Source: Prochlorococcus sp. AG-355-B18
GTDB taxonomy: Bacteria > Cyanobacteriota > Cyanobacteriia > PCC-6307 > Cyanobiaceae
Length of the DNA: 64,000 nt
Reading direction: 5' to 3'
Assembly: GCA_003280965.1 (NCBI GenBank)
Contig: QCDI01000001.1
Location: forward strand, 192,001-256,000
Shown here: one piece after another, positions 1-64,000 of the stretch
Layout of the letters: each line of letters starts with the position of its first letter
How positions within the stretch are numbered: position 1 is the stretch's first letter
Translations under genes and position numbers: made by a program
Notes under the pieces: model-generated
The model's input: the letters and a program-made list of their open reading frames with translations, nothing else
Told to the model about the DNA's origin: nothing
The model's database searches: none

Positions 1-715
1 CTCAAAATCAATTTTTATAAATGATATATTTTGTATGTTTGTTATTACTAATTTAATTTCGACAAATAATTTTTCTATTAAAAGAAACCTAGAAAATTTC
101 CAAAAAGAGTCAGTAAATACACTTAAACAGAGACAATTGAAATGGAATAAAAATTCCAAAATAATTATTTTATCTATTTTGTTAATAACTACTTCTTTAG
201 CTTTGATTCAAGTAACTTTGCCTTTAGATCTTGTTAAAGGTGGAGTAATCCGGAATGAATTAAGTAAAGAAATTACTAGTCTTATAATTTCTATTCAGTT
301 AATTTTGTTGTTGTTTTTACAATGGCCTGTAGGTTCTTGGATATCAAAGAAAGGTAGATTATTTGGATTGAAATTTAGTTTAATAAACTTCTCTTTAGCT
401 TCATTTTTATTATTTATATCTAGTTATTTAAATATTACAGCTTTTTATTTGATTTCTTTTTCATTGATATTAGTTAGTTTAGGTACTGCTTCATTTCTTC
501 CAACTTCAACAGATGTTGTTTTCAGAATAGCGCCTTCAAATAAAAAAGGTTTTGCACTTGCGTTATTGTCACAGTGTTTCGCTATGGGTTATTTTTTTGG
601 ACCATTTATTTCGGGACGTGTATTAGACCTATTTGGTTTCGCTTCAATAATATGGCTTTCTATCTCATGTTGCTGCTTTGTTGTATTTACAATTTTATTT
701 AGAAGATTATTTTAA
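1..715 (+). CDS. MFS transporter, C-terminal part (starts before window)
   Basis: Multiple TM helices; QWPVGSWISKKGR and APSNKKGFALA resemble MFS loop motifs; frame appears to run in from the window edge. Confidence 0.8.
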   Translation, partial: SKSIFINDIFCMFVITNLISTNNFSIKRNLENFQKESVNTLKQRQLKWNKNSKIIILSILLITTSLALIQVTLPLDLVKGGVIRNELSKEITSLIISIQLILLLFLQWPVGSWISKKGRLFGLKFSLINFSLASFLLFISSYLNITAFYLISFSLILVSLGTASFLPTSTDVVFRIAPSNKKGFALALLSQCFAMGYFFGPFISGRVLDLFGFASIIWLSISCCCFVVFTILFRRLF

Positions 716-1083
716 TTAATCTTTTCTAATTCAATAATTCTTCTCTCTCTTAGAAATAAGAAAAAAGGTGCAGAGAATGCAAATGCAATAAGAAAAGTGC
801 CAATGTAAACAACCCACATATTCTTTATATTCAATTTTTTTGCTTCATTTACTATCCATATAAAAATAGCGCTTGCACCTACTAACAAGTCTCTAGAAAT
901 TGACTGAGCTGCAGGGTTGGCATTTGCTAAGGAAATGAAGTTGTTGATATCAAAACTATTTCCATATTCTCTAGCAAATTCGAAATTTGCCATCATTGGA
1001 AGGACCGCACCTAAAATAGATAGGAAAAGGTAAAGATAAGATAGGATCTGTTTATTATCTTTTAAAATGTTAAATGAATTCAC
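712..1083 (-). CDS. DUF2834-like membrane protein
   Basis: ANPAAQSISRDL and AFAFSAPFFLFLRE motifs, 3 TM segments. Confidence 0.7.
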   Translation of the reverse strand: MNSFNILKDNKQILSYLYLFLSILGAVLPMMANFEFAREYGNSFDINNFISLANANPAAQSISRDLLVGASAIFIWIVNEAKKLNIKNMWVVYIGTFLIAFAFSAPFFLFLRERRIIELEKIN

Positions 1084-1124
1084 TTGTCAAAAATATTTCT
1101 TTTAATAATAGTATTTAAAAGCTT

Positions 1125-1994
1125 ATGGCTGTTGAAAAGAATAATTCACTTGAAGACTATAAATTTAAAAAAGGGAATTTAAATTTAGCTGTTGTTGGTC
1201 ACGTTGAGTGGATAAATTTCTTAAAGGTCGATCAATTACCAAAACCTGGAGTTATTTCTCATTCTGAAAAGTCGCTTGAATATCCAGCTGGTGGAGGATC
1301 TATCATAGCGAAAACACTTTCTGAACTAACTTTAAATCAAATTCATTTTTTTACAGCTTTAGGTAATGATGATTATGGAGATAGATGCTTCAAAATTCTT
1401 TCAAATATGGGAATAAAGTTACATGTTGCATGGCGTGACAAACCTACTAGAAGAGGATTTAGCATGATTGATTCTCAAGGCGAGAGAGCAATAACAGTTA
1501 TTGGGGAAAGGTTAGCTCCAAATTATAGAGATAACTTAGACTGGGATATTTTAAAAAAAATGGATGGAATATTTATCACTGCATCTGATTCGGAGATTTT
1601 TAAAATGGCTAGATCAGCTTCAATACTTTGTACAACTCCAAGAGTGGGAATAAATACTATTAATAAATCGAATGTTAGTCTGGATGGATTAATAGGTAGT
1701 AATCTTGATCCTGGCGAAAAGTTTTCTTTTTCTGAATTATTAGTAAAGCCCAAATACACTATTAAAACTGAGGGTGAGAAGGGGGGCATAATATTCCCAG
1801 GAGGAAGATATGAGGCTCTTAAAAATAAAGAAAGAAAGGTTGATTCTTATGGATGTGGTGACTCTTTCGCTGCCGGTATTCTTTATGGAATGGCATCTAA
1901 TTGGAATATAGATAAAAGCTTAAATCTTGCTAAAGTAATAGGAAGAGACTCTAGTGAATTTTTCGGCCCATATGCAAATAGTGATGAAAAATAA
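1125..1994 (+). CDS. PfkB/ribokinase-family carbohydrate kinase
   Basis: PAGGG N-terminal motif, LGNDDYG, and VDSYGCGDSFAAG PfkB signature. Confidence 0.9.
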   Translation: MAVEKNNSLEDYKFKKGNLNLAVVGHVEWINFLKVDQLPKPGVISHSEKSLEYPAGGGSIIAKTLSELTLNQIHFFTALGNDDYGDRCFKILSNMGIKLHVAWRDKPTRRGFSMIDSQGERAITVIGERLAPNYRDNLDWDILKKMDGIFITASDSEIFKMARSASILCTTPRVGINTINKSNVSLDGLIGSNLDPGEKFSFSELLVKPKYTIKTEGEKGGIIFPGGRYEALKNKERKVDSYGCGDSFAAGILYGMASNWNIDKSLNLAKVIGRDSSEFFGPYANSDEK

Positions 1995-2010
1995 TTGATT
2001 TAAAACTTTT

Positions 2011-2202
2011 ATGACCAACTTAAATAATAAAAATAAAAATATTCTTGTAGAAAACCTTATTGTTTTCTTTATATTTACTGTTGTTTTAGTTTTTAAATCT
2101 TTGAAAACTTTGTCTAGGATTTTTACTTATGGAATCTTAAAAAAAGAAATATTAACTACTAAAAGTAACTTAGGTGTAGATATAAAAATAAAAATTAAAT
2201 AG
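2011..2202 (+). CDS. small hypothetical membrane protein
   Basis: ATG ORF with one TM helix, co-directional with neighbours. Confidence 0.45.
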   Translation: MTNLNNKNKNILVENLIVFFIFTVVLVFKSLKTLSRIFTYGILKKEILTTKSNLGVDIKIKIK

Positions 2203-2205
2203 GTA

Positions 2206-2559
2206 ATGAATATATTTGTAGTTTTTCTAATTTTAGGAGTTATGTTTTTTGTCTATAAAAAAATTAAATCTAAAAAACCAAAGAACTTAAAGTTAGATAA
2301 ATTTAAAAATAAACTTCTGAGCACGCAAACAAATATTGAAAGAATTTTTTTAAGAGAGGAAGAAAAAACTTTTTCCAACCCAAATATAAATATCTATATT
2401 GGAATCTACGATAGTGAAGATAATATAAATAGAAAATCCAATATACACAGAGCAAGACTTTCAAAATTTAAGAAATCCAAATTAAATGGTGAAATGATAT
2501 TTCAAGACGATGAACAAAGGATTTATAAATTTAATAATGGCAAGAAAGTTTATTTATGA
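2206..2559 (+). CDS. hypothetical protein with N-terminal TM anchor
   Basis: ORF track; hydrophobic N-terminus. Confidence 0.6.
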   Translation: MNIFVVFLILGVMFFVYKKIKSKKPKNLKLDKFKNKLLSTQTNIERIFLREEEKTFSNPNINIYIGIYDSEDNINRKSNIHRARLSKFKKSKLNGEMIFQDDEQRIYKFNNGKKVYL

Positions 2560-2569
2560 ATTTGACTTT

Positions 2570-3103
2570 CTAACTACACTCAAGACTTTCTCTTGTTGAA
2601 ACTCCTGTTGTTGGATTAATACCATCAGCAATTTCACAAAGATTTCTTTGGTCTTCACTGTCAAGAATGGCATAAGAGAAATCTGCTCCTTCTATTTGAG
2701 CTCCTGCAAAACTGCTGCCTGATGCGATCATATTTATTAAAACAGCATTTCTAAGATCTGTTTTTTGGAAATTAACTCTATCAGAAAGAGTATCGGTCAG
2801 GTCGATTCCATTTAAATTAGAACCTTTTAAATCAGATAGGGTTAATGTAGTTCCATGTAAATCAACATCACTAAAATCTGCGTCTCTCGCGACTGCACCA
2901 GCTATAGAAGACAAATGAAGATCCTCTCCATGGAAATCAAATCCTGTAATATTAGATCTTACATAACTTGGCACTTCATCTCCCTCTCCCTTAACAGCAA
3001 CATTCGCACCAGCAAAAACTGGAGAGGATAAAACTAAGAAAGAAAAAGTTATGCATAAAAAATATCTTAAAAACCTAAAAAATTTCATACCAAAAAAGCT
3101 CAA
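2570..3103 (-). CDS. secreted/lumenal pentapeptide-repeat protein
   Basis: Signal peptide, A(D/N)Lxx-type repeats, C-terminal [16 protein letters not shown]. Confidence 0.9.
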
Positions 3104-3172
3104 TATTTTTATTTTATAACAATTAGATAATTTTTTTAAATTGATATATAAATTTAGAACTCCTTTTTAAGA

Positions 3173-3694
3173 TTATTTAACACTATAAATTTTAAATCTA
3201 GGCTCTAAATTAGTTATACAATCTAGGAGTTTTTTGTTATCTTTGCTATTCGTAACCTTGAATTCAGATTCTACTGTGCCGCTTTTATCTCTTATTGCTT
3301 GATTTAAAACTATAGAACCGTTTTCGTCAGAGACTGATCTATGAAATGTTCCTCTAGGTATTCTTAAAATATATCCGCAAGACTCTAATCTAACTTTATA
3401 AAAAGGATAATCCCACCCAAAATTAACAAGAAAAAATGTTCTTCCCCCTGAGATAGCTAATAAATTATCTTCTTGTTTATGGTGTATGTAAAATTGCCAA
3501 TTATTAAATTCGTCTTCATTTGGCGGACTAACTGCGGGCCCGCTGTGTATAACAAGATCTCTGTAATTTGATTCATTAACACTAATATCAAAAAATCTAA
3601 CATCTTTTGTATCGCGAAATTTTTCATAACTTATCAATTCAAACATTTTTGATTTGTTCGGTTTGATAACTGGAATTTCTAAACTTGAGTTCAA
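3173..3694 (-). CDS. cupin-fold conserved cyanobacterial protein
   Basis: FYIHHKQED and IPRGTFHRS cupin-like His motifs. Confidence 0.65.
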   Translation of the reverse strand: MNSSLEIPVIKPNKSKMFELISYEKFRDTKDVRFFDISVNESNYRDLVIHSGPAVSPPNEDEFNNWQFYIHHKQEDNLLAISGGRTFFLVNFGWDYPFYKVRLESCGYILRIPRGTFHRSVSDENGSIVLNQAIRDKSGTVESEFKVTNSKDNKKLLDCITNLEPRFKIYSVK

Positions 3695-3820
3695 TTTTCT
3701 TTAAAGATTAAACAAATGAAAACAGATATATATATTCAATAACGTATCAATTAACACTAAAAAAGAAACATATTTTTAATTATCTATTTCCTTAAGTTTA
3801 AAAGGTCAAAAATTTAGTGT

Positions 3821-4678
3821 TTATTTAATTTCAATAGGTTTAATTTCCCAAGATAAAGTATTTTCTAAATTATTTTTTCCTATAAAGTTTCCCGTAATTA
3901 CAGAAGTTAAATTAGATTTGGAAGAGGATACCAGTGTTAAATATCTTTCGTCTATTAATCCTTTTCCACTTGGATCGAAACCTCTCCAACCGGCGCCTGG
4001 AATATATAACTCAGCCCACGCGTGTAAATCTAATTCAGACGGTAAAGGATCTTCAAAATGATAACCACTTACGAATCTACTCGGAATACCAATAGACCTA
4101 CAAGCTTCAACCATAAGCATTGCTAAATCTCTGCATGAACCTATACGTTCTCTAAGTGTTCTGCTTGCCGGCCATGCTGGACCTGTGTGTCTTTTAGTAT
4201 ATTTAACCCGATCTTGAATGATTTCTATTAACTGGTAGGTGAATGATAATGCGTTATTAATACTACCCGCCAAAGCTTCTTGAGCAAGTTCAACGGCAGA
4301 GGGATCGTGCTGTCCATTTGGCATCCACCCTTCTAGTGCTCCCTGTAAATCTCTGTTAATAATACTTCTACAAAAAGGTAATGTTAAATCTCTATTTTTA
4401 ACCCCATCGATAATGTTTGGATGTTCAATAGTCTCAACTTCGCTAATTGATTCAATAATTAAATTATCTGTTATTCCATTAAATCTGATTCTATTAATCT
4501 CTTCGCCACTTGCAGCCAGTAAGGGATAAATAATTTCTGGTTCTGGGGTTATTTTTAGTTCAAAATTCTTCAGCTTTTGGAATCCATTTGACCTTGGTTT
4601 TATACATAATCTATGTTCGCCTAATTGAACAGGGTCTTCATATCTATATTCTAGTTTATGTGTGTATTTAATTCTCAT
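3821..4678 (-). CDS. transglutaminase-family protein
   Basis: GSCRDLA (Cys), RFVSGY, LHAWAE (His), GFDPS (Asp) catalytic triad motifs. Confidence 0.92.
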   Translation of the reverse strand: MRIKYTHKLEYRYEDPVQLGEHRLCIKPRSNGFQKLKNFELKITPEPEIIYPLLAASGEEINRIRFNGITDNLIIESISEVETIEHPNIIDGVKNRDLTLPFCRSIINRDLQGALEGWMPNGQHDPSAVELAQEALAGSINNALSFTYQLIEIIQDRVKYTKRHTGPAWPASRTLRERIGSCRDLAMLMVEACRSIGIPSRFVSGYHFEDPLPSELDLHAWAELYIPGAGWRGFDPSGKGLIDERYLTLVSSSKSNLTSVITGNFIGKNNLENTLSWEIKPIEIK

Positions 4679-4689
4679 TAATAAATTTC

Positions 4690-5631
4690 TTAATTAATAA
4701 AATATTTTTCTTGAATGAGATCATTTAATTTATTTAAATCAATTTGCAATGAATCGATTGCCTCATGTAATCCATCATTTATTATATCTTCAATCCTGAT
4801 ATAACTCCACTTTGCTTTTAGTAAACCTCTCATGCATTCTAATTCTGAAGGATTTTCAGGAGGTGGCGAGGTATCTATCATCTTAAGAGTATTGCTAATC
4901 CCATCAAGACAGTATCTTACAGATCTTGGGAAAATTGGATCAAGTAAAAGGAATCTTGCAACTGAATTAGGCCTTATAGAATTTTGCTCTGCTTTCCTAA
5001 ACATTTGATAAGCTCCAGCTGAGCGTAAAAGAGCAATCCATTGCAACTCATCTAGGACACCTCCAAGTTCATCCAAGCTGGGCAGAAGTAAGTAATATTT
5101 AACATCTAAAATTCTGGATGTTTTGTCAGCTCTTTCAATCAATCTTCCAAGTATGCTAAATCTCCAAGCAAGGTCTTTACTTAGAGTCGCATCTGTAATT
5201 CCATAAAAAAGCTGACATTCCCTTCTTATTTCACTTAATTGTTCTTGTCTTGGTTTATTCCAAATTGCCTCTCCTTCTTGCATATTCCAATACAAGATAT
5301 TAATCTGTTCCCACATTTCTGTGGTCATGACATCTCTGATTTGTCGAGCATTTTCTCTCGCCATTTGAATGCAAGAAATTATGCTGTTTGGATTTAAACG
5401 ATCTCTTATTAAAAAATTAATAACGTCATCAGGTTTTTTCTCTGGAAATCTTTTATCAAAAGATTCTCTATCACTTGAAGCGTCAATTAATGGGAGCCAA
5501 GGTTCTGCGCTTCCCGGTGGACAATCTAATGACATTGCTTCACTGACTTCCACGAAACGAGATATATTTTCTGCACGTTCTAAATAACGATTGATCCAAT
5601 AAAGAGATTCTGCTACACGACTTAAAAGCAT
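4690..5631 (-). CDS. alpha-E domain protein (DUF403)
   Basis: MLLSRVAESLYWINRYLERAEN and repeated ERAD motif. Confidence 0.92.
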   Translation of the reverse strand: MLLSRVAESLYWINRYLERAENISRFVEVSEAMSLDCPPGSAEPWLPLIDASSDRESFDKRFPEKKPDDVINFLIRDRLNPNSIISCIQMARENARQIRDVMTTEMWEQINILYWNMQEGEAIWNKPRQEQLSEIRRECQLFYGITDATLSKDLAWRFSILGRLIERADKTSRILDVKYYLLLPSLDELGGVLDELQWIALLRSAGAYQMFRKAEQNSIRPNSVARFLLLDPIFPRSVRYCLDGISNTLKMIDTSPPPENPSELECMRGLLKAKWSYIRIEDIINDGLHEAIDSLQIDLNKLNDLIQEKYFIN

Positions 5632-5632
5632 A

Positions 5633-7075
5633 TTATTGACCTACTACCCAAGTATCTTTGCATCCTCCTCCTTGAGAAGAGTTTACGACTAAGGATCCTT
5701 TTTTTAAGGCTACCCTTGTGAGACCGCCTGGGCTCACCCATGAATCTTTTCCTCTTAATATGTATGGTCTTAAATCGACATGGCATGGATATAGCTCACC
5801 ATCGCATAAGGATGGCACAGTAGATAATTCTAATGTTGGTTGGGCAATAAAATTTCTTGGATTTTTTTTAATTTTATTAGCAAATTCTTGAATTTCAGTA
5901 GTTGTTGAGTGAGGCCCAATTAACATTCCATAACCCCCTGCTTCAGCTACAGACTTAACAACAAGTTTTGATAAATTTTCTAGAACATATTCTCGATCTT
6001 TTTGGTAATGACAAATATATGTTTCTACATTTTTAATAATCATTTCTTCATCAAGATAATATTTAATCATTTTTGGAACAAAAGAATAAATCATTTTGTC
6101 ATCTGCTATTCCTGTCCCAGGGGCATTTGCTAAAGCAACATGACCTGCCTTGAAAACATCAAGTAATCCTCTAACACCAAGGCATGAATCTTTTCTGAAA
6201 TTAAGAGGATCTAAGAAATCATCGTCAATTCGCCTATAAATTACATCTACTCTTTTTAATCCGGAGGTAGTTTTTAAATATACATAATCATCATTACAAA
6301 CTAAGTCATGACCTTGTACTAGTTGGATGCCCATTTCTTGAGCTAAATAACTATGTTCAAAATACGCACTATTAAAAATTCCTGGAGTTAATAGAACTAT
6401 TTTGGGGGTGTCCGTCCAAACAGCAAGTTCTTGAAGAGTTTTTAAAAGATATGATGGATATTCATCAATTGGTTTCACTATTCTTCCAGAGAAAAGATTA
6501 GGAAATATATTTTTCATAACTAATCTATTTTCTAGAAAGTAGGCGACTCCAGAAGGACACCTTAAATTATCTTCTAATACATGCCAATCACCCTTTCTAT
6601 CTCTTATTAGATCAAGTCCTGAAATTTGACACCATTTATTTAATGGAGGTTTGAAGCCTATCATTTGAGGTCTCCAACCCTCTGAACTCTCTATTAACTC
6701 TCTTGGAATTATTCCGTCATTAATTATATTTTGAGAGTTATATATATCATCTAAAAATAAATCAATTGCTTCAAGCCTTTGTTTTAGGCCTTTTTCTAAT
6801 ATTACCCAATCATCTTTACTAATTATTCTAGGAAGTGGATCAAAAGGTAATATTCTTTCAGTACCTTTTAAACCAGTATCGTTTAGTCTAAAAGTTGCAC
6901 CATGTCTTAGTAATAATTTTTTTGCTGCAGAATGATTCCTGTTTAATTCTTCAAGACCCATATTATCTAAAGAGGCCAGAAGTGGTTCTAATATTTCTCT
7001 AGAAGAATTGACATTATCTTTGAAATATTCATCAAAACTATTTTTAGGACGATAACTTGAAAACATATATTTCAT
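5633..7075 (-). CDS. circularly permuted type 2 ATP-grasp protein (DUF404/407)
   Basis: LPFDPLPR, VLEDNLRCPSGV, VDLRPY, PGGLTRVAL...VVNSSQGGGCKDTWV. Confidence 0.92.
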   Translation of the reverse strand: MKYMFSSYRPKNSFDEYFKDNVNSSREILEPLLASLDNMGLEELNRNHSAAKKLLLRHGATFRLNDTGLKGTERILPFDPLPRIISKDDWVILEKGLKQRLEAIDLFLDDIYNSQNIINDGIIPRELIESSEGWRPQMIGFKPPLNKWCQISGLDLIRDRKGDWHVLEDNLRCPSGVAYFLENRLVMKNIFPNLFSGRIVKPIDEYPSYLLKTLQELAVWTDTPKIVLLTPGIFNSAYFEHSYLAQEMGIQLVQGHDLVCNDDYVYLKTTSGLKRVDVIYRRIDDDFLDPLNFRKDSCLGVRGLLDVFKAGHVALANAPGTGIADDKMIYSFVPKMIKYYLDEEMIIKNVETYICHYQKDREYVLENLSKLVVKSVAEAGGYGMLIGPHSTTTEIQEFANKIKKNPRNFIAQPTLELSTVPSLCDGELYPCHVDLRPYILRGKDSWVSPGGLTRVALKKGSLVVNSSQGGGCKDTWVVGQ

Positions 7076-7113
7076 CGTTTAATAATTTTTACTTGAGCTT
7101 CAAATCTTTATTC

Positions 7114-7127
7114 GTATTTATGGCTAC
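7114..7127 (-). promoter_or_regulatory. candidate NtcA binding site
   Basis: GTAtttatggcTAC = GTA-N8-TAC; on the minus strand a TAAAAAT -10-like element follows 22 nt later, just upstream of the operon start at 7075. Confidence 0.6.
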
Positions 7128-7203
7128 CAAAAATAATATCTCTCTACTAGATCTATTTCATTATTTCGATCATTGAAGTATATTTCTTAAAAATCTAAAA
7201 GGT

Positions 7204-7440
7204 ATGAATTCTAGTAATTGGCAATTTGTTTTTTTTAGATATTTCGCAAGCTTTCTTTTTATCCTCTCTCACAGTTTGCTGGTTCTTGATCATCTACCGG
7301 TAGGCGCGGCACTTCACGGACTTGGGGAAGTTTTTATTGCGCCTTGGGCTTTTAGGGAAAGAGCATGGGATCTTGTTGTTATTGCAGTTTTATTTTTCTT
7401 CTTCGATATCTGGGGACTTATAAACACTCCTTGGAATTAA
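7204..7440 (+). CDS. small hypothetical membrane protein
   Basis: ORF track; hydrophobic, Trp-rich. Confidence 0.65.
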   Translation: MNSSNWQFVFFRYFASFLFILSHSLLVLDHLPVGAALHGLGEVFIAPWAFRERAWDLVVIAVLFFFFDIWGLINTPWN

Positions 7441-7483
7441 CTGATATTATTTATCTACTTATTCTGGGGAGTTTATATTAGAA

Positions 7484-7705
7484 ATGATGTCTTTTTTTTA
7501 TCAAATTTATAAAATAATTTTTCTTTTACTACTGACGCATATTTCCAATTTATATGCACATAATTTAATTAACGGTGGTTGCAATGAACATTGCGGGCAA
7601 AAAGTTAAAGTAATAAATAATAAAAACAAATTAAAAAATATTGATGATCAAATAAATATTGAGAGTAAAAATTCCTGTTTAAATAAATCACTTTGCAGGG
7701 GTTGA
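7484..7705 (+). CDS. small secreted Cys-containing protein
   Basis: Signal-like N-terminus, GGCNEHC and C-terminal CLNKSLC. Confidence 0.5.
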   Translation: MMSFFYQIYKIIFLLLLTHISNLYAHNLINGGCNEHCGQKVKVINNKNKLKNIDDQINIESKNSCLNKSLCRG

Positions 7706-8005
7706 ACTGTCATGACTTTTTAAATTGTTCTGTGAAATTGTTTCTTTAAAAATTATCATAAAAATACTATTTGCTTGATAATTTTTATTAGGAGCGTTTA
7801 TTTGATTTTTAATTAAAAAAATAAAAGTATATATTAATGGTAGAAGTAATGATGATGCAGCAATTAAAGCAATTATCTGATTCAACCTAATAAATGGTTT
7901 TTTTACAAGATCCTCTCCGCAGAAGCCACAAATCAAAATTCCTTTTGAGGATTTTTTTTGAAATTGATATTTAGGATTGCAATATGGGCAATAATATCGA
8001 ACCAT
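7688..8005 (-). CDS. zinc-ribbon membrane protein
   Basis: CPYC...CGFC followed by a TM helix. Confidence 0.65.
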   Translation of the reverse strand: MVRYYCPYCNPKYQFQKKSSKGILICGFCGEDLVKKPFIRLNQIIALIAASSLLLPLIYTFIFLIKNQINAPNKNYQANSIFMIIFKETISQNNLKSHDSSTPAK

Positions 8006-8062
8006 TGTTTAGTTTTATCGTTTTAATCATTATCTATAAAAATTGAAGAAAGTCATCTTATT

Positions 8063-8092
8063 AAAAAAGAGGGCTTATTTAAGCCCTCTTTT
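8063..8092. terminator. intrinsic terminator, likely bidirectional
   Basis: aaaaaagagggctta-t-taagccctctttt inverted repeat with A/T tracts on both sides. Confidence 0.8.
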
Positions 8093-8559
8093 ATCTCTTA
8101 CTTATATTTTTTACTGAAGTTAATAACGCAGCTAAATCATGGATCCTTGTTGCTAACTTCTATTAAGCTAATGCTCACCACAATTAACTAATTGTCTTTA
8201 ACTGGGGCAAAAACTCTAGAATTAAGCTTGTTTCTTAAAGGGCACCTAAACGATGCAGAAGAAGGAAGCTTAGACATTAATAAAAAATAATTGGAGCAGT
8301 TAATTAAATTAGTTCGGTTTATTCCGAAATTTCAGGCAGGCTATCGATCATTTTGAAAGACCTCCAAGAACTCAACAATATAAAATTAGGAAAATATTTC
8401 TCTAAAGACAATCCGTTTTTATACGCATTGCTTTTTATTTAAAAATGTCCGAGAGTAGTAATCAATTGCTGTTTTTTTGAGATATTTTTAGTAAGTTTTG
8501 CTTATTTCTTTTGGTATTCAATTCTACTATCTTAATTTTAATAATTGAGGAAATCTTTC

Positions 8560-8715
8560 ATGAATCATTCGAAAGAAGTAGGTAAAACTGATAAATCTAA
8601 TCCTATAGACGAATATTTTCAATGTCTTTCATATTGCGATATTCACCCAAAAGGGATAGATAATGACTGTGAGGTCATCTGTATGGAAAGACATTTAAAA
8701 GCTAACTATTGGTAA
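8560..8715 (+). CDS. 51-aa Cys-rich small protein (not in ORF track)
   Basis: Manual translation MNHSKEV...DEYFQCLSYC...DCEVICMERHLKANYW; GAGG RBS at 8547-8550. Confidence 0.65.
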   Translation: MNHSKEVGKTDKSNPIDEYFQCLSYCDIHPKGIDNDCEVICMERHLKANYW

Positions 8716-8733
8716 TTTATAAGTTTGTACTTT

Positions 8734-9807
8734 TTATTTAAATCCCTTTGAAAAAAGGTTAGTACGAACTTTAAATTTCCATACATTTACCACACCTTTC
8801 GCATTAACTGCTGCAAGTGCGCAATCATCTGGTCTCCAGGATATTGCCCCTACTAAATCTCCGGCGAATGCAGCTCCAACTGGGTCTCCATTACCGTCTT
8901 TTTTAAGAAAACTTGCGACAACAGAACCATCTCTAGATCCTGAGGCTACAAGCATACCTTTATTTGAAAAGGCAAGGCTTGAAATAGGTTCTGTATGGTG
9001 ACAAAGCTCTCCTGGCATAGTCCCTTCTGGACCATTTCCTATAAAACTCCATACCGTAATTCTTTCACTGCCACTAGTTGCTAGTAATTTTCCGCTGTCA
9101 TCAAAAGAAAGGTGACTTGGTTTTCCAGGATATCCTGTCATTTCTGCATCCATTCCTGTTGATCTTCTCCAAAAATGAACTGAATTATCTTGACTACCGC
9201 AGGCCACTATATCTCCATCAGGGCTTAATTCCATCGAGACTAAAGATCCTTGCCACTCGAGTTTTTGATTCGTTTTATTATTAACTATGTCAAAGAATGT
9301 CACTCTTCCATAGCAAGCAGTTGCTAGCTCATTTTTATTTGACCATGTTATTGCACTTACCGTGCTTGGATGGTCTTCAGAAATCCATTTCTCTTCACCA
9401 ATTTCATTAAAAACATATACTTTTTTTGAGGAAGCTATCGCTAGAAATAAACCGTCATTAGACCACTTGAGGTGTTCTACCCAACCCCTGCCGAGATCAA
9501 GTGTTTTAATTAATTTACCTTCGTGGCAATTACAAATCTGAACATTTCCATCCTGACCAGATGTTGCAAAAATTTCACCCTCTGGATGAATAGCCATTGC
9601 TAATAGACCACCAGAGTGTGTGTTTTCTTTTTTCCAAATAATTTTTCCAGTATCTCCTTCGAATGCAAAAAGACCTCCTGCCACATCACCAACAATAAAT
9701 TGTCTCCCTTTAAGAGCCCAGCCGCATGCAATGGCGTAATCGTTGACTTCAGCTGTCCATCCTTCATGGAACATGCCTCTTGGGCTAAATGGTTCTATAT
9801 CAGGCAT
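8734..9807 (-). CDS. WD40 beta-propeller protein
   Basis: Repeated LATSGQDG/ACGSQDNSVHFW/ASGSRDG WD motifs; overlaps the end of the COG0523 gene. Confidence 0.9.
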   Translation of the reverse strand: MPDIEPFSPRGMFHEGWTAEVNDYAIACGWALKGRQFIVGDVAGGLFAFEGDTGKIIWKKENTHSGGLLAMAIHPEGEIFATSGQDGNVQICNCHEGKLIKTLDLGRGWVEHLKWSNDGLFLAIASSKKVYVFNEIGEEKWISEDHPSTVSAITWSNKNELATACYGRVTFFDIVNNKTNQKLEWQGSLVSMELSPDGDIVACGSQDNSVHFWRRSTGMDAEMTGYPGKPSHLSFDDSGKLLATSGSERITVWSFIGNGPEGTMPGELCHHTEPISSLAFSNKGMLVASGSRDGSVVASFLKKDGNGDPVGAAFAGDLVGAISWRPDDCALAAVNAKGVVNVWKFKVRTNLFSKGFK

Positions 9808-11144
9808 TTATCAAAGCCTTCTTGCATCTCTTTCTCATTTAGATTTCTACCGATAAAAACAAGTTGATTTCTACGGGGTTCGTTACCCCATTCTTTGTCA
9901 GGTTGTGCAGTAAATAACATATGAACTCCTTGAAAAACTATTCTCCTTGGGTTCCCTGAGTAACTTATGAAACCTTTAGTTCTGAATATATCAACCCCTT
10001 TTTCTGATAGAAGTCTTCCCATCCAAGTATTTAGTTTTTCTGGGTCAACATCTCCAAAACGCTCTATAGCAATTGAGCTTACTTCATCATCATGTTCGTG
10101 CTCTGCTTGCCAGAATCTTTCAGTATTAAATGGAATCTCTTTATTTTCGTTACTTTTAATGACTTTCATATTGAATTCTTCAGCGGTGTGCTGTGTAAAC
10201 AAACCTATTTTTGTTGGTTTTTCTATGTTCAGGATGAAGGATTTATTTCCTTTATCCTCCAATTTGAGATTTATATGTTCTCCATATGGAATGGTATTTC
10301 CAGGATCTAAACTATTTGCTTTTTCTGCATAAAGTCTCACGGAGGATTCAGCACCATCTTTAAGTTCCTCTTCACTCTCTCCTTGGTTAGCGAGGGCTAC
10401 TAAGGACATTTCTGGATCGGGTCCTTCTTCAAGCATTAATTCATATTTACCTGCATCAAGATCGTAAACACCTGTCCATTCAAAAGGATATTCTGGTTCA
10501 AGGAATGTTGGCCTGCGTTTAAGGATCTGATCAAGATCAAATGCACTTAGATTTAAGACTGTTTCAATTGGTACTTTGGCATTCTCAGCTCTAATAATTC
10601 GGGTCATTCGGTTCATATCTCTCAATCTCGATTCAAGAGTATCTAGTGCATCATCAGAGACTAAATCAGTTTTATTAAGGACAAGAACATCTGCAAATGC
10701 CACTTGTTCTGAACTTTCATCATTCCTGCCTAGCTGTTGATCAATATGAGCAGCATCAACTAAAGTCACAATTCCATCAAGAGTAAATTCAGAACTAATT
10801 TCTTCATCCATGAAAAATGTCTGAGCAACTGGGCCTGGATCTGCTAATCCTGTCGTTTCTACTAAAACATAGTCAAACTTATCTCTTCTTTTCATAAGGT
10901 TGCCAAGGATTCTTATTAAATCGCCGCGAACAGTGCAACAAATGCACCCGTTTGACATCTCAAACACTTCTTCATCTGCATTAATTACGAGCCCTTGATC
11001 TATACCAACTTCACCGTATTCATTTTCAATTACTGCTATTCTTTTCCCGTGCTCTTCACTCAATATTCTATTAAGCAAAGTAGTCTTCCCTGAACCTAAA
11101 AATCCAGTGAGAATAGTAACAGGAACTTTATCTTGGATGCTCAT
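9795..11144 (-). CDS. COG0523/CobW-family metallochaperone GTPase
   Basis: TGFLGSGKTT, GCICCTV, ETTGLADP, NKTD, and C-terminal CobW_C region. Confidence 0.95.
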   Translation of the reverse strand: MSIQDKVPVTILTGFLGSGKTTLLNRILSEEHGKRIAVIENEYGEVGIDQGLVINADEEVFEMSNGCICCTVRGDLIRILGNLMKRRDKFDYVLVETTGLADPGPVAQTFFMDEEISSEFTLDGIVTLVDAAHIDQQLGRNDESSEQVAFADVLVLNKTDLVSDDALDTLESRLRDMNRMTRIIRAENAKVPIETVLNLSAFDLDQILKRRPTFLEPEYPFEWTGVYDLDAGKYELMLEEGPDPEMSLVALANQGESEEELKDGAESSVRLYAEKANSLDPGNTIPYGEHINLKLEDKGNKSFILNIEKPTKIGLFTQHTAEEFNMKVIKSNENKEIPFNTERFWQAEHEHDDEVSSIAIERFGDVDPEKLNTWMGRLLSEKGVDIFRTKGFISYSGNPRRIVFQGVHMLFTAQPDKEWGNEPRRNQLVFIGRNLNEKEMQEGFDKCLI

Positions 11145-11221
11145 TTACTGATTTTTACTAAATAAACAATAGTTTAATAATAGTAATAATTATAAATGAA
11201 AACCGTTTTTACTAGAAAAAT

Positions 11222-12730
11222 TTAATCTGAAAGTTTGTACCATTCAGATTCAAGATTGGAGCCAGATTCTTTATCGCAGCTTCCGCCTAATGAATCAACA
11301 ATTGTACAAGTGTTGTGTACAGCTACTGAAACAGTATTACCATCCATCATCAATCCATCAACAAATATTTGATTAGGAGAAATAGGAATAGAACTTTGTC
11401 TGCTTAGATTTCTTAACAGTTTGGAAGCAGGTTTTTGCTCTGGGAAAAGAGCCAAAACATTATCTTCTTTAAGTTCTTTAAGTACAGACTTTATATTTTC
11501 CGGTCTTAAGCTTGAGGAGTCTCCAAGAAAGTCAAGTAAACTAATGGTTTCAAAACCAAAAGCATCACCGTAGTATTCCATCGCCTTGTGTTTAGACACA
11601 ATTACTCTGTTCTCCTCAGGAATGGAGCCTACTTGTTCGACGATCCAACTATCCAAGTCTTCCAAGATAGAATCAGCCTTTTCAAATCTTTCATTAATTT
11701 GCTTTCTTATGCTTCTCTTAGAAGCATCCTTCTTTAAACTTTCGTTTATAACATTTCCCATTTTTATAATGTTATGAGGATCATGCCAGACATGAGGATC
11801 TAGTCCTCCATGGTCATGATGATGATGCCCCTCTCCTTCATCTGGTACTTGTGCTATTGGCTCTACATCACTATTCAATGCGTCTTTAAAAAAGTGCTCA
11901 TTTGCCTCAAACTCAAAAGGCATGTGTTCAGTAAAAAATGTGTACTGACCATCTTCTTTAATTTCCACGTTGAAAACTGTGCTTTCTTTTCGTTGATCGA
12001 AGTTAAGCACAAAAGCTTTATCACTTGCAGTAAGAGTCCCATTATTATTTCTCCTTGTTGAGAATCTAGATCCTAATAGTTCTTTAGCTAAATCTTCCGA
12101 TCCCTCTATGTCATTAGATTTTAGAATTACCATTTTCATTGCTGGATCTGCATATTCGCCATCAACTTTTGCGAATGACCATTTGTAGGATCCTTTAGAT
12201 AACTGGAATTTACCTGCCCATTCGAAAGCTCCTTCAGCGTGGTCATCATGTCCACCATGATCTGAGTGACCGTCATGACCTCCATGATCAGAGTGGTCAT
12301 CTACCTTAGCTGAATGTTCAGCGTGATCATCATGTCCCGCATGATCAGAGTGGTCATCTACATTTATTGCGCTAACACCTATAACAACTGTTTGCTTTTT
12401 GCTTTCCCAATTTCTCATACTTGGAGTCATTTCTTTACCAAGAGTGAATACTTTATCGGCGTTATTAAGTAATTGAGCTTGTCTTGGATTGATCTTAAAG
12501 TCATGAACATCCTGCTTTCTATCTACTAAGCATGTAACTTCGTCAGAAGGTAATGCAATTGATTTAACTAAATCACAAACTAGTGGTTCTACTGCTACGT
12601 ATGACTTTTCCTTAGCCAAAACATCCTGCCCAAAACCAGAAAATATTATTGTTCCTGCTATCACGGAATTTTTGATAATTGAATTAGTTGAACTTGTTTT
12701 ATTTGTTAAAAGTCTTTCCAAAATTGACAT
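11222..12730 (-). CDS. znuA: Zn/Mn ABC transporter substrate-binding protein (ZnuA-like) with His/Asp-rich loop and inserted domain
   Basis: DVHDF, DPHVWHDP, SKHKAMEYY cluster A-I motifs; DDHSDHGGH repeats. Confidence 0.85.
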   Translation of the reverse strand: MSILERLLTNKTSSTNSIIKNSVIAGTIIFSGFGQDVLAKEKSYVAVEPLVCDLVKSIALPSDEVTCLVDRKQDVHDFKINPRQAQLLNNADKVFTLGKEMTPSMRNWESKKQTVVIGVSAINVDDHSDHAGHDDHAEHSAKVDDHSDHGGHDGHSDHGGHDDHAEGAFEWAGKFQLSKGSYKWSFAKVDGEYADPAMKMVILKSNDIEGSEDLAKELLGSRFSTRRNNNGTLTASDKAFVLNFDQRKESTVFNVEIKEDGQYTFFTEHMPFEFEANEHFFKDALNSDVEPIAQVPDEGEGHHHHDHGGLDPHVWHDPHNIIKMGNVINESLKKDASKRSIRKQINERFEKADSILEDLDSWIVEQVGSIPEENRVIVSKHKAMEYYGDAFGFETISLLDFLGDSSSLRPENIKSVLKELKEDNVLALFPEQKPASKLLRNLSRQSSIPISPNQIFVDGLMMDGNTVSVAVHNTCTIVDSLGGSCDKESGSNLESEWYKLSD

Positions 12731-12747
12731 AAAAAATAATTAAATAC

Positions 12748-12770
12748 TTAAAAATGATAATCATTTTCAT
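12748..12770. promoter_or_regulatory. Zur/Fur-type operator
   Basis: Perfect inverted repeat AAAATGAT-A-ATCATTTT (12751-12767) between the divergent SBP and ATPase genes; fits the cyanobacterial Zur core AATGATNATCATT. Confidence 0.8.
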
Positions 12771-12865
12771 TATTCAAAGCAAGTAAAGGTATCAAATGTT
12801 ATGAAAATAATATGAAACTTGTATTATTGGTAAGCTTATAAAGTGACTTTTTTAAAGATTAATTA

Positions 12866-13636
12866 ATGGCTACTTTAGTCGCTGAAAATTTAACCTATTC
12901 ATACACAAAAAAAAGTAAGCCAGTTTTAAGTAAGGTATCGGTTGAGATTAAACCTGGGACTCTAACAGCGCTAGTTGGTCCAAACGGAGCTGGCAAATCT
13001 ACTCTTTTAAGAATATTGCAGGGACAATGTATTCCGGATAATGGCCAGATAACAATTGACGGGGAGAAGTTAATTAGACAAAGATCTCAAGTCTCACTTA
13101 TGCCACAAAGAAGCTCTATGAATTGGAAATTTCCAATAACTGTAGAAAAACTAGTTTCATTAGGACAAATAAAATACTCAAAATCAAAAAGTAGTAGTCC
13201 TTTTCAAATAAAAGCTCTTCTTGCCAACCCTAATGCATGGATTAATAAATGCTGCGAATTAGAGGCCACAATGCAAAGAGTCGGCATTGCAAATATTGCT
13301 AACAGAAGGCTTGATTCTTTATCTGGTGGACAACAACAAAGAGCTTTATTAGCCAAAACATTAATGTCTCCAGCAAAAATTTACCTTCTTGATGAACCTT
13401 GTGCAGCTTTAGATCCACCTGCAAAGGAGGATTTTCTAAAAATTGTTCGTCAACTTGCTGATGCTGGTCTTTCTTTAATGGTAAGCAGTCATGATTGGGG
13501 CACTTCGTTAAATAGTTATGATCAAGTTATTGTTTTGGATAAAGCTGTATTGGCCTCTGGAAGTCCTGATTCTATAAAAGATAAATTAGAGGATATAAAT
13601 ATCAGCTCAATTGAGGATAATAGTTGTTGTGATTAA
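12866..13636 (+). CDS. znuC: metal ABC transporter ATP-binding subunit
   Basis: GPNGAGKST, LSGGQQQR, LLDEP, SSHD. Confidence 0.88.
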   Translation: MATLVAENLTYSYTKKSKPVLSKVSVEIKPGTLTALVGPNGAGKSTLLRILQGQCIPDNGQITIDGEKLIRQRSQVSLMPQRSSMNWKFPITVEKLVSLGQIKYSKSKSSSPFQIKALLANPNAWINKCCELEATMQRVGIANIANRRLDSLSGGQQQRALLAKTLMSPAKIYLLDEPCAALDPPAKEDFLKIVRQLADAGLSLMVSSHDWGTSLNSYDQVIVLDKAVLASGSPDSIKDKLEDINISSIEDNSCCD

Positions 13637-13650
13637 AAAAATATTTAGTT

Positions 13651-14085
13651 TTAACTTTGTGCTTGATAGCAGTTCTGGCAAAGTCCAAAATACTCCAGGG
13701 TATGAAACAACAATTGGAATTTCTTTGGATTTGTTTTGGGTGTATGAATATCTTTTACAGGGCACCCTTCCATTTTTGATGTCTCACCACATTGAACACA
13801 AGTCAAATGATGAATGTCTCTGTCTACGGGAGTGTAAAGAACCTCTCCTGTTGGGAGATGTCTAGAACGTATTAAACCATGCTTTATAAGAACTTGAAGA
13901 TTCCTGTAAACAGTTGTCAGTCCCATAGCTTTTCCGCTTTCAATCAATTGTCTATGCAACTCTTGACCGCTCAGTTCATCATCACATTTATTAAGTTCTT
14001 CAAGAAGTTGTTCTTGTCTTTTGGTAATGTCAGTCTTAGTTACCATTGTTTTCGAAATCTTTTTTTGTCCCGTATTTTTGATCAT
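13651..14085 (-). CDS. Fur-family metalloregulator
   Basis: GLTTVYRNL winged HTH, HHLTCVQCG, GLCQNC; true start is probably later (about 14046); metal specificity cannot be assigned. Confidence 0.9.
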   Translation of the reverse strand: MIKNTGQKKISKTMVTKTDITKRQEQLLEELNKCDDELSGQELHRQLIESGKAMGLTTVYRNLQVLIKHGLIRSRHLPTGEVLYTPVDRDIHHLTCVQCGETSKMEGCPVKDIHTPKTNPKKFQLLFHTLEYFGLCQNCYQAQS

Positions 14086-14102
14086 ACCGAATCCTTAGAT
14101 TA

Positions 14103-14888
14103 ATGTCTTTTATTAATAGCAGTTGGTGGCTTGTTCCTTTAATAATAACTATTTTTTCAGGAATTCTTTGTCCAGCTATGGGAACTGTATTAATAACACA
14201 TAGGAGATTACTTCAAGTAAATTTAATCTCTCACTGCGTTTTGCCAGGGCTTGCTTTAGCATTGGCGCTTGGAATTAATCCTTCAATTGGTGGGGTTATC
14301 AGTGGTCTTTTAGGTTCTGTAATTGCAGAAAGTTTAACTAATAAAAAGAGTGAAAACTATGAAGCAATAATGAACACAATATTAGCCGGAATGCTTGGTT
14401 TTGGAGTCCTTATAATCCCTTTACTCGGAATAAGGATTGATTTGGAGGCAGTATTATTTGGCGATTTATTGACAGCAAATTTTGGAGATTTACTTAGAAC
14501 AATAATTGCTTTTTTAGTATTTATACTTTTAATGACTTTTGGATATGAAAAGGTTGTTTATGTTGGATTAGATCCAGAAGGTGCATCCGCGAGTGGTATA
14601 AACGTTTCTTTATTAAATCTTGCTTTGAGTTTTACAACGGCATTAGTAATTGTTAGTTCAATGTCAGCAGTGGGAGTGATTCTTGTTATTGCTCTTCTTT
14701 CTACCCCAACACTGTTAGGGCTTAATAAGGCTCATAGTTTAAGAATTGCAATGATGAGGTCTTCCTTTTTTGGATTATGTATATCACTTCTGGGCTTTAT
14801 TCTCTCTATAGTCTTTAATTTGTCGCCTGGACCTGCAATTAGTGTTATTTGTGTCGCATCTCTTTTGATTCCTAAACTTCGTAAATAA
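14103..14888 (+). CDS. znuB: metal ABC transporter permease
   Basis: ISHCVLPG, LFGDLL, AVGVILV ABC-3 motifs. Confidence 0.88.
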   Translation: MSFINSSWWLVPLIITIFSGILCPAMGTVLITHRRLLQVNLISHCVLPGLALALALGINPSIGGVISGLLGSVIAESLTNKKSENYEAIMNTILAGMLGFGVLIIPLLGIRIDLEAVLFGDLLTANFGDLLRTIIAFLVFILLMTFGYEKVVYVGLDPEGASASGINVSLLNLALSFTTALVIVSSMSAVGVILVIALLSTPTLLGLNKAHSLRIAMMRSSFFGLCISLLGFILSIVFNLSPGPAISVICVASLLIPKLRK

Positions 14889-15035
14889 TTAAATCTTAAA
14901 TGTCCAATCAGAGTTTAATGCTTGAGCTTCTGGATTGTTTTTTAAAGCTACTTCCATAGCCTCTTTTTTATTATTAGCTATAACAACTTCATCAAATTCC
15001 TTTCCATTTTTTTTGAGACTTACTTTGAAACGCAT
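14889..15035 (-). CDS. 48-aa hypothetical protein (not in ORF track)
   Basis: Manual translation MRFKVSLKKNGKEFDEVVIANNKKEAMEVALKNNPEAQALNSDWTFKI. Confidence 0.55.
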   Translation of the reverse strand: MRFKVSLKKNGKEFDEVVIANNKKEAMEVALKNNPEAQALNSDWTFKI

Positions 15036-15119
15036 AAAAAAATTTTTAATTAATCAAAAGTTAACCACTAATCAACTAGATTTAAATACTTTTAAAAGTT
15101 AATTGATGAAATAGAAACT

Positions 15120-15368
15120 TTAGTTATTTTGAAGTTTTTCTACTACAGATTCTTTCTCAATTTTAGCTACATCCTGTAATCCATTAGCATCAAACCAAGG
15201 AGCGTTTTCCCAATTAAATCCTTCGCCAAACGTATTATCGGGAGCAGCTACGTACCAGTGACATGATGTATCGGGAACATCCACAGCACATTTTGACCAG
15301 TCAGCCTCCCATTGTGGAACTTGTACCCACATAACAGACGCTAATAAAAAAGAAAAAATAAAATTCAT
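15120..15368 (-). CDS. small secreted Trp/Cys-rich protein
   Basis: VQVPQWEADWSKCAVDVPDTSCHWYV; signal-like N-terminus. Confidence 0.7.
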   Translation of the reverse strand: MNFIFSFLLASVMWVQVPQWEADWSKCAVDVPDTSCHWYVAAPDNTFGEGFNWENAPWFDANGLQDVAKIEKESVVEKLQNN

Positions 15369-15849
15369 AATTATCGGTTAGCAAAATTTTGAAAGATTTT
15401 TTTCACATTCTTTCTTTCTTTTCTTCCAGTAATTCTCAAGTATTTGATATTTATGCTTATTTTTAAATTGACTTAAATGAATATTATTCTGATTAAGAAC
15501 TGAAGTATTTTTGATTTTCATGACTCAGGCTGTCTATGTAGAACATATTTAAGACACTTTATAGATTTTTTGAAGTGAATTTATACTTAATTTTTGTCTT
15601 ACTTTTGTGAAGGTAAGTATTTTTCGGGATTATTTTCAATATAAGTTAGCGAATATTTGACAACAACCACTATTACTGAAAAAAGAGCAATTGCCGAAAT
15701 AATAAAAATGATTTTTTTGTAAATGTTTTTCATGAATTTTTTATGTTTTTGATTATTTTTTTCATCAACGCCCAATTTCTCAGAGAGATTTAAATAATTA
15801 GTAATTTATACTGTAGCCTTTTAAATTACCTACGGAGTAAATTAAAGAC

Positions 15850-15920
15850 ATCAGAAACTCCTCACACACTTTTTTCTGATAACTTTAAAAGTACTCGACC
15901 GCAATGTTTGAGTACTTTTT
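15850..15920 (+). ncRNA. Yfr1/Yfr10-like sRNA
   Basis: Conserved Yfr1 motif ACTCCTCACAC (15857-15867) in the loop of an ATCAGAAA/TTTCTGAT stem, followed by terminator AAAAGTACTCGA..TTGAGTACTTTTT. Confidence 0.8.
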
Positions 15921-15999
15921 GTATTTTTTGCGATGTGACAGTTAAGATAGAGGCCTATTAGGCATTACATATTTTGGAATTAGGTGTGATATTAGAAAT

Positions 16000-16094
16000 G
16001 TGTGTAGGAGGAATTGATTTATTTCAGTGGAAACAAGGAAACACTTGATATAAATCATTTTTTAAAGATCTCTCTCTGAGGGATCTTTTTTTTT
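16000..16094 (+). ncRNA. yfr2: Yfr2-family (Cyano-1) sRNA
   Basis: 5' GTGTGTAGGAG, central stem with GGAAACAAGGAAACA loop, terminator AAAGATCTCTC..GAGGGATCTTTTTT. Confidence 0.88.
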
Positions 16095-16200
16095 GGAATT
16101 TTTAGAAATACATATATGCTCTCTTCCAAAATAATTAGACACTTCATTACAAATAGGTAATTTAATTCGTTAGATTATGATTCGTTAAATTCTTCTGTTA

Positions 16201-16584
16201 ATGAAAATAATTTTTTTAGCAATTTTAGTTTGTTCAAACTTTTTATTCCCTTCTTCATCATTTGCCTCACATGTAGAACTAAAACCATGTGTAGAGATAG
16301 CTCATTGTGTACGAGAAGAATGGGAGGTTAACAATATTGAGAAACCTTTTGAAGAGATTAAAACATTTATCGAAAATACTCCAAGAACTGAGATTGTAGA
16401 AATTGATGGCGATTATCTTCATGCTGAGGCTACCAGTAAATGGATGAAGTATGTTGACGACTTAGAAGTATCATTTCTACCTGAATCAAACATCTTATCA
16501 ATAAGATCTGAATCAAGAGTTGGAGAAAGTGATTTGGGAGTGAATCAAAAAAGAGTTGATTTACTAAAATCGAAAATGTTTTAG
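16201..16584 (+). CDS. DUF1499 domain protein
   Basis: YVDDLE...IRSESRVGESDLGVNQKRV. Confidence 0.88.
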   Translation: MKIIFLAILVCSNFLFPSSSFASHVELKPCVEIAHCVREEWEVNNIEKPFEEIKTFIENTPRTEIVEIDGDYLHAEATSKWMKYVDDLEVSFLPESNILSIRSESRVGESDLGVNQKRVDLLKSKMF

Positions 16585-16725
16585 GAAGAAAGTTTTAATT
16601 ATCGAATTTTGTCTATATTGTTTTTTGTATAATTTTCCCACTTCAAAAAAAATTTAGCAGATAAAAAAGTGATAATTATCATCATGCCTTGATAAGGGCA
16701 AATTTATTAGATTTTCATTAAAAGG

Positions 16726-17010
16726 ATGATCATAAATCTTTTATATTTATTGTTATCGAGTTTTGTTTTTTTCTGGTTTTATATAAACATTAAAAAAAAT
16801 GGACTTAAATGGATAATCAAAGGTCTTTTGCAAATTGGAATATTGGTATTGTTCATTGGAGGGTTTTTCAAAATATTTTTCACATTACCCCCAAATTTAT
16901 TTATAAAAATAATTTTTCTTATTACTTATACATGGTGCACTGTTGGAATTAATGTAAATTTCATGATCCCTTTGATTAGTCTGATTGACCAAAAAATAGT
17001 AAAAAAATAA
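16726..17010 (+). CDS. hypothetical membrane protein
   Basis: 3 TM segments. Confidence 0.55.
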   Translation: MIINLLYLLLSSFVFFWFYINIKKNGLKWIIKGLLQIGILVLFIGGFFKIFFTLPPNLFIKIIFLITYTWCTVGINVNFMIPLISLIDQKIVKK

Positions 17011-17225
17011 AACTAAATATGCCTTAATTCTTATTAAAAAAATAAATATATTTCCTTAATCTGCAATATTAAAATTTATTAGATTTATTTTTTCCCTTTT
17101 GAAAGTCTTTTTCTTGTATACCTAGTCTTTAATGCCAAGTCTGTCATTATATATATTCCAAATAAAAGAATGACTATTCCAATAAAGTATTTCATTTTTT
17201 TTTATGTAATTACTATTTTTAAGAT

Positions 17226-17633
17226 CTATTCATAATGCCAACTAATTTTAATATCTATTTCTTCAGATAAATTTCTAGTAACTGGACATTCTTTGGAAGC
17301 TTTTTTCAAAAAATCAATAGTTTCATTAGAAGTGCTCTCTGGTAAAAAAATATCTATTATTAGTTCTTTTATCTTCCTCTCGCTATTTTGTGTCATTAGT
17401 TTTTCAATATTTAAATATATACCTTTCAAATCAAATCCTTTTGATTTGGCTTTGATTGCCATAATGGTTAGCAGGCAAGTACCTAGTGATGTCGCTAATA
17501 AATCAGTTGGGGAAAAACTTTCACCTTTACCACAGTGATCTAAAGGTGCATCCGTTCTAATAAGACTCCCAGATTGTAGATGAATAGCTTCACAGTTTAA
17601 ATTTCCTAAATAAGAACATTTCACTTTAGTCAT
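17226..17633 (-). CDS. OsmC/Ohr-family protein
   Basis: TDAP..G..FSPTDLLATSLGTC and CPV motifs. Confidence 0.9.
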   Translation of the reverse strand: MTKVKCSYLGNLNCEAIHLQSGSLIRTDAPLDHCGKGESFSPTDLLATSLGTCLLTIMAIKAKSKGFDLKGIYLNIEKLMTQNSERKIKELIIDIFLPESTSNETIDFLKKASKECPVTRNLSEEIDIKISWHYE

Positions 17634-17764
17634 TTTAAAAAAATTAAATTAGGAAAATATTATTAATAGGAAAAAAATTATGGAACATAACAATATTATT
17701 AATCAGAAATTTTTATCTGCATATTAGTGGAGGATTAAGGAAAATCATCATTCAAGTTTTGAAA

Positions 17765-18007
17765 TCAGTTTTTATATCCATATTCCTCTAAGCAATATTC
17801 AATTAATTCAATTGATTTATTAAGTGTTCTTTTATTTTTATTTTCTAGATCAAAGCATTCATTTAAAACACGTATGGATTCATTTAAGAATGATTTTTCT
17901 TTATTTTTTAAATCTTGGACTTGATTTATATAAATTAACTTTTTAATCCCAATAAAGGAAAATATGATTATTGATATTGTAAGAATTGCTATTTTGACTT
18001 TATACAT
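17765..18007 (-). CDS. hypothetical protein with TM anchor
   Basis: ORF track. Confidence 0.5.
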   Translation of the reverse strand: MYKVKIAILTISIIIFSFIGIKKLIYINQVQDLKNKEKSFLNESIRVLNECFDLENKNKRTLNKSIELIEYCLEEYGYKN

Positions 18008-18288
18008 ATTATTAGTTATTACAAATATTTTAAGTTATTTAATATCTAAAAACTTTACATAGGAGATGGAACTAAGTAATTACATATGTAGCTGCTGTTA
18101 TTGCAATAGCAGTAATTGAAATGAAGATGTATGGAACAACCTTTAAAGGTATATATAGATTATTTTTAGACATAACTAAAACTTTATGTAAACTCTTACA
18201 TTTTCTTTAAAGTTTATAAGTCTTCAAATATACAAATTAATTTTTTTTGCAAAAATTCAATTCTTTTAAAAGATAAACAAATTTATAT

Positions 18289-18495
18289 TTATTGAATTTT
18301 CATTAAATAAAGTATCTCTAAATCCTGTCTTGAGTCTGATATTTTTCTTTTTAAGAAGATTAATTCTTCTTGGCTCAATTTTGATTCTTTTATCATTAAT
18401 TCTGCTTGTTTGATAGCATGTTCAATATTTCTAATTTTTATGTCTCTTATTGAGGGATCTTCTTTACATGCTTTTTTAGTATTTGCATCCAACAT
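18289..18495 (-). CDS. hypothetical protein
   Basis: ORF track; helical composition. Confidence 0.55.
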   Translation of the reverse strand: MLDANTKKACKEDPSIRDIKIRNIEHAIKQAELMIKESKLSQEELIFLKRKISDSRQDLEILYLMKIQ

Positions 18496-18673
18496 ATAAG
18501 ATAAAAATCACCTTTACTATAAACTAAGTTAAAACTCCATAATCTTGCTATCGCAAATTAAATTTAAATAAATTATCATTGCTTTAGGAACTTTAACCTT
18601 AGCTAACCCTCTCTTCAATTGATCGAGTGGGTTTTTTTTATGGTGTAATATACTCCTAGCATTTAATACTAAT

Positions 18674-19048
18674 TTGGAAGATTCAAAACTTAATCCTGAG
18701 GAAAATAATTCAACCGAATCGGCCTCCAATTTGAATGAGGAAAATAGAGATCTTAAGGAGGGGAATAAAAAAGAAGAAAATGTTAAGGCATTTACAGAAT
18801 TTCTAGAGAAAGCAAGTAATCAAGATTCTTCAGAGGAAAAAGTAAAACTTGATTCTGAACAACAAAACCTAAAAATTGACAAATCACTTTTTAAACAATT
18901 CCTTAATAATGGATTTGATGGCATTTCAACTAATCCAAACTATAAAATGTTGGCATTACTAATAATCCTTTTAATTAATTTGTCTCTATTTTTTGTAATT
19001 GGCAATATGGGTAAGGCGTTTTTAAGAAATGCAGGAATTATGGGTTAG
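18674..19048 (+). CDS. hypothetical protein, acidic N-terminus and C-terminal TM
   Basis: ORF track. Confidence 0.6.
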   Translation: MEDSKLNPEENNSTESASNLNEENRDLKEGNKKEENVKAFTEFLEKASNQDSSEEKVKLDSEQQNLKIDKSLFKQFLNNGFDGISTNPNYKMLALLIILLINLSLFFVIGNMGKAFLRNAGIMG

Positions 19049-19386
19049 AAATTATTTATTTCTTTTTGGGTATTCATCTTTACAATTTTGATTCTTAAAA
19101 TAAAACTGTGATATTTTCTTGTCAAATTAATATTTAAATAAAATTTGGATAATAAAGAGCCGGAAAATCCAGTCGTTTATCTTTCTAATTTAGTCAAGAA
19201 ATTAGATGTAAAGAACAGAAATGGTTTAGTAGCCTTAGCAATAGTAAACCTTTTAGTTATTCTTTTATTTAAATTTTATTTGAAAGGATCTGGATTATTA
19301 TCTTGAATTTGCCTGCTGGTCTTATAATTCTGCATTTTTAATGGATTTATTCTATAAATTACTAAAAATATAAGTCAGTCTTTTAA

Positions 19387-20157
19387 TTAATTATTAGAGA
19401 TTTTGTTTGAGTTTAACAAGGAAATTGAAGGCCTTATATAAATAAAAATAGACCCATACATATCCTGCATAATTCTCATTTCTTCGTCTAAATATACTAT
19501 TGAAACCTGGCAATTTGGCGATTCTTTATTCCAGGGTAACTTATTCCATACCTCTTTAACTGGATACCATCTATCCATTAGTAATTCACTAAATAATGGA
19601 ATCTTATTAAGTCCATCAACTTTGGAAACTTTGGTCTTTTGTAAGTTCATTTCAAGTAAATTATTTCTTAAAACTAAATCACTCGCTAGGGTTATTACTC
19701 TTCCACCAAAAGTAGGTAATAGTTTGAACCAACCTAAGATAGGGATTGTTGTGAGCCCGAATATTGTAGTGTCAAAAGTAGATATAAATTCTTTTTTGTC
19801 AAAATCAATCTTTTGAGCAATTCTCCCAATAGTTGATATACCAAACGATCCTACTTGCAATTGATGTAATTTAAAAAAAAGATTACTTTTAAATTCATCA
19901 TTTAATGCCTTTTCAATAGCAAGGAAGAAAGGAGAACTTCGAAATAATTCAACATTAGAAAAAATCAATTCCCACTCTCCAGACAATGATTTTTCTGATA
20001 TTTCAAAACTAAAGTCTTTAAGAGCCTCAATCAATTCATCCATTTCATTAGCTTTTTCCTCATACATAGGAGAAATTAATTTATTTAATCTTTGCCCTCT
20101 ATCTGTAACAGCAGCTATTTTATATATATTTGACTTTATCTCTCCAATTTCTTTCAT
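19387..20157 (-). CDS. PAP/fibrillin-family protein
   Basis: TDRG, LSGEWELIFS, and YLDEEMRI lipocalin-like fibrillin motifs. Confidence 0.8.
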   Translation of the reverse strand: MKEIGEIKSNIYKIAAVTDRGQRLNKLISPMYEEKANEMDELIEALKDFSFEISEKSLSGEWELIFSNVELFRSSPFFLAIEKALNDEFKSNLFFKLHQLQVGSFGISTIGRIAQKIDFDKKEFISTFDTTIFGLTTIPILGWFKLLPTFGGRVITLASDLVLRNNLLEMNLQKTKVSKVDGLNKIPLFSELLMDRWYPVKEVWNKLPWNKESPNCQVSIVYLDEEMRIMQDMYGSIFIYIRPSISLLNSNKISNN

Positions 20158-20242
20158 AACTCCAATACAAGAAATACTAGTTAATCTTAGGAATTTAATT
20201 TGAAGTTGATGGCAATTTTAATAATGCTGGTAATAATATCAA

Positions 20243-20425
20243 TTAATATTCTCCCCACCTTTTACCAATATCAAAACCCCATTCAGTGGTTAATTTAATT
20301 ACTTCATCATGATTTTTACATTTTGAAAGGGATAACTTTTTACTAGGATTATTTTTTATTAGCTCAGCAATTTGATTAAGTTGCTCTATTTTTTTTAGAA
20401 AATTACTTAGATCTTTTTCTGACAT
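20243..20425 (-). CDS. Nif11-like leader domain small protein
   Basis: MSEKDLSNFLKK...DEVIKLTTEWGFDI resembles the Nif11 pattern. Confidence 0.65.
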   Translation of the reverse strand: MSEKDLSNFLKKIEQLNQIAELIKNNPSKKLSLSKCKNHDEVIKLTTEWGFDIGKRWGEY

Positions 20426-20663
20426 TTATCTAAGAACTAAATTTTTGATCATAAGTAAATATGTAATAAAGAACCCATGCAACACCAATAATAAGAATTC
20501 CAATCATTATATTTACTGACCAAACTACTTCTATCATGTAATTTTTTTGTATATTTTTAATATATCCAAAATTTACAATAAATTAACCGTTAATAATTTA
20601 AATCTAGAACAATCCACTACTTTTGCTAAGTGTATAAAATAGTCTTAAATAGATTAAAAAATT

Positions 20664-20843
20664 ATGGGAGAAGCTAAGAGAAGGGAAGAGTTAGGCTTAC
20701 CACCTAGAGAAAAGAAAAAGGAAAAACAAACATCGAAAAATCAACTAAACAAAATTTTAAATAAATATCCTTATTTACCTTTCATTTTAGGTTTTTCATT
20801 ACTAGCAATATTAATTATCGACTTAGTTAATTACTACAAATAG
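20664..20843 (+). CDS. DUF2839-family protein (not in ORF track)
   Basis: Manual translation begins MGEAKRREELGLPPR and has a C-terminal TM helix. Confidence 0.8.
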   Translation: MGEAKRREELGLPPREKKKEKQTSKNQLNKILNKYPYLPFILGFSLLAILIIDLVNYYK

Positions 20844-20928
20844 ATATATAAAAAAGGGATATTTTTTTCTCGAAAAAAGATTATCTTCGCAATTGCGAAA
20901 TTATTTTTCCATAATAAAAATAAAACTT

Positions 20929-21114
20929 ATGAAACCGATTAGAACCACATGTGCCTCAATTTTAGGAGCACTAACTTTGTTTTCAATATCTAATGCAAAT
21001 GCAGGTGGCTGCAGTACTCCTACTGAGAAGAAGGCAGAAATTGAATGCTTGTCTGAAGATAAAAAATGTATAGATACGAAAGAAAAAGAATCACTATACA
21101 AAGTTGAGGTCTAA
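20929..21114 (+). CDS. small secreted Cys-containing protein
   Basis: MKPIR signal peptide ending ANA-GGC; ECLSEDKKC. Confidence 0.6.
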   Translation: MKPIRTTCASILGALTLFSISNANAGGCSTPTEKKAEIECLSEDKKCIDTKEKESLYKVEV

Positions 21115-21417
21115 ATGTTTGATAATCTTGGAACTGCTCTAGTACAGGCATTAGGCTTTTTTGCCGTTTTTGGTTTTTTTGTGTATCAAACTTTATTTGC
21201 AGATAGTAAACCCAAAAATTCAAAATCAAATCCTAAAAAAACAAAGATTTCCGACACAAAAGAATCAATCAAAAAAGAACCCAAAAAAGGCTTATTTAAA
21301 AGAAAATCTAAACCTGTTGAAGAGAATTTACCAGTCCAAAAAAAGGGATTATTTGGGAGAAAGAAAGAAGTTATTAAAGAAGAGATTAAGCCAAAGAAAA
21401 AAGGTTGGTTTAAATAG
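21115..21417 (+). CDS. Lys-rich membrane-anchored protein
   Basis: TM helix followed by repeated KKGLF/KKGWF units. Confidence 0.65.
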   Translation: MFDNLGTALVQALGFFAVFGFFVYQTLFADSKPKNSKSNPKKTKISDTKESIKKEPKKGLFKRKSKPVEENLPVQKKGLFGRKKEVIKEEIKPKKKGWFK

Positions 21418-21723
21418 GTAAAGATACTTAAACTCTATTTTGATATCTTTTATACAAAAAATTTTTTTAGTAACTTTATAATTTATAGAAGTTAATATTA
21501 AAAATGAACCATAGAGAAATCACAAAAAAATATAGTGAGTTACTTAACAAAGCTGAGTTTGCTACTGGCCGTAAGGAAGTTGTAGGTCTTTTAAAAAAAG
21601 CTGCAAAATTGAAATCTCAGATTGAAATCAATTATTAAATTTACAAATTAGTTTAATTCTAAATGTAAAAAGTTTTTTTAAATAAGTTTTTACATGAGAT
21701 AATCTGCATAGATTATTTTCCTT

Positions 21724-21903
21724 ATGAATAAAAAAGGTTATACAACCGAAAGTGGTGGTAGACAGAATGGTTTCGCAATAGAACCAGAAATTAACCCCAT
21801 ATCAGAGGGCGAATCAAAGAAATCCCTATTTCTATTTATTGGAATATTATTACCTTTTCTAATAGGCGGTTTTTATTATTTAAGGACTCTAAATATATTC
21901 TGA
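21724..21903 (+). CDS. Ssl1498/Psb34-like small membrane protein (not in ORF track)
   Basis: Manual translation MNKKGYTTESGGRQNGFAIEP... plus C-terminal TM; the YTTExGGRxNxFAxEP motif is typical of the family. Confidence 0.7.
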   Translation: MNKKGYTTESGGRQNGFAIEPEINPISEGESKKSLFLFIGILLPFLIGGFYYLRTLNIF

Positions 21904-22222
21904 TATTCTATAAGCCATTTTTAGCAATATATTCTTCTGAACTAACTATATCTTGCATTAAGCTCTCTGATGAAGGATTAAATCCATTTTGCTCTAAAAA
22001 AGATTTAACCTTTTCAAATTTTTGCTGAATTTTTTTTGTATATGGAGTTGTCATCAAATAATCATCTTTTTCTGTTGAATAGTTCATTTGATTAACGGAT
22101 TACTTTTACATTTAAATTCTGCAAAATATACAATTGCTAGTGAAGTTATAAATATTACATAAATAATTTAATAGTAATAAATACTTATAAGTTGTTTATG
22201 TGAGATCGCTATTGGTTGATAT

Positions 22223-22510
22223 TTAAAGCGTACTTATAGTAACTAGTTCCATTAAATCTCTAGATTGCAGATATTTTTGAAATACTTCAGAATAAAATGC
22301 TTTTTTAGCAGCAAATTTTGATTCGAATTCTATTACTAATCCAAGCTGCCCTCCGTCCCATTCATTTGAGGTTGATTCTTGTATCAAATCTCTTTTTACT
22401 ATTACTCCTCCCACAGATTTAATCCAAGGCAATACTGTCCTTATATATTCCAGAAATAAATCAGCATTTGGAATTGAAATTTTCTTTAGCCAATAGCTCT
22501 TTGTCATCAA
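22223..22510 (-). CDS. DUF1330-family protein
   Basis: VGG, VIEFESKFAAKKAFYSEVFQ. Confidence 0.75.
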   Translation of the reverse strand: MMTKSYWLKKISIPNADLFLEYIRTVLPWIKSVGGVIVKRDLIQESTSNEWDGGQLGLVIEFESKFAAKKAFYSEVFQKYLQSRDLMELVTISTL

Positions 22511-22585
22511 ATCAACATATTCCGAGTAGAATATAGCACATTGAGGTAAGTATTTATCCTTAGCTATATACTCAGCGGTTATTTA

Positions 22586-23127
22586 ATGGAATCCGAAGAT
22601 GATTTATTAAATTTAATTCTTAAATCTCCAAATTCAGAGTGTATAAAGACTATTGCCGAACAACTTGAAATTGATCATAGTTTTTCTTTTAGCAAAGATA
22701 AAAATGATTTACAGGGTGTTTGGGAGCTTAGGTGGAGTAGTTCTAACAGTCCTTTTAAATTATTCTCCTTTTATTGATAACCTTCAAATTCTTGATCCCT
22801 TTAATTTAAATGGTCTTAATTTACTTAAACCTAAAGGAATAAAATCAATTATTGGTACTGGTATTTTAATAAGACTTTATTACATAAATGAAAAAAAAAT
22901 TGGGGTCAAATTTACACATGCTGGTGTTATAGGTCCTAAATTTGGAAAAAAAAAATATAAAGGCTATGAAAGAAATAAATAATGAACAATTAGGGTGGTT
23001 AGAGATAACTTATTTAAGTAATAAGCTTAGAATCTGCAGAGGTGATAAAGGAACTTTATTAGTTTTAAGAAAAATAAATTCACCGACTTTATTTAAGAAT
23101 TTTAAGGAATTTATTAAAATCTATTAA
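22586..23127 (+). pseudogene. PAP/fibrillin-like gene broken by two frameshifts
   Basis: Three overlapping ORFs (LQGVWELRWSSS / NYSPFIDNLQ / GWLEITYLSNKLRICRGDKG) join into one fibrillin domain; shifts fall at a T-run near 22753 and an A-run near 22946. Confidence 0.75.
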
Positions 23128-23136
23128 AAATATAAA

Positions 23137-23430
23137 TTAATTCTTTATCCAAATAGTCTTTAATACGAAATAAATTGGAAAATATTTAAAAGATTCTTTA
23201 GGTATTTCATAACTTAAGAATTTTAGTGCTTCTTCTAACCAGTAACCAATATCAAATCCTAAAAGAAATTTTTCTACAACAAACCAAAATTCTTTATCAA
23301 ATATAATTCTGAAGTTTAAATAAATATATTCCCAATGAAAGGTATTCCAATATTGGGTTAAAAATGAGGATAAAATAAGCCAAAGCGATATAAATAAAAA
23401 ACTTTTAAGAAATTTATAAAATTTTTTCAT
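23137..23430 (-). CDS. hypothetical membrane protein
   Basis: ORF track; aromatic-rich. Confidence 0.5.
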   Translation of the reverse strand: MKKFYKFLKSFLFISLWLILSSFLTQYWNTFHWEYIYLNFRIIFDKEFWFVVEKFLLGFDIGYWLEEALKFLSYEIPKESFKYFPIYFVLKTIWIKN

Positions 23431-23807
23431 ATATCAGCAGCTGTATTATTGAATTTCTAATATCACTTATTATTATTTGGATCAAATTTTATTTCCATGA
23501 AATATATCCAAAAAGATATAAAAATATTGAGAAAATAGTAAATTTTCGTGTCATTAACAATCTATCCTTTTTTATTTATATTCTGTGCCTTTAGATTTTT
23601 ATTCTTAAGAAAAAATCCTAAAAACAGAAAAGCAAAATATATCAGTAAACTTATACCAAAAATTAAAACTATCTTTGAAATATCCATAAATAATTCTTTT
23701 AATATAAATTAAAGCATTTTTTGCAAAGTTTTATCTATGGGTAATGATTTTTCATTTATCACGATAACGAGCTTCAATTATTAAGCTAATAATATTATTT
23801 AAATCAT

Positions 23808-24212
23808 ATGGAAGTAACTTTTGCCTGGAGCCTTTGTATATCGGTTGGGGTTGTTTTATTATCAATTATTCCATTAACTATAGGGAGAATTAAAGCCGGA
23901 TATTCTGTTGAAAACATGTCAGCCCCAAGGGCTTTATTTGAGGAACTCCCTGATTTTGGTAAAAGAGCAGTTTGGTGTCATCAAAATTGTTGGGAAAGTA
24001 TCTCTTTACATGCGCCAGCATGTCTTTTTTGTTTGATTACTTTAACCGATTCAAATATTGCAATTATTGCAGCATGGGTTCATCCTATTTTCCGTTTTTT
24101 ATATATTGGTGCCTATGTTTTTAATATTCCAACAGCAAGAGGTTTAATGTGGGCTTCAGGTATCCTTACAACATTATTGTTATATAAAGAGGCCCTAACC
24201 CAATTGATATAA
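23808..24212 (+). CDS. MAPEG-family membrane protein
   Basis: APR, KRAVWCHQNCWE, RFLYI motifs. Confidence 0.85.
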   Translation: MEVTFAWSLCISVGVVLLSIIPLTIGRIKAGYSVENMSAPRALFEELPDFGKRAVWCHQNCWESISLHAPACLFCLITLTDSNIAIIAAWVHPIFRFLYIGAYVFNIPTARGLMWASGILTTLLLYKEALTQLI

Positions 24213-24217
24213 ATTAT

Positions 24218-25084
24218 TTAAACAATAAACTTTTCTAAATCTTTTAACTGATATTCATTGATTAGTTCCACTTTATTTGATTTTGCAAGTTGTTGGGCAG
24301 ACTTTGTAAAGCCAGATTTTGAAACTAATATTGCATGAGTACCTTTCCAAAATAATTTACCTGCTGAAATTTCTTGAACAGCTTTATTTCCAATAGCTTT
24401 TTCATGATCTTTGCATTGTATGCATATTCTCAAACCATCTATTGATGCAATTAAGTCAACACCTTGATCCCCAGTACTAGGTGTTTCTTTTACTTCCCAG
24501 CCATTTTGTTTAAGAATTTCCATACAATGATTTTCAAATTTGATGCCTTTTTTATAGCTTTGATTATTTTTTTTTGGGTTATTATCTTCTAGGTTTAAAC
24601 ATGATTTCTCTATTTGACTTGCTATAAATACATACCAATCTTCAGTTTCGAGTTTTCTAATTGATCCAATTATCTCATCATTAATAGTAGGATTTTGATA
24701 ACAATACGATCTCCACTTTTCGAAAAATAATTCCATAGTTCCAAATTTTTTTAAAATTACTTTTTCCCAAAAATATGGTATTCCCTCTTTAAATCGCTTG
24801 GATCCATTTAATATATTTTTCTCGATGGCTTTTACATCAAGAGGTGGATTCCCAATCCATTTTTTGTAATCCTCGTTACCATAAGCATCTATTTCCCTTA
24901 ATCTGATCCTTTCTTCTAACAAATTGTATTTGTTTTCTTCTATTAAATAATTAATTGTTTGAATAAATAAATTTGAATTTAGGGCATTAATTAATTTAAA
25001 CCTTTTCCTTTTAATTTGATAATCTCTAACAATTATAAAAATTAAAAAAATAAAAAAAATTATTAAAATAAAAAAAATTGTCAT
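24218..25084 (-). CDS. membrane-anchored Mrr-like (PD-(D/E)xK) restriction endonuclease domain protein
   Basis: GIKFE, GDQGVDLIA, IQCK, AVQE, SGFTKSA Mrr_cat motifs; N-terminal TM. Confidence 0.85.
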   Translation of the reverse strand: MTIFFILIIFFIFLIFIIVRDYQIKRKRFKLINALNSNLFIQTINYLIEENKYNLLEERIRLREIDAYGNEDYKKWIGNPPLDVKAIEKNILNGSKRFKEGIPYFWEKVILKKFGTMELFFEKWRSYCYQNPTINDEIIGSIRKLETEDWYVFIASQIEKSCLNLEDNNPKKNNQSYKKGIKFENHCMEILKQNGWEVKETPSTGDQGVDLIASIDGLRICIQCKDHEKAIGNKAVQEISAGKLFWKGTHAILVSKSGFTKSAQQLAKSNKVELINEYQLKDLEKFIV

Positions 25085-25104
25085 TAAAGATTTTTATTTC
25101 CGAT

Positions 25105-25356
25105 CTAAAAAGTTTTTGTTTTTCTAATAACAAAATTATTTTTTGTTATTACTGAAGATTCATTTACTTCAAACCCATTAATTGCTGATATTTCTCCTTT
25201 TATTCCTTCTAGCGTTAATTGCTCGATAATACCTTTTATCACTTCATCTTCGACCAATTTCCTATCAATCCTTTCAGGTGTAATATCTGTAAGCCATTTT
25301 GAGGTCTTTTTTTTCACAACCTCTGTAGGGTTTGTTATTTTTAGATAGATAGCCAT
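25105..25356 (-). CDS. hypothetical protein
   Basis: ORF track. Confidence 0.65.
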   Translation of the reverse strand: MAIYLKITNPTEVVKKKTSKWLTDITPERIDRKLVEDEVIKGIIEQLTLEGIKGEISAINGFEVNESSVITKNNFVIRKTKTF

Positions 25357-25396
25357 TTTTTTAGTCTTTCAGTTGAATTATAAGCATTAATTCTTT

Positions 25397-25594
25397 CTAG
25401 CTTTTATTATTGTCATTACTTTCCCACTCAAGAAATTGAAAGACAAATATTGCAAAGATAGAGAAAAATATTATAAACAATCCTAACCATCCTATGAATT
25501 TGTGCTCTGTAAAAAGATTTGTAAGCATAGATTTTTCTTGATATCTTGATTCCATTTCATATTGGTAAGAGTCAATAACTTGAAATATATTCAT
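25397..25594 (-). CDS. small membrane protein
   Basis: Likely start MNIFQ; one TM helix. Confidence 0.6.
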   Translation of the reverse strand: MNIFQVIDSYQYEMESRYQEKSMLTNLFTEHKFIGWLGLFIIFFSIFAIFVFQFLEWESNDNNKS

Positions 25595-25637
25595 AATTAA
25601 TAAATTTAATAAATTGCTCAATTAACTGATAATAATT

Positions 25638-26057
25638 TCAACCGTTTAATTTAATAAAGGCTTCTGATAGGAAATCTGGTCGTTTTCTTATTATAGAAAA
25701 ATTCAGTTTATTTATTAAGACTAAATTGACTTCAGCAATAGTTAAGATTTCATTTTTCTTGTTAAGAAACTTTGAAATTACATTAATTCTGGGACTTTTT
25801 TCAATATTAAATTCACTTTCGATTGTTATTTTCTCACCAAGAAATAAAGGAGATTTATATGTTATTGAAGTATTGATTAAAGGTAAATCTAAGCCTTTTT
25901 TAGTAAGTTCAAAATAGCTAATACCTACTTCTAAAAGTGCATTTATGCGGCTTTCTTCAAGCCAATTAAAATATGTACCGTGCCACATTACTCCTGCATG
26001 GTCTGCATGTTGAGGTAAAACAATTTTTTCTAATTTCCAAACTGGTTTTGAATTCAT
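25638..26057 (-). CDS. 4HBT/YbgC-type acyl-CoA thioesterase
   Basis: DHAGVMWHGTYFNWLEESR hotdog-fold motif. Confidence 0.88.
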   Translation of the reverse strand: MNSKPVWKLEKIVLPQHADHAGVMWHGTYFNWLEESRINALLEVGISYFELTKKGLDLPLINTSITYKSPLFLGEKITIESEFNIEKSPRINVISKFLNKKNEILTIAEVNLVLINKLNFSIIRKRPDFLSEAFIKLNG

Positions 26058-26500
26058 TTTTTAGTTAAAAAATATTTTTATTCAATGAAAAAAGCTTATT
26101 TTAATATTGGAGATCAATATTCTTTCTTAATATAAGAATCACCAAAACTATATTAATAAATTTATGTTTAATCGTAATAATAGGGGAAGAAAAATGAAGA
26201 AGATTTTTCAATGGGAAGATTATTTAAATTGGAAAAATATGTCAAAAGAACAGAAATTAAATTTTAAGAGGGCGTGTTTATTCCCTTTTCTTGTGTATAT
26301 AGTTTATATTTTTCTTAATCAGTACTCTTTAGCAATTCTTTTATTATTAGGTCTTTATTTTTTAATTAGATTTAAAAATAGAAATAAGTTAGGAAGATAA
26401 ATATTTTTTACTTTTATTTATTTAGATTTGTTTTAAAATTTTCAGAATTTTCCAAATAACTTTATTGGCATAAGAAGATAGCATTAGATAAAATTTTTTT

Positions 26501-26740
26501 ATGAAAAGAATTATTTTGTTTTTATGTGTATTAGTTTTTTCAATATTTTCTAATACAAATAATTTATTAGCAAAAGAAATTGGAAATAACATTAAAGATG
26601 ATATTTCTAATGAAATTGAAGAAATTAAGTCTGATAATAATAAAAAAACCAATATTTCTAATTCTTCTGCAGAAGATATATTTGGTGATGAACAAACATT
26701 TCCGTTCGTTGCAGGTTTAGGGAAAAATGCAGCCCATTGA
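26501..26740 (+). CDS. small secreted protein
   Basis: Signal peptide; C-terminal DIFGDEQTFPFVAGLGKNAAH. Confidence 0.65.
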   Translation: MKRIILFLCVLVFSIFSNTNNLLAKEIGNNIKDDISNEIEEIKSDNNKKTNISNSSAEDIFGDEQTFPFVAGLGKNAAH

Positions 26741-26784
26741 TCTTAAAGTTTTTGATCATGTAGAAAAAGATTTTTTTCATATTA

Positions 26785-26949
26785 ATGAAAGGTCTTAGAA
26801 TCCTAGAGCTTTCTGAAGCACTTAATGTTGATAGCGCTGATTTATTGGCTGTTTCTGCAATTCTAAAAATAAAAGCTACTTCAAGATTAAGCATGCTTTC
26901 ATTTGAAGAATGTAAAAAGATTACTGATTATTATGAAAATAAAAAATAA
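26785..26949 (+). CDS. stand-alone IF-2 N-terminal domain-like protein (not in ORF track)
   Basis: Manual translation MKGLRILELSEALNVDSADLLAV..LKIKATSRLSMLS matches the IF2_N pattern. Confidence 0.7.
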   Translation: MKGLRILELSEALNVDSADLLAVSAILKIKATSRLSMLSFEECKKITDYYENKK

Positions 26950-26970
26950 ATTTCTTCTGATAAAAAAAAT

Positions 26971-27228
26971 TTATTCTTTAATTTCTCTAATCATTGATAC
27001 TAAAGTTGAATGAATTTCTTCTTCAGATATTTCATTCTTAAAATTGATAAATGCTGATTGGCCATCGTAATTGATTTTTATATAACTGTTATTTATTTCT
27101 TCCATATAAGCATTTTCAAAGCTTGATATATTCCCATAATGAATAAGATATTTGTGAACTGAATCCATATGATCTTTGTTCATATGATCACATACCCTTT
27201 TACTTGTTTCTTTACTAATTATTTTCAT
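26971..27228 (-). CDS. DUF2470 protein
   Basis: RVCDHMNKDH motif. Confidence 0.85.
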   Translation of the reverse strand: MKIISKETSKRVCDHMNKDHMDSVHKYLIHYGNISSFENAYMEEINNSYIKINYDGQSAFINFKNEISEEEIHSTLVSMIREIKE

Positions 27229-27246
27229 TTGAAGAATAAATTTGCT

Positions 27247-28254
27247 CTAAGCTAATGTATTTTTTTCATTATTCAAAGTTTTAATCATTTTATTTAGTAA
27301 ATTTTTAACTTCATTTTTATCAACAGCTCTAACCAAATTATTTCGCAAATTTGATGCACCTTTAAAATCTTTGCATGTCCATGAAATATGCTTCCTGGCA
27401 ATTAGCAAGCCGTGATCTCCTTTTTCTTTTATTAATTCATCAAGGTGCTCAATAATTAAATGTAGTTTTTCTTCCGCGTTTGGCTCTTTAAAATTTTTAT
27501 TTTCTCTAATTGCATAATCTATTTCTCCTATCTTCCATGGGGAACCCAGAATCCCTCGTCCAATCATCACACCATCAGCATTTGTTTTTTTTAAGCAATT
27601 AAGAGCGTCATCTGGATTTTTGATATCTCCATTAGCAATTACTGGAATTTCCAATAATTTTTTAAGTCTACCAATCATTTCCCAATCTGACTTACCCGAA
27701 AATCCTTGTTTTCTTGTTCTTCCATGAAGGGTAATCATTGTTGCTCCCGCGTCTTGAAGCTTAAACAAAAAGTCCTCTATATTTTCTTCTTTACTATCCC
27801 ATCCCAGTCGTGTTTTTACTGTAACTGGAACTTTAACAGCTTTTACGACATTTTTGACTAATTCTATGGCAAGTTTTCTGTCTTTAATCAAGGCACTGCC
27901 TCCACCTTTCTTTGCAATTTTTTTTACTGGACATCCCATATTTATATCAATTAAAAAAGCTCCAGAGTCCTCAGCTTGTTTGGCAGCTTCAGAAACAGCA
28001 TGTGGTCTATTATCAAATATTTGTACTCCAACTGGACCTTCTTCTAAATTTATTTGATTGATTTTTTGTGCACCAAATCCTTTTTTAAGACTTGTTGCAT
28101 TTATCATTTCTGTAAAAAGTAAAGAGTTTGGAGCCCATTTACGAACAAGCCGCCTAAAAATGTTATCTGTAACTCCTGCTAAGGGCGATAGCATTACTTT
28201 ACTCATAATTATCCTGTTAACCCCCCTTCCTTTTAGGATTATATTTGGAGACAT
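27247..28254 (-). CDS. dusB: tRNA-dihydrouridine synthase
   Basis: PLAGVTD, DINMGCP, VTVKTRLG, HGRT, IANGDI, MIGRG. Confidence 0.93.
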   Translation of the reverse strand: MSPNIILKGRGVNRIIMSKVMLSPLAGVTDNIFRRLVRKWAPNSLLFTEMINATSLKKGFGAQKINQINLEEGPVGVQIFDNRPHAVSEAAKQAEDSGAFLIDINMGCPVKKIAKKGGGSALIKDRKLAIELVKNVVKAVKVPVTVKTRLGWDSKEENIEDFLFKLQDAGATMITLHGRTRKQGFSGKSDWEMIGRLKKLLEIPVIANGDIKNPDDALNCLKKTNADGVMIGRGILGSPWKIGEIDYAIRENKNFKEPNAEEKLHLIIEHLDELIKEKGDHGLLIARKHISWTCKDFKGASNLRNNLVRAVDKNEVKNLLNKMIKTLNNEKNTLA

Positions 28255-28386
28255 ATAATTTAAAAAATTTATTTAATCTTAATTTATTATAAATTTCGAT
28301 ATAGGGTTAATTTTATATTTTCTATTTTATTTATTTGAATTCATAATAAGTGCTTTTACTTAAATTCGCCTAAATTATTTCTTTTT

Positions 28387-28824
28387 TTGCTAGTTTATAT
28401 TAAGTTGAAATTACAAAAAGGAAATTTTTTCTTGATTATATTAATATCTATTTTTCTTCCAATAATTATTTTTATTGCTCCAGTAAATGTAAAAGCTATC
28501 CAAGGTAATTTAGATTTATCGAGTGCTCAAACTTCTGTAGGCAAAAGATTTGCTAAAGTTTTTTGTGATGCTAAGAGGGAAGGATTAGATTCTGATTTTG
28601 CTAGTGAATATGCTTTGAATAATACATATCTAAAATTTGTAGCATTTCCAGACGACGACGAATATTTGGACAATTTATGGAACTTTACTCACAACAATAT
28701 ATTAGATAATTGTGGTGAATTTGTAGATATAAATGATTTAAAAGACCTAGAGATTTTTTTTAAAGAAGAGGGTTTAATTGCATCAAATAGGGAACTTTAT
28801 TTACCAACTTTTGAGAATAATTAG
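28387..28824 (+). CDS. secreted hypothetical protein with two Cys
   Basis: Signal-like N-terminus; FCDAKREG...DNCG; start uncertain. Confidence 0.65.
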   Translation: MLVYIKLKLQKGNFFLIILISIFLPIIIFIAPVNVKAIQGNLDLSSAQTSVGKRFAKVFCDAKREGLDSDFASEYALNNTYLKFVAFPDDDEYLDNLWNFTHNNILDNCGEFVDINDLKDLEIFFKEEGLIASNRELYLPTFENN

Positions 28825-28871
28825 ATTAAATTTTTAGCATGTACTAAAATATAAATAGAATATGAAATTTT

Positions 28872-29279
28872 ATGAAACTATTAGGTTTAAATTCACCTGA
28901 AATATTCATAATTTTAATCATTTTGCTCTCAATTTTAGGGACAAAAAGAATTGAAAAAGGTTTCTTATTATTCAAAAAACTATTAAAGTATCTTTTAAGT
29001 AAAGAAGAAAATCAAACTTTAGAAAATTCAGAAGTAAAATCAGAGGAACCAGAAGAAAGTGAAGTTAAGGAAGAAACAATAGATGCAGAAGTAAAATCGG
29101 AGGAACCAGAAGAAAGTGAAGTTAAGGAAGAAACAATAGATGCAGAAGTAAAATCGGAGGAACCAGAAGAAAGTGAAGTTAAGGAAGAAACAATAGATGC
29201 AGAAGTAAAATCAGTTAAACCTAAAAAAAAGTCAGTTAAAGATGAAATAATTGACGTAGAAGTGGATTCTGATAATTAA
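28872..29279 (+). CDS. TatA/B-like anchored protein with acidic tandem repeats
   Basis: GLNSPEIFIILIILLSILGTKRI resembles the TatA N-terminus; repeats follow. Confidence 0.6.
   Translation: MKLLGLNSPEIFIILIILLSILGTKRIEKGFLLFKKLLKYLLSKEENQTLENSEVKSEEPEESEVKEETIDAEVKSEEPEESEVKEETIDAEVKSEEPEESEVKEETIDAEVKSVKPKKKSVKDEIIDVEVDSDN
29031..29213 (+). repeat. 57-bp in-frame tandem repeat x3 plus a partial copy
   Basis: Unit encodes EVKSEEPEESEVKEETIDA; copies start at 29031, 29088, 29145 and are near-identical. Confidence 0.95.
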
Positions 29280-29419
29280 TAGGATTTAGAATTAAATTTA
29301 ATATATTAGACAGGGTTAATTCCAAAACCTATATATTTTGGAGAATAATTTAGTTATTTTTTAATCCAATATAAAAGGTTTTGTTTCTAATTTTTTTAAA
29401 TTGAATTATCAATAGATTG

Positions 29420-29899
29420 TTATGAATCTAACGCCACTTCAATAGCTGCGACTAAGTTTTCGTCAAATGGTTTAACGCCTGGTTTAAATCTTGCAATTAC
29501 TTTACTATCTTTACCTATTAAAAACTTCTCAAAATTCCATTCAACGTCTCCCTCAGGTTCAACTTTGTTTAGAGTTGTGTATGGTTCTGTGGTATTTCCT
29601 TTTGCATGAACTTTTTCATAGATTTCAAATTTGACGCCAAATTTTGTAGTGCAGAAATCTTTTATTTCTGAAAGAGAGTCGGGTTCTTGTTTCCCAAAAT
29701 CATTACATGGGAATGCAAGAATCCTTAGACCTTTGCTTGAATATAAATCATGTAGCTTTTGAAGATCATCATACTGCGCAGTATTTCCGCAGTAACTTGC
29801 TACATTAACCACTAAGATAACTTCCCCTGAGTATTCACCAAGCTTTATAGATGATCCGTCTGCTGAAATAACAGTAGTATTTTGTACGTCAACTTGCAT
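29420..29899 (-). CDS. glutathione peroxidase-family protein (Cys type)
   Basis: VNVASYCG, FPCNDFGKQEP, WNFEKFL. Confidence 0.95.
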   Translation of the reverse strand: MQVDVQNTTVISADGSSIKLGEYSGEVILVVNVASYCGNTAQYDDLQKLHDLYSSKGLRILAFPCNDFGKQEPDSLSEIKDFCTTKFGVKFEIYEKVHAKGNTTEPYTTLNKVEPEGDVEWNFEKFLIGKDSKVIARFKPGVKPFDENLVAAIEVALDS

Positions 29900-30044
29900 G
29901 TCTTAAAAATATTGCTTCTTGAAGATAACATTGTATGGCCTTTTTTGTGTTCAAATTACCTGATGATTTTGGTTATTTCTTTTATAAGTTTTAATTTTTC
30001 ATTTCTTTAACCCTCTATAATTAGTATTATTAGTTAGTTTAAAT

Positions 30045-30287
30045 TTGGACCCTTTAGACCCACTTACTGAAATTATTAATTCCGGTCAAGGTTTTTCACC
30101 TGCAATTGCTTTAGAAAGAATTATTTGGGCAATTATTGGAGTATTTTTTTTAGGAGCAATTTCAACATCTATAACAAATAGCATGAGAAGTCAAAATTGG
30201 TTTGGTATAAAATCTTTATTAAGTTATTCCAAAGATAAAAAAATTACAGATGATTCATCTTCGAAACCTTCTAATCATGATGAATAA
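30045..30287 (+). CDS. small membrane protein
   Basis: ORF track; TTG start; one TM. Confidence 0.55.
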   Translation: MDPLDPLTEIINSGQGFSPAIALERIIWAIIGVFFLGAISTSITNSMRSQNWFGIKSLLSYSKDKKITDDSSSKPSNHDE

Positions 30288-30298
30288 GTTCTATAAAT

Positions 30299-31474
30299 AT
30301 GAAAGATTCAATTTTTTCTAATAAAAGAATTTTATTGCTTGGTAGTGGAGAGCTCGGGAAAGAATTAGTAATTGAATCCAAAAGATTAGGATTAGAAGTT
30401 ATTGCAATTGATCGATATGAAAAGGCACCTGCAATGCAAGTAGCTGATTATTCAAGAGTAATTGATATGGGAGATAAAAATATCTTAAAAAATGTTATAA
30501 AAGAATTTAAACCTGATTATGTTGTCCCTGAAATAGAGGCACTTTCAATTGAAGCCTTAAAAGAATTAGAGGATGAAGGATTCAATATCGTTCCAAACGC
30601 CAGAACTGTAGAAATAACAATGAATAGAGATAAAATTAGAGACTTAGCTTCTAGAGATTTAAAAATAAAAACTGCAAAGTTTGATTATATTTTTGAATCT
30701 GATGATTTACAAAAAAAAGCAGATGAAATTGGATTTCCACTTTTACTGAAGCCTTTAATGAGCTCTTCAGGTAAGGGACAGAGTTTGGTTGAAACAAAAA
30801 ATGATTTACAAAATGCCTGGAAACAGGCACAAGTAAATTCAAGAGGAAAGGTTAAAGGTGTAATTATTGAAGAATTTATTAAGTTTGATTTTGAGTTTAC
30901 TCTCTTAACTGTAAGAAAAGAAAACGGTGAAAATATTTTTTGTTTACCAATTGGACATCTTCAATCTAATGGAGACTATCAATGTAGTTGGCAACCTATA
31001 GAGATCAACGAGTCCCTAATTATTGAAGCTAAAAGAATGACAAGTAGAATATTAAATAACCTTAATGGAGCTGGATTATACGGAGTAGAGTTTTTTATAA
31101 AAGGAAATGAGGTTATATTTTCAGAATTATCTCCAAGACCACATGACACCGGTATGGTTACATTAGTTAGTCAAAATATTAATGAATTTGAATTACATTT
31201 AAGGGCTTTTTTAAATTTACCAATACCGTATATAGATCTAATAGAACCCTCTGCAACCAGAGTTATACTTTCTAATCAAGAGTGTAATAATCCTATTTAT
31301 GAGGGTCTTAATGAAGCATTAGAAGTTGAAAAAACTAAAGTACTAATATTTGGCAAACCAGTTTCCAGAAAAGGCAGAAGAATGGGTGTTGTTCTCTCAT
31401 CAAATTCCGACATTAATTTGGCCAGAAAAAATGCAGATGAAGCTGCTCGTAAAATAAAAGTCAGTTCTAAATAA
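30299..31474 (+). CDS. purT: formate-dependent phosphoribosylglycinamide formyltransferase
   Basis: LLGSGELGKE, KPLMSSSGKGQS, SPRPHDTG, GRRMGV. Confidence 0.96.
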   Translation: MKDSIFSNKRILLLGSGELGKELVIESKRLGLEVIAIDRYEKAPAMQVADYSRVIDMGDKNILKNVIKEFKPDYVVPEIEALSIEALKELEDEGFNIVPNARTVEITMNRDKIRDLASRDLKIKTAKFDYIFESDDLQKKADEIGFPLLLKPLMSSSGKGQSLVETKNDLQNAWKQAQVNSRGKVKGVIIEEFIKFDFEFTLLTVRKENGENIFCLPIGHLQSNGDYQCSWQPIEINESLIIEAKRMTSRILNNLNGAGLYGVEFFIKGNEVIFSELSPRPHDTGMVTLVSQNINEFELHLRAFLNLPIPYIDLIEPSATRVILSNQECNNPIYEGLNEALEVEKTKVLIFGKPVSRKGRRMGVVLSSNSDINLARKNADEAARKIKVSSK

Positions 31475-32110
31475 ATATTAAATAAAAATAACGAAAAAAA
31501 TACTTATTTCCTTAGTTTTTGTTCTCTGTTTCTCTGGGTATTATTTGAGTATGTTCTCTCTTTCTCAATGATAGAAAATTATAAAGGTTGGGAAATAACT
31601 TTAAATTGGGATAATAAAGTTTATCTCGAAAGGGATATTACTAAAAGTAATTTTTTTAACCAAAAGGAAAAATGGATTGGTGTCCACATAAATGGTAAAA
31701 AAATTTATGGTTCTTCTTTAAAAGAAATTAGGCATATCATTGATTATCCTAGTTTGCATACGAAGTAGGTTAAAAGACTTTTTTTAATTATCCTGATTAT
31801 TTTCATTATCTTGAATTAGTTCATTAGCAAGTTTTCTTAAATCTCCCTTAATTGAGACCCAAGTAAAAGCGATTATAAAAATTGAAGCAGATATTGCAAC
31901 AGTGATTTTTTCGATAGGGGACATTCCAAGTGCAATAGCAAACATTTCAAATCAAATAACAATTTTTTATTATATTAAATTTTTTTAGATAGTTTAAATA
32001 AAATTTGTTTTTGAAATGATATTTAATTATTCAAAATATAATAAATTAAATTTAAATTACTTATTTTATTTATTTTTTCTGATTTCAATTTTATTCAGTA
32101 GTATTAAATT

Positions 32111-32332
32111 ATGGAAAAAAAAAAGTGCCCACAATGTAAAAATTTAATTTCAAAAAATTCTCCAACATGTTTATATTGTGGCAGACCTAATAAATTTATA
32201 ACGAAGGAATACGTCAATAAAAAGTGGAATAAAGATAGTTACAAAAATAAATTTGATTATATTTTTACTAATAAGTATCTTGTATTTATTTTAATATTAA
32301 TATTTACGATTGTTATTATTATATTTAGTTAA
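32111..32332 (+). CDS. zinc-ribbon membrane protein
   Basis: CPQC...CLYCG plus C-terminal TM. Confidence 0.6.
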   Translation: MEKKKCPQCKNLISKNSPTCLYCGRPNKFITKEYVNKKWNKDSYKNKFDYIFTNKYLVFILILIFTIVIIIFS

Positions 32333-32346
32333 ATATAAACAATAAA

Positions 32347-34956
32347 TCAATCTATTATTGCATCTAATACTTCTTTAGTATTTGTTGATAGTTTATTTTT
32401 CTTAATCTGCTTTATTGTTTCTATCATATTACTTTTGTAAGGGTCTGAATAATAATTATATCTACTAAATACTTTTACAAAACGGGAAATTACAATTGGA
32501 TTTAATTTATCAAAGTCAATTATCTTTTTTGCAATATATTTATAACCAGAACCATCCATTGCATGAAAAGTACTATTTCTAGTTACGAAAGTATTTAATA
32601 TAGCTCTCAAAGTGTTTGGTGATTTTGAATCAAAAAACTTATTTTCAAATAATTTTTCTATACCACTAGTTTTATCATCAGTTTCTATAGATGCATTGAA
32701 TGAGAACCAACTATCCAAAACGACACTATTATTTTTCCATTTATTGAAGAATATATTTGAAATAATTTTTCTTTCAGGGCAATTAATTCTACTGAAAGAA
32801 TTTAATGCAGCTTTTGCTAAAGTCATCGAATTACTATCGACATAATTAATTATTTTGCTTTTAATTTCCTCATCATCACTGTGTAAGAGTAGTTTCCATA
32901 TAGTTTCGATTAGTTTTCTTTCATTTTTACCGTCTGGCCAGACTTTATCTAGATTTTTCTCTATTTCTTGGAGCTTAGAATATAATACTTTTTTTAATTT
33001 GTTACCGAATATATAATTTAATTCGTCAATAGTTTTATATATTTTTAAAGGGTTAATATTTTCAATCTCTGATTCAATTTCAGCAAATGTCGGAATACTC
33101 AGTAATTCTGATAAAAGAGATAAATTAATATCTTTATTTTTTATAAATGATATCAAGGTACTTATTAATTTATTTTCAATTTTATGATCTGGTTTTTCAT
33201 CTAATCTGTATAAAATGATTTTTTTATAAAATACTTTTACAGTATTGGATAGTGTAAAAAAATCTTTTTCATATTTTAAGATTAAAAATTTTTCATCCAG
33301 GGTAGTGTCTGATTCCCACTCAACTGGTGAAGAGAATTCGCGAAAATAAGTTACTAAAGGGATTTGGAGGTGAGATTTTACATTCCTAAAAATAAATTCT
33401 TGTTTTTTTGTTTTTAAAACAACTGTTTTTTCTATTCTATTATTTTCATCGCAAAATATAGCCAGATTTATTGGAATTATTAGAGGTAAATCATTGTATG
33501 GGTTCTTCTTTATTGGATTATTTTGATAGGCTTGAATTATAAGTTTTTCGTCTGTTTGATCCCAGATTCTCTTGAATTTAACTTTTGGGGTCCCATTTTG
33601 CTTGTACCATACTTTAAATTCTTTAGGATCGATTTCCTTATTGTGCTCTAATATTTTATCGACGAATTGGTCTATTGTTGCTGCCTTCCCATCATATGTT
33701 GAGATGTAATTACTAAATCCTTTGTAGAAATATTTATCACTTACGAGCTTGCTAAGCATCCTAATAATTTCTGATCCCTTTTCGTATATCGTGGTGGTAT
33801 AGAAATTGTCTATTTCTTGATATTTTTCTGGCATTACAGGGTGCGATGTTGGACCAGAATCCTCTCTAAATTGATTTCTTATAAGAAATTTTGCATCCTC
33901 AAGTCTCTTAATTTCATGATTATGAAGGTCTGCAGTGAATTGTTGATCTCTGAAAACTGTTAAACCCTCTTTTAGAGATAATTGAAACCAATCCCTACAA
34001 GTCACTCTATTACCCGTCCAATTATGGAAGTATTCATGGGCGATCACACCCTCTATTCTTTCTAATTCCTCATCAGTTGTTGTTTCAGAATTAGCGAGTA
34101 TTAATTTTGAGTTAAAAATATTTAGACTTTTGTTTTCCATTGCTCCCATATTAAAGTGCCTGACTGCAACTATATTGAACAATGACAAATCGTATTCAAG
34201 ATTATATTTTTCCTCGTCCCATCTCATAGATTTCTTTAAGGAACTTATTGCATGTTGAACATATTTTTCGTCGCCATATTCAACATAAATATTTATTTTT
34301 ACTTTTTTATTCGATTTTGTTATGAAATTATCTTTTACACAATTAAGTTTCCCTCCTACTAAAGCAAATAGATATGAGGGTTTCGGATATGGGTCTTCCC
34401 AAATTATTTCATGACGATTATTTGTTAGATTATTTTCTTTTACGACGTTACCATTTGAAAGTAATACAGGATAATCATTCTTGTCTGCCTCAATTCTCAC
34501 GGTGTATTTGCTTAGAATATCAGGCCTATCAGCGTGAAAACTTATTCTTCTAAATCCTTCAGCCTCGCATTGCGTAGTTATCATTCCATTGCTCTCGTAC
34601 ATTCCTAAAAGTGATGTATTTTCCTTCGGTTTAATTCTTCCTTCTATTTTTAATAAAAAATTATCTTTTTTTATATTTTTAATTTTTAAGTTATTTTTTT
34701 GTTGTTTGTAGTCTTCTTCTTCCTCTAGTAATGAGTCATCTATAAATATTTTTTTTATTAATATATCCGTACCATCAAGAATAAGATTTCTGGTATTCTT
34801 ATTTTTTTTTACTAATTTAAGTTTTGTCGTAACATTAACAAAATTTCTCTTAATTACGAAGTCCAAAAAAATTTCTGGAATTTCATAATCAAAAGCTTTG
34901 TAATCTTCCAGTTTTACATATCTTGAAATACTATTTTGGTTTTTTGGATTGTCCAT
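32347..34956 (-). CDS. pepN: aminopeptidase N (M1)
   Basis: TQCEAEGFRRI, GAMEN, HEYFH...E. Confidence 0.97.
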   Translation of the reverse strand: MDNPKNQNSISRYVKLEDYKAFDYEIPEIFLDFVIKRNFVNVTTKLKLVKKNKNTRNLILDGTDILIKKIFIDDSLLEEEEDYKQQKNNLKIKNIKKDNFLLKIEGRIKPKENTSLLGMYESNGMITTQCEAEGFRRISFHADRPDILSKYTVRIEADKNDYPVLLSNGNVVKENNLTNNRHEIIWEDPYPKPSYLFALVGGKLNCVKDNFITKSNKKVKINIYVEYGDEKYVQHAISSLKKSMRWDEEKYNLEYDLSLFNIVAVRHFNMGAMENKSLNIFNSKLILANSETTTDEELERIEGVIAHEYFHNWTGNRVTCRDWFQLSLKEGLTVFRDQQFTADLHNHEIKRLEDAKFLIRNQFREDSGPTSHPVMPEKYQEIDNFYTTTIYEKGSEIIRMLSKLVSDKYFYKGFSNYISTYDGKAATIDQFVDKILEHNKEIDPKEFKVWYKQNGTPKVKFKRIWDQTDEKLIIQAYQNNPIKKNPYNDLPLIIPINLAIFCDENNRIEKTVVLKTKKQEFIFRNVKSHLQIPLVTYFREFSSPVEWESDTTLDEKFLILKYEKDFFTLSNTVKVFYKKIILYRLDEKPDHKIENKLISTLISFIKNKDINLSLLSELLSIPTFAEIESEIENINPLKIYKTIDELNYIFGNKLKKVLYSKLQEIEKNLDKVWPDGKNERKLIETIWKLLLHSDDEEIKSKIINYVDSNSMTLAKAALNSFSRINCPERKIISNIFFNKWKNNSVVLDSWFSFNASIETDDKTSGIEKLFENKFFDSKSPNTLRAILNTFVTRNSTFHAMDGSGYKYIAKKIIDFDKLNPIVISRFVKVFSRYNYYSDPYKSNMIETIKQIKKNKLSTNTKEVLDAIID

Positions 34957-35006
34957 CTTTAATAAAGATTTTAGATGTTGAATGATCTAGGGTACTTGTC
35001 TTTTAA

Positions 35007-35333
35007 TTATAAGTTTGACCTGTTATCTTCTGTTTCACAAAAATGTGTTTTAATTTCACCAGAGGGAAGTAGTTCGTATAAAGAAGGATTTTCAATATTA
35101 GGCGATCCGTCCTCATTTAATTGGTATCTCCAGTCCCATTTTTTATCAGTAAATGAAATGTAATCTTTCCTTAGAGAGTATGGAAGCATAAGTTTTTTTT
35201 TATTCCAATTAATATTTATAAATGCCCCTGGCTTTAACTCGGATATCTTTTCTACTATTGAAAAGTCACCATTAAAATTATTTCTAATCACAATATTGAG
35301 CTTTGTATTTTCACATAGATAGCTAGTATTCAA
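35007..35333 (-). CDS. hypothetical protein
   Basis: ORF track; SFTDKKWDWRY; start uncertain. Confidence 0.6.
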   Translation of the reverse strand: MNTSYLCENTKLNIVIRNNFNGDFSIVEKISELKPGAFININWNKKKLMLPYSLRKDYISFTDKKWDWRYQLNEDGSPNIENPSLYELLPSGEIKTHFCETEDNRSNL

Positions 35334-35440
35334 AGCTAATAAGAGTATTGAGGTAATAAAAAATGAATAAATTTTTTTACTCCTTTTAAAATGAACTTAC
35401 ATTAAATCTAAATGACTAAATAAAGGGTTTTTGGATCGAT

Positions 35441-36157
35441 TTAAATCATAATTGATTGCATACTCTTTAGATCTACAAGATTACAATTTAATTCCTTTTC
35501 ATAATCCTGAACTGAAATAAAATTATTTAAAAAACCTGAATATTTTGCATCTCCGCCTACGGTACTTGAAAGTATAAATTTTGGGTTGAATTTATTAATC
35601 AGTTTAGGTAATACATCAGCACCTTTTACAAAAGAACCTACTAAGGGTAATTCTAAATTTTTTGTAGGAGTAATGACTGCATCAAGATTTTGTTTATTTA
35701 AATTTTCATCAAGATATCCATGGGGTTCTATATAAAACCCATTATCTTGATCGTCTTTAACAATATATCCGTTTTCTACTTGTGGTACTGGAGCCCCAGC
35801 AGTGGCTTCAAAACTTAAATTAAATTGATTAATCTTTTCAGTTGGCTTAAGCATTTTAATAGAACTAAAACCAATTTTTTCTAATGTTTCAATAGCACTT
35901 TTAGGGCAAATTATAGGAATATCCTTTCTGAACATTTCTAATGTTGGAACATGACAGTGATCAGGTAGACCTTGGGTTAATAAAATAACATCTATTTCTT
36001 TATCTATTAAAATTTCTTCTTCTAATGATCCTTTAAAAAACCATTCACCTGGTGGAAATATTAAATCACCTTTAAGCCATGGATCGATAATTAAATTTGT
36101 ATTTTTAAATTTTATAAACCAACCGTTTGATCCAAGGTAAGTAGCCTCAAAAGCCAT
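35441..36157 (-). CDS. MBL-fold metallo-hydrolase
   Basis: IDPWL, LTQGLPDHCH, EPHG. Confidence 0.85.
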   Translation of the reverse strand: MAFEATYLGSNGWFIKFKNTNLIIDPWLKGDLIFPPGEWFFKGSLEEEILIDKEIDVILLTQGLPDHCHVPTLEMFRKDIPIICPKSAIETLEKIGFSSIKMLKPTEKINQFNLSFEATAGAPVPQVENGYIVKDDQDNGFYIEPHGYLDENLNKQNLDAVITPTKNLELPLVGSFVKGADVLPKLINKFNPKFILSSTVGGDAKYSGFLNNFISVQDYEKELNCNLVDLKSMQSIMI

Positions 36158-36222
36158 TATGAAAGTACTGTTTAATTGACTATAAAGTAATTTTTATTTT
36201 ATCGAGAAGGAACTAACTTAAA

Positions 36223-36525
36223 TTAGTTCGCCTCATTTAAAATTTGAAATGACTTTTTTTTAAGATTAAATATTAAAACTTGGTTATCTTTATAATTAAT
36301 TTTAGAGTATTCTTTTTCTAGCATTTGTAAGGGTATTAGAGCTAATCCTCCTGTTCCTGAAAATATGATCGGCATGGTGCTACTTTTAGTTCCATTCATT
36401 TTTTGTAAGTCAATAGCTTGAGATACTATTTTTTTGGCTCTATCAAATCCGTAATCTTCTATTAATTCAGGCCATAAAAAATTAACTGACTCATATTTTG
36501 AAAACTCAATTTGTATTGTTTTCAT
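36223..36525 (-). CDS. hypothetical protein
   Basis: ORF track. Confidence 0.6.
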   Translation of the reverse strand: MKTIQIEFSKYESVNFLWPELIEDYGFDRAKKIVSQAIDLQKMNGTKSSTMPIIFSGTGGLALIPLQMLEKEYSKINYKDNQVLIFNLKKKSFQILNEAN

Positions 36526-36858
36526 TAAAAATTAGATATTAAAAGATTTATTGATAACGGTTTAGCTTAATTATTATTTTTAAACCTATCCATAACTAGC
36601 TGTAACATATCAACTACATCTCCATCAGTTAAATTTAAATCCTTCTTTAAATCATTGCATGTTAAGTTCATTTCAAGTGCTGCTTCAGCCATATGATTAA
36701 CTTTTTGGTTATCACCGCCTAATGAAATAAATGGATTGAAGTTTTCTATCATTAATGTTTAAAGTTACTACTTAGTTCTAGCTAAGAAATTTTGAATTAT
36801 CATTTATTGATACAGAAGCTTATAAATATGTTATTAATTTTTTAGGAATTATTTATTT

Positions 36859-37239
36859 TTAAACTATAGATGTTGAAATACCTTTAGATATCAATGCGAA
36901 TCTTCTTGCTCCAAGAAGTAACGGAAATATTAATTTTGTTCGTTTATTTGATCTGAATACTTTAGATAGTAATAAGAGTAGACTACTCGAAGGACTATTT
37001 ATTTCTTTGCTTATAGTATTTATTGCGTCTGCTCCATGATAGATATTTTTATCTTTGAGGAGAATAGCACCTTTATCTAGGTCATAACCTTTTTCTAATA
37101 GAGAATTGATTAGAGTTAAATTTTTACGACCATCAAGAATTTTAATATTAGTTATCTTGCTTTTGATTTCAAGGAGTTCTGCGAAATGATTGCAAAAAGG
37201 ACATTCACCGTCATAAATAAAAGTATAGTTTGCAGTCAT
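36859..37239 (-). CDS. DCC1/DUF393 thiol-disulfide oxidoreductase-like protein
   Basis: YDGECPFC. Confidence 0.85.
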   Translation of the reverse strand: MTANYTFIYDGECPFCNHFAELLEIKSKITNIKILDGRKNLTLINSLLEKGYDLDKGAILLKDKNIYHGADAINTISKEINSPSSSLLLLLSKVFRSNKRTKLIFPLLLGARRFALISKGISTSIV

Positions 37240-37443
37240 AAGAAAAATTCCTGTAAATTGTCTTGAAATGCCAAGTAAAAGTGTTTAATACTTTGATATT
37301 AAAATAAAAAATAAAAATTTTGTGGATTGGGAATAAAGGGATTTAGTTAAAAGATTTTCATAATTACGAAGAAATGTCTCAATATAGGTATATTTTTCAC
37401 AAAAATTCTGTATGCTTACTCGAAGATATTATGTTTTAAAATC

Positions 37444-37581
37444 ATGAATTTATTAGCTTCTTTTGCTTTAGGTGGTTTCAATCCTTGGGCAGCAGGCTTC
37501 GGTATTGGGTCTCTAGTCCTTTTTGGTCTTGTTGGACTTGTAGCTGGACCAAATCTTAAGAATTTTGATCCTGATGCATAA
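37444..37581 (+). CDS. 45-aa Gly-rich membrane peptide (not in ORF track)
   Basis: Manual translation MNLLASFALGGFNPWAAGFGIGSLVLFGLVGLVAGPNLKNFDPDA; followed by terminator AAAGACTC..GAGTCTTTT. Confidence 0.6.
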   Translation: MNLLASFALGGFNPWAAGFGIGSLVLFGLVGLVAGPNLKNFDPDA

Positions 37582-38389
37582 ATCACTTGATTTACTATTG
37601 ATTTTAATATAAAGACTCATTAGAGTCTTTTTTTTTTTTTTTTGCGGTTTTTAAAATTTATTTTTAGAATCAGAAAATAATTATATTTTGTTTAATAAAT
37701 GTTGTTAAATCCTTTTTCTCCATTGACTTTTTTGAAGATTTCTTCTTTAAAAGCGACCATTGTTTTTTTATCGATTCTTTTAATAAAATCAAACTTACTT
37801 AGATTGAAAGGGGGACTTATTGGAGGTCTTTTTGCTTTGATACTTATATCAGGAATACTGGCCTCTAGTACTTTGGCTTTAGGATCTCTAGTTTATGCTT
37901 ATAGATTAAGTAAGAATTCTAATCCTGACGATAATCAAGTCCAGAATTTAGAAACAGTTAATATTTAAGAATTTTTAGGGACTATACTTAAACTAGTTCA
38001 CTTAAAATGGGGTTCCTGGAACAAAATGCAATACTAAAAATCCAAAACTTGCAGCAAAAACAATTGATACTGCAATTATAAGAAGACCTGACGCCATCCC
38101 ACCTTCATTAAATGCCATATAGATAGTTATTTTAAGTTAATAATAGACCATATTTGATAACAAGTAATAGTTTTAATTACTCATAAATCATCCAAATTTA
38201 TTATTAATAGTGAATAAAAGTAAAAAGATTGAAGTTAACGAGATGATAAAACCAAATACTATCAATGGTTTAGATTTGCCGTTTTCTTCTTTCTTAGGCT
38301 CGCTTTTCGAAGAAGATAGATTTCTATCTTTTTTTTTATTAATAAGATTAGGAAAAAGTTTAATCACGATAAAATTAAGATTTAGCTTA

Positions 38390-38707
38390 TTACCCTAAAG
38401 TTTTAAACAAATCTTTATGGTAATCAACAACATTTTGACAACTTATTACAGGTGTAAATTCCATATGAATTCCGAATTTGGCTCTCCATGGAGCAAAATG
38501 CTCAAAAATTTCCTTATCACTATAAGCCTTACATAAACAAACTACTCTACCTTCTCCTGGAGCATGTACTCTAAATAACATCTCAAATTTGTCTGTTTTA
38601 TCTGATTTAGCCATTTCGCCATTTTCCCAGGCTTCCACAAATAATTGATAAGCTTTTACTTGATTTTCTATGTCAGGGAATTGGCAGTCAGCAAGAAATA
38701 ATTGCAT
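38390..38707 (-). CDS. DUF3303-family protein
   Basis: RVHAPGEG, IFEHFAPW, FTPV. Confidence 0.75.
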   Translation of the reverse strand: MQLFLADCQFPDIENQVKAYQLFVEAWENGEMAKSDKTDKFEMLFRVHAPGEGRVVCLCKAYSDKEIFEHFAPWRAKFGIHMEFTPVISCQNVVDYHKDLFKTLG

Positions 38708-39403
38708 AGGAATTTTCTTAGATTTTTATTTATTATCCTTCAAAACCTTATTTATTTTTCAGACTGTTTGAATTTGAAGATCAGAAAAATATAATGTAGT
38801 TCTAAATAAAATGAGAAGAAAGAGTTTCAAGAAATTTTCCAATATCTTTTTTATATAAACTATCTGTGATTTTTAAAGAGAATAATTCATAGTCGTTTAT
38901 TTCTTTTTTTTTATCAAAATTAATATTTCCCTTTAATGAAATATTTTTCATGATTGTATTGATCACTATTTAAAATTTAAACAAATTTAATTAAAAGGCA
39001 AATTTCTTTACATTATGTTTTTATAAGAGAAATTGCTAGTTCAATCAGAGAATAATTACTTTATTCAAATCAAGAGTTAATTAGTTTTTCAAAAATATAC
39101 AAAAATGTATTTGTTAAAGAAAAAATTACTGTGCAAAGAGATGCAACAAAAGGTAATAAATTAAACCATAACTCTGATGTCGTCATTTTTGAATCGATAG
39201 TTAGAAATTTAGATCTTTTTTTAATTCTTATTTGTAGCCAAAATATGGATAATGGATAAATAATCCTTGAAAAAGTAATTAAAAAAGAAGGTAAAATACC
39301 TTTGTTGGTATAAAGAATAAATCCTGAAAAAAAGTATATAGCCCAAACTAACATTCTTTGAATTAATATTAATCCCTTACTTCTGCTATACATTATTAAT
39401 TAA

Positions 39404-39880
39404 CTAATTAGTTTTTATAATTTTAATCATTTTATATCTTTCAAAAAAAATATTATTTATAGTAACTTTTTCTTTACGAATAATTTCCCATCCGTTTTTC
39501 AGAAATAATTCATAACTTATCAAGCTTGCCTCAGTTGAAAGAGAATCTAAACCCTCTTTCTTAGCTTCATCTTCTAATTTTTGAAGCAACTTAGAACCGA
39601 AACCTTTTCTCTGGAATTTACCTTTACAATAAAATAAAGCAATTCTATTGTTTGGATACCTTATAGCAAAAGCAATAATTATTCCTTTTTCACTTAAAAG
39701 CCATCCTTTCCCTTTAGTTATTGAATTATCAAAATTTGGATTATCCCACGCTTGGGCACACCATGCTCTTTTTTGCTCTTGACTATATATTTTTTTATCT
39801 AATGATTGAATTGAATCAAAATAAACCTTCTTTAATTCAAGTTGATCTTTAATAGTAATTTGTCTTAAATTCATAAACAA
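39404..39880 (-). CDS. GNAT acetyltransferase (YafP-like)
   Basis: FQRKGFGSKLL acetyl-CoA motif, TEAS. Confidence 0.88.
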   Translation of the reverse strand: MFMNLRQITIKDQLELKKVYFDSIQSLDKKIYSQEQKRAWCAQAWDNPNFDNSITKGKGWLLSEKGIIIAFAIRYPNNRIALFYCKGKFQRKGFGSKLLQKLEDEAKKEGLDSLSTEASLISYELFLKNGWEIIRKEKVTINNIFFERYKMIKIIKTN

Positions 39881-39894
39881 ATCATTAATTTATT

Positions 39895-40575
39895 ATGCAT
39901 AGTAAAAATATAGTCGCAATTGGGGGAGGAGGGTTTGGACGTTCTTTGGGCTCTCTTGAAATTGAAAAATACATAATTTCTTTAATTAGTAAAAAAAGAC
40001 CAAAAATTTGCTTTATCCCAACAGCATCTGGCGATAGTAGTTTGTATAAACTTAACTTTTATAGAGCATTTTCTAAACTAGATTGCATAACAAGTCATAT
40101 TGATTTTTTCTCTAGAACAGAAAACTTAGAAGAGAAAGTTTTAACTCAAGATATCATTTATGTTGGCGGAGGAAATACAAAAAGTATGTTGGCAGTTTGG
40201 AAAGAATGGAATTTACATAACATCTTATGAGATGCTTATGAAAAAGGTATTGTAATGAGTGGTGTAAGTGCTGGAGTTATTTGTTGGTTTGAGAAGGGAA
40301 TAACTGATTCTTTTGCTGAGGAATTGAATATAATTGATTGCTTAGGACTAGTTAAAGGTATTTCTTGCCCTCATTTCGATGAAGAGAAAGAGAGGGAACC
40401 TTATGTTAATGATGTTATTCAGAGAGAAATTATTGAATCTTGTATTTGTATTGAGGGCAATTGTGCCTTGCATATCAAAAATGATTTTGAATATTTCTCA
40501 ATAGATTTTGGTAATGGTAAAAAGTGTTTTAGAGTGACTAAGGATAATAATAATTTAATAAAAGAAATCATTTGA
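39895..40575 (+). pseudogene. peptidase E (S51) with in-frame TGA
   Basis: FIPTASGD, YVGGGNT, GVSAG, CPHFD all in one frame; single TGA at 40228-40230. Confidence 0.85.
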
Positions 40576-40597
40576 TGAGAAAATATTTCAAATATTT

Positions 40598-41002
40598 TTA
40601 GATCTCTTCATTTTTTGAGATAGAAGTAAATTCAATACCTTTGTATTTTATGAATGTTGCAGTCCATACTTCTTTAGAGAGATTGCCAAGGTATTTTAAG
40701 AATTGTTGTGTATCTCCATCTCTTATCCATTCAGATTTAATAAATGGCAGTTCTTTTTGCATCCTTTTAGGATGCATATGAACCAAAAGTAATCCTTTAT
40801 CTTCAGAGACCCGTTTCAATGCACCTTCATCACTCCTTTGAAAAACTCTTAGTAGAAGATTTAAAATAACTTCTTCACCAAGTTTCTTGAAATTTTCTGG
40901 TTCCACTAAATTATCCTTAACTTCTTTTCCTCCAAGAGGCATTGCTCTAACAAGGTTTTGTTCTATTAATGCTATTGCAATTAGATAATCTTGGCTTGCC
41001 AT
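40598..41002 (-). CDS. conserved hypothetical protein
   Basis: RAMPLGGK, LLLRVFQRSDEG. Confidence 0.7.
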   Translation of the reverse strand: MASQDYLIAIALIEQNLVRAMPLGGKEVKDNLVEPENFKKLGEEVILNLLLRVFQRSDEGALKRVSEDKGLLLVHMHPKRMQKELPFIKSEWIRDGDTQQFLKYLGNLSKEVWTATFIKYKGIEFTSISKNEEI

Positions 41003-41160
41003 ATTGTTAAAATTACTTTTTTATATTCTAACCTCTCGAGTTCATTAAAATCTTTTATGGTTAAATGATTTTCTAAAACAATGAAAAATCAATTAAATTT
41101 TTCTTATCAAACTGTACCTTTTTTAATATTTATAGTATTTAATGATATTAAATTTTAAAT

Positions 41161-41394
41161 ATGCGATCTTTTTTATTTCTTGTTTCTGGAATTTTTGTAG
41201 GTCTTTATTTATCTTGGCCTTGAATATTAATTTCAAAAAACTGGAAATGTTTCAATGAGATTATTGAAAAGTCAGCAGAAGACAAAATTTCAATAAAAGC
41301 ATTAATGGAGGTTTCTCCTACCTATTTAATTAAGGGTAAGAATAACAATATGTCCTCAAAGATAAGAGTCGTAGCAGACGCATGTTTTCGTTAA
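41161..41394 (+). pseudogene. small membrane-anchored protein gene with internal TGA
   Basis: MRSFLFLVSGIFVGLYLSWP*ILISKNWKCF...ADACFR; stop at 41221-41223, frame then continues 56 codons. Confidence 0.55.
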
Positions 41395-41423
41395 TATGTT
41401 CTAGTATAAAATGTATGTACTAA

Positions 41424-42224
41424 TTGATGATTAGTAATTTAAGATTTGAATTGTCATTTAAAAATATTTCGCAGTTAGAAAATAAACTTAATTTCTGTAA
41501 ATTAAATAGAATAAAAAATCTGAATATTCCCTGTAAGGGACCTATTAAGAAGGATTTTTTTAATAATACTATTAAATATATATCAAATAACCACCAAGAA
41601 TTTAACGTAACCTATCACTACAGTCTATATCATCAATACTCTCAAAATAAAGAAAAATCCTATCAAGATCTTTTAGCCTTTTTAAAAAATTCTTATTCAA
41701 ATAGAAATTATGAAATTCTTCTTGTATCAGGATCTAATAAGAAAAAAAACTTTGAGGTAGTTAATGTTTTAAGCAAAATAAAAGAAGAAAAAAATTTACA
41801 AGTGAAATTAGGTATAGCTTATAATCCATATTTGAAGAAATATTATGAGGATACTTTAGAAAGAGAAAATTTAAATAGGAAACTTTCTTCAGGTTTAATA
41901 AAATCAATTTGGTTTCAATATGGAACAGATATTAAAGTTCTTCAGAATGAAGTTACCTATATTAAGAAAGTAGCAAAACATAAAAAAATAAATCTATTTG
42001 GAAGTTTATTCATACCTTCAAAACAATTTATAGCGAGGTTTAAATTTCGTCCTTGGAAAGGGGTTCACATATCAGAAAAGTGTTTATGTTCGTTAGATTA
42101 TTTTTATGAATTTACAAGAGATTTAGTTTGTTTTTATAAAAATAATAATATTACTCCTGTAATTGAAACTGATTTTGCATCATCAGAAAAACTTGATTCA
42201 GTTTATAGTTTCTTTAAAAAATAA
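41424..42224 (+). CDS. hypothetical protein, possible FAD-linked oxidoreductase (MTHFR-like) barrel
   Basis: NIP, LLVSGS, AYNPY, RKLSSG, IWFQ spacing reminiscent of the MTHFR fold. Confidence 0.45.
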   Translation: MMISNLRFELSFKNISQLENKLNFCKLNRIKNLNIPCKGPIKKDFFNNTIKYISNNHQEFNVTYHYSLYHQYSQNKEKSYQDLLAFLKNSYSNRNYEILLVSGSNKKKNFEVVNVLSKIKEEKNLQVKLGIAYNPYLKKYYEDTLERENLNRKLSSGLIKSIWFQYGTDIKVLQNEVTYIKKVAKHKKINLFGSLFIPSKQFIARFKFRPWKGVHISEKCLCSLDYFYEFTRDLVCFYKNNNITPVIETDFASSEKLDSVYSFFKK

Positions 42225-42250
42225 AGGTAATTTCTTTCAATTTAAGAATT

Positions 42251-43408
42251 ATGAATAAAGGTTATAAATACGATTTGTTAATAATAGGTGGAGGAATATC
42301 TGCATGTGTTTTTGCTTCAAAGTTTCTTCAAAATAACACTACAAAAAAAATTGCATTAATTGAGGTTGGTCGTGGTCTTGGAGGACGATCAAGTACAAGA
42401 ATAAGCAAAAGATTTAAAGGATGGAGACTAAACCATGGGGCTCCAAATTTAAATATATGCAACAGTAAAAATGACTTCCTTTTAAAAAGTTTTATTGATG
42501 GATTATTAGATAATAAATTAATTAAAATTGATGATTCAGAAATAGCTTATCTTGATGAGGAAGCTAATTTAGAAACCATAAAAAATTCTGAATTTAATTG
42601 CGGGATTAATTATCATTCTTTATTTTCTATGAGTCAATTATCTGAAAATATTATTGAATTGAATAATTTGAGGGGTAATATTGATTTTTATTTTGAAACT
42701 TTAATAGTTGATTTGGAGTTTGATAATGATGAATGGACATTAACATCTAAAAATGGGGATAAATTCAAATCTAATTATCTTGTTTGTTCAACTAATTTGT
42801 TATCACATAAAAGGTCGTTAAAAATATTAAAGGTTGATCAAATTCCATTAAGAAAAGCTATTCCTAAAAATAAAGATAAAAAAATTGATTTGCTTTTAAA
42901 TTTTTTAGATAAACAAACATTTATTCCTAGGCTAACTTTTTTAATTTATACAAACGAAAATTATAAATTTAAAGATCTTTATTCTAAGAAATATAGGTGT
43001 TTTTATTTAAAAAAAAGTCTGGAGAATGAGTATAAAATTGAAAGAGTTATTTTTCAGTCACTAGATAACAACAAATTAGGAATTGTATTACATTCAAAAA
43101 ATTTAGGTTTTATTAATTCTTATTTAAACACTAAAGATGAAAATCTTTTTAAACAAAAAATATTTTCAAACTTCAATAGATTGTTTACTAATAATGCTTC
43201 AGTAAATCAATTAACTTGTAATGAGGAGATCTCTATTATGAGATGGAGAGCCTCTCAACCTTCAGGATGCGCCGTCCCTCTATCTTTGCAATTTAGTAGA
43301 AAATATAGAATTGGATTTTGCGGAGATTGGTTTGAAGGAGAAGGATTCGCTAGAATTGAGGGATCAATTTTAAGTGCTCTAAAATTAGAGGAAAAATTTA
43401 AAACTTAA
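42251..43408 (+). CDS. renalase-like NAD(P)/FAD-dependent oxidoreductase
   Basis: IIGGGISA, GRGLGGRSSTR, HGAP, RWRASQP, CGDW..RIEG. Confidence 0.88.
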   Translation: MNKGYKYDLLIIGGGISACVFASKFLQNNTTKKIALIEVGRGLGGRSSTRISKRFKGWRLNHGAPNLNICNSKNDFLLKSFIDGLLDNKLIKIDDSEIAYLDEEANLETIKNSEFNCGINYHSLFSMSQLSENIIELNNLRGNIDFYFETLIVDLEFDNDEWTLTSKNGDKFKSNYLVCSTNLLSHKRSLKILKVDQIPLRKAIPKNKDKKIDLLLNFLDKQTFIPRLTFLIYTNENYKFKDLYSKKYRCFYLKKSLENEYKIERVIFQSLDNNKLGIVLHSKNLGFINSYLNTKDENLFKQKIFSNFNRLFTNNASVNQLTCNEEISIMRWRASQPSGCAVPLSLQFSRKYRIGFCGDWFEGEGFARIEGSILSALKLEEKFKT

Positions 43409-44002
43409 TCAAATAATTTTTTTAAGTATTTGATCAATATTAGTGTCTTTAGTGATAGTGAATTCATCAGCATTATTCTTTATATTTATATTTTTAAATT
43501 TCTCATAATAAATATCCCACGATTTTAAAAAATCATCTTCAGCTTGTTTTTTGGTCTTCCCCCTTTCTTTAAGATCTCTTAGGATAACTCTTTTCATACA
43601 CTCATTTTTATTAATTTTTAATTCTAAAAAAGTATAATTTTGATTACGTAATGTGCCTGAGAATTCTTTAGCAAAAATACCCTCAATAATTAAAAAATTA
43701 ATATTATTTGTTTCGTTAAATAAATTATTTATTAATTTCTTTTCAAAATTATATGAACGTTCTTGGATTGAAATTCCATTTTTAAGAATAAAATTAAAAT
43801 CTTTTTTAAATAGTTTGTAATTAAAACTAATGCTTCTATCGAAGTAGCTCGCTACAAATTTTGAAAGGAATTTACTTATTAACCCAACTTTATAGTAATT
43901 GTCTGTACTTAAAATGATGCCATTTTTAATTTTCCCTATAATTCTTTTGGATAAGGTTGTTTTACCACTACCAGAAGGACCACTTATAAATATAAGTTTC
44001 AT
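43409..44002 (-). CDS. uridine kinase/PRK-family P-loop kinase
   Basis: GPSGSGKTT, DNYY, IIEGIF, RDLKERG. Confidence 0.85.
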   Translation of the reverse strand: MKLIFISGPSGSGKTTLSKRIIGKIKNGIILSTDNYYKVGLISKFLSKFVASYFDRSISFNYKLFKKDFNFILKNGISIQERSYNFEKKLINNLFNETNNINFLIIEGIFAKEFSGTLRNQNYTFLELKINKNECMKRVILRDLKERGKTKKQAEDDFLKSWDIYYEKFKNINIKNNADEFTITKDTNIDQILKKII

Positions 44003-44279
44003 TTTCTATGCGCTGGTCTTTATTAAGATTCTCATTTTACTAATATTAAGACTTTTAATTTTGGAAAGTACATTTTTCTTTTTCTAAAATTTTGAGAATA
44101 ATCTTATACCCTTTGCAATGGTTTGTAAGCTTGCATAAATAATAAATATGTGTCTTTATGTATATGTAAATAAATTAAAGTTATTAAATTATCTATAGTT
44201 TGTTGTTAATTCTAATTTTAATTCAAGGTTGACAATATTTTTAGATAGAAAAATTTAATTTTATTACTTATACATTGCA

Positions 44280-44609
44280 ATGATTTCTAAATTTCTAGGT
44301 AAACTAAAATCAATTCTATTTAAAAGTCCAGTATCCTCTGAAACTCCTTTAAAGAAAGAAAAACCAACCAAGTCAGCAAAATTATCAAAAACAAAAACAA
44401 AAACTAAAACAAAGGCAAAACAAGTTAATTCAAAGAAAAATATTGAGAACTTAACTTCACTTCCTGGTGTTGGAGCTAAAAGTGCTAAAGCTTTGTATGA
44501 GGCTGGATTTAAAACAACAAAAGCAGTTATCTCAGCTGATGAAAAAGATCTATTAGCTGTAACTGGTGTTGGAATAAACCTTGTTAAAAAGCTTAAAAAG
44601 CTTAAATAA
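44280..44609 (+). CDS. helix-hairpin-helix DNA-binding protein
   Basis: LPGVGAKSA and VTGVG HhH motifs; Lys-rich linker. Confidence 0.85.
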   Translation: MISKFLGKLKSILFKSPVSSETPLKKEKPTKSAKLSKTKTKTKTKAKQVNSKKNIENLTSLPGVGAKSAKALYEAGFKTTKAVISADEKDLLAVTGVGINLVKKLKKLK

Positions 44610-44670
44610 ATATATATTTTATTTTAAAGTAATAAAGAGTTGGTTTTACTCTATTAAGTCTAGAAGAAAT

Positions 44671-44847
44671 TTATCTTCTTCTTGCTTTTCTTCTTTGTTG
44701 CAATTTCCTTTTGTATTTTTCAATAGGCGTCTCATGATGTCTAAGTCTTTTTAAATCTGCAAAAATTCCCGATTTAGATACTTGTCTTTTAAATCTTCTA
44801 AGGGCTGATTCAATTCCCTCATTCTCTCCAACTGTTACTTGTGTCAA
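44671..44847 (-). CDS. rpsU: 30S ribosomal protein S21 (not in ORF track)
   Basis: Manual translation from [51 protein letters not shown]... Confidence 0.95.
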
Positions 44848-44932
44848 AATTTTCTAAATAAATTATATTCTAACATCTTATCAGAGTTATTCTAAATTTA
44901 AAACTTTAACTCAAGCATTGTTTATTTAGAAT

Positions 44933-45391
44933 TTATTTTATAGACCACTCCACAAATCCCTTTTTATTACTTTTTATATCTTCTAAGGATTCAAAATAAT
45001 ATTTTTTCCAATTATCTTTAGGCAGTCCAAGAAAAAGCATTAGATTTAAAGGGTATTTATTGCTATCAGAACAATTTCTAAAATCATCTCTGAATAAAAA
45101 TATTTTCTTTTTTAGAGCAATTGCAATACCTAATTCAATCATTACACCTTCATCTGGGGGCGTTCCATTAACAATCGCAAAAATGCAATCACATTTTTTT
45201 AAATCATTGAAATTACTTTCAGCCAGGTTATAGGCCCAGTTATCTTTTTTTTTCATTATCTGTTTAGTCCTCTCAAAAGGTTCGTAAACTTCAATATTTA
45301 AACCATTGAAAATATTAATAAATTCATTCAAGAGGCTTTTAGTTTGTTTAGAAAATCCATATGGATTAGCTAAATATAATTTCTTTTTCAA
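44933..45391 (-). CDS. nucleoside 2-deoxyribosyltransferase-family protein
   Basis: LYLANP, DEGVMIELGIA, LNLML. Confidence 0.88.
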   Translation of the reverse strand: MKKKLYLANPYGFSKQTKSLLNEFINIFNGLNIEVYEPFERTKQIMKKKDNWAYNLAESNFNDLKKCDCIFAIVNGTPPDEGVMIELGIAIALKKKIFLFRDDFRNCSDSNKYPLNLMLFLGLPKDNWKKYYFESLEDIKSNKKGFVEWSIK

Positions 45392-45804
45392 CTTAAGCCC
45401 CTTTTTTTGTTGTAATCGTTGCGATCACTTTGTAAATTTAAAGGGTTTTCCCAAGGGAAAACTATCCATTCATTTTTTTCTGATATTTGTACACTATTCC
45501 ACCAAGTAGGACTAACTTTACTAAATAATACAAAAAACATAGCTCCTTCAATATGTTTGAAGGCTTTTAATGTAATACCTGTTTCATAAATATCATCTAC
45601 TATTAGCGAATTTTTGATGGGTTCTGAAATCAAATTTATTTTTAATTTATGGCTTAGCGCTACAGCAAGACATAATCCTCCACGAGGAATTCCATATATT
45701 CCAGAAAATTCTAAAAACTTACATTTGTTAGCGATATACTCTACGCTCTTATCAAATTCGCACCAACTAAAGTACTTTACCATGTTAATTTTTTCCTTTT
45801 TCAA
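45388..45804 (-). CDS. type I phosphoribosyltransferase (purine PRT-like)
   Basis: GIPRGG, IVDDIYETGIT, WIVFPWE. Confidence 0.88.
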   Translation of the reverse strand: MKKEKINMVKYFSWCEFDKSVEYIANKCKFLEFSGIYGIPRGGLCLAVALSHKLKINLISEPIKNSLIVDDIYETGITLKAFKHIEGAMFFVLFSKVSPTWWNSVQISEKNEWIVFPWENPLNLQSDRNDYNKKRGLS

Positions 45805-46043
45805 TTGTAGTTGAATAATTTGATGCGATTACGCTTAAAAGTGCTAATACTTGTTCATTAGGGCAATTAGTATTTTTTTTTAAATTTTCACATTCTTTTA
45901 TTATGTTGGCATAAGTATCTTCGACGATTCCGTTCATTTGTTCATTACTAAAAGAATATGGCATATTTATTTATAATTAATAAATATTTTTATTTTTACT
46001 CAAATATCCAAAGAAGTAAATATGTATATTAATTAAAAAAAAA

Positions 46044-46547
46044 TTATTTCCACATAGGGTCATTTAGCTTTTCAATCTTAAGTGAATTAGGAACGTATGT
46101 ATGTAAAGTTTCAACTTTTATAGCCCATTTTTTTGAGTTACCTTTTAAACTATCGCTTGTAATTAGGTTTGTTAGTGAAATTCTTTTTCTAATTTTAAGA
46201 AGACCTAGACAAGTTTCCCAGGCCACTTGATTTTTATAAATATCTAACCAAAAATCAAAAATACTTTCCAATACATCAAGCGGGATATCAAAAGAAATAC
46301 CCATAGATGGATTCTCAATTAAATAATTTTTATTTCTTAGTTCATGTAATAAATTATCTATATTTAATTTAATGGCGAAGAGAATATCTTTTGCTGATTG
46401 ATAACCTATTAATTCTTTTCTGTGGCAATCTAGAAGGGTTTTATCCTCAAGAACATTCTCATTACAATTTTTGACTCCAACAATCCAAAACCCTTCTCCA
46501 TTTTTTACTCCACTAGCAAGAAAAAGATAATGAGCTGAATTGTCCAA
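46044..46547 (-). CDS. conserved hypothetical protein
   Basis: ORF track. Confidence 0.6.
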   Translation of the reverse strand: MDNSAHYLFLASGVKNGEGFWIVGVKNCNENVLEDKTLLDCHRKELIGYQSAKDILFAIKLNIDNLLHELRNKNYLIENPSMGISFDIPLDVLESIFDFWLDIYKNQVAWETCLGLLKIRKRISLTNLITSDSLKGNSKKWAIKVETLHTYVPNSLKIEKLNDPMWK

Positions 46548-47417
46548 AATTTAAAATCATTTCTTTATTTTTAACATTTATTGCTAGTTATGAAAATATA
46601 TTTTGCTCTAAAATCACAATATTAATTTCTCGTTAAAAGAATTTAGTTGTTAAGATCAGGTTTTAATGAATAATGTTTGATTTAAAAGAGCTAAAACTAA
46701 TGTTTTTGGACCCGACAGATTTGATAATCAATAATATAAATAAATTTCTTAGTAGTAAAAAACCAATTAAATTTATTTTTTCTTAGGAAATAATTTCCCA
46801 ATTTTTTCTTGTTGAATAGATTCTTTTTTTGTTCTTATTTTTTTATCTTCTATTGATTCTTTGTTAGTGCTTACAGCATAAATAATATAGAAAATCATGG
46901 CAGTAAATACTAATCCTAAAAAAAGAATCAGTATACCTAAAGGTTCTCTAGGACTAAAAATTTTGAGGTCTAAAGCTGTATTTAGCGAAATTAGCATTAA
47001 TTAAGTAATTCCTTAGATAACTTTTATTGAAATCTAATTGATTTCTTCGTAACCAAAGAATGTGGAATTATCAGAATTTTTATACCCATTTGCTGCTTCC
47101 TGTGGATTCTGACTATCAATTTTTCTTGCTTTAGCGTGAATCATATTGAATGGAAAAATCACAGCTCCAACAAAAAAATGAAGTATTAAAAAGTCTGAAG
47201 GTAGTCCATTTGTCCAATCAGGGAAAAATAACAATGTCATCAATGATTCGTACATATTAGTAATCAAATAAACCTCTGACTATTATTGCTGAACTTATTG
47301 CAATACTATTAATTTTTAATAAATTGAAATTTATTTTTGCTTTAAGAATTATAAGATTCAATTGAAAAGACAATAATAAAAATACTATATTATTTAAAAA
47401 GTACTAATTTATAGCTA

Positions 47418-47819
47418 TTGTTGAAATTCTTTTTTTGTTTAATTATTTCTTTAATTTACTTGTTAAATCCGCCATTAGGATTGGCATTTGACACGTCAGA
47501 TCCTAGTGTTAGTCTACTCCAAAATAGGATCTCTAATAATTTCTCAAGAAAATATTGTAAGGCTATTCAAAATGGTTTTTCTAAAGATGAAGCAATGAAA
47601 TCAGCAATTGTAAAAACAGAAAACATTATATCTTTTTCCTATAATCCACAAAAAAAATGGATTGAGAAAGATGACTTGGCAAATCAAATTTCATTGCAAG
47701 TAGTAAATGATTGTGGTTGGTCATTTGGATTAATGGGAAAGGAGGGAGTTAATTATTTTAAATCTTATTTTCTAGAAATTTACGAAAAAACTACTCCAGA
47801 CAAAAATTTTTCTAGATAG
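47418..47819 (+). CDS. secreted hypothetical protein with two mature-region Cys
   Basis: Signal peptide; YCKAIQNG...NDCG. Confidence 0.65.
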   Translation: MLKFFFCLIISLIYLLNPPLGLAFDTSDPSVSLLQNRISNNFSRKYCKAIQNGFSKDEAMKSAIVKTENIISFSYNPQKKWIEKDDLANQISLQVVNDCGWSFGLMGKEGVNYFKSYFLEIYEKTTPDKNFSR

Positions 47820-48118
47820 ATTTGTTAAATGAAAAATATTTCAGACAAATTAGTCATGATTATAATCTTAATAACTATTCTTTTTGTGTTTGGATTAATT
47901 TTTTCAGTAAAATCTCCAGAGAGGAAGATTATAGATTCACCAATTATTTGGAAAGAAGATTATTCGAAAATATCTATTTTTAATAGCTATGAGAAAAATT
48001 ACGAAGGAATAACGATAATTTAAATAACATAAAATTCAAAATTATTTAAATTCATGAAAGTTTTATTAAAAATGATAAAAATAACTTTGGGATTCTATGT
48101 CAATTCGTATCACATTTT

Positions 48119-48460
48119 TTAATTTATGTAGTTTAAAAGAACTGAAGCTAGTCTTAAATCATCATTAAACCATGCTCGTATTGCCATAGATCTTCTGGGA
48201 TCATAAAAATTTTGTTTTCTATACCAACTAAGTACTTCCGAATCTGACTTCTTGCCATTACATGACAAACAACAAGGCACACAATTGCTTGTGCTGCTTT
48301 TGCCTCCCTTTGACTTTGGATGAAGGTGGTCAAGTGATTCAGATGGTTTACCGCAATAAATACATTTATATTTAGTGATTTTATTTAGTGACTGTTTCCA
48401 ACTTTTATTATTTATCTTGGGACATAGCTGATCAAGGTAAATTGCATCTTTTCTATGCAT
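48119..48460 (-). CDS. HNH endonuclease
   Basis: CIYCG..SLDHLHPKSKGG..NCVPCCLSCNGKK. Confidence 0.9.
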   Translation of the reverse strand: MHRKDAIYLDQLCPKINNKSWKQSLNKITKYKCIYCGKPSESLDHLHPKSKGGKSSTSNCVPCCLSCNGKKSDSEVLSWYRKQNFYDPRRSMAIRAWFNDDLRLASVLLNYIN

Positions 48461-48564
48461 AATATTCTTGATGTTTTATTGATAATAACAGTTTTTAATA
48501 AACTATGATTGATAAAGAGAAGAAAATACTATCTAAGTCATAGATTTCTTATTAAAATTATTAA

Positions 48565-49407
48565 ATGGTTTTTAAGAATTTGAATTTTGATTCAATGCTT
48601 TATTTACTAACAATATTTGTAGATAGTCAAGATCATTCTATATATAAAAGCATTACTATTTTTTTGATATCTTTCTTTTCTAATACGTTTTCAGCAATTT
48701 CTGGAGGTGGAGCAGGTTTATTTCAATTACCCGCCTTAATATTATCAGGTGTTCCTTATTATCAAGCTCTGGCTAGCCATAAATTAGCAACAGTAGCTCT
48801 AGGAATAGGCGGTTCATTAAGAAATTACAAATCTCTTGGAAACGATATTTACATAGCAGTGCAAATTTTAATTTTTGGATTGCCAGGAGTGATTTTTGGA
48901 GCTTCTTTAGTTGAATTTATATCAGAACAATATTTGTACTTAACTTTAGGAGTATTTTCAATATTGTTAGCTTTTTACTCATTCATTAGATCAGATTTAG
49001 GTTTAACTTCAGTTAATAATAATCTTAACTTGACCCACAAAATTAGGTTTTTAATTTTTATTTTCTTTATAGGAATTTTGAATGGTTCTATTTCTTCAGG
49101 AACTGGATTGCTTGTAACAATACTTTTAATCAAAACTTTTGGAATAGATTTTCTTCGTGCTATAAGTTTGACATTCTTTACTGTTGGAATTTTTTGGAAT
49201 TTTACTGGAGCAATTTATTTGAGTAAAATAGGAACAGTTCCCCAAAATATATTATTTTTATTATTAATTGGTTCTTTTGCAGGAGGATATTTTGGAGCTC
49301 ATTTATCAAAATTAAAAGGAAATGAACTAGTTAAAAAAACTTTTACCACAGTTTGTCTTCTTGTAGGTATTAGTTTATTTATTAAATCCATTAAGACTTT
49401 TTTGTAG
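48565..49407 (+). CDS. TauE/SafE-family membrane protein
   Basis: SGGGAG..LP, NGSISSGTG, GGYFGA. Confidence 0.85.
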   Translation: MVFKNLNFDSMLYLLTIFVDSQDHSIYKSITIFLISFFSNTFSAISGGGAGLFQLPALILSGVPYYQALASHKLATVALGIGGSLRNYKSLGNDIYIAVQILIFGLPGVIFGASLVEFISEQYLYLTLGVFSILLAFYSFIRSDLGLTSVNNNLNLTHKIRFLIFIFFIGILNGSISSGTGLLVTILLIKTFGIDFLRAISLTFFTVGIFWNFTGAIYLSKIGTVPQNILFLLLIGSFAGGYFGAHLSKLKGNELVKKTFTTVCLLVGISLFIKSIKTFL

Positions 49408-49447
49408 TTTAACTGCAAGTATTAATATAGTTGTTTTAAAAAAGATC

Positions 49448-49492
49448 AAAAAAAAGGCCTCACATTTGTGAAGCCGGGTGATGGGGAACCTT
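49448..49492 (-). ncRNA. candidate sRNA 3' end with intrinsic terminator
   Basis: Minus strand GGTTCCCCATCACCC followed by GGCTTCAC-AAAT-GTGAGGCC and a T-run; no minus-strand ORF ends here. Confidence 0.5.
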
Positions 49493-49740
49493 ATTTTTAG
49501 ACCAATTTCTTCAAAATTGCAACCCCCTATCTGTAGCGCCACACGATTGACATTTAAACACTACAGGTAGTGTTGTTCTTATATTACCAATGATATTAGA
49601 ACAATTCAGTAATTATTTTTTAATTCTATCTTTATAAGTAGATTTCATATTTAAGGTTTTCAATTGTTTATGTAATTAAACTTGTTAAAAATATGATGCA
49701 TTGTATTATTCGTAAGAAGTCCGATGCTCAAAAAGCTTTA

Positions 49741-49968
49741 ATGATTGAATTAACATTACTAACACTTTTAAATTATGTTGGTGATAATTTCTGTGAATAT
49801 AGAAATTTAGGTCATGATAATTATAAATCTTTGCTTCTTTCATACAGTGATGCAAGTAATAAATTTGGACCACTTGAAGTTAAAAAGGTTATTGAGAATT
49901 CAGATAATTTTAAAGTTACAGCTGTTGCTATTGCTGCAATTAAGTGTCCTCAGCATATTTTTAAATAA
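49741..49968 (+). CDS. small two-Cys protein
   Basis: Likely start MIELT; FCEYRNLG...IKCP. Confidence 0.6.
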   Translation: MIELTLLTLLNYVGDNFCEYRNLGHDNYKSLLLSYSDASNKFGPLEVKKVIENSDNFKVTAVAIAAIKCPQHIFK

Positions 49969-50234
49969 TGAAGTTTGAATTAAAAACTGAAAATAATAAT
50001 AATTCAAAATCATTTTCAAATATTTTTAGGTCTTTTTTTATTCTCGCGCTTATAATCATTCTTTGCGATATTGCACTTAAATTAGGACTAATTTCAAGGC
50101 ATTATCAAATCAACAACAATTGTAGACTGTTATCAGTTGAAAAATCTTCATCTAGTTTTGAGAAATTATCTAGTCTCTCTAAACTGAAAAGTAAACAAAA
50201 AATTTGGGAATTTTGTAAAGAGGTTGTTAAATAA
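49968..50234 (+). CDS. hypothetical membrane-anchored protein
   Basis: ORF track; TAATG coupling to the upstream gene. Confidence 0.6.
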   Translation: MKFELKTENNNNSKSFSNIFRSFFILALIIILCDIALKLGLISRHYQINNNCRLLSVEKSSSSFEKLSSLSKLKSKQKIWEFCKEVVK

Positions 50235-50237
50235 TAT

Positions 50238-51032
50238 TTAGCTAGAAGCTGATGAATAGAACTTTAATGCAAAAACCCAGAACTTTCTAGAAGTAAAAAG
50301 AAATACTATAGCAACGAAAAATTCAAGCAATATTTTCCATAATTGAGAGAGACCAAGGAAAACTTCAGAAGGAATTGTAGTTATAAAAGCAATAGGAATA
50401 AAAACACTAAAAAATATTCTTAGAGTAAATGAAAATGAGTTTAGAGGAAATCTTCCAATATAAAGAAAAGATCTTAATACTTCTGTGGCGTTCCATGTCT
50501 TAACAAACCAGATAGTAGTTGTAGAGATAAAAAACCATAAGCTATACAAAATACATATTGAGCAGACTATCGTTATAAGACATAAAGTCAGAAAACTTAA
50601 ATTTAAATTTATTTGATTTATTTTGATGCAGTATAACAATAAGCAAAATCCAAGAATTATTTCTAAAAAACCTGATGGAGCTATTTTTTTTAAAGAGATA
50701 AAAAATTGACTATCAATAGGTTTTAAAAGGACGAAATCTAAAGTTCCTTCTCTTACATGTTTAACAATTTCGGTAAGGTTTGGATTGAACCATGTATTAG
50801 TTATTCCATTCAAAATTGTATATATTCCTTGAATTATTAGTGCCTGTTCAAAGTCCCATCCTCCAATGCTGCCAGCGTTTTGAAAAAATATAGATAATAA
50901 AAAAATACTCCCTATTAAACTTAATATTGCGGTAATTAAATCAATTAATATATTAGTTTTATACTCTAATTCAGAAGCTAAAGAAGTATGTAGAAATTTA
51001 GTATAAACTTTAAAATATTTTCTTAGAGTCAT
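50238..51032 (-). CDS. ABC-2 type permease (DUF990-like)
   Basis: VREGTLDFVLLKPIDSQF; likely start MTLRK. Confidence 0.88.
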   Translation of the reverse strand: MTLRKYFKVYTKFLHTSLASELEYKTNILIDLITAILSLIGSIFLLSIFFQNAGSIGGWDFEQALIIQGIYTILNGITNTWFNPNLTEIVKHVREGTLDFVLLKPIDSQFFISLKKIAPSGFLEIILGFCLLLYCIKINQINLNLSFLTLCLITIVCSICILYSLWFFISTTTIWFVKTWNATEVLRSFLYIGRFPLNSFSFTLRIFFSVFIPIAFITTIPSEVFLGLSQLWKILLEFFVAIVFLFTSRKFWVFALKFYSSASS

Positions 51033-51823
51033 GACCCCATAGCGGTATATTTCTTTGTTCCTTCGGACCATATTTTTTTAAATGCTGGGAAAAGTAAAAG
51101 AATCCATAGAATTTGCATACTTAAGCCTCCACTAACATTTATTTCGTTACCTGATAATAAGTTTGCGGGGAAATCAATTAGATATGGAAAAGGAGTTAAA
51201 TAAATCCAAGATTTAACATAATCGGGAAATGAAACTACTGGAGCTAAAAGACCTGATAGAAATAATGTTGGGATAAATAATAATCTCTCGATTGAGGATG
51301 CTTTTTCAGTCCAGAAACATAGACATGCAACTATGGACTGAATTAAGAATTGAATTAAAAATGATAAGAAAGTGGATATTATTGATAAGAATAAAACTCC
51401 TATATTTGGAACCCATATACTTTCTGGATTAAAAATAAAAAAGAAAAATGCGATTATTAGTGCAAAAGGAAATCTTGTTATTTGTTCAGCAAGATGTTGT
51501 GCAAAATACCTGAAAAATGGATTTAGAGGTTGAATTAGATAAGGAGATACTTTCCCCATAAGAGAATCTTCTTCAAAGCTAAATACAACCCAAACCACAG
51601 AAAACTGTCTTACAAAAAAAGCACATAAAAAATACCTAGATAACATAATATCACTAATGTTTATCGATTCATTAAGGTTATTGTTTGTCCATATGTTTAA
51701 CATAAAAAATGGAATTATCCCTGATATTGCCCACAGTGCAATCTCTACCCTATATTCCAACATGTTTGAGTATTGGACCTTTAGCAATGTAAATATTTTA
51801 TGGTTAATCAAATCAGAGATCAT
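51029..51823 (-). CDS. ABC-2 type permease
   Basis: GKVSPYLIQPL, LSGLLAPV..FP. Confidence 0.88.
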   Translation of the reverse strand: MISDLINHKIFTLLKVQYSNMLEYRVEIALWAISGIIPFFMLNIWTNNNLNESINISDIMLSRYFLCAFFVRQFSVVWVVFSFEEDSLMGKVSPYLIQPLNPFFRYFAQHLAEQITRFPFALIIAFFFFIFNPESIWVPNIGVLFLSIISTFLSFLIQFLIQSIVACLCFWTEKASSIERLLFIPTLFLSGLLAPVVSFPDYVKSWIYLTPFPYLIDFPANLLSGNEINVSGGLSMQILWILLLFPAFKKIWSEGTKKYTAMGS

Positions 51824-52808
51824 AATCTTTTTTTATTAATATTTTCCCAATAATTTCATCTATAGGTGGTTCATTGATATAGAGGTCTTCAATTTCGAAA
51901 TTATTTAATATAGCTTTCAAGGAAGAAGTAATAGAATTATTTTTAATTTTTATTGTAATTTCATTCTTGTTTTTATTTACAACAGTAAAACCAGAATTTT
52001 CTAATTTTATTGCATCTTCTTCTGAGCGACAAACTATTAATATTTCCTTGACAGGGGATAGTTTTTTTAATAATTGATCCAGTTCTCCATCATATGAGAT
52101 TGTACCCTTATGAACACATATAACCCTCTTGCATAATGATGTTATGTCTTTCATATAATGACTAGTTAAGCATATCGTTGCATTAGTTTCCTTATTATAA
52201 TTTTGAAGAAATTTTCTTAAATTTCTTTGTGCATTAATATCTAAACCAAGAGTAGGCTCATCTAAAAATAGAATATTTGGCTCATGTATCAAAGCTGCTA
52301 GCAATTCTGACTTCATGCGCTGCCCTAGAGATAGTTTTCTAACAGGTATGAATAACTCTTCATCGATTTCAAGCATTTCAGATAATTTTTTTATCCTTTT
52401 TTTTGCTTCAAACTTATCTAAGTCATATATCGATGCATTTAAATAAAATGATTCAATTGGTGGAAGATCCCAAATAAGCTGTTGTTTTTGACCCATTATT
52501 AAAGTAATGTTCTTTAGGAAATTTTCTTTTCTTCTGAACGGTAAGTAGCCTGAAACTAAAATTGAACCTTCACTTGGATAGATTAAGCCACAAAGTATTT
52601 TTAGAATTGTTGTTTTTCCTGCTCCATTAGCACCTAGAAAGCCTACAATTTCCCCTTCTTTGATTTCAAAACTTATATTTTTAATAACCTTCAAACTTTT
52701 TGTTTTTCTTCTAAAAAAATGTTTTAGCGTTCCTTTTAACCCTGGATCTTTAGAAGAGATATCAAATGACTTAGATAAGTTTCTTACATCGATTATATTT
52801 TTTACCAT
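51813..52808 (-). CDS. ABC transporter ATP-binding protein
   Basis: GANGAGKTT, LSLGQRM, LDEPT, TSHYM. Confidence 0.93.
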   Translation of the reverse strand: MVKNIIDVRNLSKSFDISSKDPGLKGTLKHFFRRKTKSLKVIKNISFEIKEGEIVGFLGANGAGKTTILKILCGLIYPSEGSILVSGYLPFRRKENFLKNITLIMGQKQQLIWDLPPIESFYLNASIYDLDKFEAKKRIKKLSEMLEIDEELFIPVRKLSLGQRMKSELLAALIHEPNILFLDEPTLGLDINAQRNLRKFLQNYNKETNATICLTSHYMKDITSLCKRVICVHKGTISYDGELDQLLKKLSPVKEILIVCRSEEDAIKLENSGFTVVNKNKNEITIKIKNNSITSSLKAILNNFEIEDLYINEPPIDEIIGKILIKKDYDL

Positions 52809-52882
52809 TTAATTTAAAATTTTTTTAGGTTTTTTTAAACAATTTATTAAATAATTTCTATCTTAGAAAAATTTTTAGTGAT

Positions 52883-53272
52883 TTAAAAAATATCTTTAAA
52901 CGAAACAACTAGCCAGAGAAAAAAGTTAATTGGATTAAGTAACTCTCCAACCTTATTTTTATTTTCATAATTTAATCTACCCAAAATATTATTTATCAAA
53001 CTGTTGCTATATTTTGTATCGTTTGTTTTTTTTATTACATTACCATTTTCATCTAGGAGATTAATTTCATCTTCAAAAAACCAATGCTCTTTCCCATTAG
53101 ATAATTGCAAAACTACTCCAATACCTTTACCATCAGTTATTCTGAAATCACAAATTTTACCCACTGAAGAAATATTTATAGCATCAATAATTTCTTTAGT
53201 AAGTCTGTCTTTTGATAATTCTAAATTTACTTGAACCGAATTTCCTATCTTTGCCGTATCTAAAATTGACAT
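52883..53272 (-). CDS. PetP/DUF2862-like protein
   Basis: DRL..DFRITDGKGIGVV..WFFEDEI. Confidence 0.75.
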   Translation of the reverse strand: MSILDTAKIGNSVQVNLELSKDRLTKEIIDAINISSVGKICDFRITDGKGIGVVLQLSNGKEHWFFEDEINLLDENGNVIKKTNDTKYSNSLINNILGRLNYENKNKVGELLNPINFFLWLVVSFKDIF

Positions 53273-53342
53273 TTTTAGGTTATTATAAATATTGAATAGG
53301 TAATTATGTGATTAATTAAAGATAACTGATTTATTTTAAGCA

Positions 53343-53489
53343 TTAAGATTTTTTGAATATTGTTTCAAGCATCCTTTTAAGAGAAATTGTTAATATCCTC
53401 AAGAAGACGAAAAACAGTCCTAACCAACCCAGAATAACAGCTATTGATAATAAGCTTGAACCTAGATCACGCTGTAGCAAATTCTGCAT
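53343..53489 (-). CDS. 48-aa membrane peptide (not in ORF track)
   Basis: Manual translation MQNLLQRDLGSSLLSIAVILGWLGLFFVFLRILTISLKRMLETIFKKS. Confidence 0.55.
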   Translation of the reverse strand: MQNLLQRDLGSSLLSIAVILGWLGLFFVFLRILTISLKRMLETIFKKS

Positions 53490-53815
53490 GTATTCATAAA
53501 TTAATGGATGTCACTCTACCTTAAAGAGTTATTGATTCAAACAAGTAAAAGTTCAACATTCTGATATTTTTCCAGTTCCTTGTTATGTGGCTATTTAATA
53601 GTTATGTTTAATAAGCTAATATTTATTTATAACCATAAATAAAAATTTTGGAATTATCTTTGAATTCATATATTGGAATTTTCTTTATAATTATTGGTCT
53701 AATAGTGAGAGTTGATTTTAAATTTTCTATGCAAAAGGATTTGTAATAAGTTTTTTAATAAATTATATTTCATCATTTCGCTAATATCTTTGTTAATTCC
53801 TGAAAGGAGAATATT

Positions 53816-53840
53816 AAAAAAAAACAGCCTTACGGCTGCT
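53816..53840 (-). terminator. orphan terminator, probably the displaced native tRNA-fMet terminator
   Basis: Minus strand GCAGCC-GTAA-GGCTGT plus T-run, just after a CCGCCACCA copy of the tRNA 3' end. Confidence 0.75.
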
Positions 53841-53844
53841 TCTA

Positions 53845-54360
53845 AATGGTGGCGGTTCTAATGAACCTGATGGAATCTTACAAACTACAGGTATAGGTTC
53901 AGTAGCTATTGGAACAAATGGTGGAGCTATTACTTTGGACAAGGTTTTAGACCTAAAACAAACTGTAGCTGTAGATAATGCAGACGTAGCTTCCTGTGCT
54001 TTTGTTACTAATACCGCAGTAGAAAATGCTTTATCAAAACTAAAAGATGGTAACTCTGCTTATCACTTATCACCTTATGCAGGTGCAGTTGGTAGCCAAC
54101 AGATTGCTAACAGATCATTCATGGTTTCCAATAACGTGCCTTCCAACTTAACTAAGGGTTCTAGTTCTGGTGTTTGTTCAGCAATGATTTATGGAAACTT
54201 CTCTGACCTATTAGTGGGACTTTTCGGAGAAAGTGAAATACTAGTGGATCCGTACACCCTTTCACAGACAGGTGTTACATCAGTAAGAATCATTCAAGCA
54301 TTAGACGTTAAGGTGCGTCATGCTGAATCATTTGGTGCTATTCAAGACATAACAACATAA
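53845..54360 (+). pseudogene. HK97-fold major capsid protein, C-terminal half only
   Basis: Frame reads NGGGSNEPDGIL...LKDGN...VSNNVPSNL..MIYGNFSDLLVG...VDPY...VRHAESF; N-terminal half absent. Confidence 0.85.
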
Positions 54361-54366
54361 GTATTA

Positions 54367-54465
54367 GAGGGTAATGGATTTCGGTGTATAGATTGGGTCG
54401 ATCCTATACATCTGGAACATAGTTGTTTCTTTACATGGCTGTTGTAGGTCTATTGCCCTCGACCC
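54367..54465 (+). ncRNA. candidate structured RNA (three-stem junction plus pseudoknot)
   Basis: Stems 54367-81/54446-60, 54383-91/54404-12, 54419-26/54435-42 paired by hand; loop GGGTC complementary to the GACCC tail. Confidence 0.55.
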
Positions 54466-54477
54466 TATAATTATGTT

Positions 54478-54510
54478 GATTGACAGTCGATCTAAAATAA
54501 GGGGCAATTA
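54478..54510 (+). repeat. repeat A copy 1 (upstream of cargo gene 1)
   Basis: GATTGACAGTCGATCTAAAATAAGGGGCAATTA. Confidence 0.92.
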
Positions 54511-54525
54511 AATCCTTTCTTTATA

Positions 54526-54819
54526 ATGATTAAAAAAAATCTTATTACTTTTATTAGTTTAATTGTCATGAGTGGATCATTAACTAGTCCAGCTAAATCT
54601 AATTTTAGAAAATCTGGTTTTGGAGAAGGGACAGCAGCTTTCGCTTGTTTTTTACTTTGGGAAGGTTACTCAAAATATGAGGTTGAAAGTTTAATTTCTA
54701 GATTTGCTAGGCGAATTGAAAAAAGTAATTTTTCAGAAGAAGCAATGAATCAAATGGCACTTGGTTATAGAAATCAAATCAAAATTACTAATGATTGTGA
54801 TTTAAGAATGAGGTATTAG
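54526..54819 (+). CDS. cargo gene 1: small secreted two-Cys protein
   Basis: Signal peptide ending PAKS; ACFLLWEG...NDC. Confidence 0.7.
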   Translation: MIKKNLITFISLIVMSGSLTSPAKSNFRKSGFGEGTAAFACFLLWEGYSKYEVESLISRFARRIEKSNFSEEAMNQMALGYRNQIKITNDCDLRMRY

Positions 54820-54830
54820 CTCAAAGTTTA

Positions 54831-54871
54831 AACATAAGTTTAGGCCTGATGAAACGCCTAGTACTTGCACC
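54831..54871 (+). repeat. repeat B copy 1 (downstream of cargo gene 1)
   Basis: AACATAAGTTTAGGCCTGATGAAACGCCTAGTACTTGCACC; 35/41 identical to 55291-55331. Confidence 0.92.
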
Positions 54872-54885
54872 GCTATATTAAATAC

Positions 54886-54921
54886 GATTGACAGTCGTCG
54901 ATCTACAATAAGGGGCAATTA
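54886..54921 (+). repeat. repeat A copy 2 (upstream of cargo gene 2)
   Basis: GATTGACAGTCGTCGATCTACAATAAGGGGCAATTA; differs from copy 1 by a 3-nt insertion and one substitution. Confidence 0.92.
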
Positions 54922-54931
54922 GTTTCTTTTA

Positions 54932-55309
54932 ATGACACACCAGCAAAAAAGCGTTTATATACTTTTTTTTATAATTTTTTTGATAGTTTTAATCGGTTAT
55001 TTATTGCAACCTGAAAGTGAGTATAAGGAGGCGGCTACAGTTGGTTTGATAATAAGTTCTTTTTTTATAATTGGTCTTCTTTCTAGAGGTGCAAGAGAAC
55101 AATTAGAAGAAAGAGGTGGAAAATCACGAGCAGATTCTCGAAATGAAAAATTATATGCCAATCCAGATTTAAATACTCGTAAATGGAATATTCATCAATC
55201 ACGTTTAAATAAATTTGGTAGATCACAATATAAAGGAACAATGTTTTATGTTGGCCCAAAAGGTGGGGTTTATTACATTACTTACAGAGGAACAAAAGTT
55301 TATTGCTGA
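54932..55309 (+). CDS. cargo gene 2: 2-TM protein with C-terminal PBCV basic-adaptor-like motif
   Basis: Two TM helices; YVGPKGGVYYITYRGTKVY resembles the GP(R/K)GGxYY..G.KxY motif. Confidence 0.7.
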   Translation: MTHQQKSVYILFFIIFLIVLIGYLLQPESEYKEAATVGLIISSFFIIGLLSRGAREQLEERGGKSRADSRNEKLYANPDLNTRKWNIHQSRLNKFGRSQYKGTMFYVGPKGGVYYITYRGTKVYC

Positions 55310-55331
55310 TGAAACGCTTACTACTTGCACC
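55291..55331 (+). repeat. repeat B copy 2 (overlaps the stop of cargo gene 2)
   Basis: AACAAAAGTTTATTGCTGATGAAACGCTTACTACTTGCACC. Confidence 0.92.
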
Positions 55332-55442
55332 ACTTCGTGGGTCCCTTTGACCTATATCTACGTGGGACGTCTGAAAGCTCTGAAATTTTCTAGCGTCAGC
55401 AATATATGAACTTAGACAGCGTTTAAGTCGATTTAGAGTAAA

Positions 55443-55694
55443 TTACTGTGATTTAGCGAGTTCTATGTATTTTTTAAGGTCATAATCGTTAATCGGAATC
55501 CAGTTGTTAGAAGTCAGATTATTTTGAATATGTTTGGCTAAAGTTACACCTTTAATAGCACCCATAAAAAGGTATTTTTGGTCATTTATGCGTCTTATAT
55601 AAGGGTCAAGTATTCCTTTATCTCTAAGTTGATAAATACTAGCTCTGGATTTAAAACCTAGACATTTATAAGCCTCAGTAAAAGTACAAAGCAT
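55443..55694 (-). CDS. HTH excisionase/AlpA-like recombination directionality factor
   Basis: TFTEAYKCLGFKSRASIYQLRDKGIL MerR/Xis-type HTH; directly downstream of the integrase. Confidence 0.7.
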   Translation of the reverse strand: MLCTFTEAYKCLGFKSRASIYQLRDKGILDPYIRRINDQKYLFMGAIKGVTLAKHIQNNLTSNNWIPINDYDLKKYIELAKSQ

Positions 55695-55723
55695 GGTTAT
55701 ATATTTACTTAACTTTATTTTGA

Positions 55724-57079
55724 CTAATTATTTTCTGGTATGGAAGTTGCAAACATTATCTGCTTTTTCTTTTCTTCACTACTAATCCAATATTGATAGT
55801 GCTTTTTATGTGTTGCTACATCATGACCCATTGATTGTGCAGCTTCTTCTATAGATATATGAGAACATCTAGGATCAGTAGCTAGTCGTATTGCATAAGT
55901 ATGTCTTAGGTCATAAGGGGTTATTGGTTGTTTATTTGCAGAATTATCAATTAATCCTTTTTTATTAGGAATTGCAGCAAGTAATGGAGGCATTGCATTT
56001 GATAATCTTCTACCAATCCATTCCCCTAAATAATCGTTATTAATACATACCCCAAGATCGTTTAAATCATTGGGTGAAACATCTTTAGTTTTATCTATAG
56101 AACTTTTGATTATCATTGTTGCCTTACTTCTTAGACTTTTTTGCATACGTTCAAAATTCTCTAATAGATTATATTTTTTGATCCAATCAGGATATAGAGG
56201 AAAGGCATAATGTTCATTTTTACTCTTTGTTCTCCATGCACCAGGAATATATATCCACTTGTCAGCATCTTGTATATCTTTAGTTTTTTTAACTTTGCTT
56301 ATATGGAATACTTCATGGTTTCTTAGTCCATAACAAAGTTGAATAGCTAAACACCATTTTTCTAACTCGAATTGTTTATCTAATGAATCAAAATATTTTT
56401 CTGCTTCTTCTTTAGTTGGTATTCCTCTGATATTTGCAAATTCTTGGTCGGGTCTATATTTTTTTAGTTTTCTATTTTCTCTATTATGTTGTTCTCTTAA
56501 AAGTAATAAATTTGATTTAGTTATAAAATTAGGTTCATTTCCATTAATAGTTGATAGAGCTAATCTAACTTGCTCAAGAGAATCTAATCTATTTTTAAAA
56601 GGTCTTGATTCTATAGATTTTTCAAATACCCATTTTTTTATAGAGTTCCAATTTAAAGAAGTATTTGAGTTAATTAGATTATTTAAATCTGCTTTAGTAT
56701 TTTTTGCACTAGATCGTTTTTGCGTTTTATCTAAATAATTTACTGTAATTTCTTTTATATCTGACCAAGTATATAAAGGTGTTTCTTTTTCTATCTCTAA
56801 ATTTGGATTATCCAGAAATTGAAGTTGATCGAGTATAGGCATATCAATATTCCAATCATTATTCCCAACGTGTTCTATTAGTCTTGCAACTGCTAATACC
56901 TGATCTATATTTTCATATGCTTTTACTGGCTTTAATGAATATTGTTTATCAGTTTGTTTATCTCTAATACTTAAAAAAGGAGACTTTTTATACCTCCGAA
57001 CCATATATCTAGCTTCAATATCAACTAAAAAATCGATAACATCTTCCCAAGTCCTAGTTTTTCTGCGTGATCTTGTCAT
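55724..57079 (-). CDS. tyrosine recombinase/integrase
   Basis: YGLRNHE (R), TKSK (K), PYDLRHTYA (H/YxxR), MGHD..HKKHY (H, Y nucleophile); adjacent to tRNA. Confidence 0.92.
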   Translation of the reverse strand: MTRSRRKTRTWEDVIDFLVDIEARYMVRRYKKSPFLSIRDKQTDKQYSLKPVKAYENIDQVLAVARLIEHVGNNDWNIDMPILDQLQFLDNPNLEIEKETPLYTWSDIKEITVNYLDKTQKRSSAKNTKADLNNLINSNTSLNWNSIKKWVFEKSIESRPFKNRLDSLEQVRLALSTINGNEPNFITKSNLLLLREQHNRENRKLKKYRPDQEFANIRGIPTKEEAEKYFDSLDKQFELEKWCLAIQLCYGLRNHEVFHISKVKKTKDIQDADKWIYIPGAWRTKSKNEHYAFPLYPDWIKKYNLLENFERMQKSLRSKATMIIKSSIDKTKDVSPNDLNDLGVCINNDYLGEWIGRRLSNAMPPLLAAIPNKKGLIDNSANKQPITPYDLRHTYAIRLATDPRCSHISIEEAAQSMGHDVATHKKHYQYWISSEEKKKQIMFATSIPENN

Positions 57080-57200
57080 TAAAAACTCTACTTAAAGTCT
57101 ACTTGTAAAGGTCTAATTGAGTATATTTCAGTCCAATTAAATCATAGACAGACCAGTAAGTAAAGTTATAGCTGATACCTAAAAACCCTGTATTTCCAAT

Positions 57201-57223
57201 AAAAAAGCCCCCATAAGGAGGCT
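57201..57223 (-). terminator. element-supplied terminator downstream of tRNA
   Basis: Minus strand AGCCTCC-TTAT-GGGGGCT-TTTTT. Confidence 0.75.
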
Positions 57224-57230
57224 ATATCAT

Positions 57231-57307
<77 letters not shown>

Positions 57308-57352
57308 GCATATATATAGCATACATCTGAAAGGGTAGTTTTTTCTATTTCT

Positions 57353-58318
57353 TTAGGATTCTTGGAATTTTAATTGCCCTTTAACTTCGATTCTCACGCC
57401 TTCTGAAAAATTAAACACTTTTTCTTCAATGTCTTGAATTCTTAGGTCAGATATCCACTCTAATTGTTTTAATAGGTGAAGACTAACAGCATGTTTAGCT
57501 CTTTTTGAGCCGTCTTCTACTTTTAAAGCCAATCCAATCCCTTCATTTACTTTACATAGGCACTGTATTCCTTCTGCACCGCCTTTACCTATAACTTGTC
57601 CATGAGAAGCCTTAATTATTTCTGTATCAAATTTATTATTGTCACTTAACATTATTGGGTTAGTTGTCATGGCTCTACTTATTTGTTCTAATTCAGCATT
57701 GTCTGAACTACTTAAGAGTGAATATAATTTAGACATTTCTATTAGTTTTAAAAAAAGAGTTGGGGCTCCACAATCATCGCGTTCTGCATTTATTTCAGAT
57801 ATTGGGATCTCGAGTAATTCAGAAATAATTCTAAATATTTCAATTTGAAGTGGATGATCTCCCTTCAAGTAACTATCTAATGGCCAATTCATTTTTTTGC
57901 ATGTCGCTAAGAAAGCAGCATGTTTTCCTGAACAATTATGTTCTAAGGGACTTGTCATTGTTTTAGGACATTTCAGACTACTAATATCGATATCGTATTC
58001 CCATAAAATTTTGAAGGCTTCCCTTGAGTGAAGTTTTGATCCACTATGAGATCCGCAAGCTAATGCAATTGATTTTGAATCATTATTGATTTTTGATGCG
58101 GCTCCACTGCTAACAAAAGGGATTGCTTGAAAAGGTTTTAATGCTGACCTTATAAAACTTTTATATTCTGGATTTCCAGCGCACATTAAAACCCTACCTT
58201 TTTTGTCACTAATAACAGCATGAATTTTATGAATTGACTCAATATTTGTTCCTCTCATTAAGGTTGCTTGTAAAGGAGGATTATTCGATGTGTAAAGGTT
58301 TTTAAAGTTTGAACTCAT
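57353..58318 (-). CDS. L-asparaginase II (Rhizobium etli type)
   Basis: RSALKPFQ, CGSHSG, HNCSGKH, DDCGAP, KGGAEG. Confidence 0.9.
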   Translation of the reverse strand: MSSNFKNLYTSNNPPLQATLMRGTNIESIHKIHAVISDKKGRVLMCAGNPEYKSFIRSALKPFQAIPFVSSGAASKINNDSKSIALACGSHSGSKLHSREAFKILWEYDIDISSLKCPKTMTSPLEHNCSGKHAAFLATCKKMNWPLDSYLKGDHPLQIEIFRIISELLEIPISEINAERDDCGAPTLFLKLIEMSKLYSLLSSSDNAELEQISRAMTTNPIMLSDNNKFDTEIIKASHGQVIGKGGAEGIQCLCKVNEGIGLALKVEDGSKRAKHAVSLHLLKQLEWISDLRIQDIEEKVFNFSEGVRIEVKGQLKFQES

Positions 58319-58813
58319 TTAGAAATTGTTATATTGAAAAAAAAGAATTCCTGATAAAGCTAGGACCGAGATGATAGAAAAAATTTGAATTAAATTTTTT
58401 AAAATGGGTTTTACCTCAATTGAGGCAATAAGTGATTCTTTTTCTTTTAGAATTAATGGCTTTATCCACACTTGGCCGTCGTACCAACCTGATTCTTCGT
58501 ACTCTACTTTTTCAGATGTCAATCTCTTAAATACATGTTTCCAACCAAGATATAGCCTTATAGTAATTAATAGAGGTATTGATAAGCTGCTAAAAAAACT
58601 TAAAAGGATATATTTTAAGAGGGATGTTTTGAAATATACACTACCCGATGAAATAAAGAGGAATAGAACAAAAGCACCTGCCCAGAATTTAATCAATACA
58701 AGGAGTAATGATTTTTTTGTTTTTGGCCAAGAGAAAATTATGGATTTTGATAATTCAATGTATTCATTTGTGGGCTGTTGCTCTCTAGGTACAGGACATT
58801 TAGGATCGTTCAT
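58319..58813 (-). CDS. CGLD27/Ycf36 (DUF1230) protein
   Basis: CPVPREQQPTNEY, RLYLGW, YEESGWYDGQVWIKP. Confidence 0.9.
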   Translation of the reverse strand: MNDPKCPVPREQQPTNEYIELSKSIIFSWPKTKKSLLLVLIKFWAGAFVLFLFISSGSVYFKTSLLKYILLSFFSSLSIPLLITIRLYLGWKHVFKRLTSEKVEYEESGWYDGQVWIKPLILKEKESLIASIEVKPILKNLIQIFSIISVLALSGILFFQYNNF

Positions 58814-58823
58814 AAAATAATAA

Positions 58824-59168
58824 TTATGGAAATGTAAGATTATCTCCATTACTCCAGAAAGATTCAAGGTCATAAAATTTCCTTATTTCTGGTTGAAAAA
58901 TATTTACAATCAAGTCACCATAATCAAGTAAAGCCCATTTTGCCTCGTTAACTCCTTCTTTTCTTATCGGCTCAATTTTAGCCTTCTCTCTAAGCTCTCC
59001 CTCTACAGATTTAGTTATGGATCTAACCTGTACATCAGATAACCCCTCTGCAATCAGTATCCATTCACTTATAAAAGATACTTTATCAATTTTTATAAGT
59101 TTTATATCTATTGCTTTTTTTTCATCACAGGCTTTAGCTGCCATTAATACTAAACTTTTATTGTCCAT
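58824..59168 (-). CDS. rsfS: ribosome silencing factor (Iojap)
   Basis: DEKKAIDI, WALLDYGDLIVNIF, RKFYDLESFW. Confidence 0.93.
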   Translation of the reverse strand: MDNKSLVLMAAKACDEKKAIDIKLIKIDKVSFISEWILIAEGLSDVQVRSITKSVEGELREKAKIEPIRKEGVNEAKWALLDYGDLIVNIFQPEIRKFYDLESFWSNGDNLTFP

Positions 59169-59796
59169 AGACATTTTCGCTTGAAACAGATTTTTCTGAA
59201 CCTTCTTGCTGAGACAACTCTGATCTAGCTTTTTCTGCACTTTTTCTTAAAGCCTCTAATCTATCTTCGAAGAAACTTCTTTTTTTCTTTTTTCGCGTTT
59301 TCTCGATTAACTCCTTTAATGCCCCTCCAAGACTCTTATAAGCATTCGGAATACTATATCCAAATCTACAAGCAAGATCAATTGCTCTTTCATCTGCAAA
59401 AATAGCATCTTGAAGTTTTTTCTCAGAGTTATTTTTTATATATAATCTATACCCAGCAAAACTTGATAAACCAAGAGCAAGTAATAAAAGTAGTCCATCT
59501 TGTACCCACAATTCTCCTATTGCTCCTCCTAGCCCTATGGCAAGAGCAGCCATTTCCCATCCATCTCTGGGAATTGTGTCATTTTGAATTTTTCCAACTT
59601 CATGCCAAAACAATAAATTTCTGTGGTCGATTGCTAAGTTATCCCATTCTTCTAAATCAATTTGAATTTCTACTTCATCACGACCAATTTCCTCAAGTGT
59701 TATTAAAGGTGGATCTATAGCAGCAGCAGCTTCAACAAATACCCAACTCTCATTCTCAGGAGGCAACAAACTTTTAAGTCGCTGAAGTTCGCTCAT
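59158..59796 (-). CDS. DUF3318 cyanobacterial membrane protein
   Basis: RNLLFWHEVGKIQ, ELWVQDG, ADERA. Confidence 0.8.
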   Translation of the reverse strand: MSELQRLKSLLPPENESWVFVEAAAAIDPPLITLEEIGRDEVEIQIDLEEWDNLAIDHRNLLFWHEVGKIQNDTIPRDGWEMAALAIGLGGAIGELWVQDGLLLLLALGLSSFAGYRLYIKNNSEKKLQDAIFADERAIDLACRFGYSIPNAYKSLGGALKELIEKTRKKKKRSFFEDRLEALRKSAEKARSELSQQEGSEKSVSSENVYGQ

Positions 59797-59904
59797 AAAA
59801 AATTAATTTCTTTCAATACTATAGAAACAAATGTTGCTTTTCAAGTAACTTGATTAACATCTGATGATTTATCAGTAGCATAAAATAAATGAAGGTTTTT
59901 AATT

Positions 59905-62900
59905 ATGCCTCAAAGAGGTGATCTTAAAAAAATACTTATTCTAGGGTCTGGACCGATTGTTATAGGACAAGCTTGCGAATTTGATTACTCTGGCACTCAA
60001 GCATGTAAAGCTTTAAGAAAAGCTGGTTATGAAATTATATTGATAAATTCAAATCCAGCATCGATAATGACAGATCCCGAGATTGCAAGCAAAACATATA
60101 TTGAACCATTGACTCCTGAAATTGTTTCTCAGATTATTTTAAGAGAAAAACCTGATGCAATTCTTCCTACGATGGGAGGTCAAACTGCTTTGAATCTTGC
60201 GGTTAAATTATCAGAGTCAGATTTTTTAAAAAAAAATAATGTTGAATTAATTGGTGCTGATTTAAGGGCTATTAATAAAGCTGAAGATAGAAAATTGTTT
60301 AAAGAATCGATGGAAAAAATAAATGTAAATGTATGCCCATCTGGGATAGCATCCAACCTAACTGAAGCTAAAAAAGTATCAAGAAAAATTAATTCATACC
60401 CTCTTATAATTCGACCTGCATTTACTTTGGGTGGAGTAGGAGGTGGAATTGCTTATAATCTTGAAGAATTTGTCGAATTGTGTACAACAGGTCTAGAAGA
60501 AAGTCCAAGTAATCAAATTTTGATTGAAAAATCACTAATTGGATGGAAGGAGTTTGAATTAGAGGTTATGAGAGATACTGCGGATAATGTAGTAATAGTT
60601 TGCAGTATTGAAAATTTAGATCCAATGGGTGTTCATACTGGAGATTCGATTACCGTAGCTCCCGCACAGACATTAACAGATAAGGAATATCAGAGATTGA
60701 GGGACTTGTCGTTAAAAATTATTAGAGAAGTAGGAGTTGAAACTGGAGGAAGTAATATTCAATTTGCAATAAATCCAACTAATGGAGAAGTTATTGTAAT
60801 AGAAATGAATCCTCGTGTTAGTAGATCCTCTGCTTTGGCAAGTAAAGCAACTGGATTTCCAATAGCAAAGATTGCGGCATTATTATCTGTTGGCTATACA
60901 CTCGATGAGATTATTAATGACATCACAAAAAAAACACCCGCATGTTTTGAGCCTTCAATTGATTACGTTGTAACCAAAATTCCCAGATTCGCTTTTGAAA
61001 AGTTTAAAGGTTCCTCAAATACCTTAAGTACTGCAATGAAATCCGTTGGTGAGTCTATGGCAATTGGCCGATCTTTTGAAGAATCATTCCAGAAAGCATT
61101 AAGGTCCTTAGAAGTTGGTATTTTTGGATGGGAATGTGATTCATTAGATGAAATTAAAAGCGAAAATGATCTAAGGAATAGTTTAAGAAACCCAACATCT
61201 GAAAGAATTCTCATAATTAAAAAAGCTATGCAGCTTGGAAAAACTAATTCTTATATTCAAGAAGTTACAAATATAGATTTATGGTTTATCGAGAAATTAC
61301 GTAATATTTTTAATTTTGAAATTAATTTTTTGCAAGAAAAAAAACTTTTCGAATTAGATAGGGATTTAATGCTGATAGCTAAGCAACAAGGGTTTTCAGA
61401 TCAACAGATAGCAAAGTTAACTAATTCTGATTTTTTTGATGTAAGAAACTATAGAAAAGAACTAAATATAATACCAATTTATAAAACTGTTGATACTTGT
61501 TCAGCAGAGTTCTCATCCTCAACTCCCTATCATTATTCAACTTACGAAGAATCTTTTATTAATTTCAATTCTCAAACTTCTGATAACGAGATTTCAAAAG
61601 ATAATAAATCAAAAAAAATTATGATTTTAGGTGGAGGTCCAAACAGAATCGGCCAGGGAATAGAATTCGATTATTGTTGTTGCCATGCGTCATACCAATC
61701 TTCGACAAATGGTTATAAAACTATAATGGTTAACAGTAACCCAGAGACCGTATCAACAGACTACGATACTAGCGATATTTTATATTTTGAGCCAGTAACT
61801 TTAGAGGATGTACTCAACATAATAGAGGCTGAAAATCCTTATGGTTTAATCGTTCAATTCGGTGGTCAAACTCCGCTTAAATTATCCTTGCCGTTATTTA
61901 AATGGCTTCAATCTAATGATGGGATTAAAACTGGATCAAAAATTCTAGGAACATCTCCTATCTCTATCGATTTAGCAGAAGATAGAGAGGAATTTACAAA
62001 AATTCTTGAGGAATTAAGTATTAGGCAACCTTTAAACGGTATAGCTCGTAATCAAAGTGAAGCACAAACTGTAGCAAAAAATATTGGATTCCCTTTGGTT
62101 GTTAGACCCTCTTACGTTTTAGGAGGTAGGGCAATGGAAATTGTTAAAGATGAGAATGAATTATTTAGATACGTCTCTGAAGCAGTTAAGGTATCGCCTG
62201 ATCATCCAATTCTCCTTGATCAATATTTGAATAATGCTATTGAGATAGATGTTGATGCTTTATGTGATTCAGAAGGTTCTGTTGTAATTGCCGGTTTGAT
62301 GGAACATGTTGAACCTGCAGGAATTCATTCAGGAGATTCAGCTTGTTGTTTACCATCCATTTCTCTTTCAAAATCCACTCTGGAGACTGTAAAAAATTGG
62401 ACAAAATTAATTGCAAGAAGACTAAATGTTGTAGGGTTAATTAATTTGCAATTTGCAGTGACAAATTTAAATAATAAAGAAAATAAATTATTTATTCTTG
62501 AGGCAAATCCAAGGGCTTCTAGAACAGTCCCGTTTGTTTCAAAGGCAATAGGTAAACCAGTTGCAAAATTAGCGACCCAGTTAATGCAAGGTTTTACTTT
62601 AGAAGATGTGAATTTTACCCAAGAATTTTCTCCAAAATATCAGGCAGTAAAAGAAGCTGTTTTGCCTTTCAAAAGATTTCCAGGATCTGATACACTCCTT
62701 GGTCCTGAAATGAGATCTACTGGAGAAGTAATGGGTTTAGCAAAAGATTTTGGAATTGCTTATGCTAAGTCAGAATTGGCAGCAGGAAATGGAGTTCCTT
62801 CTGAGGGAGTAGCTTTTTTGTCTACTAATGATTTAGATAAAAAAAATCTTGAAGAAATTGCCAGGGAATTGTTGATTTTAGGATTTAAGTTAATTGCAAC

Positions 62901-63201
62901 AAAAGGTACAGCTTCTTATTTGGTTGATTTAGGCATTCAAGTTGAAGAAGTACTAAAAGTACATGAAGGTAGACCAAATATAGAGGACTTAATTCGTTCA
63001 GGACTTGTTCAATTAATTATTAATACACCAATAGGCTCCCAAGCTCTCCATGATGATGCATATTTGAGGAGGGCTGCCTTAGAATATAATATTCCAACTT
63101 TTACAACTATTCCTGGGGCCAAAGCCGCCATTAAAGCAATTAAGGCTTTGCAAAGTAATAATATTGATACTTACTCTCTACAAGAAATCCATAATTATTA
63201 A
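59905..63201 (+). CDS. carB: carbamoyl-phosphate synthase large subunit
   Basis: [17 protein letters not shown], two ATP-grasp domains, MGS domain. Confidence 0.98.
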
Positions 63202-63205
63202 AACT

Positions 63206-63424
63206 TTACTCAAGGTTTTTTAGTTTTTCTCTTAATTGATTTGCTAAAGAGTTTCGACTAATTGAGAGTAATTTCAATGTATCCTCATGCATTTTTAGTT
63301 GTGTTTCCGCTATTTGCAATCCTTTTATAGATTCTTTTATGTCCTTAGAAAGATCATTTATCAGATACTCCTTCCCTTCAAATGTTAAAACTGGGTTGCC
63401 AGAATCATTTGTGTTTTCACTCAT
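63206..63424 (-). CDS. small conserved hypothetical protein (DUF6447-like)
   Basis: VLTFEGKEYLINDLS followed by a coiled coil. Confidence 0.7.
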   Translation of the reverse strand: MSENTNDSGNPVLTFEGKEYLINDLSKDIKESIKGLQIAETQLKMHEDTLKLLSISRNSLANQLREKLKNLE

Positions 63425-63452
63425 GGATTTTACTTTTTAATAAACATGTAAA

Positions 63453-64000
63453 TTATACTTTGTTAATTAATTGTTTTTCACATAATTCTCTATATATTCC
63501 TTTTTTATTAAGTAAATCAATATGTTTCCCAACCTCAACAATTTCACCCTTATTAAAGACAACTATTTTATCTGCCTTTTGAGTCGTGGCTAATCTATGG
63601 GCAATTATAATTACAGTTCTATTTTTCATAGCTCTATTAAGACCTTCTTGAACTTCTGATTCTGATTCTGCATCTAATGCACTTGTGGCTTCATCTAAGA
63701 GAAGAATGGATGGGTTTCCTAGTATTGCTCTTGCAATTGCTATCCTCTGGATCTGACCACCAGAAAAATTTGATCCTCTTTCAGTTATCTCAGTTTCATA
63801 TTTTTCAGGCAGCTGTTGAATGAAGTGGTGAGCGTTTGCTTTTCTTGCTGATTCTATAACTTCTTCCTTGGTAAAACTTCTGCCCATTCTTATTGCATCA
63901 ATAATTTTTCCAGAAAATAAAAAAGGCTGTTGTTGCACTAATGCAATATTTTTTCTTATATCTTTAGTATTTAATAACTTCAGATTTTTATCATCAATTA
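63453..64000 (-). CDS. MsbA-like ABC transporter, C-terminal ATPase part (truncated by window)
   Basis: FSGGQIQRIAIARA, LDEATSALD, IAHRL. Confidence 0.9.
   Translation of the reverse strand, partial: IDDKNLKLLNTKDIRKNIALVQQQPFLFSGKIIDAIRMGRSFTKEEVIESARKANAHHFIQQLPEKYETEITERGSNFSGGQIQRIAIARAILGNPSILLLDEATSALDAESESEVQEGLNRAMKNRTVIIIAHRLATTQKADKIVVFNKGEIVEVGKHIDLLNKKGIYRELCEKQLINKV

Follow-up and report, generated by a model that had tools for sequence, protein, structure and literature searches.

What would an elaborate RNA fold be doing directly behind the stop codon of a capsid gene in a phage satellite? The question is raised by a motif in a 64,000-nucleotide stretch of the Prochlorococcus sp. 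AG-355-B18 genome (hereafter the window), where an earlier note, made by manual pairing, had proposed an unannotated, strand-specific satellite RNA structure with a pseudoknot, a proposal that covariation among homologues now bears out. Our preferred reading, to which we give a probability of roughly 60%, is that the motif is an antisense RNA that would block translation of the capsid of a helper phage at an internal ATG.

The motif's host element is a PICI-like tycheposon, a Prochlorococcus phage satellite, which is truncated in the window (Table 1). Its intact relatives combine a protease-capsid gene of 535-546 aa with a primase/helicase, HTH proteins and an integrase, the replication module being VapE or AAA_25; no primase/helicase module lies beside the window's copy, where the replication genes are missing. 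PICI-like tycheposons are described with the same gene set, and Met-CAT is named among the island sites, in the available portion of bioRxiv 10.1101/2020.12.28.424599. The capsid gene stands without other virion genes, as a remnant in the window and as the full protease-capsid gene alone in the relatives. The 451-aa ORF next to the tRNA is presumably a tyrosine integrase, a label that we take from its position and a motif; it has no Pfam integrase match, the gene at the same place in one relative (L152) is 87% identical to it, and the counterpart in another (L040) matches Phage_integrase at E 0.0023 only. The same genome also holds a second, separate tycheposon fragment (G000 C1 97159-98433), whose AAA helicase is 92% identical to that of L041, and two known RNAs, Yfr10 and Cyano-1, lie elsewhere in the window at 15850-16065.

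Table 1. Features of the satellite RNA motif and its surroundings, in window coordinates
Feature	Position	Strand	Remarks
3' remnant of satellite protease-capsid gene, ~171 codons	53843..54360	+	stop TAA 54358-54360
P1 5' strand	54367..54381	+	6 nt behind capsid stop; compensatory AU/GC swaps
P2 hairpin	54383..54412	+	54383-54391 with 54404-54412; pair probabilities 0.52-1.0
P2 loop strand of pseudoknot	54395..54401	+	complement of tail
Rival weak hairpin	54414..54429	+	partly masks guide in free RNA; MFE fold, probabilities 0.82-0.88
Predicted antisense guide	54419..54445	+	covers P3 of the earlier note; predicted to pair with helper capsid internal start region
P1 3' strand	54446..54460	+	pairs with 54367..54381
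Pseudoknot tail	54459..54465	+	continues P1 directly, 2-nt overlap
Multi-copy island repeat	54466..54525	+	TATAAT-like hexamer 54466-54471, imperfect palindrome 54478-54492, hairpin 54499-54518
Excisionase-like HTH protein of element	55443..55694	-	HTH_17 E 0.019
Putative tyrosine integrase, 451-aa ORF	55724..57079	-	adjoins tRNA
tRNA-Met(CAT)	57231..57307	-	presumed integration site

The gene in front of the motif had been called simply the capsid gene; the motif does begin 6 nt behind its stop, and what precedes that stop is a 3' remnant only. The remnant matches Pfam Phage_capsid (E 5e-23) and is 87-96% identical to the C-terminus of Peptidase_S78 plus Phage_capsid proteins of 535-541 aa in the relatives. 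Capsid homology begins at the first base of the remnant, which is joined there to a host terminator, and the N-terminal capsid part was not found elsewhere in the assembly. The window's copy of the motif is probably a relic, lying as it does in a truncated element and being one guide base short relative to intact relatives.

Immediately downstream of the motif lies an island repeat with many copies in its own genome, through which most of the matches arose when the motif, used as a query, hit 275 of 285 genus genomes. It recurs at 54873-54929, its elements include a hairpin and a T-run directly before an ATG, and it may be the PRE1 repeat; the copy beside the motif possibly supplies the 3' end of the transcript. 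In the window's class of satellites this repeat occupies the place of the cos-like motif of other satellites. Further along, repeated remnants of an MKRL-type signal-peptide gene start (54831-54874 and 55291-55334) flank two cargo ORFs, and a similar remnant is fused to the 3' half of the RNA in L009, which suggests cassette shuffling by microhomology.

Within the motif, the two helices P1 (15 bp, four G.U) and P2 (9 bp, one G.U) are present exactly where the earlier note had drawn them, and the plus-strand fold is better than expected from composition, at -37.5 kcal/mol (z -3.04, one of 200 shuffles as good) vs -17.9 kcal/mol (z -0.53) for the minus strand. The proposed third helix, P3, exists as a possible pairing of 8 bp with four G.U and is neither favoured nor conserved: its pair probabilities are 0.06-0.11, vs 0.82-0.88 for the rival hairpin that overlaps it, and the three-way junction built on it fails among homologues, whose central region varies in length and fold. 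The G.U richness of P3 is accounted for by the predicted guide, which is rich in U and G and faces a target rich in A and C, as discussed below. The pairing of the P2 loop with the tail is there as claimed, with 7 bp and no G.U, and cannot coexist in full with P1, since both use 54459-54460; the fold can thus hold 13 + 7 or 15 + 5 bp, never both in full. That this is no ordinary terminator is upheld by the lack of a U-tract directly after the stem on the plus strand, and no plus-strand terminator was found between 53750 and 54600. A comparison with Rfam, which the earlier note had asked for, returned no match at gathering score in the window motif or in 17 homologous loci (tRNA only), the best sub-threshold match having an E of 4.6; Rfam 15, the release used, includes c4, ribozyme and riboswitch families.

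Evidence that the fold is maintained as RNA comes from its homologues, which in genome and metagenome searches follow related satellite capsids as 17 close copies and a divergent set, with a spacer of 5-8 nt between stop codon and P1 in 24 of 25. On a tree of the 17 copies, which omits 11 weak fitted hits and the cut copy L073, the 22 pairs of P1 and P2 carry 13 compensatory changes that fall on the same branch; when partners were permuted, the mean was 1.0 and the maximum 6 in 2000 trials. The suspected strand-specific wobble bias extends across the family, with 34 G.U against a single A.C at the P1 and P2 pairs of these copies. A pseudoknot complement of 6-14 bp sits at the same offset in all 17 close homologues, and the helix recurs in four of eight divergent ones; loop and tail take co-varying forms in L100, L044b, L156, L080, L084 and L165, the p value of the loop-tail helix in any single copy being modest (0.0005-0.11). 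The middle varies in length and fold, yet keeps pyrimidine-rich motifs around a CAT.

A model search of 151 genomes returned five hits, all of them copies already known behind a capsid stop. Among viral contigs, a strict RNA pattern gave no hits and a loose one 78, nine of which were given to the model without a match. An antisense ORF over the motif was ruled out, as it is not conserved. Contigs of a related allele that run across both capsid end and motif occur in three of four seawater RNA libraries, which shows presence only; contig depths over this stretch (108, 33 and 8.7) and over other listed pieces of the element (2-5.5) cannot rank the parts.

Of 24 capsid matches in the window's genus, 21 represent the ends of satellite capsids, one is from a phage, and the other two are missing the C-terminus; by inspection, a long closing stem that encloses further structure stands behind every one of the 21, and true phage capsids have plain terminator hairpins at the same place. 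Nearly identical RNA stands behind capsids that are only 46-55% alike, so capsid and RNA modules reassort. Several satellites (L162, L164, L092, L094, L401, L396, L399 and L405) carry other multibranch folds behind the capsid stop, which in the first three include a second long hairpin with a CATAGT motif in its loop; no target was found for the guides of L162 and L164. There are also capsid-less derivatives (L027, L052, L011, L026 and loose ends in further runs) that keep only the P1 3' half and tail, joined in L027 and L052 to the A-tract region otherwise seen in front of the capsid gene. At the other end of the gene, a conserved, unannotated acidic ORF of 41-44 aa overlaps the capsid start in L071, L040, L041, L042, L076, L097 and L100.

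What, then, could the variable middle recognize? Targets in the satellite itself were rejected, there being no consistent match beyond 12 nt at one excisionase start in one of 13 homologues; nothing clear emerged among 1811 host start candidates, and phage collections searched directly with the central region gave chance-level matches. The single phage fragment among the genus-assembly capsid matches is related to S-LBS1, S-CBS1 and S-CBS3 (44-46%), and the 80 closest viral loci (the best 80 of 383 that matched) carry TerS, TerL, a portal and a fused protease-capsid gene. They represent an abundant, marine, low-GC, S-CBS3-like group with a fused head gene of 826-916 aa (L574, L581-L660). Scanning with the commonest guide motif, of the L077 type, led to ATG-GAA-GAA, in frame and situated where this gene passes from its protease domain to its capsid domain, and the middle of the satellite motif reads as the complement of that ATG region.

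The phage site is itself conserved. In-frame Met-Glu-Glu is found in all 73 phage linkers read (the site being covered by 73 of 81 loci) and in 85 of 85 linkers of a second, largely overlapping sample; in 61 genes the three residues are invariant and neighbouring codons vary. Synonymous diversity near the internal ATG is 0.01 vs a mean of 0.33, a dip that is also seen further downstream and may be codon bias, so that we do not count it as proof. ATG-GAA-GAA would start a putative scaffold-plus-capsid product of 430 aa. A further in-frame Met lies 23 codons before this internal start. At the corresponding position, satellite capsids likewise carry a Met, with other sequence around it; this internal Met is conserved 365-382 codons before the stop, and the scaffold-like domain after it is much shorter than the phage's, so that a smaller capsid may be possible. 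The annotated first start of the helper gene (MANV) was set aside for the internal site. It ranks 12-42 of 49 in an unanchored test; anchored on ATG, it has the best energy among 22 candidates for 18 of 25 guides, with 120 of 1216 host starts equal to it, and it may be a secondary site.

The same phage loci offer a second link to the satellites. A genome-end motif opens 12 of the 15 loci inspected, about 170 nt before TerS, and is taken for the cos end; it scores above shuffled sequence in 10 of 30 satellite stretches. Neither the window nor L040-L045 yielded it, and within the window's class it occurs in L046 only. Together with the guides and the fragment of this phage group in a genus assembly, it leads us to regard the S-CBS3-like marine phages as the presumed helper, a candidate for Prochlorococcus.

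How specific is the pairing? With guides defined by structure and not by motif, and L156 left out (its interior is 8 nt), 16 of 29 beat 100 shuffles at p<=0.04, and 13 have no significant pairing with any sampled phage variant. The window guide (p 0.01) forms 24 bp at -23.8 kcal/mol, covering target positions -16 to +15 around the ATG; that of L002, with the extra base that the window lacks, reaches -28.6 kcal/mol, and the only other copy without this base follows a capsid frame open for just 225 codons. After opening costs, the net energy is about -6 kcal/mol for the window guide and -11 for L002. Pairing is weaker in all 10 cases in which guides were reversed or reverse-complemented, and the phage site beats all 1216 host start regions for the four guides tested.

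When about 830 windows per locus were scanned without an anchor in eight phage loci, 7 of 30 guides placed the site at the top in one locus or more, and the window guide ranked it 11-390 over the eight loci (p 0.06). That guide matches one variant class only, carried by 12 of 85 loci; in two loci chosen for carrying this variant, it ranks 2 and 8 of 870 windows, and the window lineage as a whole (L001-L004, L070) ranks 1-8. Two unrelated cyanophages contain windows that equal its energy, 3 among 1124 in one and 1 among 970 in the other. Since the site was discovered with the L077-type motif, that lineage is not an independent test; part of the L077 core recurs in L165, L084/L081 and L442, and the window lineage had no role in the discovery of the site. 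The register in which guides pair there differs between lineages, the window lineage using another register and another variant of the site, and L070 shows changes that keep G.U pairs. The predicted duplex covers the AUG and both flanks in most lineages, and in the window lineage the AUG falls in or beside an unpaired middle.

Eleven of the significant guides come with a readable internal Met in their own capsid gene, and for these self-pairing is 9-23 kcal/mol weaker than pairing with the best helper variant, a value that is the minimum over 17 variants; measured against the median helper value, it is weaker in only 14 of 21. Self-escape is clear for strong guides only, and in L389 and L077 the guide also matches, over 7-10 nt, the start of the full-length capsid gene of the same element.

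The antisense mechanism that we propose builds on three patterns seen in the sequences themselves, namely the covariation of P1 and P2, the in-step variation of loop and tail, and the complementarity to the phage site. The satellite capsid mRNA would carry the motif as its 3' UTR, from which a stable fragment might be released; P1, P2 and the pseudoknot would shield this RNA in a host that usually has no Hfq. Most Prochlorococcus strains lack Hfq according to the available part of PMC2518516, which fits a self-protecting scaffold with a long guide. Pairing of the guide at the internal ATG-GAA-GAA would occlude ribosomes on the helper capsid mRNA, so that expression of the satellite capsid would automatically lower the helper's capsid supply; the satellite's shorter capsid protein could then take the helper's portal, terminase and tails, and its own internal start would escape through its different sequence. 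A point against this reading is topological: with P1 closing the loop, 24 bp of duplex would put the RNA under strain, to be relieved only by cutting or opening it.

The motif might instead act only in cis, as an elaborated terminator or nuclease roadblock at the 3' end that stabilizes the satellite capsid mRNA, with the phage complementarity a matter of chance or a relic. Its fixed position just behind the stop would suit such a role, as would the plain hairpin and U-tract that phage capsids and Synechococcus satellites have here, the U-tract that ends P1 in some low-light satellite versions, and the 13 guides of 29 for which no target was found. We nevertheless think it unlikely as the whole account, for it leaves unexplained why several lineages pair, in several registers, with the same in-frame ATG region; a cis-acting stability role and the antisense role can also both be true. 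Pairing might, alternatively, trigger cleavage or decay of the helper late mRNA, or tune the ratio of protease to capsid, including the satellite's own. The AUG of the window lineage, in or beside the unpaired middle, and the own-start matches of L389 and L077 point in this direction, and SviR, in the available portion of its description, has outcomes that differ by target; with most lineages showing the classic geometry of occlusion, AUG and flanks covered, we rate this as distinctly improbable.

Still less probable is a feature of the DNA, namely a single-stranded fold, recombination site or promoter part that has captured an inverted scrap of phage sequence. It would account for the tail abutting a TATAAT-like hexamer, for the capsid-less 3' half-copies, and for minus-strand z-scores of -3 or below in 16 of 25 cores and several low DNA-parameter z-scores, values that are inflated by core boundaries chosen at the P1 ends. 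The 34 G.U against one A.C speak for RNA, as do RNA energies about three times the DNA energies, and the guide duplexes show bulges and wobble-keeping changes, unlike simple decay. Recoding stimulators stand at a spacing to the stop codon similar to the motif's, and this, with the pseudoknot, is what would recommend a recoding signal, a self-cleaving ribozyme or a packaging (pRNA-like) RNA. We give these almost no credence: there is no Rfam match, and conservation is lacking both in the junction bases and in any readthrough or frameshift product, the frame-0 extension being 0-47 codons in 23 copies. On the same grounds, Rfam and the junction nucleotides, no sign was found of a ribozyme, or of the immunity RNA like P4 CI or P1 c4 and the packaging RNA suggested in the earlier note.

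The preferred antisense reading has a near precedent. The nearest known system is SviR of the Vibrio cholerae PLE, which pairs with the initiation region of helper gp120, in the capsid operon, and lowers its translation independently of Hfq (bioRxiv 10.1101/2022.04.08.487710, in the portion available). Like SviR, the motif belongs to a satellite RNA complementary to the initiation region of a helper structural gene, here in silico and for 16 of 29 guides. Unlike SviR, which by that account is intergenic with its own promoter, it would form the 3' UTR of a capsid mRNA that the satellite itself encodes, and it has a pseudoknotted scaffold, lineage-variable guides and an internal in-frame capsid start as predicted target. 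Satellites are known to interfere with helper capsids by protein. PLE CapR, as far as its available description goes, likewise lowers helper capsid supply, as a protein and not as a predicted RNA acting on translation, and P4 Sid and SaPI CpmAB are protein capsid-redirectors; all three act on transcription or assembly, unlike an RNA on translation.

For the target, the closest parallels are lambda C/Nu3 and HFTV1 gp17/gp17.5, in which an in-frame internal start within a prohead protease gene yields an abundant assembly protein (bioRxiv 10.64898/2026.09.13.751334, available portion); the putative internal product here differs in comprising the scaffold domain plus the capsid. For the fold, the comparison is with flavivirus xrRNA. 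In its multibranch architecture and loop-to-tail pseudoknot, shortly behind a stop codon in the satellites, the motif resembles this class; it differs in its long P1, in the absence of an Rfam match, and in building the pseudoknot from the first hairpin, where xrRNA has a conserved three-way junction and uses the third arm, an arm that the motif does not conserve. The available text of the tycheposon paper names neither the interference mechanism nor the helper, and its main text, to the extent available, is without the terms ncRNA and non-coding (bioRxiv 10.1101/2020.12.28.424599). A literature search, which covered mainly papers outside subscription journals, without supplements, and Rfam as the motif collection, found no description of the motif RNA.

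We take the motif for a real RNA family, apparently undescribed in the literature searched, and probably a variant of the satellite anti-helper small RNA. The fuller picture, which we regard as an even bet on the sequences available, would be that of a pseudoknot-locked scaffold with an exchangeable guide in a capsid 3' UTR, shutting off the helper capsid at a hidden internal start in an arms race between guide and target RNA, with the guide and the genome-end motif naming the helper of capsid-type tycheposons. It would provide a compact, Hfq-independent antisense scaffold, and a rarity, a satellite RNA that represses a helper gene, the first within a capsid mRNA in the literature searched. 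A further prediction is that the fused protease-capsid genes, a widespread class, contain an internal start missing from their annotation; for the tycheposons of the most abundant phototroph, the analysis offers a candidate helper group, a precise 30-nt target and a possible mechanism of interference. If the reading is true, one transcript would both build the satellite's capsid and silence that of its rival.

Follow-up and report, generated by a model that had tools for sequence, protein, structure and literature searches.

Two short motifs at which upstream and downstream sequence separate in the variable islands of Prochlorococcus

Two unrelated short motifs, here called A and B, occur in the variable islands of a genus group that we infer to be high-light-type Prochlorococcus, since Prochlorococcus accounts for 19 of the 20 named records that contain the B-A junction. 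Comparison of genomes shows that upstream and downstream sequence separate at both motifs. The genes that they delimit probably enter, leave and replace one another through crossovers that join like motifs via short homology, without a dedicated recombinase. Both motifs were met in the window, by which we mean the whole 64,000-nucleotide stretch analyzed (C1:192001-256000 of a 1.58-Mb genome of 31% GC that is 99% complete). The features concerned are the following.

53825..53838, minus strand: host hairpin with T-run (terminator-like, from sequence), past the tRNA-Met 3' end on the chromosomal side
53843..53855, no strand: left junction, 13 bp that are identical in the tRNA-Met 3' end (attR) and in codons within the capsid gene
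53848..54360, plus strand: remnant of an HK97-type major capsid gene, comprising its C-terminal 170 codons (PF05065, E 1.3e-22; phrog_617, E 3.4e-28)
54361..54477, plus strand: conserved non-coding stretch 3' of the capsid gene, common to five satellite copies by alignment and lying outside the repeats
54478..54528, plus strand: A1, with core 54479-54494, -10-like box 54493-54498, weak hairpin at about 54499-54518, T-rich run and ATG
54526..54819, plus strand: gene 1, 97 aa, with a predicted signal peptide and a small helical domain; no family
54849..54885, plus strand: B1, a 10-codon MKRLLL-type stub with the spacer to A2 (recurrent B-A junction)
54886..54934, plus strand: A2, with a 3-nt core duplication absent from most other copies
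54932..55309, plus strand: gene 2, 125 aa, with two hydrophobic segments and, at its C-terminus, a domain frequent in the genus; no family
55309..55350, plus strand: B2, an MKRLLL-type gene start overlapping the gene 2 stop, broken off at about 55335
55339..55442, no strand: conserved non-coding stretch next to the likely excisionase gene, bounding the cargo slot on the right
55443..55694, minus strand: likely excisionase, a helix-turn-helix protein of 83 aa (HTH_17 match at E 0.019, which misses the cut-off), kept beside the integrase in related elements
55724..57079, minus strand: tyrosine integrase, 451 aa (phrog_1, E 1e-8; R..H-x-x-R..H..Y type motifs)
57231..57307, minus strand: tRNA-Met(CAT), the integration site (tRNA and Rfam searches)

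The two motifs and their anatomy

The original prediction had described two repeats around a pair of dissimilar coding sequences, and all of its figures were confirmed on recomputation. B1 (54831-54871) and B2 (55291-55331) are identical at 35 of 41 positions, A1 (54478-54510) and A2 (54886-54921) at 32 of 33 once the 3-nt duplication in A2 is set aside, B1 and A2 lie 14 nt apart, and TTGACA stands 7 nt and 10 nt from TA(A/C)AAT in the two A copies. In 100 dinucleotide-block shuffles of 54360-55440, the maximum was 28/41 for a 41-nt repeat (versus 35 observed) and 19/23 for a 23-nt repeat (versus 22). Paralogy of genes 1 and 2 is ruled out (best tblastx E 0.47; best blastn match 22 nt, E 0.013); the arrangement is, as predicted, no simple tandem duplication. 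The similarity at A does extend as far as the start codon, over about 46 nt. The family-wide part of B starts only at its ATG (54849 and 55309) and is 21/23 identical between B1 and B2; the 18 nt 5' of that ATG match at 14 of 18 positions between B1 and B2, but are without conservation among B sites generally. B1 starts 29 nt past the gene 1 stop, and the B2 ATG overlaps the TGA of gene 2.

When searched across genomes, the motifs proved not to be restricted to this locus. At 18-20 bits or more, the source genome holds 22 A sites (at least 20 bits) and 22 B sites, versus 0 in a shuffled genome; 40 of the 42 strong sites fall in clusters spanning 37 kb. Each of 20 genus genomes (the source and 19/19 others) contains 4-18 A copies, and 283/285 genus genomes match 54360-55440, the B-A junction accounting for many of the top matches listed. 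Neighboring A/B sites are co-stranded in 276 of 283 pairs. Among other genera, the A pattern was met in 2/231 genomes, as single matches. A complete A module also precedes an AT-rich gene of 389 aa in another genus, at a locus with 53% GC (L182 1502-2717, genome G415), and this module and gene are likely a cassette transferred out of Prochlorococcus.

By alignment, A is a gene-front module of about 46 nt, composed of a fixed 16-bp core, a TA-nnn-T -10-like box, a hairpin, a T-run and the ATG. Among 205 non-redundant sites, the conserved stretch extends from -1 to the ATG. The 16-bp core is an imperfect palindrome; the box at +13..+18 has its T, A and T at 1.00 and a variable middle, and on its 3' side follow a G-rich arm, a loop, a C-rich arm and the T-run. 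The ATG lies 39-55 nt past the core start in 164/302 sites, with a peak at 42-44 (122/302). Two covarying types of hairpin are seen, pair 5 being C-G in 61 and G-C in 59 of 174 tails, and the mean fold is -5.9 versus -1.9 kcal/mol for shuffled sequence; both hairpins in the window are weak (-3.0 and -3.8 kcal/mol).

This anatomy suggests that A is likely a terminator-plus-promoter. The box would be a sigma70-type -10 with its start site within the hairpin, in which case the hairpin would terminate only read-through transcripts. The expectation that each A copy carries its own expression signals is likely right for transcription, whereas the TTGACA named as its -35 is unusable, lying 7 nt ahead of the box; no conserved hexamer occupies the -35 position of A. 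Likewise, the AGGGG tract read as ribosome-binding is unlikely to be one, because it lies 20-25 nt before the ATG and forms the 5' arm of the covarying hairpin. A T-run, not a Shine-Dalgarno sequence, stands ahead of the ATG at A sites. Two further arrangements were observed. In L095 (16540-16595), two A copies stand head to head, fused through the hairpin into one long inverted repeat; at L085 6578 and seven related sites, the 6-7 nt before the A core differ in all eight copies, although the upstream gene is the same.

By its alignment, B is made up of the first codons of an MKRLLL signal-peptide-like gene family, often left as a stub. It had been taken for the closing element of a cassette; it is instead the 5' end of the next gene. 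Among 288 B sites, 72 start intact genes, 212 are stubs and 4 run off the end. Gene families that start with B number 42, and those that start at most 55 nt after A number 88. In 150 sites, at which 89 families end, the B ATG lies within -4..+3 nt of the upstream stop. Codon 3 is CGC in 50 of the 77 distinct genes that were selected through their protein motif, versus 2.1% of Arg codons genome-wide; the retention of a rare codon across unrelated mature domains indicates that B is held at the DNA level.

A B stub is followed by A at 38 or 39 nt in 109 of 112 junctions, a sample that is enriched, since 105 loci were picked by or ranked on the B-A junction. In loci not picked for it, 64/87 B sites are stubs, and a B stub precedes only 15/142 A sites. 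The A-gene-B unit therefore does not stand: A recombines with A, and B with B. The hammerhead-like look of the B letters was also considered; it is accounted for by the stop/start overlap, and Rfam gave only tRNA.

Flank uncoupling and crossover mapping

Linkage was analyzed in 146 loci (1.11 Mb) and the source genome by clustering the 70-nt flanks on either side of each joint. These 146 were kept out of 180 after L001, L032 and L056 (source genome) and loci contained in larger ones had been dropped; loci after L180 lie outside the linkage tests. Exact duplicate flank pairs were removed before counting, a type seen at least twice was scored as uncoupled if it had at least two different partners, and gene starts within 1.5 kb served as the control. 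Upstream types with at least two downstream partners amounted to 47/51 for A, 24/25 for B and 9/56 for the control (Fisher 2e-16 for A and 4e-12 for B, P values that are overstated because kin are not independent). The corresponding downstream types were 44/47 for A and 21/24 for B, where the control already reached 37/71. Junction-unselected loci gave 23/25 (upstream) and 25/26 (downstream) for A, and 11/12 and 7/9 for B. Four-gamete sets were found three times for A, once for B and 0 times for the control.

The positions within each motif that follow one flank or the other show, by association across the aligned sites, that the crossover zones map to the 16-17-bp cores of A and B. Positions -22..-2 of A track the upstream flank (0.69-0.90 versus a background of 0.25-0.46); positions from +16 do not, and most of them track the downstream gene, with a linkage that is incomplete (0.41-0.93) and, at +17 and +23, no better than background. 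In B, the switch between flank associations falls within the first 17-18 nt.

The same boundaries are seen at the locus in the window. Contigs with foreign sequence join the window precisely at 54478/54479. The gene 1 unit (54479-54931, A1-B1-A2) recurs at 84-92% in G129, G133 and G271 with different upstream neighbors; it begins at the first base of A1 and ends before the gene 2 ATG, and in G129 and G133 it precedes a 329-aa gene. The proposal that these are exchangeable gene units was borne out, as homology breaks at A/B between genomes and the flanks uncouple there.

A noisy insertion-polymorphism test with 96 insertions found A/B at both ends in 6, at one end in 13 and at neither in 77, against a background for A/B of about 3-7% per end; A/B joints thus account for only a minority of island changes. 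No excised circles or array-specific junctions were found in Logan contigs and assembled runs, contigs being an unreliable witness of circles. B-to-A joints in contigs that seemed to go back on the array were considered as evidence of circles and are explained by junctions at other loci.

The satellite remnant and its cargo slot

The element in the window is what remains of a capsid-type satellite at tRNA-Met, truncated within the capsid gene: only the capsid C-terminus is left, whereas the intact relatives (L075, L077, L078 and L079) have a 536-aa capsid protein and a primase/helicase. Relatives of its integrase adjoin tRNA-Met; the family occurs in 18/285 genomes, and no relatives were found in viral contigs. 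Homology to the intact satellites begins at 53843, at the 13-bp identity of tRNA-Met and capsid gene, which indicates that the left half (replication module and capsid N-terminus) was deleted at this match, via the integrase or microhomology. The 13-mer is present in L093 on the attR side and in all four intact relatives on the capsid side, and the host hairpin stands in the same arrangement ahead of the partial tRNA copy in L093. The 13-mer at 53843-53855 has the look of a pseudo-att site built into capsid codons, and each of the four intact relatives examined has it. Two other arrangements were noted: L079 (688-13965) holds two capsid-type satellites in tandem in one island, and L080 (1638-1647) has a relative of the window integrase that lacks about 1.17 kb from its middle.

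The cargo slot lies between the post-capsid non-coding stretch and the helix-turn-helix gene, and opens with an A-like motif in intact relatives. On its right side, homology to L077, L078, L079, L081 and L082 picks up again at 55339-55362. It contains a 68-aa helix-turn-helix, excisionase-like gene in L077, L078 and one L079 copy (L079b), a 52-aa ORF in L075 and nothing in the other L079 copy (L079a); elements that share the helix-turn-helix side (L076, L081 and L082) hold other A/B genes. The satellites' own A variant, which follows the capsid gene in L077, L078 and L079, is without a TA-nnn-T box at the usual place and keeps the core start and hairpin; it is perhaps an older or repressed form. 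The non-coding stretch 54361..54477 has long-range complementarity, and remnants of it head A in capsid-less islands too (L083 and L099). It has no Rfam match, and an Rfam search of 53300-57400 returned only tRNA.

The cargo is largely without family. Gene 1 has no Pfam or PHROG match, occurs in 3/157 genomes and has 77 homologues; its structure model (pLDDT 59) had no Foldseek match at E<=0.001. Gene 2 has 103 homologues, the best other full match being 48%, and no Pfam match, none being convincing among the members of its alignment either. Its C-terminal 50 aa form an unnamed domain that stands behind varied membrane anchors in 227/285 genomes. Among 104 representative A- or B-headed proteins, 84 are without a Pfam match at 1e-5; the remainder have DUFs, TPR, PDZ, DnaJ, SHOCT, TM2 and similar small membrane or secreted domains.

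Sequencing runs add to this picture. Run X1 contains pieces of the window element with 0-1 differences, and a metagenome contig from it equals 54930-55335 with 1 difference before it leaves the window sequence, in frame and stop-free over the 30 letters shown. As this contig runs on in frame past 55335, B2 in the window appears to be the stump of a lost third gene. The relative in X3 breaks off at 55320, within the B core, and RNA run X15 gave only short pieces.

Mechanism, known systems and meaning

Under short-homology exchange, which we consider the probable mechanism, crossover at A would place any gene behind a working promoter: the hairpin and T-run of A would end read-through, and the TA-nnn-T box would start a new transcript about 18 nt before the ATG. 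Crossover at B would furnish a signal peptide, itself coupled to the upstream stop, with a new mature domain, and a B stub would be the leftover once an A-headed unit displaces a B-headed gene. Loss of recJ, xseA, ExoI and mutL would let 16-45-bp matches recombine, and satellites and tycheposons would be mere carriers of units between cells. In the window, a capsid-type satellite would have lost its left half at the pseudo-att site within capsid codons, and two island units with a portion of a third would have entered the slot behind the capsid gene.

The A and B cores have no common consensus, and a search for in-register A-B chimeras found none; unrelated cores that show the same behavior without any in-register crossing argue for homology rather than the site of one enzyme. 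Searches for recJ, xseA, PF08411 (ExoI) and mutL gave 0/5 genomes each, with positive control searches. In the accessible part of a study of E. coli, the lack of single-strand exonucleases is described as stimulating RecA-independent short-homology recombination (PMC3333860), and the absence of these genes is circumstantial support for such exchange here. Between the two shuffling agents first proposed, short-homology recombination is the better supported; the neighboring integrase is unlikely, since its family is found in 18/285 genomes, the repeats in nearly all, and no IntI is present.

An alternative that takes the palindromic A core for the site of a dedicated recombinase is unlikely, though it survives best among the rivals. 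The enzyme would be a genus-wide host tyrosine recombinase, or tycheposon integrases at a secondary site; exchange at B would be a side process, and A-headed genes would be true site-specific cassettes like pdif modules or integron cassettes. Crossovers do fall in a nearly invariant 16-bp palindrome, A starts -4..+10 nt past the stop of 9/40 integrase-like genes listed (from four groups, the window integrase not being among the nine), two A copies meet head to head through the hairpin in L095, and the source genome has further tyrosine recombinases, one of them among housekeeping-type genes. A short palindromic crossover zone, with A next to integrase-gene stops, would suit a site-specific enzyme. 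However, B acts alike with an unrelated core and without A-B chimeras, A is tied to no single integrase family, and the homology model also predicts that crossovers pile up in the longest perfect match. Tyrosine-recombinase cores have a 6-8-bp spacer, unlike the A palindrome with its 1-nt center. Integrase-like genes of the four groups stand before an array-starting A core at C1:99270-101626 and C2:1070-4752 of the source genome, and in L052, L084, L086, L105, L114 and L133.

It is quite improbable that phage recombinases (UvsX/UvsY of T4-like cyanophages, or single-strand annealing proteins) swap the genes during infection, with phage DNA as the donor, in the way that PeSLs are exchanged within phage genomes. 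The window element is a phage satellite, and A modules stand before genes on three viral contigs (L238/L239 7-1102, L240 542-562 and L237 39-59), two of which carry T4-like genes: UvsX, DnaB-like helicase and MazG; PhoH. Yet the B-A junction had no match in 50,697 phage records, a lytic infection kills the host, and A lies near the ends of the viral contigs, which may be chimeric; A on these contigs is either true phage cargo or chimeric assembly. The B pattern was found in 14 stretches of viral contigs, one of which is a Prochlorococcus-type island with A, the rest being taken for look-alikes with similar N-termini and 40-50% GC, without A.

Equally slight is the chance that A is a mere shared promoter or operator and B a mere shared signal peptide, the genes having arrived by duplication or illegitimate joining, with selection keeping correct fusions and no raised recombination. 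Selection would indeed retain the expression and export roles of A and B, and the 77 of 96 island insertions that end outside A/B fit such a view. Uncoupling, however, far exceeds the control and is accompanied by four-gamete sets, rare codons are conserved in B, its core is kept in 212 non-functional stubs, and breakpoints fall within cores, not at gene ends. Finally, that A-gene-B cassettes are moved by the neighboring tyrosine integrase as an integron analogue, as first proposed, is scarcely credible: the enzyme looks intact, lies 400 nt away and has a relative in L076 that likewise adjoins A/B genes, but its restricted occurrence at tRNA-Met, the absence of IntI, the identity of B as a gene start and the scarcity of B stubs before unbiased A sites all stand against it.

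Among known systems, the PeSLs of T4-type phages come closest. In the accessible parts of the two reports, PeSLs are intergenic, pairing a promoter with a stem-loop over about 100 nt from the upstream stop to the next ATG, and stand ahead of small orphan genes in hyperplastic regions; genes are inserted, deleted and replaced through inter-copy crossover with no dedicated recombinase identified, and mini-circles and promoter and terminator activity were demonstrated (PMC2839356; PMC4122927). As far as those parts go, A is similar in running from stop to ATG with a -10-like box and a covarying hairpin before small orphan genes, in lying in variable regions at gene insertions, deletions and replacements, and in the stem-loop right behind the -10 box, an order found in one PeSL subclass. 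By the same comparison, A differs in its place (a cellular chromosome and satellites rather than a lytic T4-type phage genome), in its length of about 46 nt, in being without the sigma70 -35 at 17 nt and the Shine-Dalgarno sequence that PeSLs have, in its fixed 16-bp palindromic core and in the company of a second, coding joint, B. The A/B joints are PeSL-like, but depart from true PeSLs in -35 spacing, Shine-Dalgarno sequence and host.

The system is not an integron. It shares with integrons co-oriented, small single genes, often behind an integrase gene and reassorted between genomes. However, the IntI-family model TIGR02249 had 0 matches in the 99%-complete source genome, and no attC-type sites (55-141-bp imperfect inverted repeats with R/L boxes) were found by anatomy, B being a coding start and A a 46-nt leader, or by Rfam. 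A/B arrays are without the long attC-type hairpin, give each cassette its own promoter-like module, have two unrelated joints and persist without any one integrase. The proposal that the arrays would be analogous to integron attC arrays and PeSL modules without being recognizable as such fails for PeSLs, which they recognizably resemble. Borrelia erp upstream homology boxes, by their description, are similar in placing a shared promoter, leader and signal-peptide front before dissimilar exported proteins, but form one long contiguous module on prophage plasmids, whereas A/B are two separable 16-45-bp joints in chromosomal islands.

The window element resembles, as far as the accessible text of the tycheposon preprint describes them, PICI-like tycheposons in its tyrosine integrase and excisionase at tRNA-Met(cat), its att copy and its capsid gene, and its intact relatives do so in their primase/helicase. 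It differs in being cut down to the capsid C-terminus without a replication module. The window remnant and L084 carry A/B-bounded genes, whereas that text has no extra cargo ever seen on PICI-like elements (bioRxiv 10.1101/2020.12.28.424599). The main text of the preprint has no passage on such repeats ("repeat" occurs twice, "promoter" 0 times), and the accessible part of PMC9618062 has nothing on them. A literature search found no description of A/B motifs; its coverage mostly excluded subscription journals, so absence from print is not shown.

An identity of A with PRE1 is possible, if rather doubtful. PRE1, reportedly described by Coleman et al. in 2006, is said to be about 48 nt long, to occur in about 9-13 copies (>70% identity) per genome, nearly all of them in islands, and also in a phage, and to be closely associated with hli genes. 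A 48-mer over A has 14-16 clustered copies in the source genome, which fits that length and copy number; a 48-mer from the hli 3' end, with 8 copies, fits too. Against the tie to hli, A lies within 400 nt upstream of 1/58 hli-like genes, and 1/22 A sites in the source genome lies within 2.5 kb of one. We know of no promoter, crossover or B component described for PRE1. If A is PRE1, the element is known, and the anatomy, the crossover mapping and the B joint remain additions.

Taken as a whole, the motifs may constitute a two-joint, integrase-independent cassette system in high-light Prochlorococcus, undescribed in print, with a promoter-terminator joint for expression and a signal-peptide joint for export. 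The system would be common to islands, tycheposons, satellites and perhaps also cyanophages, and would account for a large part of the turnover among small orphan and secreted genes; we put this reading forward tentatively. In its boldest form, a specific protein would bind the palindromic A core and direct exchange. The accessible text of the tycheposon preprint describes the gain and loss of single genes, not the replacement of islands, and attributes most island material to imprecise excision (bioRxiv 10.1101/2020.12.28.424599). Two defined crossover zones of 16-17 bp would offer a sequence-level handle on such single-gene changes in Prochlorococcus islands. To this the window adds the satellite cargo slot, the deletion at a capsid pseudo-att site and the apparently intact third gene in X1. 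The A/B joints would connect the cargo slot of phage satellites with the island gene pool, and would explain why so many of the representative cargo proteins are small and without family, and come with expression or export signals already in place. The PeSL principle would be carried over from phages to the most abundant photosynthetic cell.
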